From contig CAKTSY010000002.1 of assembly GCA_934613415.1 (NCBI GenBank), forward strand, positions 60,001-92,000: a stretch of 32,000 bases of DNA. The letters are read 5' to 3'. A model generated the notes under the pieces. That model worked only from the letters and a program-made list of their open reading frames with translations. It was not told the DNA's origin and ran no database searches. Source of the stretch: an uncultured Opitutales bacterium (GTDB taxonomy: Bacteria; Verrucomicrobiota; Verrucomicrobiia; Opitutales; Intestinicryptomonadaceae). The position numbers and the translations under genes are program-made. Below are positions 1 through 32,000 of the stretch, in pieces (the stretch's first letter is position 1; every line of letters starts with the position of its first letter).

Positions 1-1
1 A

Positions 2-190
2 GAAAGCATATTCCAGATTTCGGGGCTGGGAAGGTTTTTTATTTCCAGCGCGCTAGACAGCGACTATACAATGATTATGGGCTGTGTTTTGGTTTACGCG
101 TTTTTTATTGTGGTTTTCAATATGCTCTCCGACATTTTGCTGGCGGTGCTTAATCCTAAAATAGCGTCTAACTTGGGGCTTAGAAGATGA
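2..190 (+). CDS. ABC transporter permease (OppB/DppB-like), C-terminal fragment; 5-prime end lies outside the window
   Basis: The frame is open from the window edge to TGA at 188-190. The translation ...GRFFISSALDSDYTMIMGCVLVYAFFIVVFNMLSDILLAVLNPKI... looks like the last TM helix and tail of Opp/Dpp-type permeases. The stop overlaps the next start (ATGA). Confidence 0.7.
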   Translation, partial: ESIFQISGLGRFFISSALDSDYTMIMGCVLVYAFFIVVFNMLSDILLAVLNPKIASNLGLRR

Positions 191-969
191 GAAAACTTTG
201 CTTTGCATTTTTAATTGTATGCTTTGTCTTGTGCATGGGCGCCGACTTTTTTGCCCCCTATAGCTACGCCGAACAAAATTTGCAGCTTGGGGCCAGCTCG
301 CCTACATTAAAGCACATATTCGGCACCGACAATCTCGGGCGCGACTTGTTTTCGAGAATGCTTTACGGCGGGCGCGTTTCGTTTGCTATAGGCATTTTTG
401 CCACTTTGTTTGCGTCTGTTGTTGGGGTAAGCTACGGCGTTGTAAGCGCGTATTTCGGCAAAAAGTGCGACTATATTATGATGCGCATTGTAGATATTGC
501 ATATTCTTTGCCCTTTGCAGTTATTGTTATTTTGCTTACGCTGGCTTTTGGCAGAAGCGTTTGGCTTTTGTTTGTAGCCCTTGGCATTGCCGAATGGATG
601 ACTATGGCAAGAATTGTAAGAGGGCAGGTTTTAGAGCTTAAAAGCAGGCAGTTTGTAGAAGCTTCGGCGGTTTTGGGGCAAAGCACTTTTAAGGTAATAG
701 TAAAACACATTTTGCCCAACGCCCTGCCCGCCGTTTTGGTGTGCGCTACGCTTACCGTGCCGAGCGTGATGTTGTTGGAGTCTTTTTTAAGCTTTTTGGG
801 GTTGGGCGTGCAGGCTCCGCTGCCGTCGTGGGGCACTTTGCTTAGCGAGGGGGCAGACTTGATGGAAACGGCTCCCCACCTTTTGATTTTTCCGAGCATA
901 GCGTTTTCGCTTACGCTGTTTTCGATAAACAGGCTCGGCGAATATTTAAAGGAAAAGCTTGCCCGCTAG
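187..969 (+). CDS. ABC peptide/nickel-type transporter permease (OppC/DppC family)
   Basis: 260-aa ORF with multiple TM segments. It has the N-terminal FGTDNLGRDLFSRMLYGGRVS motif and the permease loop RQFVEASAVLGQSTFKVIVKHILPNALP typical of OppC/DppC. It is coupled to the upstream permease by an ATGA overlap. Confidence 0.85.
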   Translation: MRKLCFAFLIVCFVLCMGADFFAPYSYAEQNLQLGASSPTLKHIFGTDNLGRDLFSRMLYGGRVSFAIGIFATLFASVVGVSYGVVSAYFGKKCDYIMMRIVDIAYSLPFAVIVILLTLAFGRSVWLLFVALGIAEWMTMARIVRGQVLELKSRQFVEASAVLGQSTFKVIVKHILPNALPAVLVCATLTVPSVMLLESFLSFLGLGVQAPLPSWGTLLSEGADLMETAPHLLIFPSIAFSLTLFSINRLGEYLKEKLAR

Positions 970-1036
970 GCAAATTTTCTTGATATGCGGTTTTTTTCTT
1001 TTTATAAACGTTAACTTAATTGCAAAACTTTGATAT

Positions 1037-2860
1037 ATGATGATTAAGAAATTCACTGTGATTATGGCGTCGCTAACCGTTGCAACAGCTTTGGTTGCCG
1101 ACGAATTCGTTAAAGTTGCCTACAGATTCGAATCGGGCAAGCCCGTAGAACAACGCATTAAGCTAGACGAAGACCAAAACGGTGTCTTTACGCTTAAAAT
1201 AGCAAAAGGCGACATTCCGCAAAACGCAAAATACGTTATAGTTGCCCCCGAATTTGCCAGGGCAAAAGTAGGCGACAAGGGCTTTTTTGTAAGCCCAGAT
1301 TCAATGCTTGTAAACTTTACACAAAAGCCCGAGGGCGAAAGGCAGTGCTGGCAGCAGCCGCTTGCGCTTTCGGCGGTAAACGTAAACGGCAAAGCTTTTG
1401 CAATGGTTACCGAAACATTGCGTTTTTTGTGCAAAACTAAAATAGCGTTAAAAAACGGTGTGTATGACTACGAATACGTTTATTTAACCAAAAGCGAAAA
1501 GCCGTTTGAAGATTTAATTGTAAAGTTTTACCCGCTAAAGGGCAAAGACGCAACCTATGCCGGGGCTGCGCGTCTTTACAGAAAGTTGAAGTTGGATTCC
1601 GGCGAAGTTGTGCCCCTAAAAGTAAGGGCAAAAGACAATCCCGAATTGGCGTATGCCGTGCAGTCTTGCGAAATAAGAATGAGGCTCGGCTGGAAGCCGT
1701 ATCCTACGCCCGTTGTAGAGCAGACTTTGGAAAACGAGCCCGAAATGAAGGTGAAAATTCCGTTTGCAAAGGTTTGCGAAATAGAAAAAGACCTGTTGAA
1801 AGCGGGCGTAGACAAAGCCGAAATTTGCCTTGTAGGCTGGAATAAAAGCGGGCACGACGGCCGCTGGCCCGATTCTTTCCCCGTAGAGCCGAAACTTGGC
1901 GGCGAAAAGGGCTTGCGCAATCTTATTAAAGAATCGCAAAAAATGGGCTTTCAGATAGTCTGCCACTCGAATGCAGTAGGATCTTGCAATGTATCGCCCA
2001 ATTTCGACAAAAACGATATTTCGATAGACGAAAACGGGAAGTTGCGAAAGGGCGGAGTATGGTCTAACGGGCAAAACTACAGATTTTGTCCGAAGCGCTA
2101 CTACCAAAAGTTTTCGAAGGAAAACATACAAAAAATTACCGAATTGGGCTTTAGGGGTTTGCACTACATAGACGTAATTTCCACCGTAGGCCCCGTTGCA
2201 TGCCATAGCAAAGAGCACCCGATAACTTCGAAAATGTCGGCGGAATATTGGAATAGGGAACTTGCCGACGCAGCCCTGCTTATGGGGGGGGCTGCAAGCG
2301 AGGGCGGCTACGACTTTGTTGCGGCAAATCTGGATTTTGGTCTGTATATTACATACAACCTAAATCCCAAAAACTATCCAAAGCTAACCGACAGATACGT
2401 TCCGATGTGGCACATAGTTTACAACGGCATAATTATGAGCAACGCCGCAACCGACACTGTAAATTTCCCCATAAAGGAAAAATGGGCGCAGCTAAAGGTT
2501 GCAGAATTTGCCACAAAGCCCACCTTTTATTTTAATTCGGCGTTTTCCGACAAATTGGATATGAACTGGATGGGCAAAAACGACCTTCTTTGCTCTAACC
2601 CAGAAGAGACTAAAAAATCGGTTGCGGCGGTAAAACAGGGCTACGACCTTATGAAAGAGCTTGGCTATTTGCAGTACGAATTTATGCAAGACCATTGTCA
2701 GATTGCCGACAATGTGTTTAAGTCGGTATTTTCGGACGGTAGCGAAATTATAACAAACTATTCGCAAACGCCTTTCGAATATAAGGGCGAGTTGGTTGCC
2801 CCCATGGCATACAGGCTTTTTAAGCCAAGCGTTTGGCAACGCTTTGTAAACTTGTTTTAA
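1037..2860 (+). CDS. Secreted hypothetical protein, possibly TIM-barrel glycoside-hydrolase-like
   Basis: 607-aa ORF with an N-terminal signal-like segment (MMIKKFTVIMASLTVATALVA). The central stretch GWNKSGHDGRWPDSFPVEPKLGGEKGLRNLIKESQKMGFQIVCHSN...HYIDVIS resembles glycosidase-like barrels; the family assignment is from memory only. A strong hairpin terminator follows. Confidence 0.75.
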   Translation: MMIKKFTVIMASLTVATALVADEFVKVAYRFESGKPVEQRIKLDEDQNGVFTLKIAKGDIPQNAKYVIVAPEFARAKVGDKGFFVSPDSMLVNFTQKPEGERQCWQQPLALSAVNVNGKAFAMVTETLRFLCKTKIALKNGVYDYEYVYLTKSEKPFEDLIVKFYPLKGKDATYAGAARLYRKLKLDSGEVVPLKVRAKDNPELAYAVQSCEIRMRLGWKPYPTPVVEQTLENEPEMKVKIPFAKVCEIEKDLLKAGVDKAEICLVGWNKSGHDGRWPDSFPVEPKLGGEKGLRNLIKESQKMGFQIVCHSNAVGSCNVSPNFDKNDISIDENGKLRKGGVWSNGQNYRFCPKRYYQKFSKENIQKITELGFRGLHYIDVISTVGPVACHSKEHPITSKMSAEYWNRELADAALLMGGAASEGGYDFVAANLDFGLYITYNLNPKNYPKLTDRYVPMWHIVYNGIIMSNAATDTVNFPIKEKWAQLKVAEFATKPTFYFNSAFSDKLDMNWMGKNDLLCSNPEETKKSVAAVKQGYDLMKELGYLQYEFMQDHCQIADNVFKSVFSDGSEIITNYSQTPFEYKGELVAPMAYRLFKPSVWQRFVNLF

Positions 2861-2883
2861 GTTTTTGCGCGCATAAAACAAAA

Positions 2884-2922
2884 ACGCCGCTTTAAGGGTT
2901 TTCCCCAAAGCGGCGTTTTTTT
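2884..2922. terminator. Bidirectional rho-independent terminator between convergent genes
   Basis: Stem acgccgcttt (2884-2893) pairs with aaagcggcgt (2907-2916). The stem is preceded by an A-run and followed by a T-run at 2917-2922. Confidence 0.75.
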
Positions 2923-2938
2923 GTGCTAAAAAAACTTT

Positions 2939-3367
2939 TTATATGCAAAAATCGGCAGACGAATTTTCGCGGTTAAGCACGTCTTGCAATGTCATAGATT
3001 CCAAATCCTTTCGGATTTTTTCGTTTAATTCTTCCCATATTTCGCGGGCGGCGCAACCCTCGGCGCGCTTGCACTTTTTCGGGCACATAACGCAGTCTAC
3101 AATAGAAAGTGGGCCTTCCATTGTTTCTATAATTTCCAGTAGCGTTATGTGTTTTGGCATACGCTTAATTTTGTAACCGCCTTTTGCGCCCCTTACCGAG
3201 GCAATCATTCCGGCATTGCGCAATTTTAAAATAAGCCTGCCCACATATTTGGGCGAAAGCCCCTGTGTTTTGCAGATGTCGGCAATCATTCTCGGTGTGT
3301 CGCCGTCGTTTTGCGCCAAATCGAGCATAATTCTAAGCCCGTACCTGCCTTTTGTAGAAATTTTCAT
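2939..3367 (-). CDS. Rrf2 family transcriptional regulator (IscR/NsrR-like, Cys-ligand type)
   Basis: The N-terminus MKISTKGRYGLRIMLDLA plus a winged-helix region is the Rrf2 signature. The C-terminal Cys cluster DCVMCPKKCKRAEGC is consistent with Fe-S ligation. Confidence 0.9.
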   Translation of the reverse strand: MKISTKGRYGLRIMLDLAQNDGDTPRMIADICKTQGLSPKYVGRLILKLRNAGMIASVRGAKGGYKIKRMPKHITLLEIIETMEGPLSIVDCVMCPKKCKRAEGCAAREIWEELNEKIRKDLESMTLQDVLNRENSSADFCI

Positions 3368-3544
3368 AAATCAATTTCGCGTTTTATAGGCTCACAAAAG
3401 CGTTGTGTCGAGTATAATTTTTATCGGCAAAAATGCAAAAAAAGCGCGCCCTTGTTCCTGCGTGGCTGTAGGTTCAAATTTTTACAGCAAAAAATAATTG
3501 ACTAAATCCGCCAAAACATAAAGTATTTACCGAATATAAATCAG

Positions 3545-3617
3545 GCCGAAGTAGCTCAGCTGGTAGAGCAACGCTTTCGTAAAGCGTGGGTCGTCGGTTC
3601 AAATCCGATCTTCGGCT
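3545..3617 (+). tRNA. tRNA-Thr (anticodon CGT)
   Basis: Manual 73-nt cloverleaf. Acceptor GCCGAAG/CTTCGGC; D arm GCTC-AGCTGGTA-GAGC; anticodon stem ACGCT/AGCGT with loop TTCGTAA (CGT at 3578-3580); T arm GTCGG-TTCAAAT-CCGAT; discriminator T. Confidence 0.9.
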
Positions 3618-3696
3618 CTGGTGTTTTTTGCGGCACAGGCATTATGTTTTGTTGCCGTTTTTTGTTTTTAAGGGTCAACACCAAAGAGAGTGGGTT

Positions 3697-4456
3697 TTAG
3701 TGAAAGACGCCGCATAGAACCAAGACCCTCAATCTGTAATTTTCAAAGTTTTTATAACCGTAAGCCATTCGTTGTATTAGTTTCATTTTCCTGTGGGAGC
3801 CTTCTGTTATCCCGTTATTTTTCGTAAATCTCCACATTCGGATTATCGGTGTAAACCGGTCGCTTATCGTCTCTGCTAGCCGCTCAAACTCTTGTGTCGC
3901 TTCGTATTTCATTTGCTTCATCATTCCTTTCAGTTCTCTTATATTCCTTATACATTCCTTTGCCGTTTGATGTTTTCTGTTTAACAGCTCGCACAACCTT
4001 TCCTTAAACTCGTATGCCAGCTTTATCGCGGGATTGTTCTCAAAAAACTTTTCCAATCGCTTAAGCTCTTCGGAGTTCAACCTATCTCCACGTTTTCGCA
4101 ATGGGTATGTCAACTTTCTATTCCATTTTACTTCTTCTTGGGCTTGTTTGCAATTCAAGCGAAGCGCGAATGAGATTTTGCCGTAGGCAAAAGACCCGAA
4201 GGGCGAGACGGTTTGCGCATGCAAACGCGAGTCAAAACTCCATAAAGTGATACAGCACCAATCTTATAACGTGGAACCTGTCCGCCACTATTTTTGCTTT
4301 CGGAAAACACCGCCTTACTATGCTTCGGTAGCTGCTGCTTAAATCCATGCACACTACTTTTACTTTATCCTTTCCTTTATAGCTCATCAAGAATATCACA
4401 CTGGGCATTGTAAGAGTTTTTCCCTCTTCTTTGCCCTCCTTTTTTATCCATTCCAC
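3697..4456 (-). mobile_element. ISL3-family transposase remnant (pseudogene: N-terminally truncated and split into two frames)
   Basis: The ORF at 4232-4456 carries VVCMDLSSSYRSIVRRCFPKAKIVADRFHVIRL (DDE region with DRFH). The ORF at 3697-4224 carries the ISL3 C-terminus TKNNGITEGSHRKMKLIQRMAYGYKNFENYRLRVL. The two parts are in different frames with a stop between them. About the first 190 aa of a full-length enzyme are missing. Confidence 0.8.
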
Positions 4457-4475
4457 TATCTTTGACGAAGAACGA

Positions 4476-4505
4476 AAAATTTCACACGGGTTCGTGTGAA
4501 ATTTT
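4476..4505. terminator. Perfect 13-bp hairpin (terminator-like) at the truncated edge of the IS remnant
   Basis: aaaatttcacacg (4476-4488) pairs with cgtgtgaaatttt (4493-4505) around the loop ggtt. A/T runs form the stem ends in both orientations. Confidence 0.4.
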
Positions 4506-4751
4506 AAACGGAGAGAGAGGGAATAGGCTTAAAACTATTAACTTCCTTGCTCTTAATATATTGCAATTTTACAAAAAATCTCAGTTGCGTTTAGTTGCAA
4601 TATTTTTTGTAGGTGGGAAAATATAATAGACTTGAATTTTGATAAATTAACTGTCGCAGTAATAAAATCCGAAACAAGGCTTGAAAAAACTCCAAGATAG
4701 CTTAGCGTAGAAAGTGGTATAAAATTTTGCGAAAAAGAAAATTTGGCAATA

Positions 4752-5741
4752 ATGTTGGAACGGATTGACATAAAGGAGAACTCTCTGTTGAAGCTCAATT
4801 CAGAGCTTCTCGATTCTCTATTGAAAGACCATACAACAAACCGCAACATTATTTGGGGGACTGACAATTATAAGCACTTCGGAATTGGATACCGTTATAA
4901 CGAGCAGATTTTTCCAGAGCTTATCACTGAAGATTGCGGAGAAATAATACGTCCCCGCGTCTCGAAAAGCCAAGAAGAACAACAGGCAAGAGTTAAAGAT
5001 AAAGCCGAGGTATTTACCCCTACTTGGATATGCAACGCCCAAAATAATCTTGTCGACGAAGCGTGGTTCGGCAGAAAAAATGTTTTCAACATAGAAAAAG
5101 ATAAAAATTGGACAGTCAAATCCAAGCCTGTAGCGTTCCCTGAAAACAAGACTTGGCAGGACTATATAGCATTAAATCGATTGGAAGTAAGTTGCGGAGA
5201 AGCTCCATATCTTGTAAGCCGCTACGACGCAATTAGCGGAAAACCTATCCCAATAAAAAGGAGAATCGGGCTTCTCGATAGAAAGCTTAGAGTTGTCGGA
5301 GAGAATACAACAACGGAAAGCGAATGGATAGACTCCGCGTTGACCGCCTTTAAAAGCGTTTACGGCTTTGAATGGCAAGGCGACAATTTGCTTCTGGCTC
5401 GGGAAAACCTACTTTTTACGTACAGCGATTACTACCGGGAAAAATTCAAAAAACTTCCTTCCATAATTGAGCTTTTGAATGTTTCGGAGATTATATCTTG
5501 GAACTTATGGCAAATGGACGGATTAAAATGCGTCGTACCGTATAGTTGCCACGAAGAGACAATCGTCCAAAAGGATTTGATAGAAACAAGAAAATTAAAA
5601 GTCCCCTGCAAGGGCTGCCAAAGGAACGACATTAGGCTTCATAACGGCAAATATTGCTACATAATGGATTGGCAAAAAGGCAAACGCAAAAAATTTGTTT
5701 CGCTGATAAGGAGAGAAAAAAATGCAATCGGGAAAAAATAG
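4752..5741 (+). CDS. Methyltransferase-fold protein lacking a canonical catalytic motif IV, with a C-terminal Cys cluster; candidate partner subunit of the downstream RM-like fusion
   Basis: The ORF track starts at TTG 4743; the first ATG is at 4752. Features: a motif X-like AEVFTPTW (5007-5027), a motif I-like LEVSCGEAPYL (5181-5213), no (D/N/S)PP(Y/F/W) anywhere, and a Cys/His cluster SCH...PCKGCQ...HNGKYC (5529-5657). The 3-prime end overlaps the next ORF by 20 nt. Confidence 0.8.
   Translation: MLERIDIKENSLLKLNSELLDSLLKDHTTNRNIIWGTDNYKHFGIGYRYNEQIFPELITEDCGEIIRPRVSKSQEEQQARVKDKAEVFTPTWICNAQNNLVDEAWFGRKNVFNIEKDKNWTVKSKPVAFPENKTWQDYIALNRLEVSCGEAPYLVSRYDAISGKPIPIKRRIGLLDRKLRVVGENTTTESEWIDSALTAFKSVYGFEWQGDNLLLARENLLFTYSDYYREKFKKLPSIIELLNVSEIISWNLWQMDGLKCVVPYSCHEETIVQKDLIETRKLKVPCKGCQRNDIRLHNGKYCYIMDWQKGKRKKFVSLIRREKNAIGKK
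5708..5715 (+). promoter_or_regulatory. Shine-Dalgarno sequence for the 1358-aa ORF
   Basis: AAGGAGAG lies 6 nt upstream of ATG 5722, inside the end of the upstream ORF. The host gene starts I inspected (1037, 16534, 17886, 27210, 28492, 30534, 3367-, 14076-, 23692-) have no comparable motif. Confidence 0.6.
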
Positions 5742-8700
5742 GTATAAAAATCCGTTCGGGTATAAGCTGATTTATATATTCCGAATCAACGATGATGCCC
5801 ATGAAAACTGCCTAAAAGTCGGCGATACTACCGTTATGTACGAAGGTTCTCCCGCCGAGCTTACTCCAAATTGCAGCAAACTCAACTCTGCCGCCAATGC
5901 CCGCATAAACGAGTGCACAAGAACTGCGGGCATTCATTACGATTTGCTTTATACAGAACTCGCGTACTTTCAAAAATCTGACGGGAAATTTAAGGCATTC
6001 CGAGACTATACCGTACATAAAGTTTTACTAAATTCTGGTATAAAAAAGAAGGAAATCCAAAACGCGCGGGAATGGTTCATTGCGGATTTAGAGACGGTAA
6101 AAAACGCAATAAAAGCCGTAAAAGATGGGCGAAAATCCCTCACTGGCGCGGAAATTTCGACAGATAAAAACCCGATAGTCTTCCGTCCGTCGCAAGTAGA
6201 AGCCATAGAAAAGACTGCAAAATATTTTAAGGGCAAAGCGCATAAACAGTTTTTGTGGAATGCAAAAATGCGTTTCGGGAAAACCCTTGCCGCCTATGAA
6301 GTTGTGCGCCAGTTAGGATATGGAAAAACCCTAATATATACCCATCGCCCTGTTGTTCTTAAAGGTTGGAGAGAGGATTTTTATAAAATCTTTACCGACG
6401 AAAATTCTCCTTGGATTTTCGGGAACAAACCAAATCAGACGATAAATTCTGGTACAGAGCTAAAAGATCTATTGGCGTCTGGCAAAAAATTTGTATATTT
6501 TGCGTCTTTGCAAGATTTGCGCGGTTCAAAATCGGTTGGCGGAAATTTCGATAAAAACGACGAAGTTTTCAAAACAGACTGGGATTTGGTAATTGTCGAC
6601 GAAGCCCACGAAGGCACGCAAACGGGGCTTGGCGAAGAAGTCCTTGCGCAGATATTTACAAAGGAGAATAAAACAAAGCTGCTTCAACTTTCGGGAACGC
6701 CGTTTAATCTGATAACCAAATATACCGCCGACGAAACGTATACTTGGGACTATACAAACGAGCAGGAGGCAAAGGCGATGTGGGACAAACTCTACGGCGG
6801 AGACTCCAATCCATACGCCGATTTGCCCTCAATGCAGATTTACACGTTTGACTTGGCAAAGCAGTTTAATAACTTTGTCGACAGCCAAAAGGCGTTTAAT
6901 TTTAGGGAGTTTTTCAAGGTATGGTCGGGCGATATCATGCGTGACGGTAAACCTGTTCCGCAAGATTCGGCAATCGGCAGATTTGTATATGAAAAAGAAG
7001 TCGAAAAATTCCTGAATTTGATTTCAAGAGCCGACAAAAGCAGCAATTTCCCATTCTCGAAAGAAGAATTTAGGGGATACTTTCGCCATACATTGTGGAT
7101 GCTTCCGGGGGTTGCTTCCGCAAAGGCTATGAGCGAAATGCTGCAAAAGCACCCGATTTTCGGGAAATTTAATATCGCAAACGTTGCGGGCGACGGCGAT
7201 GAAGAAGAGGAAAGCAAGGAAGCTTTAAAGAAAGTTGAAAACGCCATTGGAGATGACCCAGACGATTCATATTCCATAACGCTTTCTTGCGGACGCCTCA
7301 CAACGGGAGTGTCGGTAAAGGAATGGACTGCTGTCATGATGTTGTCGGGGTCTTATTCGACGGCGGCTTCTCAGTATTTGCAGACAATTTTCCGCGTGCA
7401 GACCCCCGCGGAAATCAACGGCAAGACAAAAGAAACCTGCTATGTTTTCGACTTTGCTCCCGACAGAACCCTCAAAATGATGGCAGATGCCGTAAATCTT
7501 TCCACAAAGGCTGGACGTTCCGAGGAAGGCTCAAAAAAAGCCATGGGGAAATTACTCAACTTCTGTCCTATTATAGCAGTGGACGGAACAAATATGCGCG
7601 AATACAACGTTGAAGAAATGTTGGTTCAGTTAAAGAAGGCGTATATAGAAAAAGTTTGCGTCAACGGTTTTGACGATAGCCACCTGTATAACTTTAACCT
7701 GCCAGAACTTTCAGAAATGGACAGGGAAATGCTCGCACATTTGAACAATATAGCAAAGGCGAGCGGCCAAAGCAAAAAGCCTCAAGACCTCATCGTAAAT
7801 AAACAGGGGTTTGACGAAGAAGAACACGAAAAGAAGGAAAGCAACCCCTCTAAGTCTTCTCGCGAAAAAACCGCCGAAGATTTGGAAAAGGAAAAGAAGA
7901 AAAAGGAGAGAGCCAATCTTATTTCCAATCTTCGCGCAATTTCCATACGCATACCATTGCTTGTTTACGGCGCAAATATACCCTTTGAACAGGACATCAC
8001 AGTAGACAATATTACCGGTATTGTTGACGACATTTCTTGGGAAGAATTTATGCCCAAAGGGTTTTCAAAAGAAGACTTCAAATACTTCAAAAAGTTTTAC
8101 GATACAGAGGTGTTCATAGGCGCGGGCAAACGTATTCGCCAAAGAATAAAAGATGCCGAAAGTTTGCCTGTAATGGAGCGCGTGAAAGAAATTGCTGAAA
8201 TATTCGCCATGTTCCGCAATCCGGATAAGGAAACGGTTCTGACTCCGTGGCGTGTCGTAAATATGCATATGAGCGACTGCCTCGGCGGTTATGATTTTTG
8301 GAATGAAAACCATACTGAAACATTGGATACCCCCAGAGTTGTAGACCACGGCAAGATAACCGCGGAAACATTCTGGAATCGTGACGCAAAATTTTTGGAG
8401 ATAAATTCAAAAACGGGGCTTTATCCGCTTTATGTGGCGTATAGCCTATTCTGCGCATTGCGACAGTCGAATAAGCGCAAGACCGACTCCGAGCTATGGG
8501 AAAAAGTGCTAAGAGATAACGTGTATGTGATATGTAAAACGCCAATGGCTGAATATATCACTAAAAGAACTCTTGCAGGATATAAGGATATTAAAGTAAA
8601 CGCAAAATACATAGATAACCTCGTTAACAAAGCTCAAGACGAAAAAACACGAAAGAACTTAGTAAAACTTATACAGAACGGAAAGACCTTTTGGAATATA

Positions 8701-9798
8701 AATCAGGATACAGATATGAAATTTGATGCTATTGTAGGAAATCCACCATACACCGAAATTACGGCTAAAAAAGACACAAATAATGGTCAAAAGCGACAAA
8801 AGAATATATTTCAATATTTTCAGCAAATTGCTGATGCTTTAGGTTCAAATACATCTCTTATATACCCTGGAGCAAGATGGATTCATCGTTCCGGAAAAAA
8901 CATGGAGGATTTTGGAAAAACACAGATAAACGATGGACACTTAGATCTTCTAATTTACTATCCAGATTGGACAGAATTATTTCCTACAGCGCAAATTGGC
9001 GATGGTATTTCCATTGTATTAAAGTTAAGAAATAAAAAGGACTTTGGTTTCACATATGTATATAGACTAAAAAGCGAAGAACACTCTGTGTTTATTAAAG
9101 AAAAACCAGGTAGCAACCTTATTCCATTAAATCCCGTTAACAGCTACATTATAGAAAAGATAAAGCAAACTATGCTTAACTATTCTCTGCCTCCTCTTGC
9201 TGTTTCCGTACTTTCACAAAAACTCTTTGGCATAGAAAGTTCATTTGTTGAACTAAATCCTAAAAAAGTTCGACCATATAACAAAGGCGATAATTTTGAT
9301 ACACAAAATGAAATAAAGCTATTTACAAACAATAAAGCTGGCAAAGCAGGGCGAGCACAGTGGTATATTGCTAAAAGAAATATAATTCACAAGGAAGCGC
9401 AAAAGTATATTGATCGTTGGAAAGTAGTAGTATCAAGTGCTAACGCAGGAGGACAAAAACGTAGTAATCAAATTGCAATAATGGATAATCATACAGCATT
9501 TGGGCGTTCACGTGTAGCTCTCAAAGATTTTGCAACAAAGGAAGAAGCTCGGAACTTCTTCAAATATGCACAAAGTACATTTATTCGTTTTGCTTTTTTG
9601 TTAACAGATGAGTCTCTTACTTCTTTAGCAAAATGGGTTCCTGATTTAAAGAATTATAAAAATAACAATGGGTTGATTGATTTTTTTGCAGATGTAAATA
9701 CAGAAGTGTACAAATTGTTCAATATAAGTGAAAAATATCAAAAGTATATAAATGATTATATTGCTAAAATAGATTTAGCGCGAGGGAAACAAATATAA
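5722..9798 (+). CDS. Single-polypeptide GIY-YIG/T5orf172-like nuclease + SF2 DEAH helicase + gamma-class N6-adenine DNA methyltransferase/TRD fusion (Type ISP-like restriction-modification architecture)
   Basis: N-terminal module: GYKLIYIF...CLKVGDT...ARINE...REWF (about 5758-6096). Helicase motifs: Walker A AKMRFGKT (6262-6285), DEAH (6598-6609), LSGTP (6691-6702), and a helicase C-lobe with GRLTTGVSV...QTIFRVQTP (about 7290-7407). A K/E-rich linker sits at about 7800-7920. MTase motifs: motif X-like VLTPWRVV, motif I-like FLEINSKTGLYPLYV (8392-8436) and FDAIVGNPPY (NPPY at 8740-8751). A roughly 350-aa C-terminal region follows. Confidence 0.85.
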   Translation: MQSGKNRYKNPFGYKLIYIFRINDDAHENCLKVGDTTVMYEGSPAELTPNCSKLNSAANARINECTRTAGIHYDLLYTELAYFQKSDGKFKAFRDYTVHKVLLNSGIKKKEIQNAREWFIADLETVKNAIKAVKDGRKSLTGAEISTDKNPIVFRPSQVEAIEKTAKYFKGKAHKQFLWNAKMRFGKTLAAYEVVRQLGYGKTLIYTHRPVVLKGWREDFYKIFTDENSPWIFGNKPNQTINSGTELKDLLASGKKFVYFASLQDLRGSKSVGGNFDKNDEVFKTDWDLVIVDEAHEGTQTGLGEEVLAQIFTKENKTKLLQLSGTPFNLITKYTADETYTWDYTNEQEAKAMWDKLYGGDSNPYADLPSMQIYTFDLAKQFNNFVDSQKAFNFREFFKVWSGDIMRDGKPVPQDSAIGRFVYEKEVEKFLNLISRADKSSNFPFSKEEFRGYFRHTLWMLPGVASAKAMSEMLQKHPIFGKFNIANVAGDGDEEEESKEALKKVENAIGDDPDDSYSITLSCGRLTTGVSVKEWTAVMMLSGSYSTAASQYLQTIFRVQTPAEINGKTKETCYVFDFAPDRTLKMMADAVNLSTKAGRSEEGSKKAMGKLLNFCPIIAVDGTNMREYNVEEMLVQLKKAYIEKVCVNGFDDSHLYNFNLPELSEMDREMLAHLNNIAKASGQSKKPQDLIVNKQGFDEEEHEKKESNPSKSSREKTAEDLEKEKKKKERANLISNLRAISIRIPLLVYGANIPFEQDITVDNITGIVDDISWEEFMPKGFSKEDFKYFKKFYDTEVFIGAGKRIRQRIKDAESLPVMERVKEIAEIFAMFRNPDKETVLTPWRVVNMHMSDCLGGYDFWNENHTETLDTPRVVDHGKITAETFWNRDAKFLEINSKTGLYPLYVAYSLFCALRQSNKRKTDSELWEKVLRDNVYVICKTPMAEYITKRTLAGYKDIKVNAKYIDNLVNKAQDEKTRKNLVKLIQNGKTFWNINQDTDMKFDAIVGNPPYTEITAKKDTNNGQKRQKNIFQYFQQIADALGSNTSLIYPGARWIHRSGKNMEDFGKTQINDGHLDLLIYYPDWTELFPTAQIGDGISIVLKLRNKKDFGFTYVYRLKSEEHSVFIKEKPGSNLIPLNPVNSYIIEKIKQTMLNYSLPPLAVSVLSQKLFGIESSFVELNPKKVRPYNKGDNFDTQNEIKLFTNNKAGKAGRAQWYIAKRNIIHKEAQKYIDRWKVVVSSANAGGQKRSNQIAIMDNHTAFGRSRVALKDFATKEEARNFFKYAQSTFIRFAFLLTDESLTSLAKWVPDLKNYKNNNGLIDFFADVNTEVYKLFNISEKYQKYINDYIAKIDLARGKQI

Positions 9799-9850
9799 CA
9801 AAAGAAGGAATCGACTTCATCGAGTCAATGATTAAATCAATGGAATAAAA

Positions 9851-10354
9851 ATGGAGGAAGTTAAAAACTACTTTTATAATTATCTTTTAAGGCCGATTTC
9901 TGAACTTGTTTTGAATCAAAGAATATACAAAGACTTTCAGAAAAATTGTATTTTAAAGGGTTATAAAGAGGATTACTTTACAGACTTTGTCGATATAAAC
10001 TACTACAAGGCAACAATTACAGACCTATGCAGACTTCTAGACTATCCCAGACGAGAAGATGATAGGAATTTTGTAGGATTTATAAAGTTATTTAAAGAAG
10101 AAGAAGCCAATATTATAAAAAGTAGAAGTAATATACCTGTATTTTGCTTAAGCTCAAAGAGCACAAAATATGTAGATATATCTGATAAAATAGAGCCAGA
10201 TTTTAACAAAGTAGAACACGATAGAAAAATAAAAGAATTAGAGGAAAAATTTAAGATTTTTCAAGAGTATCGGAACAAAGTAAATTGTCACCAAACTTCT
10301 ACAGAAAAAAACCGCCAACTATGGAAGATATTGATGCGACTATTTCGCTTTTAG
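9851..10354 (+). CDS. Small hypothetical protein with a HEPN-like R-x5-H motif; apparently truncated by a frameshift at an A7 tract
   Basis: 167-aa ORF in the lowest-G+C part of the window. It contains YRNKVNCH near the C-terminus. The coding-looking sequence continues in another frame to TAA at 10459-10461 (see findings). Confidence 0.6.
   Translation: MEEVKNYFYNYLLRPISELVLNQRIYKDFQKNCILKGYKEDYFTDFVDINYYKATITDLCRLLDYPRREDDRNFVGFIKLFKEEEANIIKSRSNIPVFCLSSKSTKYVDISDKIEPDFNKVEHDRKIKELEEKFKIFQEYRNKVNCHQTSTEKNRQLWKILMRLFRF
10305..10311 (+). repeat. A7 homopolymer at the frame break of the HEPN-like ORF
   Basis: acagAAAAAAAccgcc, read directly from the sequence. One extra A would fuse 9851-10354 to the open frame that ends at 10461. 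Confidence 0.9.
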
Positions 10355-10496
10355 AAGATTTACTGTTAATATATGCGAAACTATTCGGTATATGTTTATG
10401 CTCCATAATTCCAAAACCTATTTACCGAAATCCACCATTACTGGATATACCCGTAGATTAAAATCTAATGGCATTGGACTATCCATATTATAGAGT

Positions 10497-10524
10497 ATAA
10501 AAAAGCCCTCATTATCGAGGGCTT
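10497..10524 (-). terminator. Rho-independent terminator for the minus-strand ORF ending at 10529
   Basis: Stem aagccctc (10503-10510) pairs with gagggctt (10517-10524). The A-run on the plus strand at 10497-10504 gives a U-run after the hairpin on the minus-strand transcript. Confidence 0.65.
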
Positions 10525-10528
10525 AGAA

Positions 10529-11032
10529 TCAGAAGAACATTCTTAGTAAAATCGCGACCAGAATGCCTATCTGCCAGACGGCTATGCGTTTGAAGGTGTC
10601 GTTATCGGCACTCAGTCGAAAGACGTTTTTCTGGATTTCGTCTTCGGCAGTCGAAGTGTCGGGCAGCTCCGAATCGAAACGCAGGACAATCTGCGAAAGC
10701 TCCAAGCCCGACGGGAAGCCCTCCGCGTAAAGATACGTCGTGCTCGAAAACGACGAAACCGCGATGTGCTTCGTATAACTTCCGTTTCCCTCGAACGGTA
10801 GCGACCACCCGTAAAACGCCAAATCCCTGCTCGACGCGCCGTAGTTTTTCCAAAATCCCGAATTCCCCGCGCCGTAGAAAAATCCCTCGAAGCCCTGCAA
10901 ACACGAACAGGTAATAGAATGCAGATAAACCGCGTCGGTCGATTCCTCTTCGAGCTTGAAATATGCGCTTGTTCCCTTGTACAAATAGAGCTTGAATGCG
11001 CCCGACCATTTGAGTGTGAGCGTCATTTCCAC
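10529..11032 (-). CDS. Hypothetical protein with a C-terminal TM anchor; may be the distal part of a broken larger gene
   Basis: 167-aa ORF (GTG at 11032, ATG at 11026) ending in the hydrophobic tail RIAVWQIGILVAILLRMFF, followed by a terminator. It is in the same frame as the upstream ORF, separated from it by a single TGA. Confidence 0.45.
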   Translation of the reverse strand: MEMTLTLKWSGAFKLYLYKGTSAYFKLEEESTDAVYLHSITCSCLQGFEGFFYGAGNSGFWKNYGASSRDLAFYGWSLPFEGNGSYTKHIAVSSFSSTTYLYAEGFPSGLELSQIVLRFDSELPDTSTAEDEIQKNVFRLSADNDTFKRIAVWQIGILVAILLRMFF

Positions 11033-11038
11033 GGTCTG

Positions 11039-11993
11039 TCATTCGTCTTTTGGCAGAATCACGCCCGACTTGTCGATGTTCTCGGTCTTTGAAACTATCG
11101 TCCCCGCACTTGCGGACGCAATGCTGCCAAGCCTTAGCTGGACTTTCGTGACGTTCGGGTTCGTCGTCGGCAGGTAAATCGAGAACCTGATTTTGTGCAG
11201 CATTCCGTTGCCGCTTAAGTACTTTGAGGGAAGTTCGTATTCGTGCGAAGTGTTGTAGGTATCGGGCACGAGCGAAATTTTCAGGACATTCTTTTTGCCG
11301 CCGATTTCCGTGCCGCCTACGCCTTTCGAGTGCGGGCTGTTTAAAAGAAAAAGTATGGGACATTTGAAAAATACCTCTCATAAGGAGAAAACGCCTTGCC
11401 AAGCAAAGACGCCTGAGTGCGGAGTTTGCCGTTCATAAGGTGCGTGTTGAATGCGTCGAAACCCCAGAAGTATTCAAAGGCCTCTTGGTCGATGTCGATC
11501 CAGACGGTTTCGCCACGCTTTCTGATGTCGTAGGTGTCGTTTAGCAATTTCTCCCATTTCGCAATCGCCGACTCGTCGAGCGGTATAATCTCCTTGGAGT
11601 TTGGGACGGTTTTGGGCGCGCCTTTGCAGTAGAGGAATCTTCCAAGAAAGACGCTGCCGATAAAGCTGCCTTTGTTTTTTGAAACGATATTGTCGATTAT
11701 GTCGTTTCAAAAAACAAAGGCAGGGAAATGCAGGGATTGGGCACGTTAAATACGCCGTTTACAATTCGGTTGTGCTTTATAGGCTCGCCGCACCAGCCGC
11801 TGTTTAGCGTTTCGGTGTCGTCGCCCTGCTTGCGGTAGTTGCCCGCCACAATGTAGATGCTGTCCCGCGCCTCCTCGCATACGGAGAAAATTTCTCCGCC
11901 GCTTTCCTCCATCGCCTTTATCATGGCTTCCGATGTCGCGTTTTTTACGATGAAATCCGGATTTTTTGAAAACTTTGGGGCTATTTGGATTTT
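11039..11993 (-). pseudogene. String of broken minus-strand ORF fragments (unknown family)
   Basis: Three open segments: 11039-11378, 11341-11706 and 11697-11993. They are separated by a frame change near 11341-11378 and by a stop within the inverted repeat at 11666-11723. Most lack an ATG start. Confidence 0.35.
11666..11723. repeat. Perfect 22-bp inverted repeat with a 14-nt spacer
   Basis: ctgcctttgttttttgaaacga (11666-11687) is the exact reverse complement of tcgtttcaaaaaacaaaggcag (11702-11723). Confidence 0.95.
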
Positions 11994-12079
11994 TTATAGC
12001 TAAATAAATCAGATTCCTTGCTCAAGTCTATTAGCGGAAGTTTTTCGCAACAACCGGTCGTTATTGTCGGCAGCGCCTG

Positions 12080-12618
12080 TTATGGTGACATGCCCTTAAC
12101 ATTGGAAAGGTCTTGAGCATTCAGGCCCTTTCTGAAGAAGGCATCATCTTTACTGGTTGCTGTGGTTCCAAGTTGTCTCAATGCTTTCCACGAAGCACTG
12201 TTTCTACCGTCAACATAGGTGTTGCCACAGCCAAGCCCATACCAGAGAACTATCCCTAAGGTATACTTTTTTTAATTGGGAACCTCAATAACAGGATCGG
12301 GTAATTTCCCCGTGAATTTTGAGGAGTCCAGCGGGGAGTTCCTATCAATATAACTCTCTAAATTAAAATGTTTGGTCGCGGATAATGACGAAACATCGAT
12401 TGAATATTTCCAATTTAAGGTTTTCGACTCGGAGTCATACGAGAACATATCAGGACGGTTAACCTTGCAATAATCTAGACCAGTATAAATAAAATATACT
12501 TCCCAGCGGTTTTATCATGTGCAACAGAGATGCCTCTAGCGTTTGTTGAACCAAGCAGAGAAAGATAAATACCAAGAATCTCCTCTATCGGCTCGGTTGC
12601 CGTTTTGGTAGCGGGCAT
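12080..12618 (-). pseudogene. Decayed ORF of unknown family (one frame change and one in-frame TAA)
   Basis: On the minus strand, MPATKTATEPIEEILGIYLSLLG... runs to a stop at 12475-12477 and continues in another frame as YTGLDYCKVNRPDMFSYDSESKTLNWKYS...PVIEVPN. After an in-frame TAA (12272-12274) it reads KKYTLGIVLWYGLGCGNTYVDGRNSASWKALRQLG... to a stop at 12080-12082. Confidence 0.3.
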
Positions 12619-12686
12619 AATAACGGTTTTTGCGGCTTTGGTTTTTGCAAAGCTATATTGATTTTTGTCGCCGATATTTTTCAAAA

Positions 12687-12721
12687 AACCGCGCTTGAAT
12701 TTAAGTAAGTGCGGTTTTTTT
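12687..12721. terminator. Hairpin terminator downstream of the VOC gene (bidirectional appearance)
   Basis: aaccgcgctt (12687-12696) pairs with aagtgcggtt (12707-12716) with one mismatch. It is flanked by an A-run on the left and a T-run on the right, and starts 10 nt past the stop of 12726-13040(-). Confidence 0.6.
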
Positions 12722-12725
12722 GCTC

Positions 12726-13040
12726 TTACTTCTTTTCGATTAGCTCTACGGGAATGCCCTCTTCTACAATATAGGCAAAGCGCGCGTTTTCGCCCAATGG
12801 GTGCGGGGGCACCAAAATGTTTGCGGTTTTCAGCTCTTCGTCGAGATTGTCTACCGTATATGCAATATGCGGGCAATCCTGCATAAGCTTGGGCATTGTG
12901 CAGTCGAAATCGAACTTAAGCCATTCTATTGAATTTTTGCTTTTCGATATGTCGCTAACTGCAAGTTTAAGAGCCGGAATATATGTCATATATTCCTTGT
13001 TTTCGTTCGTCGGGAAACCGAAGTGGTTGAATGTTCTCAT
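12726..13040 (-). CDS. VOC (glyoxalase/bleomycin-resistance fold) family protein
   Basis: 104-aa ORF with an HIAYTVDNLDEEL-type motif and a size typical of single-domain VOC proteins. Confidence 0.65.
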   Translation of the reverse strand: MRTFNHFGFPTNENKEYMTYIPALKLAVSDISKSKNSIEWLKFDFDCTMPKLMQDCPHIAYTVDNLDEELKTANILVPPHPLGENARFAYIVEEGIPVELIEKK

Positions 13041-13059
13041 AATATTTTTTTGTTGTAAG

Positions 13060-14076
13060 TTAAAATGCGTATACGGTTGTCGCCGAATATACTTGATCTG
13101 GATATAGCTCTATTGTTGGGAAGTGCCCAAAGTTTGCGGCGTCGGGCAGCTTTTGCGTTTCAAAGCAAATTGCCGCGTATTTGTTGTAGGGCTTGCCGAA
13201 TTTGCCTAAAATAGAACCGTCTAAAAAGTTGCTTGTGTATACCTGAAGCCCCGGCTGGTCGGTATATACGTCCATAATTCTGCCGCTTATGGGGTCGCGC
13301 AACGAGGCGGCCTTTACCAGCGCGCCGTTTGCGTTCGGCAAAACGTAGTTGTGGTCTAGCCCGCCGTTTGAAATTTCAAAAAATTCCCCGTTTTCGAGAA
13401 TGGCGGGGCCCAAAACTTTTGGCTTCGAAAAATCCAAAGGCGTATTTTTTACACTAAGAATTTCGCCGGTGGGGCGGAATTTTTTGTCTAGAGGGGTGTA
13501 AAAGTCGGCACTTACCTGCATTTCGTGCTCTAAAATTGTGGGGCTTTTGCCCGCCGAAAGGTTAAAATAGCTATGGTTTGTAAGGCTACAAAGCGTGGGC
13601 GCATCGGTAAAGGCGGTATATTCGATTACCAACTGGCGTTCGTCGGTAAGCTTGTAGTTTACGGTAACGTTTAAGTTGCCGGGGAAGCCCTCTTGCCCGT
13701 CTTTAGCCAAATAGTTTAAAGAAACACCCTTAAAGGAATGCCCCGAAATTTTTTCGATGCTCCAGTTTTGCTTGTCGAAGCCCTTTGCGCCGCCGTGCAG
13801 GCAGTTTGAAAACGACTTTTCGTTTTTTGTAAGCTTAATGGATTCTCCGTTAAGGGTCGCCTTTGCGTCTGCAATGCGGCTAGCCGTCCTGCCTATAATG
13901 GCTCCCATATAGGCGCAGTTTTTAAAGTAGTCTTGCGTCGAATTGTTCCACAAAACAATGTCGCCGCTTTTGCCGTTTTTGTCGGGCGTGTAAAGGTTTG
14001 TAATTATGCCTCCAAGCGACAGAACTTTCATTTTTAGTTCGCCGTTTTTTATTTCTACAGATGTGTATTCGCTCAT
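13060..14076 (-). CDS. galM: Aldose 1-epimerase (galactose mutarotase)
   Basis: 338 aa with the characteristic motifs HGGAKGFDKQNW, TNHSYFNL, GLDHNYVL and ICFETQKLPDA. Confidence 0.9.
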   Translation of the reverse strand: MSEYTSVEIKNGELKMKVLSLGGIITNLYTPDKNGKSGDIVLWNNSTQDYFKNCAYMGAIIGRTASRIADAKATLNGESIKLTKNEKSFSNCLHGGAKGFDKQNWSIEKISGHSFKGVSLNYLAKDGQEGFPGNLNVTVNYKLTDERQLVIEYTAFTDAPTLCSLTNHSYFNLSAGKSPTILEHEMQVSADFYTPLDKKFRPTGEILSVKNTPLDFSKPKVLGPAILENGEFFEISNGGLDHNYVLPNANGALVKAASLRDPISGRIMDVYTDQPGLQVYTSNFLDGSILGKFGKPYNKYAAICFETQKLPDAANFGHFPTIELYPDQVYSATTVYAF

Positions 14077-14138
14077 AAGTCTTTTTTTCGATAAAATATT
14101 CGGGCAAAGAATTCTTCAAGTAAAAAGTAGGTTTTTCC

Positions 14139-16373
14139 TTGAAAATTTGCGAATTTGACGATTACAATCGTGCCGTGATTATCAATGAAGCAGAATTAAA
14201 TTCTTTCTTAACGGCTCAAAACGGCAAGCCTTTCGATTTGCTTGGTATGCACAAGTGCAAAGGCGGGCTTGTTGTTAGGGCGTATTTAATAAATGCGCAG
14301 TCGGCAGAGTTGCTTGATATGCGCACGGGCAAGTGCACGCCAATGCAAAAGCTAGACAATTCTGGCTTTTACGAACTTTTTTTGCCGCGTTTAAGAAAGC
14401 CGTTTGCGTATAAATTTAAGGTAAAGTCGTATACGGGGCAAATTTCTGAGGTGTACGACCCATATTCTTTTGCCCCCACAATTAGCGAGAACGACTTGTA
14501 TTTATTCGGCATGGGTGACAACCACAAGGTGTACGAGCATTTGGGTTCGCACCTGTGCAGCATAGACGGCGTTTCGGGCACAAGCTTTGCCGTGTGGGCG
14601 CCAAACGCGCGCAAAGTTAGCGTTGTGGGCGACTTTAACGAGCACGACGGCCGCTACCACCCAATGCGTATGCTGGGCAATTCGGGCGTGTGGGAAATTT
14701 TCATACCCAACGTAAAGGCCGGCGCAAAATATAAGTACGAAATTTTGGGCGAATTTTCGCCTACGCCCTTTTTAAAGACCGACCCCTATGCCGTAAGCTT
14801 CGAGCCGCAGCCCTACAACAGCGCAATTGTTTGCGATTTAACAACCTACAAGTGGGGCGACGACAAGTGGCTGCTAAAACGCCAAAATAGCGATTTAAAA
14901 AAACTGCCACTTTCCATATACGAGGTGCATTTAGGCTCGTGGCTAAGAAATGCAAAAGACGGCGGCAGGTGCCTTACCTACAAAGAGCTTGCGCCCCTTT
15001 TGGCGGCCTACTGCAAAAAGATGAATTTTACGCACATAGAGCTTATGCCAATTACCGAATATCCCTTCGACGGCTCGTGGGGCTATCAGGTAACGGGCTT
15101 TTTTGCGCCGACATACCGCTACGGAAGCCCTCAAGACTTTATGTATTTTATAGACTATATGCACGGGCAAAACATTGGCGTTATAGTCGACTGGGTTCCC
15201 GCGCACTTCCCAAAAGATTCTTTTGCGCTTGCGCGATTCGACGGAACGTGTTTGTACGAGCACCAAGATCCGCGCTTGGGCGAGCACAAAGAGTGGGGTA
15301 CTCTTTGCTTTAACTACGGCCGCAACGAGGTTAAAAACTTTTTGATAAGCAGCGCGCTTGCCCTTATAGACCGCTTCCATATAGACGGCCTTAGGGTAGA
15401 CGCTGTTGCCTCTATGCTGTATTTAGACTACGCCAGAAACGACGGCGAGTGGATACCCAACAAATACGGCTCGAACGAAAACATAGAGGCAATAGAGTTT
15501 ATAAAGGCGATGAACGCGATTGTGCACACCTACTTTAAGGGTGTTGTTACCATTGCGGAAGAAAGCACCGCCTTTTTGGGGCTTACAAAACCCGTAAAAG
15601 AGGGCGGCATGGGCTTCGATTTTAAATGGGATATGGGTTGGATGCACGACACATTAAGCTATTTAAAGGAAGACCCCATAAACCGCAAATACCACCACAA
15701 CAGGCTTACGTTCCCCGCCATTTACCAGTTTAGCGAAAACTATGTTTTGGTATATTCGCACGACGAAGTTGTGCATGGCAAAAGCTCGATGATAAACAAA
15801 ATGGGTTCGCCCTATTGGCCCGACAAGGCGGCAACTTTGCGCGCGCTATACGCCTATATGTGGCTGTGGCCGGGCAAAAAAACGCTGTTTATGGGCAACG
15901 AATTCGGGCAAAGCCACGAATGGCGGTACGACGCTTCGCTTGACTGGAATTTGCTAGACTACAAAGACCATTCGGGCATTAAAGACGTTGTCCGCGATGT
16001 TGCGGCATTGTATGCCAAAGAGCCCGCCATATACGAGGGCGATTTAGACTATAAATGCTTTAAGTGGATAAATTGCGACGACGGCTTTAACAGCGTAATT
16101 TCGTTTTTAAGGTTTTCGCCCGACGGCAAAAAAGCCTTTGCTATTGTTTGCAACTTTACGCCAATAGAGCGTTCGAAATACCCCATAGGCCTGCCTTTCG
16201 GCGGCAAGTGGAAGGAAGTTATAAACACAAATTCGGCAGACTACGGCGGGCAAAACATAGGCAACAAAGGCGAGATATTTGCCGACAAAAAACGCTACGG
16301 CGAATTTGAATATACAGCAACGGTTGTTGCCCCCCCACTTTCGACCGTGGTTTTCGAATATTCGGAAGAATAG
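14139..16373 (+). CDS. glgB: 1,4-alpha-glucan branching enzyme
   Basis: 744-aa ORF with the N-terminal PFDLLGMH, the CBM48-like FAVWAPNARKVSVVGDFNEHDG, and GH13 catalytic motifs GVIVDWVPAHF, DGLRVDAVASMLY, TIAEEST and YSHDEVVHGK. The start is uncertain (TTG 14139 or GTG 14175; there is no upstream ATG). Confidence 0.9.
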   Translation: MKICEFDDYNRAVIINEAELNSFLTAQNGKPFDLLGMHKCKGGLVVRAYLINAQSAELLDMRTGKCTPMQKLDNSGFYELFLPRLRKPFAYKFKVKSYTGQISEVYDPYSFAPTISENDLYLFGMGDNHKVYEHLGSHLCSIDGVSGTSFAVWAPNARKVSVVGDFNEHDGRYHPMRMLGNSGVWEIFIPNVKAGAKYKYEILGEFSPTPFLKTDPYAVSFEPQPYNSAIVCDLTTYKWGDDKWLLKRQNSDLKKLPLSIYEVHLGSWLRNAKDGGRCLTYKELAPLLAAYCKKMNFTHIELMPITEYPFDGSWGYQVTGFFAPTYRYGSPQDFMYFIDYMHGQNIGVIVDWVPAHFPKDSFALARFDGTCLYEHQDPRLGEHKEWGTLCFNYGRNEVKNFLISSALALIDRFHIDGLRVDAVASMLYLDYARNDGEWIPNKYGSNENIEAIEFIKAMNAIVHTYFKGVVTIAEESTAFLGLTKPVKEGGMGFDFKWDMGWMHDTLSYLKEDPINRKYHHNRLTFPAIYQFSENYVLVYSHDEVVHGKSSMINKMGSPYWPDKAATLRALYAYMWLWPGKKTLFMGNEFGQSHEWRYDASLDWNLLDYKDHSGIKDVVRDVAALYAKEPAIYEGDLDYKCFKWINCDDGFNSVISFLRFSPDGKKAFAIVCNFTPIERSKYPIGLPFGGKWKEVINTNSADYGGQNIGNKGEIFADKKRYGEFEYTATVVAPPLSTVVFEYSEE

Positions 16374-16386
16374 TTAAAAATCAAAA

Positions 16387-16416
16387 ACGGGCGCGAAAAT
16401 TAGCGTCCGTTTTTTT
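16387..16416 (+). terminator. Rho-independent terminator after glgB
   Basis: acgggcgc (16387-16394) pairs with gcgtccgt (16403-16410) including one G-U pair, followed by T6 at 16411-16416. Confidence 0.7.
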
Positions 16417-16533
16417 GCAGGTATTTGTAAAGGCTTTTTAGCCGGTCTTGTTGTAGGCATAAAGCAGAATATTTCGCTTTTTGCTCGCTTTTCTTTCTAT
16501 ATAAGGCAAATATTAAACGACAAACTCAAATAT

Positions 16534-17871
16534 ATGGACGCCGTTAATTTAATTTTGCTTTCGGGAGGGTCGGGCACAAGGCTTTGGCCGCTGTCTAATG
16601 GCGTGCGCTCGAAGCAGTTTTTAAGGCTGCTAAAAGCCCCCAACGGCGAAAGCGAATCTATGGCGCAGCGCATAGTGCGCCAAATAGGCGAATCGAAACT
16701 AAACTGCAATTTGTATGTTGCAACAAATACCGCCCAGAAAGACTGCATAGAAGACCAAATTGGCGGCAAAATTTCGGGCGTTATTACCGAGCCTGAAAGG
16801 CGCGACACTTTTCCCGCCATTGCGCTTGCAGTTGAATATCTTTTGCGCGAAAAAAATTTAAGCGAAAGCGATGTTGCCGTTGTAATGCCTATAGACCCTT
16901 ATACGGAGTCGGGCTACTTTTCGGTTGTGGAAAAAATGGCGCAATACGCAAAAAAAGGCGGTGCCGACTTGGTTTTAATGGGCATTAAGCCCAAATTTGC
17001 CTCGCAAAAATTCGGCTATATTGTGCCCGAGAAACCCCAAAAAAACGGCGCGTTTAAAGTTTTGCGCTTTGCCGAAAAGCCCGACGAGAAAACCGCCCAA
17101 GCCCTGATAGACGACGGCGCGTTTTGGAACGGCGGCGTTTTTGCATTTAAGCTTGGCTACATAAAAAACATTGCCGAAAAATATGTAAAAACTGCAAAGT
17201 CTTTTGGTGAATTTTGCATGCGCTACAACGAGCTGCCAAAGATAAGCTTCGACTACGAAGTTGCCGAAACCGCGCAAAACGTTGCAATGATTGGTTTTGA
17301 CGGGCAGTGGAAAGACCTTGGCACATGGAATACTCTGTGCGGCGAAATGTCGGAGAATATTTTGGGCAATGCCGTATGCGACGGCAATGTCGAAAACTCG
17401 CACATAATAAACGAGTTGGGAATACCCGTTGTTTGCTTGGGGCTTAAAAACACGGTTGTTGCCGCAGCCTACGACGGAATTTTGGTTGCCGAAAAAGACT
17501 CGGTTGTAAACCTAAAAGAATATGCCGAAAGCGTTAAAACGCGGCCTATGTACGAGCGCAGAATTTGGGGCGAATACGCGGTTTTAAACTGCGGCGAGCA
17601 CTCGAGCAAAAAGTCGCTTACAAAACTTTTAAAGATAGCAAAAGGCTCGCAAATTAGCTACCACAGGCACAATCACAGAACCGAGGTTTGGACTTGTGTA
17701 GACGGCACAGGCACAGTTGTTGTAGACGGCGCGGCGCGCGAAATATCGGCTGGTGACACCGTAAAACTTGAAAGGGGCGTTTTGCACTCTATTGCCGCAA
17801 AAGCTCCGCTAACCGTAATAGAAGTTCAGCTTGGCGACATTTTAAGCGAAGACGACATTCAAAGAATTTAA
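16534..17871 (+). CDS. manC: Mannose-1-phosphate guanylyltransferase with C-terminal cupin (type II PMI-like) domain
   Basis: N-terminal [14 protein letters not shown] nucleotidyltransferase motif; C-terminal cupin [25 protein letters not shown]. It lies upstream of gmd and fcl. Confidence 0.85.
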
Positions 17872-17885
17872 ACAAAAAAACATAT

Positions 17886-18947
17886 ATGGAAAACACCAAT
17901 AAAATAGCGTTAATTACGGGTATTACGGGTCAGGACGGCTCGTATCTTACCGAGTTGTTGTTGCAAAAAGGCTATACCGTTCACGGCATAATACGCAGGT
18001 CTAGCTCGTTTAACACGCAAAGAATAGACCATATTTACAACGACAAAAGCTTTTCGGGTAGGTTCTTTTTGCACTATGGCGACCTTACCGATTCTAGCAA
18101 CCTTAACCGCATACTCGAAAAAACTTCGCCCGACGAAATCTACAACTTGGGCGCGCAAAGCCACGTTAAGGTAAGCTTTGAAGTTCCAGAATATACGGCA
18201 GATGTAGATGCCATTGCAACATTGCGCTTTTTGGACGCAATTAAAGACGTAGGCCTTGTAAAGAAAACCAAGTTTTATCAGGCGTCTACTTCCGAGCTTT
18301 TCGGCAAAGTGCAGGAAATTCCCCAAAAGGAAACAACGCCGTTTTACCCGCGCAGCCCCTACGCGGTTGCAAAGCAGTATGCCTACTGGATTGTTATAAA
18401 CTACCGCGAAGCCTACAATATTTTCGCGTCGAACGGCATTTTGTTTAACCACGAAAGCGAAAGGCGCGGCGAGACTTTTGTAACCCGAAAAATTACAAGG
18501 GCGGCAGGCAGAATAAAGCTTGGCTTGCAGGACAAACTTGTTTTGGGCAATATGGACTCCAAGCGCGACTGGGGCTATGCTCCCGAATATGTAGAGGGCA
18601 TGTGGCGCATACTTCAGGCCGAAAAGCCGTCGGAATATGTTTTGGCTACAAACGAAACACACACGGTAAGGGAATTTGTGCAGTTGGCGTTTGCCCGCCT
18701 TGGAATGGATATAGACTGGCAGGGCTCTGCCGAAAACGAAAAGGGCATATGCAGGCAAACTGGCAAGGTTGTTGTAGAAGTTTCGCCCAGATACTACAGG
18801 CCCACCGAAGTAGACTTTTTGTTGGGAGACCCCGCAAAGGCCAAAAAAGAGCTTGGTTGGGCACCCCAAACAACGTTTAAAAAGCTTGTTGAAATTATGA
18901 CCGACAGCGACTTTAAACTGGCGCAAACCGAAGCGAAATTAAAATAG
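17886..18947 (+). CDS. gmd: GDP-mannose 4,6-dehydratase
   Basis: [44 protein letters not shown] together with [10 protein letters not shown] and [20 protein letters not shown] are hallmark Gmd sequences. Confidence 0.95.
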
Positions 18948-19895
18948 ATGAAAAAAAGCGATAAGATTTTTATTGCAGGCCACAACGGAATGGTTGGCGG
19001 TGCAATTTTAAGGGCGTTAAAAAACGGCGGCTACGGCAACTTTGCGCTTAAATCGCATAAAGAGCTAGATTTAACCGACCAGCAAAAAACGGAGGGATTT
19101 TTCCTTGCCGAAAAGCCCGATGTTGCGGTTATTGCGGCGGCAAAAGTAGGCGGCATTTACGCAAATGCAACGTATCCCGCCGAATTTATAGAAATAAATT
19201 TGGCAATTGCGCTAAACACAATACGCGCGGCAAAAAAGGCAGGCGTTAAACGCCTACTTTATTTGGGGAGCACCTGCATATATCCTAGAATGGCGCCCCA
19301 GCCCATTCCCGAAAGCGCGCTGCTTACAAGCGAGCTTGAAAAGACAAACGAAGCCTATGCAATAGCCAAAATTGCGGGGTTAAAGCTTTGCGAATTTTTC
19401 CGCAAGCAATACGGGCTTTGCTACCACAGCGCAATGCCCACCAATCTTTACGGCCCCGGCGACAACTACCACGAAAAAAATTCGCACGTTTTACCCGCCT
19501 TAATACGCCGCTTTCACGAAGCCGCAAAGAGGGGCGACAAAGAGGTTGTTTTGTGGGGCACAGGCAAACCCCTGCGCGAATTTTTGCATGTAGACGACTT
19601 GGCTTCCGCATGCGTGCATTTGCTTGAAATAGACAACCCGCCCGACTTGGTAAACTTGGGCAGCAACGAAGAGGTTTCTATTGGCGAGCTTGCCGAAATT
19701 GTTGCCGACACCGTCGGCTTTAAAGGCAAGATTGTGCACGACACAACCAAGCCCGACGGCACGCCGCGCAAGCTGTGCGATACAACATTGTTGCGCTCTT
19801 TGGGCTGGAAGCCAAAATACGACATACGCTCGGGCGTTAAGGCAACCTACAAAAACTTTTTGGACGAGCTTGAAAAAGGCACAATAAGAATGTAG
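18948..19895 (+). CDS. fcl: GDP-L-fucose synthase (GDP-4-keto-6-deoxy-D-mannose 3,5-epimerase/4-reductase)
   Basis: [38 protein letters not shown] and [10 protein letters not shown]. The start abuts the gmd stop codon. Confidence 0.92.
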
Positions 19896-19930
19896 AGAAA
19901 AGCTTTTTTGCCGACATAGAAAACAAACAA

Positions 19931-19959
19931 AAACCGCCGTTTAACTCGGCGGTTTTTTG
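19931..19959. terminator. Bidirectional terminator between the convergent fcl and fnlC genes
   Basis: aaaaccgccg / cggcggtttt hairpin with loop tttaact. An A-run precedes it and a T6-run follows. Confidence 0.8.
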
Positions 19960-19984
19960 TCGTTTGCTTTGGCTGCTATGCGCG

Positions 19985-21124
19985 CTATTTTTTGTCTATG
20001 CCGTACCAGCGTGCTGCCAGTTTTGCCGTGCCCATAATAAGCTTTAGCACGCGCCACGAAGTGTTTTGCACGGTGTAGTCGGGGCATATTTTTTTGTAGC
20101 CGCCGTTTTGGGCAAATTCGTCTATAACAAGCTCTATGCTGTCTAGAACCGTTTGCTTGTCTAGCCCGGTAAGCACTATTGTGCCGGCGTCCATAGCCTC
20201 GGGGCGTTCCAAAGCCTGCCTTATTGTTATTGCCGGGAAGTTTAGCATGCTAGATTCTTCGCTTATTGTGCCCGAGTCGGAAATTGCGCATTTTGCGTTC
20301 ATTTGCAGTGCGTTGTAGTCGAAAAACCCGAAGGGTTTAAGCCACTGTATGCGTTTGTCTATAACGGCGTTTTCAAGGGCTTCTATGCACTTGCGCGTGC
20401 GCGGGTGCGCCGAAACAATAACGGGCATATCATACTTTTGTGCCACGGCGTTTAAAATGTCTATTATTTTAAGCAGGTTTTCGGGCAAATCTACATTCTC
20501 TTGCCTATGGCAACTTACAATAAAATAACCGTTCTTTTTAAGCCCAAGTTTTTCAAGAATGTCAGAGCTTTTAATTTTTTGCATATTGTCGTTTAACACT
20601 TCGAACATGGGCGAGCCCGTAAGGTAAACGCAGCGGTGGGGCAACCCTTCCGCCAAAAGGTGGCGGCGCGAATTTTCGGTATACACCAAATTAAAGTCTG
20701 CAATATGGTCTATAATGCGGCGGTTTATTTCTTCGGGCACATTAAAGTCGAACGAGCGGTTGCCTGCCTCCATATGGTAGATTGGAATTTGCATTCTCTT
20801 TGCCATAATGCCAGCAATGGCGGCGTTTGTGTCGCCCAAAATAAGCACGGCGTCGGGCTTTTCGTCTATGAAAACCTTTTCGATTTTTGTAAGGGTTTCG
20901 CCCAAAACGTGCCCAAGCGACGAGGTATCTACCGAAAGGTAATAGTCTGGGTCGCGTAGGCCAAGCTCTTCGAAGAATATGCGGTTTAGCTCGTAGTCGT
21001 AGTTTTGCCCCGTGTGCACAAGCTTGTGGTTTAGGTGCTTGTCTAGCAGCTTCATTACTGCCGAAAGTCTTATTATTTCGGGGCGCGTTCCAACAATGGT
21101 TAAAACTTTTAAATTAGATTTCAT
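19985..21124 (-). CDS. fnlC: UDP-N-acetylglucosamine 2-epimerase family, non-hydrolysing (FnlC/Cap5G/WbjD type)
   Basis: LTIVGTRPEIIRLS, HTGQNYDYELN, ILGDTN and HMEAGNRSFDFNVPEEINRRIIDH closely match my recollection of Cap5G-type epimerases. It is the last gene of the fnlA-...-fnlB-fnlC string. Confidence 0.85.
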   Translation of the reverse strand: MKSNLKVLTIVGTRPEIIRLSAVMKLLDKHLNHKLVHTGQNYDYELNRIFFEELGLRDPDYYLSVDTSSLGHVLGETLTKIEKVFIDEKPDAVLILGDTNAAIAGIMAKRMQIPIYHMEAGNRSFDFNVPEEINRRIIDHIADFNLVYTENSRRHLLAEGLPHRCVYLTGSPMFEVLNDNMQKIKSSDILEKLGLKKNGYFIVSCHRQENVDLPENLLKIIDILNAVAQKYDMPVIVSAHPRTRKCIEALENAVIDKRIQWLKPFGFFDYNALQMNAKCAISDSGTISEESSMLNFPAITIRQALERPEAMDAGTIVLTGLDKQTVLDSIELVIDEFAQNGGYKKICPDYTVQNTSWRVLKLIMGTAKLAARWYGIDKK

Positions 21125-21127
21125 TTC

Positions 21128-22258
21128 TTAAACCTTTTCAAAGAATGTGTCGGGGTCGGTAGGGTCGAAAAATTCGTTTATCCAAAACAAGGTGTAAAGC
21201 TCTTCGGTGCCTATGTTTGTTATGTTGTGCGTATACCAAACCGGCATATCAACAAAAGACGGGGTTTTGCCGTCTAAAACAAAAGAATGCGTTTTGTTGC
21301 TACCTATGCGGCGAAGCTCTATTTTTGCCCTGCCTTTTATAACCGCAAAACGCTCTATTTTTCGCGTGTGGTAGTGGTTGCCGCGCGTTATGTTTTGCGC
21401 GGTTGTAGAAAAAGAAAATTGGCCGCAGCCGCCGTTTTGTTTTACGGTTTCAACAAAAACGCCGCGGTTGTCGCTATTGCATTTAAGCGCAAATGGAAAG
21501 AATTTTTCGGGTTCTATGTACGAGCGGAAAGTGTTAAAAAGCTTAACCGAAAAGCTATCGCTTAAGTCGGGAAAAATTCCGTTTTGCAGATATTGGCTTT
21601 TAAAGCCCTCAAAAATATCTAGCAGCTGCGAGACTTTTAAATGCGCGTTTGCCTGTATTGCAAGGCAGCCGTTGTTTGTGCGGTTTTCTATGTGTTTTAT
21701 AATTTCTTTGCACAAGTTTCCCACATATATAAGCGGCAGCTCGGCGTCGGTTTTTATTTCGGGCGTTTCGTTATGCGTAAGCTTGTGGCAAAAGGTTGCA
21801 ACAACCGAGTTGTAGTTTGGCCTGCAAAAGGGGCCGAACACATTGGGTATTATGCAGCCGGTAAATGCGCGCTTTTCGCATTCGGCAGCCCAGTCGCAAA
21901 ACATTTTGCGGCAGGCGGCTTTGCTTTGGCCGTAAAGATTGTCTTTGGTCTCCTGCGTAGAGCTCGAAAAAATTATGTGCAAATTGTCGTTCGCTTTTTT
22001 TGCGGCGTCTATAAGGCTTTTTGCAAGCGATATGTTTTTATCGTGCAATTCCTGCATATTCTGGCAGCGGTTGATTCCCGCCAAGTGCACAATGTAGTCG
22101 CACTTTCCCGCAAAATCTTCAAGTTGGGTTGGGTTTAAAAAATATTCGCGCGAAAATTCCACGCGTTCGAAGCGTTCGGGCATTGTTCCCAAAAGGTTGT
22201 ATAGCCAGCCGCCTATAAACCCGTTTTGCCCCGTAATGCCAACTTTTATTTTTTGCAT
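21128..22258 (-). CDS. fnlB: CapF/FnlB/WbjC-type bifunctional SDR reductase + cupin epimerase
   Basis: N-terminal Rossmann motif KVGITGQNGFIGG. The C-terminal cupin RGNHYHTRKIERFAVIKGRAKIEL...WYTHNITNIG...PDTF is typical of CapF. Confidence 0.85.
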   Translation of the reverse strand: MQKIKVGITGQNGFIGGWLYNLLGTMPERFERVEFSREYFLNPTQLEDFAGKCDYIVHLAGINRCQNMQELHDKNISLAKSLIDAAKKANDNLHIIFSSSTQETKDNLYGQSKAACRKMFCDWAAECEKRAFTGCIIPNVFGPFCRPNYNSVVATFCHKLTHNETPEIKTDAELPLIYVGNLCKEIIKHIENRTNNGCLAIQANAHLKVSQLLDIFEGFKSQYLQNGIFPDLSDSFSVKLFNTFRSYIEPEKFFPFALKCNSDNRGVFVETVKQNGGCGQFSFSTTAQNITRGNHYHTRKIERFAVIKGRAKIELRRIGSNKTHSFVLDGKTPSFVDMPVWYTHNITNIGTEELYTLFWINEFFDPTDPDTFFEKV

Positions 22259-22259
22259 T

Positions 22260-22688
22260 TTATATAGTCCAAGTTTGCGGCGGATACTTTATTTGTTCGC
22301 CTAAGGCCTCGTTTAATGTCTTTTCTGAAAGCACCAAAATTTGCGCGTGTTCGCCTTCGGTTTTTATGCAGTTTGCGTAGCCTTTGGGTACGCATAAAAT
22401 CTGGCTTTTTTTTCCGCTTAGCAAATAGCAAAAAACCTGCAAATTCTTAGACGGGTTTTGCCAGTTGTCTACCTTAACAAGCCCTATTTTTGCTTTGCCC
22501 GACAGGCAAAAGAACCACTTTTTCTCGTCTTTATGCCCGTTCCAATTCCTTGTTATGTTCGGGTTTTGATCTATAACATAAAGCCTTTTTTGCTCTCCCA
22601 AAACAAACGAATTCAACGCCGAAACGCTTCCCCTTTCGTCGGTAAAAATTTCGCCGTCTATAAGTTCGGGTTGGCTCATTTTGCGCAA
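22260..22688 (-). CDS. Small cupin protein (WxcM/FdtA-like sugar 3,4-ketoisomerase or epimerase fold)
   Basis: 142 aa with FTDERGSVS...NWNGHKDEKKWFFCLSGKAKIGLV...LCVPKGYANC, a cupin pattern. It overlaps the fnlA 3-prime end by 13 nt and ends 1 nt before the fnlB start. Confidence 0.6.
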   Translation of the reverse strand: MRKMSQPELIDGEIFTDERGSVSALNSFVLGEQKRLYVIDQNPNITRNWNGHKDEKKWFFCLSGKAKIGLVKVDNWQNPSKNLQVFCYLLSGKKSQILCVPKGYANCIKTEGEHAQILVLSEKTLNEALGEQIKYPPQTWTI

Positions 22689-23692
22689 ACGTCGTTTCTT
22701 ACCATATCAAGCTTAAGCAAAAGTTTCTTCATTTCGTCTACGCTTAAAAGCTCGGTGTTTTCCGAATTGTAGGTTTCAACTTCGTTGATTTTTTCGGAGC
22801 CTTCGGTGAAATATTTGTCGTAGTTTAAGTCGCGCGTGTCGCAAGGGATTCTATAGTAGTTGCCCATATCTACGGCTTTTGCCATTTCCTCTTGCGTTAC
22901 CAAAGTTTCGTAAAGTTTTTCGCCGTGGCGCGTGCCTATAATGTTTACGGGGCTGTTCGAGTTGTAAAGCTCTTTTAAAGCCTGCGCTAAAACCTCTAGC
23001 GTAGCCGAAGGGGCTTTTTGCACAAACAAATCGCCGTTTTGGGCGTGTTCGAAAGCGAAAATAACAAGGTCTACGGCGTCTTCAAGCGTCATCATAAAGC
23101 GCGTCATTTTCGGGTTTGTAAGGGTTATTGGGGCCTTGCGCTTAATTTGGTCTATCCAAAGCGGAATTACCGACCCGCGCGACGCCATAACGTTGCCGTA
23201 CCTTGTGCACGAAATTATTGTTTTTGCGTTTTCACCCAAAGCTCTGCCTTTTGCAATGGCAACCTTTTCCATCATGGCCTTCGAAATTCCCATTGCGTTT
23301 ATGGGGTAGGCCGCCTTGTCGGTGGAAAGAACAACAACGTTTTTCACCCCGTGCGCTATTGCAGAATCCAAAACATTGTCGGTGCCTATAACGTTTGTTC
23401 TTACCGCCTGCATGGGAAAAAATTCGCAGCTTGGCACCTGCTTTAATGCCGCCGCCGAAAATATGTAGTCTACGCCGTCCATCGCGTTGTCTACGCTTTG
23501 GCGGTCGCGAACGTCGCCTATATAAAACTTAACTTTGGGGTTTTGCAAAGCGTGGCGCATATCGTCCTGCTTTTTTTCGTCGCGGCTAAAAATGCGTATT
23601 TCGCCGAAGTCGGAGTTTAACATTCTCTTTAAAACGGCGTTGCCGAAAGAGCCCGTGCCGCCTGTTATAAGTAAGGTTTTATTTTTGAACAT
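22676..23692 (-). CDS. fnlA: UDP-GlcNAc 4,6-dehydratase/5-epimerase (FnlA/Cap5E/WbjB type)
   Basis: LLITGGTGSFGNAVLKRML, IRIFSRDEKKQDD, AAALKQVPSCEFFP, LSTDKAAYPINAMGISKAMMEK, RYGNVMASRGSVIPL and IGTRHGEK are near-identical to my recollection of Cap5E. Confidence 0.9.
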   Translation of the reverse strand: MFKNKTLLITGGTGSFGNAVLKRMLNSDFGEIRIFSRDEKKQDDMRHALQNPKVKFYIGDVRDRQSVDNAMDGVDYIFSAAALKQVPSCEFFPMQAVRTNVIGTDNVLDSAIAHGVKNVVVLSTDKAAYPINAMGISKAMMEKVAIAKGRALGENAKTIISCTRYGNVMASRGSVIPLWIDQIKRKAPITLTNPKMTRFMMTLEDAVDLVIFAFEHAQNGDLFVQKAPSATLEVLAQALKELYNSNSPVNIIGTRHGEKLYETLVTQEEMAKAVDMGNYYRIPCDTRDLNYDKYFTEGSEKINEVETYNSENTELLSVDEMKKLLLKLDMVRNDVCAK

Positions 23693-23756
23693 TGTAGTAA
23701 GTTAAGCGTGTGTCGATATGTTAAAGATTTCCCTATTTAGGCGTGTTCGTCAAGGG

Positions 23757-24884
23757 CTAAAGCTTGGGTTTTAGAATGAAGGCCCCAACCAACGCCGTAA
23801 AGGGGGCAACCAAAACAAGCCCGAAAGACCCGACCAAAGTTTTTACCGCCTCGCTTGCAACGTAGGGATTGTTTAAAAAGTCTACGGGCGAAACGCCCTG
23901 GGCTGCAAAAGTCATCATAAGGGTTATGTATCCGCCAGAGTATGCAAGCAGCAATGTTGTAGACATTGTTCCCACAACAAGCCTGCCTATATTAAGCCCG
24001 GAAGATAAAAGCTTGGCTTTGCCTATTTGGGGGTTTCGCCGTACCAATTCGTGCATTCCTGCGGCAACGTCGGTGCTTAAGTCCATAACCGCCCCCGACG
24101 ACGACAAAAATATTGCGCCTATATAAATGTCTGCCAAATTTAAATCTTCAAAGCCCGAGTATAGCAACGCCTGCGAATAGGGCATAACGGCCCCGTTTAT
24201 CTTGAATAGCTTCGAGAAAAAATACGCGGTAACACAGCTTGCAAAAACGCCTAGCATTGTACCCAAAAAAGAGGTAGTGCCCTTCCTTGTAAAGCCCGCA
24301 ACCAAAAATATTATGGCAGCCGAAAGTATGAAAACCGCCGCCATGCAAACCCATATGGGGTTTGCCCCGTCAAGACAAAGCGGGATTACAATTTTCCAAA
24401 TTACCACGCACGAAAATACGAACGAAACTAGGGCTTTAAGCCCCGTCATTCCCGCAAAGGCAAGCAGCAAAAGCGCAAAAAGCCCGAAAAGCAGCGCCAT
24501 TTGGTTTGTGCGGTAAAAATCCTGGGCGTTTATGGTATCTTTTTCGGGCGAGGCGTTTTCGGGAACGGCGGCCAAAACGGTGTCGCCAACGTTGAACATT
24601 TTGTCCAAGTCCATTTGCGCCCTTAAGATATTTGCTCCGTTAAATATTTGCCCCGAATGTTTGCCGCTTAGGATTTTTATTTTAAGCGATTGTTCGCCGC
24701 GCTTTACAACGCCCGCGGTAAATACGTTTGAATTGTCGACCTGCAAAACTACGGCCTTTTCTTTGCTTCCCTCGCAAAGCCCTATTTGGTTGTAGGGCTT
24801 TATAAAGAGGGCAGCTACGCATACAACGGCAAAAACAAGAACCGTTATAATGTCTTTAACGAACGAATCGCGCGGGCTTTGCAT
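23757..24884 (-). CDS. YibE/F family integral membrane protein
   Basis: 375 aa: an N-terminal TM segment, a soluble segment, then about 6 TM helices. SSSGAVMDLSTDVAAGMHEL resembles the conserved YibE/F motif. Confidence 0.65.
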   Translation of the reverse strand: MQSPRDSFVKDIITVLVFAVVCVAALFIKPYNQIGLCEGSKEKAVVLQVDNSNVFTAGVVKRGEQSLKIKILSGKHSGQIFNGANILRAQMDLDKMFNVGDTVLAAVPENASPEKDTINAQDFYRTNQMALLFGLFALLLLAFAGMTGLKALVSFVFSCVVIWKIVIPLCLDGANPIWVCMAAVFILSAAIIFLVAGFTRKGTTSFLGTMLGVFASCVTAYFFSKLFKINGAVMPYSQALLYSGFEDLNLADIYIGAIFLSSSGAVMDLSTDVAAGMHELVRRNPQIGKAKLLSSGLNIGRLVVGTMSTTLLLAYSGGYITLMMTFAAQGVSPVDFLNNPYVASEAVKTLVGSFGLVLVAPFTALVGAFILKPKL

Positions 24885-24887
24885 TGG

Positions 24888-26279
24888 CTATTTAACCGCC
24901 TGCTTTAGCATTTTTGCGATGTCGGTGTTGTCTATTGTGCCGTTAAACGCCTCGCTTTGCGCGCCTATTGCGGTTGTGCTTACGGGCAACGCCGTGTGCG
25001 CGTTAGATGTCCAAGCAACTGCCGCCTTGTTGTCTAAAACTGTTATAAGCGCGTTTGTAAAGTTTTCGGCCTTTTTTGTGTCGGGTTTTTGCCCTTTAAG
25101 ATTTTTGTCGAAGCTGGCTTTTAGCCTTGCAATTTCGTCTTTTGTCAAAACCGTGCGGTCTTTTTTAAAGTCGCCTTCAAACTTAAACGAAAAGAATTTT
25201 GAAATGTCCGACTTTAGGTCGTCGAAGCTAAGCGAGGGGTTTTTCATATGCTTTTTTATCGCTTTTACGATAATATCGCGCGAGTTTTTTTGGCATTCCA
25301 AAAGATTTATGTACGACTTATAGCCCGTGCCCGCAAAGCCCAGTGTAAGGCCGCCGGTTTCGTGGTCGCCGGTAACAACAATCAAAGTTTCGTTCGGGTG
25401 CTTTTTTTGGAATTCCAACGCAACTTTTACGGCTTTGTCGAAGTCTAGTACTTCTTTTATTACCGTTGCCGCGTCGTTTGCGTGGCACATCCAGTCTATC
25501 TTGCCGCCTTCTACCATAACAAAAAAGCCCTTGGGGTTGTCTAAAATTTCTATCGCCTTTTCGGTAAAGTCGGCAATTCTGGGGCCGCTTTGGTCGTCTA
25601 TGGCGTAGTGCAAGGCTCCCTTTTCGGCAAAAGCCATTGTTTTGCCGCAGCCTTTTTTTACGTTTTTAAGGGCGTCTTTGCCGAAATATACGCTATAGCC
25701 ATTTTGTTCGGCAAGTTTGTAGGCGTCGCCGTTGTAGTGGCTCGACTCTTTTTTGTCGGCATCGCCAATGCCGCCGCCGCCGAAAAAGTCGAAATTGCTG
25801 TTTATCATATCAATGGCAATTTTGTAGTAGTTCGAGCGGCTGTCGTTGTGCGCATAAAAGGCGGCGGGCGTTGCGTGGTTTATGGTTACGCTTGTTATAA
25901 TGCCAACTTTCTTGCCACTTGCCTTTGCAACTTCGGCAATAGACTGCAGTTTTTTGCCTTCGGCGTTTATGCCCAAGGCTCCGTTGTTTGCCTTTTCGCC
26001 GCAGGCAATTGCCGTTCCGCTTGCCGCCGAGTCGGTAATAAACGAATTTGCCGCACGCGTATATGTAATTGCGTTGTTGGGCAGCTTGTTTATTGCCAAG
26101 CCGTCCATATTATTCATATGCAAAAATTCGTCGGTCATCATTCTTTGGGGAATGGACATACCGTCGCCTATAAATAGGAAGACGTATTTTACCGGGCTAA
26201 GTTCTTTTGCCGCGGCAAAAGAGCAGATACACGCAAAAAGAGTTGCGTACAAAGCAATGGGTTTTTTCCAGTTCATCAT
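24888..26279 (-). CDS. Alkaline phosphatase (PhoA family), secreted
   Basis: Signal peptide plus FIGDGMS, TDSAASGTAIACGEK, GGKIDWMCHANDAA and VVTGDHETGG (metal and catalytic Ser motifs). Confidence 0.9.
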   Translation of the reverse strand: MMNWKKPIALYATLFACICSFAAAKELSPVKYVFLFIGDGMSIPQRMMTDEFLHMNNMDGLAINKLPNNAITYTRAANSFITDSAASGTAIACGEKANNGALGINAEGKKLQSIAEVAKASGKKVGIITSVTINHATPAAFYAHNDSRSNYYKIAIDMINSNFDFFGGGGIGDADKKESSHYNGDAYKLAEQNGYSVYFGKDALKNVKKGCGKTMAFAEKGALHYAIDDQSGPRIADFTEKAIEILDNPKGFFVMVEGGKIDWMCHANDAATVIKEVLDFDKAVKVALEFQKKHPNETLIVVTGDHETGGLTLGFAGTGYKSYINLLECQKNSRDIIVKAIKKHMKNPSLSFDDLKSDISKFFSFKFEGDFKKDRTVLTKDEIARLKASFDKNLKGQKPDTKKAENFTNALITVLDNKAAVAWTSNAHTALPVSTTAIGAQSEAFNGTIDNTDIAKMLKQAVK

Positions 26280-26336
26280 AGTAGTATGTAAATATCACGG
26301 GTTAATCTAGAACGAAAAAGCGAAAAGTACAAGCTC

Positions 26337-26372
26337 CAAAAAAAAGCGCATTGACGGCTTTGCCAATGCGCT
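26337..26372 (-). terminator. Rho-independent terminator after the Pro-rich protein gene
   Basis: agcgcattg (26345-26353) pairs with caatgcgct (26364-26372) as a perfect 9-bp stem. The plus-strand A-run at 26337-26345 gives the U-tract on the minus-strand transcript. Confidence 0.75.
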
Positions 26373-26392
26373 TTTTAAGAATTTTTTGCGCC

Positions 26393-27016
26393 CTACGGAA
26401 TTTGCTGGATTTTTACGCTGTCGGGCTGGGCTTTTGAATTTGCCTTGTTTACCGCCGAAACAACGTCGGCTACAATCTTGTTTTTAAGATTTTCGTAGCC
26501 CGATTGCAGCGCGCTTGCGGTAATGGAATAATTTGTGCCGTTTAGCGCGCAAACAACCGTAATGCTTGCCCCGTAGTTGCCCGATGAAAGGTAAAAGTCG
26601 TCTACCTGAACGGAGCAGGGAATGCCTTTTAGCTGTTCGTTTAAAAGGGCGGCAATGTCGGCCTTTAAAGAGGCGCGACTAACCGTGGTTTGCGCCGTAG
26701 GTTGCTGGATTATAACTGTTTGCGGCGTAGGCTGCGTATACACAACGGTTTGCGGGGTGCTTTGAGTGTATATAACCGTTGTTGTGGGTCTTTCGTAGGC
26801 CCTTATTGCCGAGCCAAACATATACGAGATTCCGCCTATGGCAAACCATTCGCCGCGCGGGGGCCTTGGGTGGTGAAACCTTGGAGGCGGAGGTGGCGGG
26901 GCGGGTCTTGGTGCAGGCGGACGCGGCCCGGGAGCAGGGGGTCTGGGCTGGGCAAACGTTAAAACAGGCAAAACCAACAAGCCTATAACAATAGTCTTTA
27001 AAAATTTCCCATTCAT
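26393..27016 (-). CDS. Secreted proline-rich protein with internal 10-aa tandem repeats (hypothetical)
   Basis: Signal peptide MNGKFLKTIVIGLLVLPVLTFA, then QPRPPAPGPRPPAPRPAPPPPPPRFHHPRPPRG, then TVIYTQSTPQ/TVVYTQPTPQ/TVIIQQPTAQ. A terminator lies downstream. Confidence 0.7.
   Translation of the reverse strand: MNGKFLKTIVIGLLVLPVLTFAQPRPPAPGPRPPAPRPAPPPPPPRFHHPRPPRGEWFAIGGISYMFGSAIRAYERPTTTVIYTQSTPQTVVYTQPTPQTVIIQQPTAQTTVSRASLKADIAALLNEQLKGIPCSVQVDDFYLSSGNYGASITVVCALNGTNYSITASALQSGYENLKNKIVADVVSAVNKANSKAQPDSVKIQQIP
26690..26779 (-). repeat. Three imperfect 30-nt (10-aa) tandem repeats inside the Pro-rich protein gene
   Basis: Translation TVIYTQSTPQ TVVYTQPTPQ TVIIQQPTAQ (aa 80-109). The DNA periodicity shows as a repeated ..gtttgcgg.gt.. 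on the plus strand. Confidence 0.8.
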
Positions 27017-27209
27017 AATTTTCCTTTGTTAGAATTTTTGCTTTATTTTTAAACAATTGGTTAAACAAGGAAATTTGCGTTTCGTTTCAAAAAAATATGT
27101 TTTCTAAAAAATTTTTATAATGCAATAGTTGTTTTTTGCCCATAATTTTTAAAAGGGCAAAATTTATAATTGATTTGGCAGGCCCCCATACATTTTATGG
27201 ATAAAACAT

Positions 27210-28418
27210 ATGGCAAAACCGAACACAAGATTTACAAACGAAATAATTTCGCGCAACATAGAGCGCGAGAACGGGCTGAGGATAAACGCCCGAAAATCGT
27301 CGCAGGCAACAAGACGCCGCCCCGAAAGAATTTCGGACGCAAGAAATCTAAGAATGGCCTTTGCCCACGACGCCGACCGCATTATACATTCTATGGCCTA
27401 TTCGCGCTATTTGGGTAAAACGCAGGTGTTTTTTCAGGTCGGCAACGACCATATAACCCGAAGGGCATTGCACGTTCAGCTTGTTTCGAAAATAGCCAGA
27501 ACAATAGCCCGTTTTTTAAATGCCAACGAAGACCTAACCGAGGCTATATCTCTTGCGCACGATATTGGACACACCCCCTTCGGCCACCCCGGCGAAAGCG
27601 CGTTGGCGGCTTGTATGGAGGAATGCAAAAATGGAAGCTTTTTGCACAGCGCGCAGTCGGTAAGGGTGCTCGACAAAATAGAAAAACGCAGAAAGGGACT
27701 AAATTTAACTTTAGAGGTTTTAGACGGCATTTTGGGGCACAACGGCGAAAATTTAAGCAACCAAATAAAGTTTAACCCAAAAAATCTGAATTTTGAAAGA
27801 CTAGACTACGATACCGAAAAATGCCTTACGCTTCCCCGCAAAGTAGGCTACGAAAAATCGGTGTTTCCGTCTACGCTTGAAGGCTGCATTGTAAGGGTTT
27901 CCGACACTATAGCCTATTTGGGAAGGGACATAGACGACGCTATAAGGCTTGGGCTTATAAAGCGTGAGCAGCTGCCGCAAAACGCGGTTTGCATCTTGGG
28001 TGCGCAAAATTCCGACATAGTAAATTCGCTTTGTATAGACGTTATGAACAATAGCTACGACGGCAAGGCAATAAGGTTTTCCGACAAGGTTTATTCGGCG
28101 GTGCTGCAGCTTAAAAAATTCAGCGTAGAAAACATATATTACCACCCGCTTATAACCGCTCAAGTTTCGAGATTTATTCCAATGCTAAAGGCAATGTTTA
28201 AAAAGCTTGTTAAAGACTTAAGGGAAAAGAACACGCAGTCGATAATATTCGAGGCGTTTATCAGCCAGTCTAGCGAGGCGTATTTAAACGAAAACGCTCC
28301 CGAACGCATTGTAGCCGATTTTATTTCGGCAATGACCGACGATTATTTTATGGAAACCTACAACAAAATGTTTATGCCCGAACGCATAGACTACGGCAGA
28401 AAATTCGAAAGATTTTAG
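27210..28418 (+). CDS. dGTPase-like dNTP triphosphohydrolase (HD domain)
   Basis: FAHDADRIIHSMAYSRYLGKTQVF, TRRALHVQLVS and AISLAHDIGHTPFGHPGE are the signature of the dGTP triphosphohydrolase family. Confidence 0.85.
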   Translation: MAKPNTRFTNEIISRNIERENGLRINARKSSQATRRRPERISDARNLRMAFAHDADRIIHSMAYSRYLGKTQVFFQVGNDHITRRALHVQLVSKIARTIARFLNANEDLTEAISLAHDIGHTPFGHPGESALAACMEECKNGSFLHSAQSVRVLDKIEKRRKGLNLTLEVLDGILGHNGENLSNQIKFNPKNLNFERLDYDTEKCLTLPRKVGYEKSVFPSTLEGCIVRVSDTIAYLGRDIDDAIRLGLIKREQLPQNAVCILGAQNSDIVNSLCIDVMNNSYDGKAIRFSDKVYSAVLQLKKFSVENIYYHPLITAQVSRFIPMLKAMFKKLVKDLREKNTQSIIFEAFISQSSEAYLNENAPERIVADFISAMTDDYFMETYNKMFMPERIDYGRKFERF

Positions 28419-28491
28419 CGTTTTTTTATATAGATTTTGCTTGAAAAGACGCAAAGAGAGGTTCTATTGTTAGACACATCTAATTTTTATT

Positions 28492-28779
28492 ATGAAAGCT
28501 AAATTGTTGAAAAAGTTGGCAACACTTACTGTTGTTGCGGTAGTATCCGTTTTTGCAAGCGCATGCTCTAGCGTTTGCAAAACTAACGAATGCGCAAAGA
28601 GCAACGAATGCGCGGTAGCCGTTTGCGCTGCAAAATGCCAGTGCAACCCCTGTGTAAAGGGCTGCAAATGCGGTTGCGACAAGAGCACATGTGCTGCGCA
28701 ATGCCAAAAGGCTGCAAATTGCGCAAAGCCCGCAAACTGCCAAAAGGCATGCCCTGCTCAAAAACAGTGCGCAAAATAA
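28492..28779 (+). CDS. Exported cysteine-rich mini-protein (metallothionein-like composition; possible lipoprotein)
   Basis: 95 aa. The signal peptide MKAKLLKKLATLTVVAVVSVFASA|C is followed by a mature 71 aa with 17 Cys (CQCNPCVKGCKCGC core), no aromatic residues and no His. A strong terminator follows immediately. Confidence 0.7.
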   Translation: MKAKLLKKLATLTVVAVVSVFASACSSVCKTNECAKSNECAVAVCAAKCQCNPCVKGCKCGCDKSTCAAQCQKAANCAKPANCQKACPAQKQCAK

Positions 28780-28800
28780 CTTGCCTTAAATAAATATGGA

Positions 28801-28834
28801 GACCGCCCCCTAAAAAGAGGGCGGTCTTTTTTTT
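28801..28834. terminator. Rho-independent terminator between convergent genes
   Basis: gaccgccc (28801-28808) pairs with gggcggtc (28819-28826), followed by T8 at 28827-28834. Confidence 0.8.
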
Positions 28835-28872
28835 ACCATACTTTGATTTTATCAGACTACGATGTGCGATTG

Positions 28873-29709
28873 TTAAAATCCGAAAGTTGTGGAAACGCCG
28901 TACCAAAGCAGGCTGTCGTTGCCTTCGCCTTTGCCGTCGCTATTTGCGGCATATCTAATACCGGCCGAAACCGCCCAAAAGTCGGTAATCTTTACAACAG
29001 CGTCTATTTTTGCCCCGGCATAGCCGTAGCCGCAGTCGTCGGCAAGGCCGCCCGCCGTATAGTCGGCATAGCCGCCAAAGCAGGCAATGTCAAGCGTGCC
29101 CCATTCTTCGCCTATAAGCCATTTTGTTATGGGGGCAGAATAGCTTAGGCCTGCTTCTATTGTAGTGCCAGAATATGTAAAGTTGTAATAGCCTGCAACG
29201 TACGGGCATATCGCAAAGTCGCCCAAAAGCTCGGAAGTGTCGTAGCTTAAGGCAAGTTTTAGCTCGTGCTCGTTTTGCCAGCCTTCAATTGGGTAGGTGT
29301 AGGCGGTATAGCCGAAATCTATAGTAAAGTTTTCTATAGAATAGGTAACGCCGCAGTAAATGTCGTTTTCTTCGTAATTGCCCGAGTAGTTAGAGTTGTC
29401 GGCAGTGTAGCAACCCCACCAGCCAACATATGCGCCAAAGCCCGCGCCAATGTCGTAGCTTAAATCAACTTCGGGGGTAATTACATGGCCAGCAAGCTGT
29501 TTGCCTCTAAATATAAATTCCGATTCGTACCCGACCATTGCCGAGGCCGAAAGTTTTTCTACAATGCCCTTTACGCTTTCGTTGCCTGCAAGGGCACTAA
29601 TGCTTTCCGCGGCCGTTGTAGCGGGCGAAGCTTTCGCCGCGTCGTCGGCAAAAGCGGTGGATAATGCGCCGCAAATCAAAGCGGCAGTAAACGCATTCTT
29701 TATATTCAT
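28873..29709 (-). CDS. Outer-membrane beta-barrel protein (porin-like)
   Basis: Signal peptide MNIKNAFTAALICGALSTAFA, alternating aromatic/Gly-rich beta-strand pattern, and the C-terminal ...WYGVSTTFGF ending in Phe (OMP signature). Confidence 0.7.
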   Translation of the reverse strand: MNIKNAFTAALICGALSTAFADDAAKASPATTAAESISALAGNESVKGIVEKLSASAMVGYESEFIFRGKQLAGHVITPEVDLSYDIGAGFGAYVGWWGCYTADNSNYSGNYEENDIYCGVTYSIENFTIDFGYTAYTYPIEGWQNEHELKLALSYDTSELLGDFAICPYVAGYYNFTYSGTTIEAGLSYSAPITKWLIGEEWGTLDIACFGGYADYTAGGLADDCGYGYAGAKIDAVVKITDFWAVSAGIRYAANSDGKGEGNDSLLWYGVSTTFGF

Positions 29710-29800
29710 TTGTTTTTACCTGTTTGTTTTAGACAAAGAGAATTCTTTGACTATGCTTTTTATGTGTAGCATAATGCGTGCCAACTTTTTGAGAATTGCG

Positions 29801-29912
29801 CAATTTGTTGTATATTAGTGCAATGTGCCTTTTGTCGAGTTTTGCTGCCCAATTTGCAACACAAACAATAGTGTGCTATACAACAAATTTGTATGTATGT
29901 TCGCCAAATTTG
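29801..29912. promoter_or_regulatory. Cluster of CAAATTTG / CAATTTG palindromic motifs plus a 13-bp inverted repeat in a divergent intergenic region (candidate operator array)
   Basis: CAATTTG at 29801 and 29850; palindromic CAAATTTG at 29884 and 29905 (21-bp phasing). aatttgttgtata (29802-29814) is the reverse complement of tatacaacaaatt (29877-29889). Confidence 0.4.
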
Positions 29913-30038
29913 TAGGCATATACATTTTTGCAGGCAAAATTTTTGCGCGTCTTTAAAAAACTAACAAAAAGCTGTTTTTTGTCTAATAAAACTCTAACAA
30001 AAACAGTCTACTATTGTGCGAATAATAAAAATATAAAT

Positions 30039-30383
30039 ATGCAAGAATATCTAAAATCGAAAATGGTAAAACTGCGCTGCAAGAAGAGTTATCAAGGCGC
30101 GCACACGCACATAGTTATAGGTCGCGTGTTGGAGGAAAATCAAAACTACATAGCAATTATGGGCAAAACATTTCACTTTGGCAGAATTGTAGACGGTATG
30201 AAAAACCAGATTTTCTCGGGTGCAATTACCGAGCGCATTGTACCTTGGAACAATGTGGAGATTATCCACCCCTTGTCGGACGAAAGCGATTTTACCGCTC
30301 CCATTAAGTTCGACACAAACGGCAATTTGGTTTTGTGCGACAATGCGCACACGCTTATAGCCGAAAAGCGCGACGAACTATAG
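30039..30383 (+). CDS. Hypothetical protein (114 aa)
   Basis: The ORF track starts at TTG 29928, but the first ATG (30039, MQEYLKSKMV...) is the more plausible start. A strong terminator lies downstream. Confidence 0.6.
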   Translation: MQEYLKSKMVKLRCKKSYQGAHTHIVIGRVLEENQNYIAIMGKTFHFGRIVDGMKNQIFSGAITERIVPWNNVEIIHPLSDESDFTAPIKFDTNGNLVLCDNAHTLIAEKRDEL

Positions 30384-30429
30384 GGTTTGTCGGCTCGCTG
30401 AATTTTTTATGGTTTATATGTGTTAGTTT

Positions 30430-30462
30430 CGGCCTCCCTTGATTTTAGGAGGCCTTTTTTTT
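30430..30462 (+). terminator. Rho-independent terminator
   Basis: ggcctcc (30430-30436) pairs with ggaggcc (30447-30453), followed by T9. Confidence 0.8.
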
Positions 30463-30533
30463 GCCCGTTTTGTTTTGGCTTGCGTGCAGCCGCCATATTT
30501 TGCAGAGTTTCAGCGTAATCGAAAACCGGCTAT

Positions 30534-31433
30534 ATGGAGCTACGACACATAAGATATTTTTTAAAGGCGGCCGAAACTTTGCACTTTTCGCGGGCGGCCG
30601 ACGAGCTTGGCATTGCGCAGTCGGCGCTAAGCCAGCAAATAAAACAGCTTGAAGCCGAAATGGGTTGCACGCTTTTCGACCGCAGCAACAAATGGAAGCT
30701 TACCCTTACCGAAGCCGGCCGCGTTTTTTGCGAAGACGCAACCCAGATTATCTCGAATGTAGACTCCGCCAAGCGAAGGGCTTTGCAGGCGTCGAAGGGC
30801 GACGGCGGCTCGCTTTCTATAAGCATAATTCCCTCGTTCTTTAGCTCTGCAAAGTTTTTTGAAGCATTGAACAAAATGCGCAGCCAGTGGCCCAACGTGT
30901 TCTTAAAGCTAAGCAAGCATTCTTCGGCAAATATTTTAGAGTGTGTGGAAAATTCGGTTTTGGATTTCGGCATAATAAGGGTTGTAAACCCCGCAACTTT
31001 GGGCACGCAGTATGTCGAAATAGGGCACGAAAAGATTTTGCTTGCCGTGCCCGAAACGCACAGGCTTGCAAAGGCGCGCTCTATAAAACTTGCCGATTTA
31101 AAGAGCGAAAAGTTTGTTATGCTACCCCGCGAAGAATCTCCGTTTTTTTGCCAGATTATAGATGTTGCGTTGCGCAGGGCGGGCATACTTTCGCCGAACG
31201 TTGTAGAGGAAATATACAATTTCGACGCAATATTAAGGTCGTTGCCGAACTCGAATTTAATTTCGTTTGCCCCCGAGCTTCTTAAAACGCAAAACAATTA
31301 CAAGGGCGTTGTTTTAAAGCCTGTTTTAGACTTGAATGTAGACGTTCGCTACGTGGGCGTTTGGAAGAACGGGAAAGTCTCGAAACCCCTTGGCAACTTT
31401 ATAAAAATCCTAAAAAGTACATTCAAAATATAA
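30534..31433 (+). CDS. LysR family transcriptional regulator
   Basis: The N-terminal wHTH MELRHIRYFLKAAETLHFSRAADELGIAQSALSQQIKQLEAEMGCTLFDR is the canonical LysR signature. Its 299-aa length includes a substrate-binding domain. Confidence 0.9.
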   Translation: MELRHIRYFLKAAETLHFSRAADELGIAQSALSQQIKQLEAEMGCTLFDRSNKWKLTLTEAGRVFCEDATQIISNVDSAKRRALQASKGDGGSLSISIIPSFFSSAKFFEALNKMRSQWPNVFLKLSKHSSANILECVENSVLDFGIIRVVNPATLGTQYVEIGHEKILLAVPETHRLAKARSIKLADLKSEKFVMLPREESPFFCQIIDVALRRAGILSPNVVEEIYNFDAILRSLPNSNLISFAPELLKTQNNYKGVVLKPVLDLNVDVRYVGVWKNGKVSKPLGNFIKILKSTFKI

Positions 31434-31519
31434 TCTTTTTAGCTTATTAACAATGCTAATATTATATATTGAACTTATAATGCAGTTTTTGTAAAATTTC
31501 CGCATACAAAGGATTTTTT

Positions 31520-32000
31520 ATGGGACTGCCCTTATACGAAGAGGCCGATTTTATTTCGAAATACGCGGCAAGCCTGCTTGCAAGCGGCGCGTATGTGTCG
31601 AGGGTTATGCGCTCGGCGTCGCGCATTGCAACGGCGTTGGGTTTGGATATAAAATTGGTAACGGGTTATTCTAACGTAATAATTTCGATAGAAGACGAAA
31701 AAAACAAAATCTGCCTTACAAAGGTTGTAAAAATTCCCGCAAAGCCGATTTCGTTCGAAACAAACGCCGATTTGTGCTGCCTTTCTTGGAAGGCGCTGGA
31801 CAACCATATGTCGCTTGCCGAAATAAAAGAGGCGTTCGACAAAATTATGGCGAAGCCCAGAATAGATTCCTTGTTTGTTCTGTTTATGGTGGGTTTTGCA
31901 AACGCTTCGTTTTGCAGGCTTTTTGGCGGCGACTTTCTTGCAATGGCAATAGTTTTTAGCTCTACTCTTGCGGGATTTTCTGCAAAGCAGATTCTGCAAA
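31520..32000 (+). CDS. ThrE/YjjP-like (threonine/serine exporter family, DUF1212) membrane protein; 3-prime end lies outside the window
   Basis: The frame is open from ATG 31520 to the window end: MGLPLYEEADFISKYAASLLASGAYVSRVMRSASRIATALGLDIKLV... matches the N-terminal pattern of this family. It is absent from the ORF track because there is no stop in the window. Confidence 0.6.
   Translation, partial: MGLPLYEEADFISKYAASLLASGAYVSRVMRSASRIATALGLDIKLVTGYSNVIISIEDEKNKICLTKVVKIPAKPISFETNADLCCLSWKALDNHMSLAEIKEAFDKIMAKPRIDSLFVLFMVGFANASFCRLFGGDFLAMAIVFSSTLAGFSAKQILQ

Follow-up and report, generated by a model that had tools for sequence, protein, structure and literature searches.

A predicted half-methylase paired with a Type ISP-like nuclease–motor–methylase in an uncultured Opitutales bacterium

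Results

Overview of the locus

The conserved unit of this locus is a pair of genes, A and B, which in almost every case lie next to each other with coupled translation. Together they probably encode a two-subunit, ATP-dependent restriction-modification enzyme of Type ISP-like build, to which a third gene, C, would be an accessory, inactivated in the DNA studied here. The window, a stretch of 32,000 nucleotides from an uncultured Opitutales bacterium, holds the three genes in the same orientation (Table 1), with a 20-nt overlap between A and B (5722–5741) and a 52-nt gap between B and C (9799–9850), as the original prediction had described them from the open reading frames. The neighbours it had named, a tRNA gene and an insertion-sequence remnant, were also recovered. 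The tRNA-Thr gene marks the left edge of an inserted island, and the ISL3-family transposase survives as two fragments, 175 aa and 74 aa long (Pfam DDE_Tnp_ISL3, E = 3.9e-26 and 8.5e-16), with partial matches to the NCBIfam profile. The GC content is 30–42% over positions 4000–10500, compared with ~45% in the flanks. A GC-rich hairpin, terminator-like by consensus match only, separates gene C from a convergent reading frame.

Table 1. Features of the locus, in coordinates of the window
Feature	Position	Strand	Evidence
tRNA-Thr (CGT)	3545–3618	+	ARAGORN; Rfam RF00005, 69.4 bits
ISL3-family transposase remnant	3697–4456	−	Pfam DDE_Tnp_ISL3, NCBIfam transpos_ISL3
Gene A, 329 aa	4752–5741	+	PADLOC PDLC03390; fusion proteins; adjacency to gene B homologues
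Gene B, 1358 aa	5722–9798	+	ORF; Pfam; AF2
T5orf172 (GIY-YIG clan) nuclease, gene B residues 17–133	5770–6120	+	Pfam T5orf172, MUG113
SF2 helicase-like ATPase, gene B residues ~153–600	6178–7521	+	Pfam ResIII, 1.2e-15; invariant motifs
Helical linker or coupler-like region, gene B residues ~601–832	7522–8217	+	AF2 secondary structure, pLDDT
Divergent AdoMet-half-like module ('B-type' half), gene B residues ~833–998	8218–8715	+	Invariant alignment columns; AF2
Methylase catalytic half and TRD (NPPY+TRD cassette), gene B residues 999–1358	8716–9798	+	Pfam Eco57I, 2e-23
Gene C, AbiU2-like HEPN gene, frameshifted	9851–10461	+	Direct sequence; intact allele P0124
GC-rich hairpin with T-run on the minus strand	10503–10524	−	Pattern scan
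Convergent 253-aa ORF	10602–11363	−	ORF beyond gene C

Gene A resembles one half of a methylase

Gene A could start at TTG 4743 or ATG 4752; gene callers and homologues choose the latter, which gives the protein of 329 aa. It matches the PADLOC profile PDLC03390 ('MTase_II') from end to end (E = 3.9e-123), and contains an X-like motif (AEVFTP), a I-like motif (LEVSCGEAPY) and a II-like motif (YGFEWQ), followed by SWNLWQMDG and by a Cys/His zinc-ribbon-like element at the C-terminus. Motif IV, (D/N/S)PP(Y/F/W), and the beta4–7 half are absent from gene A and from 40 aligned homologues, and the NPPY of fused relatives falls past the point where gene A ends. On the basis of the fusion proteins and of this motif reading, gene A is best described as a free-standing half of a gamma-class methylase of Eco57I-like type, namely the half that binds AdoMet, without the NPPY half, and the 'MTase' label given by PADLOC hides the missing catalytic half. 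The predicted methyltransferase fold without motif IV is borne out by the fusion proteins only. Searches with gene A of Pfam, NCBIfam, PHROG and PDB sequences gave no match, no Pfam methylase family matched in 40 members of the gene A family, and the AF2 model (pLDDT 89) retrieved nothing from the PDB with Foldseek at E ≤ 1e-3, its weak matches to DrdV and BrxX having a probability of ≤0.2.

Gene B joins a nuclease, a motor and a methylase

Gene B, preceded by a ribosome-binding site (GGAGAG) 5 nt 5' of its start codon, encodes a protein that begins with a nuclease of the T5orf172/GIY-YIG clan and continues through an SF2 DEAH motor and a helical linker to an NPPY methylase and a variable TRD. 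The T5orf172 profile matches the window protein just above the cut-off of 20 bits (20.1 bits, E = 9.3e-4) and a homologue at 1.1e-7. The MUG113 profile also matches this domain, which is retained in divergent gene B clades, with Y18, K32, G34, R61, H99 and E117 invariant in the alignment. The motor carries a Walker A motif (MRFGKT), DEAH, SGTP and QTIFRVQ, and Foldseek aligns this region with LlaBIII, LlaGI, Chd1, ISWI and RadD. The linker, which gave no family match, includes a Lys/Glu-rich stretch of low confidence in the AF2 model. The B-type half contains the motifs ETVLTPWRVV, LEINSKTGLYPLY and VYVICKTPMA together with predicted beta-alpha-beta elements; neither the glycines canonical for motif I nor the acidic residue of motif II is present in it, and by this reading it appears degenerate. 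The catalytic NPPY lies at 8740–8751. All four motifs first proposed for gene B (GIY-YIG-like, Walker A, DEAH and NPPY) are present, and R61 (ARINE), E117 (REWF), G186-K187-T188 (MRFGKT), D293-E-A-H296 and N1007-P-P-Y1010 are invariant in 26 homologues. The description of the locus as a restriction-type operon that joins nuclease, translocase and modification modules likewise holds.

The AF2 model of gene B is of moderate quality (pLDDT 72, pTM 0.52). Its best Foldseek match in the PDB is LlaBIII (4xqk_A, E = 1.1e-17 over 1456 columns), followed by LlaGI (5ffj_B, 1.3e-14) and then by CamA and BrxX/PglX, and the alignments with LlaBIII and LlaGI each extend over more than 1390 columns. Modelled alone, gene B folds its own N-half together with its NPPY half as a methylase domain like that of CamA or LlaBIII. 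Residues ~890–1358, comprising methylase and TRD, superpose on CamA (target-normalised TM-score ~0.5) and on LlaBIII.

Genes A and B form a widespread pair

Gene A is carried by at least 590 species. Of 80 genome loci, 73 have a co-oriented gene B homologue directly 3' of it. Five of the remaining seven loci are cut by a contig end, and adjacency therefore holds at 73 of the 75 evaluable loci. The pair is also found on Pediococcus and Enterococcus plasmids, and the A and B families comprise more than 8000 clusters each. Gene A remains 52–60% identical where gene B drops to 22–27%, which shows A to be far more strongly constrained than its partner. Many of the loci lie in mobilisable elements, near relaxase and integrase genes, and their defence-island neighbours include Schlafen/AlbA_2, DUF262 and AAA_15 genes.

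The NPPY+TRD cassette is found on either subunit

About one family cluster in four has the A-module fused to the NPPY+TRD cassette, and the partner helicase-nuclease of this fused form is without the cassette. Among the best 150 gene A cluster representatives, 28 are 600–780 aa long, and in the proteins of this length that were examined, MKFDxVIGNPPYQ and a TRD come after the A-module. At two loci (L098 and L099), such a fused methylase precedes a 1120-aa T5orf172-helicase that ends in a B-type half, without NPPY. The cassette of the window itself and the C-terminal portion of an A-module methylase (P0267) share 51% identity over 361 aa (E = 1e-114). Three gene B proteins (P0003, P0004 and P0006) are 83–98% identical up to about residue 960, except in one poorly conserved linker window, and 10–38% identical thereafter. 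In the window the GC content drops to 30–33% at the cassette, and this drop coincides with the mosaic breakpoint at the cassette junction. Because NPPY+TRD is joined to the A-module in some proteins and forms the end of the helicase-nuclease in others, the cassette moves between subunits. It is a mobile cassette, and in the window it marks a breakpoint of recombination.

Gene C is a frameshifted HEPN-like gene

Gene C occupies two frames, 9851–10354 (167 aa) and 10285–10461, which meet at an A7 run (10305–10311). The frameshift suspected there was confirmed by an intact, A8-equivalent allele of 203 aa (P0124) in other samples; most sampled copies are frameshifted (17 contigs versus 3). The Rx5H motif RNKVNCH (10271–10291) corresponds to R141-N-K-V-N-C-H147, which is invariant in all seven clusters that make up the family, as is the surrounding pattern YRNKxNCHxTS. 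The Pfam profile HEPN_AbiU2 matches P0124 with E = 0.0031 and 17.5 bits, below its gathering cut-off of 26.8, and matches five of the seven family members, at best with 8.9e-5. The motif and these matches agree with the HEPN-like character first suggested for gene C.

Discussion

Proposed mechanism

In the two-subunit enzyme that we favour, the TRD of gene B would read an asymmetric site, and B would methylate one adenine strand as a self mark. At an unmodified site, by analogy with LlaGI and LlaBIII, the motor would hydrolyse ATP and translocate, and the T5orf172 domain would then cleave, probably on convergence of two enzymes, as in those systems. Gene A would be an obligate subunit that docks beside the catalytic half. 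Because the canonical glycine of motif I and the acidic residue of motif II, both lost from the internal half of B, are kept in A, this subunit would most likely supply or gate AdoMet binding. Recombination of the cassette would alter specificity, and gene C would be an AbiU2-type HEPN RNase, possibly a PrrC-like back-up. We found no experimental work on any member of the A–B family in the literature.

A more speculative proposal, which we regard as unlikely, is that the two proteins build the active site of the methylase in trans. The highly conserved A half, though free, would complete the C-terminal catalytic half of B, the degenerate half of B would be a placeholder, and the exchange of halves would decide, at a bound site, between methylation and ATP-driven translocation and cutting. 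A naturally split adenine methylase would then serve a restriction motor as its self/non-self switch, which would account for the presence of the catalytic and TRD cassette on either subunit.

Alternative explanations

It is possible, if somewhat doubtful, that gene B needs no partner and works as a single-chain enzyme of Type ISP-like build, and that A, derived from what was once the N-half of a companion methylase, acts outside the active site as a regulator, an assembly or dimerisation factor, or an AdoMet sensor. Since AF2 folds the N-half of B together with its NPPY half, B may be catalytically self-sufficient, with a different role for A. Type ISP enzymes do act as single polypeptides (PMC4666363), and hhalign found no homology between the A and B halves that would suggest interchangeable parts. 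However, the residues missing from motifs I and II of the B-type half are retained in A, gene A is much more constrained than gene B, and in many lineages the same cassette works within one polypeptide with the A-module.

Decidedly unlikely, in our judgement, is that the locus holds no active restriction system and is instead a methylation or epigenetic module or a relic that mobile elements carry, the conclusion reached for DnmA-YeeB-YeeC in B. subtilis, or else a mobile element's self-protection methylase. The frequent location in mobilisable elements and the decay of gene C in the window would fit such an origin, as would an analogous cluster of methylase, helicase and T5orf172 genes that had no phage or transformation phenotype (PMC9973331). 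Yet the residues of the nuclease, Walker A, DEAH and NPPY sites do not vary from phylum to phylum, the reading frames of A and B are intact in the window, and the shuffling of cassettes and the defence-island neighbours are typical of phage-selected systems; moreover, dnmA and yeeB homologues of Vibrio crassostreae influence phage sensitivity (PMC9973331). Still less credible is the integrated three-gene system of the original prediction, with the HEPN protein as a core effector beside A and B, which the distribution of gene C has largely refuted. Gene C does lie 3' of B, intact, in the nearest relatives (L091 and L100–L102), its start codon at L100–L102 (8001) being 2 nt past the last position of B (7998), and HEPN genes are often tied functionally to restriction-modification systems, HEPN_AbiU2 genes in such operons having been catalogued in 2013 (PMC3710099). 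But the expected synteny holds for A and B only: gene C is missing at all 87 other A–B loci scanned, and its seven clusters compare with more than 8000 for either partner. It is also the last gene of an unrelated operon (ResIII + N6_N4_Mtase) and, in another Opitutales genome, stands behind a gene of unrelated kind; most of its sampled copies are broken. The best explanation is that gene C is a lineage-specific accessory gene, inactivated in the window.

Comparison with known systems

Gene B has the same one-chain order as the Type ISP enzymes LlaGI and LlaBIII, namely nuclease, SF2 motor, linker, gamma-class NPPY adenine methylase and TRD, and its close relatives differ chiefly in the specificity module, as LlaGI does from LlaBIII (PMC3553950). 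Although these two are its best fold matches in the PDB, sequence searches of the PDB (phmmer and profile hmmsearch) gave no match to either. The Type ISP nuclease belongs to the Mrr/PD-(D/E)xK class, whereas the N-terminus of gene B, also in divergent homologues, is T5orf172/MUG113 of the GIY-YIG clan. A Type ISP enzyme is one polypeptide with no partner gene, unlike gene B with its conserved upstream gene A, and it swaps the TRD, whereas the swapped module of the A–B family also includes the methylase catalytic half. Relatives of Type ISP and MmeI enzymes that use GIY-YIG and helicase domains were noted in 2009 and 2012 (PMC2731913, PMC3553950).

The nearest studied analogue is DnmA(YeeA)-YeeB-YeeC, a conserved operon of defence islands (PMC2731913, PMC9973331), which combines the same three activities and the same nuclease family and gave B. 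subtilis neither restriction nor defence against phages (PMC9973331). It consists of three separate proteins with a complete MmeI-like methylase, whereas in the window nuclease and helicase are fused, an Eco57I-type methylase is spread over two genes, and no protein matches the Pfam MmeI_Mtase family. Eco57I is likewise a large restriction-modification fusion with an Eco57I-type methylase domain and a smaller methylase-related gene before it, but M.Eco57I is a complete methylase and the system has no helicase, whereas gene A appears to correspond to the AdoMet-binding half only. With PrrC-EcoprrI and the AbiU2 HEPN RNases, gene C shares an Rx4-6H motif, weak HEPN_AbiU2 matches and a place at the end of a restriction-modification operon; unlike PrrC, it is a small stand-alone protein without an ABC ATPase domain, frameshifted here, and its RNase role is putative.

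Type IIG enzymes, like gene B with its T5orf172 and Eco57I/NPPY domains, carry nuclease and methylase on one polypeptide. The PADLOC profiles concerned (PDLC03626, PDLC03390 and PDLC03375) are REBASE-derived 'Type IIG' or 'Type II MTase' profiles, of which PDLC03375 matches the NPPY+TRD cassette. REase_MTase_IIG (PDLC03626) matches sister-clade B proteins from Rikenella (L052) and Pediococcus (pRS5), the former over its full length with E = 0. The gene B of the window is 24% identical to that of L052 and matched none of these three profiles, nor any other PADLOC restriction-enzyme model, at E ≤ 0.01, and the 'Type IIG' label is silent on the helicase. The defence-tool check thus recognised gene A but not gene B of the window. 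The combination had at first been recognised as no named system; since PADLOC labels both gene A and the sister clade of gene B, the locus is not a new defence system. It belongs to a general class already known, that of restriction-modification operons with an ATP-driven nuclease-motor-methylase, and its unusual part is the very conserved partner, a predicted half-methylase.

Organization of the locus and its surroundings

The three co-oriented genes predicted for the block, A, B and C, were recovered in the ORF listing, together with the 20-nt overlap between A and B and the 52-nt gap between B and C. For gene A, the ATG at 4752 is the start favoured by gene callers and by homologues, and gene B has a GGAGAG ribosome-binding site 5 nt ahead of its start codon. 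The adjoining tRNA and insertion-sequence remnant of the original prediction were also found, as tRNA-Thr and fragments of an ISL3 transposase on the left. The GC content of the A-B-C block is 30–42%, versus about 45% outside, and the flanking housekeeping proteins (1–3367, and from 13060 onwards) fall into 90%-identity clusters that bear the name "Opitutales bacterium", which makes a gut Opitutales (Verrucomicrobiota) represented by metagenome assemblies the most likely host.

The rest of the island (10602–13040) looks like the remnants of an integrative element. At its far edge no att-like direct repeats of the tRNA 3' end were detected, only short imperfect repeats that are probably due to chance. 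Positions 3512–3545, just 5' of the tRNA, and 8674–8707 inside gene B form an imperfect direct repeat of 34 nt with 74% identity; this too is probably chance, yet it lies near the recombination breakpoint at the cassette junction described below. Promoter and terminator scans performed no better than on shuffled sequence. The window locus recurs in human gut metagenomes, Hadza samples included.

Features of the A-B-C block and the adjoining island
Feature	Position	Strand	Remarks
tRNA-Thr	3545–3618		left of block
ISL3 transposase fragments	3697–4456		left of block
Gene A	4743 (TTG) or 4752 (ATG) to 5741		329 aa from ATG
Gene B	5722–9798		1358 aa; 20-nt overlap with A
Gene C	9851–10354 and 10285–10461		two frames; junction at A7 run 10305–10311
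253-aa ORF	10602–11363	minus	no family match; segment about 50% GC
75-aa fragment	11697–11924	minus	weak DUF3987 match
104-aa ORF	12726–13040	minus	

Gene B combines a T5orf172 nuclease with a Type ISP-like layout

Pfam places ResIII at residues 153–328 of B, Eco57I at 933–1082, and T5orf172 at 17–133, the last with 20.1 bits (cut-off 20); MUG113 matches the same N-terminal residues below its 22.3-bit cut-off (E 0.061, 14.3 bits). Among gene B homologues the T5orf172 match reaches E 1.1e-7, and the domain is retained in B proteins merely ~24% identical to that of the window. Across 26 aligned B homologues, the nuclease residues Tyr18, Lys32, Gly34, Arg61, His99 and Glu117, the Walker A residues Gly186, Lys187 and Thr188, and the motifs DEAH (293–296), SGTP (324–327) and NPPY (1007–1010) are invariant.

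Single-sequence and profile searches of the PDB with A, B, C and the fused methylases described below returned nothing useful, and no chain related to B by sequence. In Foldseek, an AF2 model of B covering residues 159–1358 (pLDDT 72, pTM 0.52) comes closest to the Type ISP enzymes LlaBIII (4xqk_A, E 1.1e-17 over 1456 columns) and LlaGI (5ffj_B, E 1.3e-14), together with the methylases CamA and BrxX/PglX and chromatin-remodeller and RadD motors. The predicted beta4 strand is MKFDAIVGNPPY. Taken with the T5orf172 domain, the matches to LlaBIII and LlaGI show that B has a Type ISP layout with a different nuclease.

Gene A probably corresponds to the AdoMet-binding half of a methylase

Gene A belongs to no Pfam, NCBIfam or PHROG family (the latter two gave nothing for C either), and a Pfam search with 40 A-family members detected no methylase family at E ≤ 1. 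It matches the PADLOC family "MTase_II" (PDLC03390) end to end with E 3.9e-123, and some homologues are named "restriction endonuclease subunit M" or "restriction endonuclease" by NCBI. The AF2 model of A is confident (pLDDT 89, pTM 0.88); Foldseek found no significant PDB neighbour for it, only weak matches to the MmeI-like DrdV and to BrxX. Comparison of the A and B families by hhalign revealed no relationship, and A is therefore not simply a paralogue, at the sequence level, of the internal AdoMet-half-like module of B (the B-type half).

The identity of A emerges from its long homologues. An exhaustive A-family profile search gave 2442 cluster representatives, and the best 150 of these were sorted by length: 101 are stand-alone proteins of 250–420 aa and 28 are 600–780 aa long. 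In nearly all of the 28, an NPPY motif lies ~50–110 residues past the WNxWQMDG motif of the A-module, and in each of the eight long forms examined the entire A-module runs straight into MKFDxVIGNPPYQ, with the remainder of the Eco57I domain and a target-recognition domain (TRD) behind it. The motifs of A occur in the right order, with AEVFTP resembling motif X, YGF(E/D)W motif II and LE(I/V)xCGEAPY motif I; a Cys/His zinc-ribbon-like element is inserted, and the C-terminal end falls exactly where a catalytic half would start. Together, the fusions and the motif order argue that A is the AdoMet-binding half of a gamma-class methylase, and the fusions to an Eco57I catalytic half and TRD bear out the earlier description of A as a methyltransferase fold without motif IV. 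Assignment of A as an Eco57I-type companion methylase was rejected, as A has no catalytic half.

Two chimeric proteins join parts of A and B. P0298 (933 aa) links residues 1–248 of A to the rear part of B (from the linker onward, about residue 640), the nuclease and helicase being gone, and P0281 (1125 aa) links an A-module without the zinc ribbon directly to a T5orf172-helicase. Each may be a genuine deletion fusion or may have arisen in assembly; genuine fusions would be a further tie between A and B.

A catalytic cassette occurs in either subunit

At two loci (L098 and L099), complete methylases of 669 and 703 aa are followed by a ~1120-aa T5orf172-helicase protein that lacks an NPPY half; its C-terminal end is a second, divergent module resembling an AdoMet-binding half (NQIFTPKxVV, DLYMKSGxYI, QVYGLAPTE). 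This module is also present in the B protein of the window (ETVLTPWRVV, LEINSKTGLYPLY, VYVICKTPMA), directly ahead of its NPPY half. The system therefore exists in two forms, which differ in the position of a cassette comprising the catalytic half and the TRD: form 1 is an A-module with cassette followed by nuclease-helicase-B-half, and form 2, that of the window, is an A-module followed by nuclease-helicase-B-half with cassette. On the Bifidobacterium longum plasmid NZ_CP065398.1 (L088, 7866–14681), IS256 interrupts the form 1 methylase, whose two parts are annotated as a 'restriction endonuclease subunit M' (328 aa) and an 'Eco57I domain' protein (383 aa), with a 1113-aa T5orf172-helicase downstream.

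The window cassette (residues 995–1358) is 51% identical, over 361 aa, to the cassette of the form 1 methylase P0267 (E 1e-114). Three B homologues (P0003, P0004 and P0006) are 83–98% identical to the window B up to about residue 960, except in the poorly conserved linker window 661–720 (65–85%), and 10–38% identical beyond. More distant homologues are ~50% identical in front and mostly 60–80% identical in cassette parts 1021–1080 and 1201–1320. The cassette junction, where the GC drop to 30–33% also begins, is a recombination breakpoint.

The A-B pair is widespread, whereas gene C is rare

Searches with A and B returned at least 8000 protein clusters each, and gene A was present in at least 590 species when one genome of each was scanned. 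Synteny elsewhere, raised for all three genes as a check on the original prediction, was observed for A and B in 73 of the 80 gene A loci fetched, where the next gene downstream, in the same orientation, is a B homologue; of the others, five end at a contig edge and two are rearranged. Gene A is unusually well conserved, at 52–60% identity, among Bacteroidales, Clostridia, Treponema, Selenomonadaceae, Bacilli and Flavobacteriales, and stays at ~55% where B drops to 24%. Most homologues of the pair are from Bacteroidales and Clostridia; the family occurs in gut Bacteroidales, Clostridia, spirochaetes, plasmids of lactic acid bacteria and, here, gut Opitutales, and it is also carried by a 10-kb Pediococcus plasmid and by Enterococcus conjugative plasmids.

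The slot after gene B holds variable cargo (L001–L007, L052, L013, L090), including AAA_15/AAA_21 ATPases, a Schlafen/AlbA_2 plus HATPase_c_4 protein, DUF262, transposases and a protein weakly similar to nucleoside deoxyribosyltransferase. The Bacteroidales pair adjoins integrase and MobC/relaxase genes of mobilisable elements. In a Treponema sp. metagenome-assembled genome (L046, 9974–20151), an Eco57I-like Type IIG pair (a 617-aa HSDR_N nuclease-methylase and a 542-aa M.Eco57I-like methylase) has inserted behind gene A, and a broken B follows in three pieces, a case of a restriction system inserted into a different one.

The proposed three-gene unit holds for the closest relatives (L100–L102), where an intact C starts 2 nt past the end of B despite a different cassette, and fails in the 87 other A-B loci scanned, all of which lack C. 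The gene C family has seven clusters only. Its YRNKxNCHxTS motif is invariant, in keeping with the predicted Rx5H; the intact 203-aa protein (P0124, present in other samples) matches Pfam HEPN_AbiU2 weakly, under the cut-off (E 0.0031), and five of seven family members match (best E 8.9e-5). At two loci (L103/L104, 2089–8618), a 58% identical C homologue closes a different operon, behind a ResIII helicase, a 265-aa protein and a 938-aa N6_N4_Mtase protein, which points to a specialisation of this small HEPN family as the terminal gene of restriction-modification operons with a helicase; another member stands behind an unrelated gene in an Opitutales genome. AbiU2-type HEPN genes in restriction-modification operons, and the idea of a PrrC-like "back-up", have been published (PMC3710099). 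In the window, the frameshift deletes the C-terminal quarter of C just past the motif. This 167-aa form is the commoner one, recorded on 17 contigs, and the intact form (A8) was read on three; the A7 polymorphism may reflect plain decay of the gene or slippage-type on/off switching.

Proposed mechanism and the role of A

Domain content and order, invariant catalytic residues, obligate A-B linkage and cassette exchange between subunits are demonstrated. We propose that A and B form an ATP-dependent, Type ISP-like restriction-modification enzyme, in which the TRD would recognise the site and one adenine strand would be methylated, whereas unmodified sites would elicit translocation away and then cutting by the T5orf172 domain. 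A would be a subunit placed beside the catalytic half, where it may supply or gate AdoMet binding. A purely regulatory role for A is a serious rival, since AF2 predicts that B by itself folds as a complete methylase-like domain. Motif reading, however, finds the canonical motif I glycine and motif II acidic residue retained in A and missing from the B-type half, which has NSKTG and K/T or A at these positions; for this reason we favour supply or gating of AdoMet by A. The analogue DnmA-YeeB-YeeC, when studied in B. subtilis, provided no defence (PMC9973331), and activity of A-B is therefore not to be assumed.

Significance and comparison with known systems

The literature search found passing remarks on the exact A-B pair with no full description, and no biochemical or structural study of the family; uncharacterised relatives with helicases and GIY-YIG nucleases had been mentioned explicitly (PMC2731913, PMC3553950). 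What is new is a half-methylase existing as a free subunit, and a cassette that moves between subunits, a natural experiment in which cofactor half, catalytic half and DNA-reading domain are redistributed among subunits of an ATP-dependent restriction enzyme. Annotation tools treat the two genes separately, A as an "orphan Type II methylase", although it is an incomplete one, and B as an unclassified helicase-methylase, so methylome-to-gene assignments in gut bacteria and defence censuses likely mis-score A-B.

The view that the combination is not a named system stands in part. MANTIS/Gao_RL (four genes, including an AAA+ ATPase) was rejected, as were Hma, DISARM and BREX, for which PADLOC gave no matches. 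PADLOC does, on the other hand, hold separate profiles for the A-module (PDLC03390), the cassette (PDLC03375) and full-length sister-clade B (PDLC03626, REase_MTase_IIG). In the PADLOC run proposed earlier, A was assigned to MTase_II and the window B matched none of these profiles at E ≤ 0.01; the Rikenella and Pediococcus B proteins match them strongly.

Like Type ISP enzymes, which provide the best fold match for B, the system has the same layout; unlike them, it has a different nuclease, no sequence homology and, in the window locus, an extra subunit. For the Mrr-based collision-cleavage model of Type ISP enzymes, A-B provides a counterpart of the GIY-YIG type. DnmA-YeeB-YeeC has the same three activities, there on separate proteins, and the "Type IIG" and "Type II MTase" profile families derived from REBASE are likewise among the closest known systems.

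Follow-up and report, generated by a model that had tools for sequence, protein, structure and literature searches.

Two overlapping genes in the window (the whole stretch of 32,000 nucleotides that was analysed) probably encode a horizontally mobile, ATP-dependent restriction(-modification) system in which the large protein is a fusion. We give this reading a probability of about two in three. The large open reading frame (ORF) opens with an ATG that is preceded, at a distance of about 8 nt, by a strong ribosome-binding site (AAGGAGA), and its coordinates are exactly those given in an earlier note on this DNA. Its product consists of a T5orf172/GIY-YIG-like head, an SF2 (ResIII/SNF2-like) ATPase, a K/E-rich linker, a helical domain, a gamma-type N6-adenine methylase fold with NPPY and a C-terminal recognition module. 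The earlier note had claimed this ORF and domain order, and both are confirmed by translation and Pfam (T5orf172 at aa 17-133, ResIII at aa 153-328, Eco57I at aa 933-1082). The strings that it quoted are all present in the translation: GYKLIYIF (aa 13-20), CLKVGDT (30-36), ARINE (60-64) and REWF (116-119).

More than 8000 homologues of the large protein are found among 90% clusters, and 612 clusters at 50% identity match its head and helicase (E <= 1e-30), so the ORF is not a chance reading. The family is carried by at least 593 species genomes, and we found no characterised member. The architecture is thus widespread rather than the unusual nuclease swap that had been suggested. Reports of 2009 and 2013 had already anticipated relatives of Type ISP/MmeI enzymes that use a GIY-YIG nuclease and are associated with helicases (PMC2731913, PMC3553950). 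The description as a single-chain enzyme also has to be given up. A second gene, encoding 329 aa, lies directly upstream in all 75 assessable loci, across phyla, so this is not a one-gene system. In the window it overlaps the start of the large gene by 20 nt. The features of the region are as follows.

3545-3618, + strand: tRNA-Thr(CGT), left edge of the island
3697-4456, - strand: ISL3 transposase remnants, left edge of the island
4752..5741, + strand: partner gene, 329 aa, starting from the ATG at 4752 rather than from a TTG at 4743
5722..9798, + strand: large ORF, 1358 aa (nuclease head, motor, methylase fold, recognition module)
5758..6123, + strand: T5orf172 (GIY-YIG superfamily) head, aa 13-134 (Pfam, AF2 model, BFVD, invariant residues)
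6172..7692, + strand: SF2 helicase-like ATPase, aa 151-657 (Pfam ResIII, 1.2e-15; motifs)
7801..7920, + strand: K/E-rich low-complexity linker, aa 694-733 (translation)
7915..8217, + strand: all-helical domain between the linker and the methylase fold, aa 732-832 (AF2 model)
8218..8751, + strand: N-lobe of the gamma-type methylase fold (invariant columns, model strands, Eco57I Pfam match)
8752..9795, + strand: swappable C-terminal module, aa 1011-1358 (remaining catalytic lobe and target-recognition domain)
9851..10354, + strand: accessory ORF, 167 aa, HEPN/AbiU2-like, with an RNKVNCH motif (Pfam HEPN_AbiU2, E 0.024)

The T5orf172 head and the SF2 motor

The head is a T5orf172/MUG113-type domain, as had been proposed from the spacing of its motifs. 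Taken singly, the match of this head to T5orf172 (PF10544) is borderline: the isolated head scores 20.1 bits against a cut-off of 20 (E 9e-4), and the score falls to 13.7 bits when the full-length protein is the query. The family match is found in 24 of 28 heads (E <= 0.01; best 1.1e-7), with MUG113 matched in 11 of the 28. The AF2 model of the head (pLDDT 88.5) has the order beta-beta-alpha-beta, and its top BFVD matches are viral T5orf172/BRO/GIY-YIG proteins; Foldseek found no solved GIY-YIG nuclease structure resembling it. Residues Y18, K32, G34, R61, E117 and W118 are invariant in the family alignment and H99 is at least 90% conserved. Their strand and helix positions agree with the model, and Y18, K32/G34, R61, H99 and E117 form a candidate catalytic set that is also kept in the homologue on a L. 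lactis plasmid. The PD-(D/E)xK signature, which the earlier note had reported missing, is indeed not found: the profile comparison of GIY-YIG and Mrr that it proposed returned T5orf172, and neither Mrr nor any other PD-(D/E)xK family was matched in Pfam, NCBIfam or PADLOC. When the head alone was used to look for homologues, all matches were truncated fragments from this same family, which is uninformative about other architectures.

Relatives that lack the head bear on its role. In all five headless families examined, a separate gene of the HNH type, about 250 aa long, lies downstream, mostly with weak Pfam matches. In this form the operon is longer and also contains YjiT- and YjiV-like genes. 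The partner gene is retained, with 47% identity in one compared locus; the other loci have a gene of comparable length. That an HNH nuclease gene takes the place of the head suggests that the head, too, is a nuclease. It is unlikely, in our view, that the head is instead a DNA-binding or regulatory module. The system would then hinder foreign DNA without cleaving it, for instance through motor-driven displacement or a replication block as proposed for BREX, or would act mainly as an epigenetic methylase. Many records still annotate T5orf172 as a 'DNA-binding domain', and a preprint describes T5orf172 proteins that are domesticated DNA binders rather than nucleases, including one from a phage satellite. 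The methylase half of the large protein resembles BrxX/PglX by fold. In Bacillus subtilis, the split system dnmA(yeeA)-yeeB-yeeC, with an MmeI-like methylase, an SF2 helicase and a T5orf172/GIY-YIG protein (PMC2731913, PMC9973331), acts as an orphan methylase, and restriction and phage protection were not seen (PMC9973331). Against this, the Tyr, Arg, His and Glu required in GIY-YIG nucleases are conserved across phyla, the T5orf172 domain of ICP1 Odn is a proven nuclease that needs the same Arg and Glu (PMC8263062), and Vibrio homologues of the split system protect against phage, according to work cited in PMC9973331. A restriction system with a nuclease head is our preferred reading.

The motor contains a Walker A GKT (aa 186-188, nt 6277-6285) and a DEAH box (aa 293-296, nt 6598-6609). 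Its motifs GKT, DEAHEG, SGTPF and QTIFRVQ (motifs I, II, III and VI) are intact in 145 of 145 full-length members, and the motors of relatives match SWI2_SNF2/SNF2-rel. In the PDB, neither single sequences nor profiles of the whole protein, head, motor or partner found anything useful; the best matches for the motor were RadD (0.018) and SNF2h (0.21). The linker of about 40 aa that had been noted at this place is real (QGFDEEEHEKKESNPSKSSREKTAEDLEKEKKKKERANLI, aa 694-733): 23 of its 40 residues are charged, and it is a variable, charged segment in the family alignment. It is followed by the helical domain (AF2 helices 2-98, pLDDT 84-92), which occupies a coupler-like position and matched no Pfam family.

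The methylase fold and the partner protein

The C-terminal half has the fold of gamma-type adenine methylases. The Eco57I match (PF07669, E 2e-23, 83.8 bits against a cut-off of 25.3) is common to all listed homologues. The model of the methylase domain has a complete Rossmann-type sheet of its own, and that of the C-terminal 627 aa matches CamA (3e-15), BrxX, BpuSI, TaqI and LlaBIII by fold. The N-lobe begins with a motif X-like stretch, NPDKETVLTPWRVVNMH (aa 833-849), which is invariant and is the sole disordered part of the monomer model. The place of motif I is occupied by LEINSKTGLYPLY (aa 892-904), Lys939 replaces the usual acid of motif II in ICKTPMA (aa 937-943), and NPPY follows at aa 1007-1010 (nt 8740-8751). 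The sequences LEINSK[TS]GLYPLY and [IV]CKTPMA are invariant in 143-145 of 145 members and yet non-canonical, although Glu893, at the position of the motif I acid, and NPPY are intact. Since the AdoMet motifs are non-canonical, methylase activity of the large protein is not to be assumed; with a Lys at motif II and an odd motif I, the protein may not methylate.

Beyond NPPY, the family changes its character. Relatives that are 86-92% identical before and through NPPY share just 25-29% identity behind it, whereas relatives that are 52-57% identical before it share 53-65%. The mean identity over 49 loci is 35% for the C-terminal module and 61% for the core, and the module, which by fold resembles the CamA/TaqI-type methylase with its recognition domain, varies independently of the core (Spearman 0.13). 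Judged from these identities, NPPY is the recombination point, and the module is swapped between close relatives like specificity domains.

The partner has a full-length PADLOC match to MTase_II (PDLC03390, E 3.9e-123), and an identical 329-aa product is already on record; the family itself has no match in Pfam or the PDB. It is linked by BLASTP (E 6e-11) to an 'N-6 DNA methylase' of 230 aa from L. lactis pCV56A, which covers just positions 20-105 of 311 of N6_Mtase. Only the small partner from Firmicutes comes near the MmeI_Mtase model, with 21.8 bits, below the cut-off of 27. The Firmicutes homologue contains canonical GEVFTP, LEPAAGDGNFL, YGIE and GNTL motifs and ends before any NPPY. The partner likewise lacks NPPY and any variable region, and carries acids at positions like those of motifs I, II and III (E145 and D256 invariant, E207 at least 90% conserved). 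By its sequence, the partner is a distant relative of the N-terminal, AdoMet-binding half of N6_Mtase/MmeI-type methylases. It co-evolves with the core of the large protein (Spearman 0.74) and not with the C-terminal module (0.10). A recent duplication of the large protein's own N-lobe is rejected, because hhalign detects no similarity between the two (probability 0.3%). A hidden PD-(D/E)xK site in the partner (YD159...D176-R-K178) was also considered and dropped, as its first element is missing from the aligned Firmicutes homologue and its second falls at the helix after motif I in methylases.

It is possible, if doubtful, that the methylase-like domain is catalytically dead and only reads the sequence and its adenine, and that the partner is the real AdoMet binder in a new two-subunit design. 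In that design the partner would either complete the large protein's NPPY pocket in trans, as one half of a methylase, or sense AdoMet and thereby gate restriction. This would fit the invariant but non-canonical motifs, the disorder of the motif X-like stretch, the conserved acids of the partner, the canonical motifs of its Firmicutes homologue, the strict gene pairing and the attachment of the partner to the core rather than to the recognition module. It fits poorly with the domain's own complete sheet, its resemblance to whole active methylases and the intact Glu893 and NPPY. The dissimilarity of partner and N-lobe also counts against it, and the link between partner and methylases consists of one pairwise match and a weak Pfam match. 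Taken further, this would amount to a new class of ATP-dependent restriction in which the methylase function is split over two proteins, a proposal that we regard as rather improbable and put forward tentatively as a whole. The large chain would lack a normal AdoMet site and provide the NPPY pocket, recognition module, motor and GIY-YIG nuclease. The AdoMet-binding partner would be a split methylase or an AdoMet-gated switch between modification and restriction, and the nuclease would be a plug-in, either a fused T5orf172 (two-gene form) or a separate HNH gene (longer operon).

A mobile island and a proposed mode of action

The genes lie on an island whose left edge is marked by the tRNA-Thr gene and the ISL3 remnants, with low G+C across 8-10 kb. 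Relatives adjoin relaxase and integrase genes or ride small plasmids of lactic acid bacteria. We found no attachment-site repeats flanking the island next to the tRNA-Thr, and an Rfam scan of the whole window returned tRNA only. Promoter and terminator scans gave counts not above those of shuffled sequence. A search of a phage collection yielded distant partial matches only, so the system is not typically phage-borne. The HEPN/AbiU2-like ORF downstream is 63% identical to a homologue of 203 aa (L004:9957-10568), compared with which it is truncated. It is absent from the other loci of the system and, not being conserved with it, is a neighbour rather than a part.

In the two-gene restriction system that we favour, the gamma-type adenine-methylase fold and the exchangeable recognition module would read a short DNA target, probably by an adenine flipped into the NPPY pocket. 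If the DNA is unmodified, the SF2 motor would hydrolyse ATP and move along the double strand, and the T5orf172/GIY-YIG domain would then cleave at a distance from the site. The partner would join the large protein's conserved core in a complex, most likely supplying or sensing AdoMet for a protective m6A mark.

To our knowledge, the ATP-dependent restriction enzymes characterised so far (Type I, ISP and III) all use PD-(D/E)xK nucleases. If the GIY-YIG version works, it would reveal how motor and nuclease are coupled when the nuclease has one active site per domain, and would test the collision model of double-strand breaks. Members of the family abound in gut Bacteroidales, Akkermansia, Treponema and Clostridia and on small plasmids of dairy lactic acid bacteria, and the family is therefore predicted to be a frequent barrier to phage and DNA transfer in these hosts. 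The swappable recognition module would make it a natural set of enzymes of differing specificities, and the half-methylase-like partner could reveal a new link between AdoMet and restriction.

Comparison with known systems

The large protein resembles the Type ISP enzymes (LlaGI, LlaBIII; PDB 4XQK) in combining nuclease, SF2 ATPase, helical connector, gamma N6-adenine methylase fold and recognition domain in a single chain, and both occur on mobile elements, including lactococcal plasmids. By analogy, ATP-driven movement from an asymmetric site and distant cutting would be expected. The label 'Type ISP-like', used in the earlier note, stands for this domain order and for little else. The nuclease is T5orf172/GIY-YIG instead of Mrr PD-(D/E)xK, the AdoMet motifs are non-canonical, and a small partner gene is obligate. 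Neither the whole protein nor the motor has a sequence or profile match to LlaGI, LlaBIII or any PDB chain. By fold, the methylase half is nearer to CamA, BrxX/PglX, BpuSI and M.TaqI than to LlaBIII, which ranks 41st. Pfam has models for the coupler and the C-terminal specificity domain of Type ISP enzymes, and none of them matched at E <= 10. It is thus very improbable that the protein is a genuine member of Type ISP, orthologous to LlaGI/LlaBIII and with a replaced Mrr domain, despite the equal domain order and the presence of LlaBIII among the fold matches.

The dnmA-yeeB-yeeC clusters, predicted since 2009 to provide Type I-like restriction with single-strand modification (PMC2731913), likewise combine an adenine methylase with recognition domain, an SF2 helicase and a T5orf172/GIY-YIG nuclease. 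They do so in three separate genes, with an MmeI-type methylase that has normal motifs. Compared by description, the present system differs in that nuclease, motor and an Eco57I-type fold are fused, and in its extra, half-methylase-like gene.

Eco57I-family/CamA-type methylases, Type IIG/IIL enzymes (BpuSI, MmeI, DrdV) and BREX BrxX/PglX share the Eco57I Pfam family, NPPY and an exchangeable recognition module, and the C-terminal 627 aa superpose on them (E 3e-15 to 1e-8). Unlike the large protein, they lack an SF2 motor in their chain; their nuclease is PD-ExK or absent, and their AdoMet motifs are canonical. The head shares its Pfam family, predicted fold and the Arg and Glu with ICP1 Odn (Gp88) and phage homing-endonuclease-like genes (PMC8263062, PMC10448857). 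Such T5orf172 nucleases are small and stand alone or are fused to DNA-binding domains, none of them to a motor and methylase fold. Type III (Mod/Res) and Type I (HsdRMS) systems are also multi-subunit and also pair an SF2 ATP-dependent motor with an adenine methylase and its recognition domain. They use a PD-(D/E)xK nuclease and keep the motor and nuclease subunit separate from the methylase, whereas the large protein described here holds motor, nuclease and recognition module in one chain.

Domain layout and the T5orf172 head

The large ORF begins at an ATG with a strong AAGGAGA ribosome-binding site about 8 nt 5' of it. Its product has more than 8000 homologues among 90% clusters, and the head-plus-motor portion is found in 612 clusters at 50% identity (E ≤ 1e-30), so it is clearly not a chance ORF. 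Public annotation of the family is limited to 'Eco57I restriction-modification methylase domain-containing protein'.

Features of the gene pair and its surroundings (nucleotide positions in the window; aa positions in the large protein)
3545-3618: tRNA-Thr(CGT), preceding the gene pair
3697-4224 and 4232-4456, minus strand: one ISL3-family transposase gene, split into two ORF fragments, directly after the tRNA
4752-5741, plus strand: partner gene, 329 aa, overlapping the large gene by 20 nt
5722-9798, plus strand: large ORF, ATG start, 1358 aa
aa 17-133: T5orf172 (Pfam)
aa 153-328: ResIII (Pfam)
aa 933-1082: Eco57I (Pfam)
9851-10354, plus strand: HEPN_AbiU2-like ORF, 167 aa (weak Pfam match)

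The earlier note described a GIY-YIG/T5orf172-like nuclease head and quoted four strings, all of which are present in the translation: GYKLIYIF (aa 13-20), CLKVGDT (30-36), ARINE (60-64) and REWF (116-119). The charged linker behind the motor is also present (aa 694-733, 23 of 40 residues K, E, D or R). The note saw no PD-(D/E)xK signature in the head, and neither a PD-(D/E)xK nor an Mrr match was found in Pfam, NCBIfam or PADLOC.

Taken singly, this head matches T5orf172 at threshold, with 20.1 bits for the isolated head against a cut-off of 20 and 13.7 bits within the full-length protein. Pfam assigns T5orf172 to 24 of 28 diverse heads of the family (best E 1.1e-7) and its sister family MUG113 to 11, making the predicted T5orf172 identity solid at the family level. 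An AlphaFold model of the head, built from the family alignment (pLDDT 88.5, pTM 0.82), is predicted to have the element order strand, strand, helix, strand, helix, strand, helix. Nearly all of its best matches among predicted viral structures are T5orf172, BRO, ALI-motif or 'GIY-YIG nuclease family' proteins, with probabilities of 0.97-1.0, modest E-values (1.5e-3 to 0.08) and TM scores of 0.4-0.49. Nuclease-type residues are kept: Y18 in strand 1, K32-x-G34 in strand 2, R61 in helix 1 and E117-W118 are invariant across phyla, while H99 is conserved in at least 90%. A Lactococcus plasmid homologue retains the same nuclease residues. The GIY-YIG/T5orf172-like description of the head thus stands.

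Firmicutes plasmid members (Lactococcus lactis pCV56A, L006:3518-4050, and relatives such as P0293 and P0288) have about 150 extra N-terminal residues before the T5orf172 head. In the pCV56A protein these residues match DUF4145 (E 9e-5).

About one tenth of the full-length relatives start straight at the motor (around residue 20), without T5orf172. The partner upstream of them is 47% identical in one compared locus (L088), and a similar-sized gene occupies this place in other loci. Downstream, 5/5 headless families examined have an HNH-type gene of roughly 250 aa, recognised by Pfam matches that are mostly weak (the strongest, at 1.3e-5, scores 25.7 bits, the cut-off being 21.4). The operon continues with two genes, the first of about 830 aa and faintly matching YjiT_N, the second a DEAD/Helicase_C gene of 1700-2000 aa that matches YjiV_N weakly (L088:5351-6133, L090:7742-8494, L091:6080-6811, L093:7256-8029 and L094:4784-5548, each with the genes that follow). 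The presence of a separate nuclease gene in place of the fused head supports the T5orf172 head as the putative nuclease of the system. The replacement also identifies the two-gene form as the compact member within a wider group, in which the headless operon looks like a separate multi-gene defence system with a common core.

The motor contains Walker A GKT (aa 186-188), DEAH (293-296), SGTPF and QTIFRVQ in 145/145 full-length members examined. Since its relatives also match SWI2_SNF2 and SNF2-related models, we infer that the motor is better explained as a double-strand DNA translocase than as an unwinding helicase. A profile search of solved structures with the motor returned no close relative, the best being RadD (0.018) and SNF2h (0.21), and the profile matched neither LlaBIII nor LlaGI.

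Partner gene and methylase-like half

The earlier note described a Type ISP-like single-chain enzyme and does not mention the partner gene. The system does not consist of one gene: a homologue of the partner lies immediately upstream of the large gene in all 75 loci with sufficient upstream sequence, out of 80 taken from species genomes of Bacteroidota, Bacillota, Verrucomicrobiota, Spirochaetota, Planctomycetota, Cloacimonadota and others. Public assemblies record a product with ATG 4752 as its start (329 aa); TTG 4743 is the start given by a mechanical ORF list (332 aa). Over its full length the partner fits the 'Type II methyltransferase' model of PADLOC (E 3.9e-123), and it has no match in Pfam, NCBIfam or the PDB.

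On Lactococcus and Enterococcus plasmids, the partner position is occupied by a 230-aa 'N-6 DNA methylase', which is homologous to the 329-aa partner (BLASTP 6e-11). It contains the motifs GEVFTP, LEPAAGDGNFL, YGIE and GNTL, lacks NPPY, and matches only positions 20-105 of 311 in N6_Mtase and 21-97 of 259 in MmeI_Mtase. At the positions corresponding to these motifs the partner keeps acids, with E145 and D256 invariant and E207 conserved in at least 90%. We looked for a hypervariable region in the partner and found none. Its divergence follows that of the large-protein core, the portion up to NPPY at aa 1007-1010 (Spearman 0.74), and not that of the recognition module behind it (0.10); two systems with differing recognition modules have partners that are 90% identical. 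Judged by these features together, the partner resembles the half of a methylase that binds AdoMet and would act on or with the large protein; it does not resemble an independent sequence-specific methylase.

The AdoMet-side motifs of the large protein are invariant yet odd. The place of motif I is taken by LEINSK[TS]GLYPLY, and in [IV]CKTPMA Lys939 occupies the usual place of the ribose-binding acid of motif II. Conservation within the methylase-like half is highest in the motif X-like NPDKETVLTPWRVVNMH. With the next ~30 residues (aa 833-879, window 8218-8358), this stretch forms the sole long low-confidence region of the monomer model (pLDDT 34-46). Such low confidence at the most conserved stretch suggests that it may become ordered only with the partner or DNA.

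The model of aa 732-1358 (pLDDT 79.8) has three predicted parts: first a helical domain, then a Rossmann-type sheet that is complete and has NPPY following strand 4, and last a mixed domain at the C-terminus.

Fold matches of the aa 732-1358 model in the PDB
CamA, C. difficile adenine methylase: E 3e-15, nearly end to end
BrxX/PglX, BREX methylase: E 1e-12 to 1e-10
BpuSI, Type IIG enzyme: E 2e-10
M.TaqI, adenine methylase: E 7.5e-9
LlaBIII, Type ISP enzyme: E 1e-8, rank 41

With these four ranked ahead of LlaBIII, the predicted fold of the C-terminal half is that of gamma-type adenine methylases with a recognition domain, without being particular to Type ISP enzymes.

Recognition module and genomic setting

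The closest relatives of the large protein are 86-92% identical before NPPY and only 25-29% after it, while distant relatives reach 52-57% before and 53-65% after. Across 49 genome loci, mean identity is 61% for the core and 35% for the post-NPPY module, and the divergence of the two is nearly uncorrelated (Spearman 0.13). To judge from these alignments, this is the pattern of recognition-domain shuffling seen in restriction-modification systems, which argues that the large protein reads a DNA sequence.

The gene pair is located inside a stretch of low G+C (0.31-0.42 against ~0.45-0.49 in the surroundings), the left edge of which is marked by the tRNA-Thr and the ISL3 remnants (3545-4456). A direct repeat of the tRNA end flanking the island was looked for and not found. 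The 167-aa ORF behind the large gene contains an RNKVNCH (Rx5H) motif. With a 203-aa protein encoded behind a close relative (L004:9957-10568) the ORF shares 63% identity, but it diverges and stops early, so that it is probably a truncated abortive-infection-type gene carried on the same island. The ~2.3 kb between the island and an aldose epimerase gene (10400-12700) hold no ORFs other than short ones or ones of odd composition, match nothing in Pfam or Rfam, and may represent decayed genes or the right island end. A perfect-looking 25-nt hairpin is present at 11666-11723.

The genes around the island belong to housekeeping sugar metabolism and share at least 90% identity with their counterparts in an Opitutales MAG. 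Bacteroidales relatives of the system adjoin relaxase, MobC and integrase genes, and those of lactic acid bacteria are on small plasmids. Phage records gave distant partial matches only.

Comparison with known systems

The domain layout that led the earlier note to call the protein Type ISP-like is indeed common to the large protein and the Type ISP enzymes, and the mode of action is likely similar. Membership in the Type ISP family failed on four tested features. T5orf172 is present instead of the Mrr nuclease, sequence searches gave no match to LlaGI/LlaBIII and LlaBIII ranks only 41st by fold, a partner accompanies the gene where one gene suffices in Type ISP, and Pfam gave no match to a family specific for the coupler or the recognition domain of Type ISP enzymes.

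The literature comes nearest to this with the dnmA-yeeB-yeeC cluster, which Morgan et al. put forward in 2009 as a system resembling Type I, made up of a methylase of the MmeI type, a helicase and a GIY-YIG protein (PMC2731913). The cluster is inactive in B. subtilis and is reported to give protection in Vibrio (PMC9973331). The LlaBIII paper mentions relatives 'which utilize different endonuclease families (e.g. GIY-YIG)' (PMC3553950). Our literature search, with REBASE outside its scope, found no paper characterising the fused T5orf172-motor-methylase family. The non-Mrr, GIY-YIG-type head that the note considered unusual is less surprising than thought, because the family is common and was anticipated.

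The family is real, widespread and uncharacterised. It varies the theme of ATP-dependent restriction-modification in a single chain, with a predicted T5orf172/GIY-YIG nuclease where Mrr would sit and an obligate, half-methylase-like partner that was not expected. Its partner, its departures from canonical AdoMet motifs and a nuclease that can be exchanged make it worth biochemical study despite the precedent.
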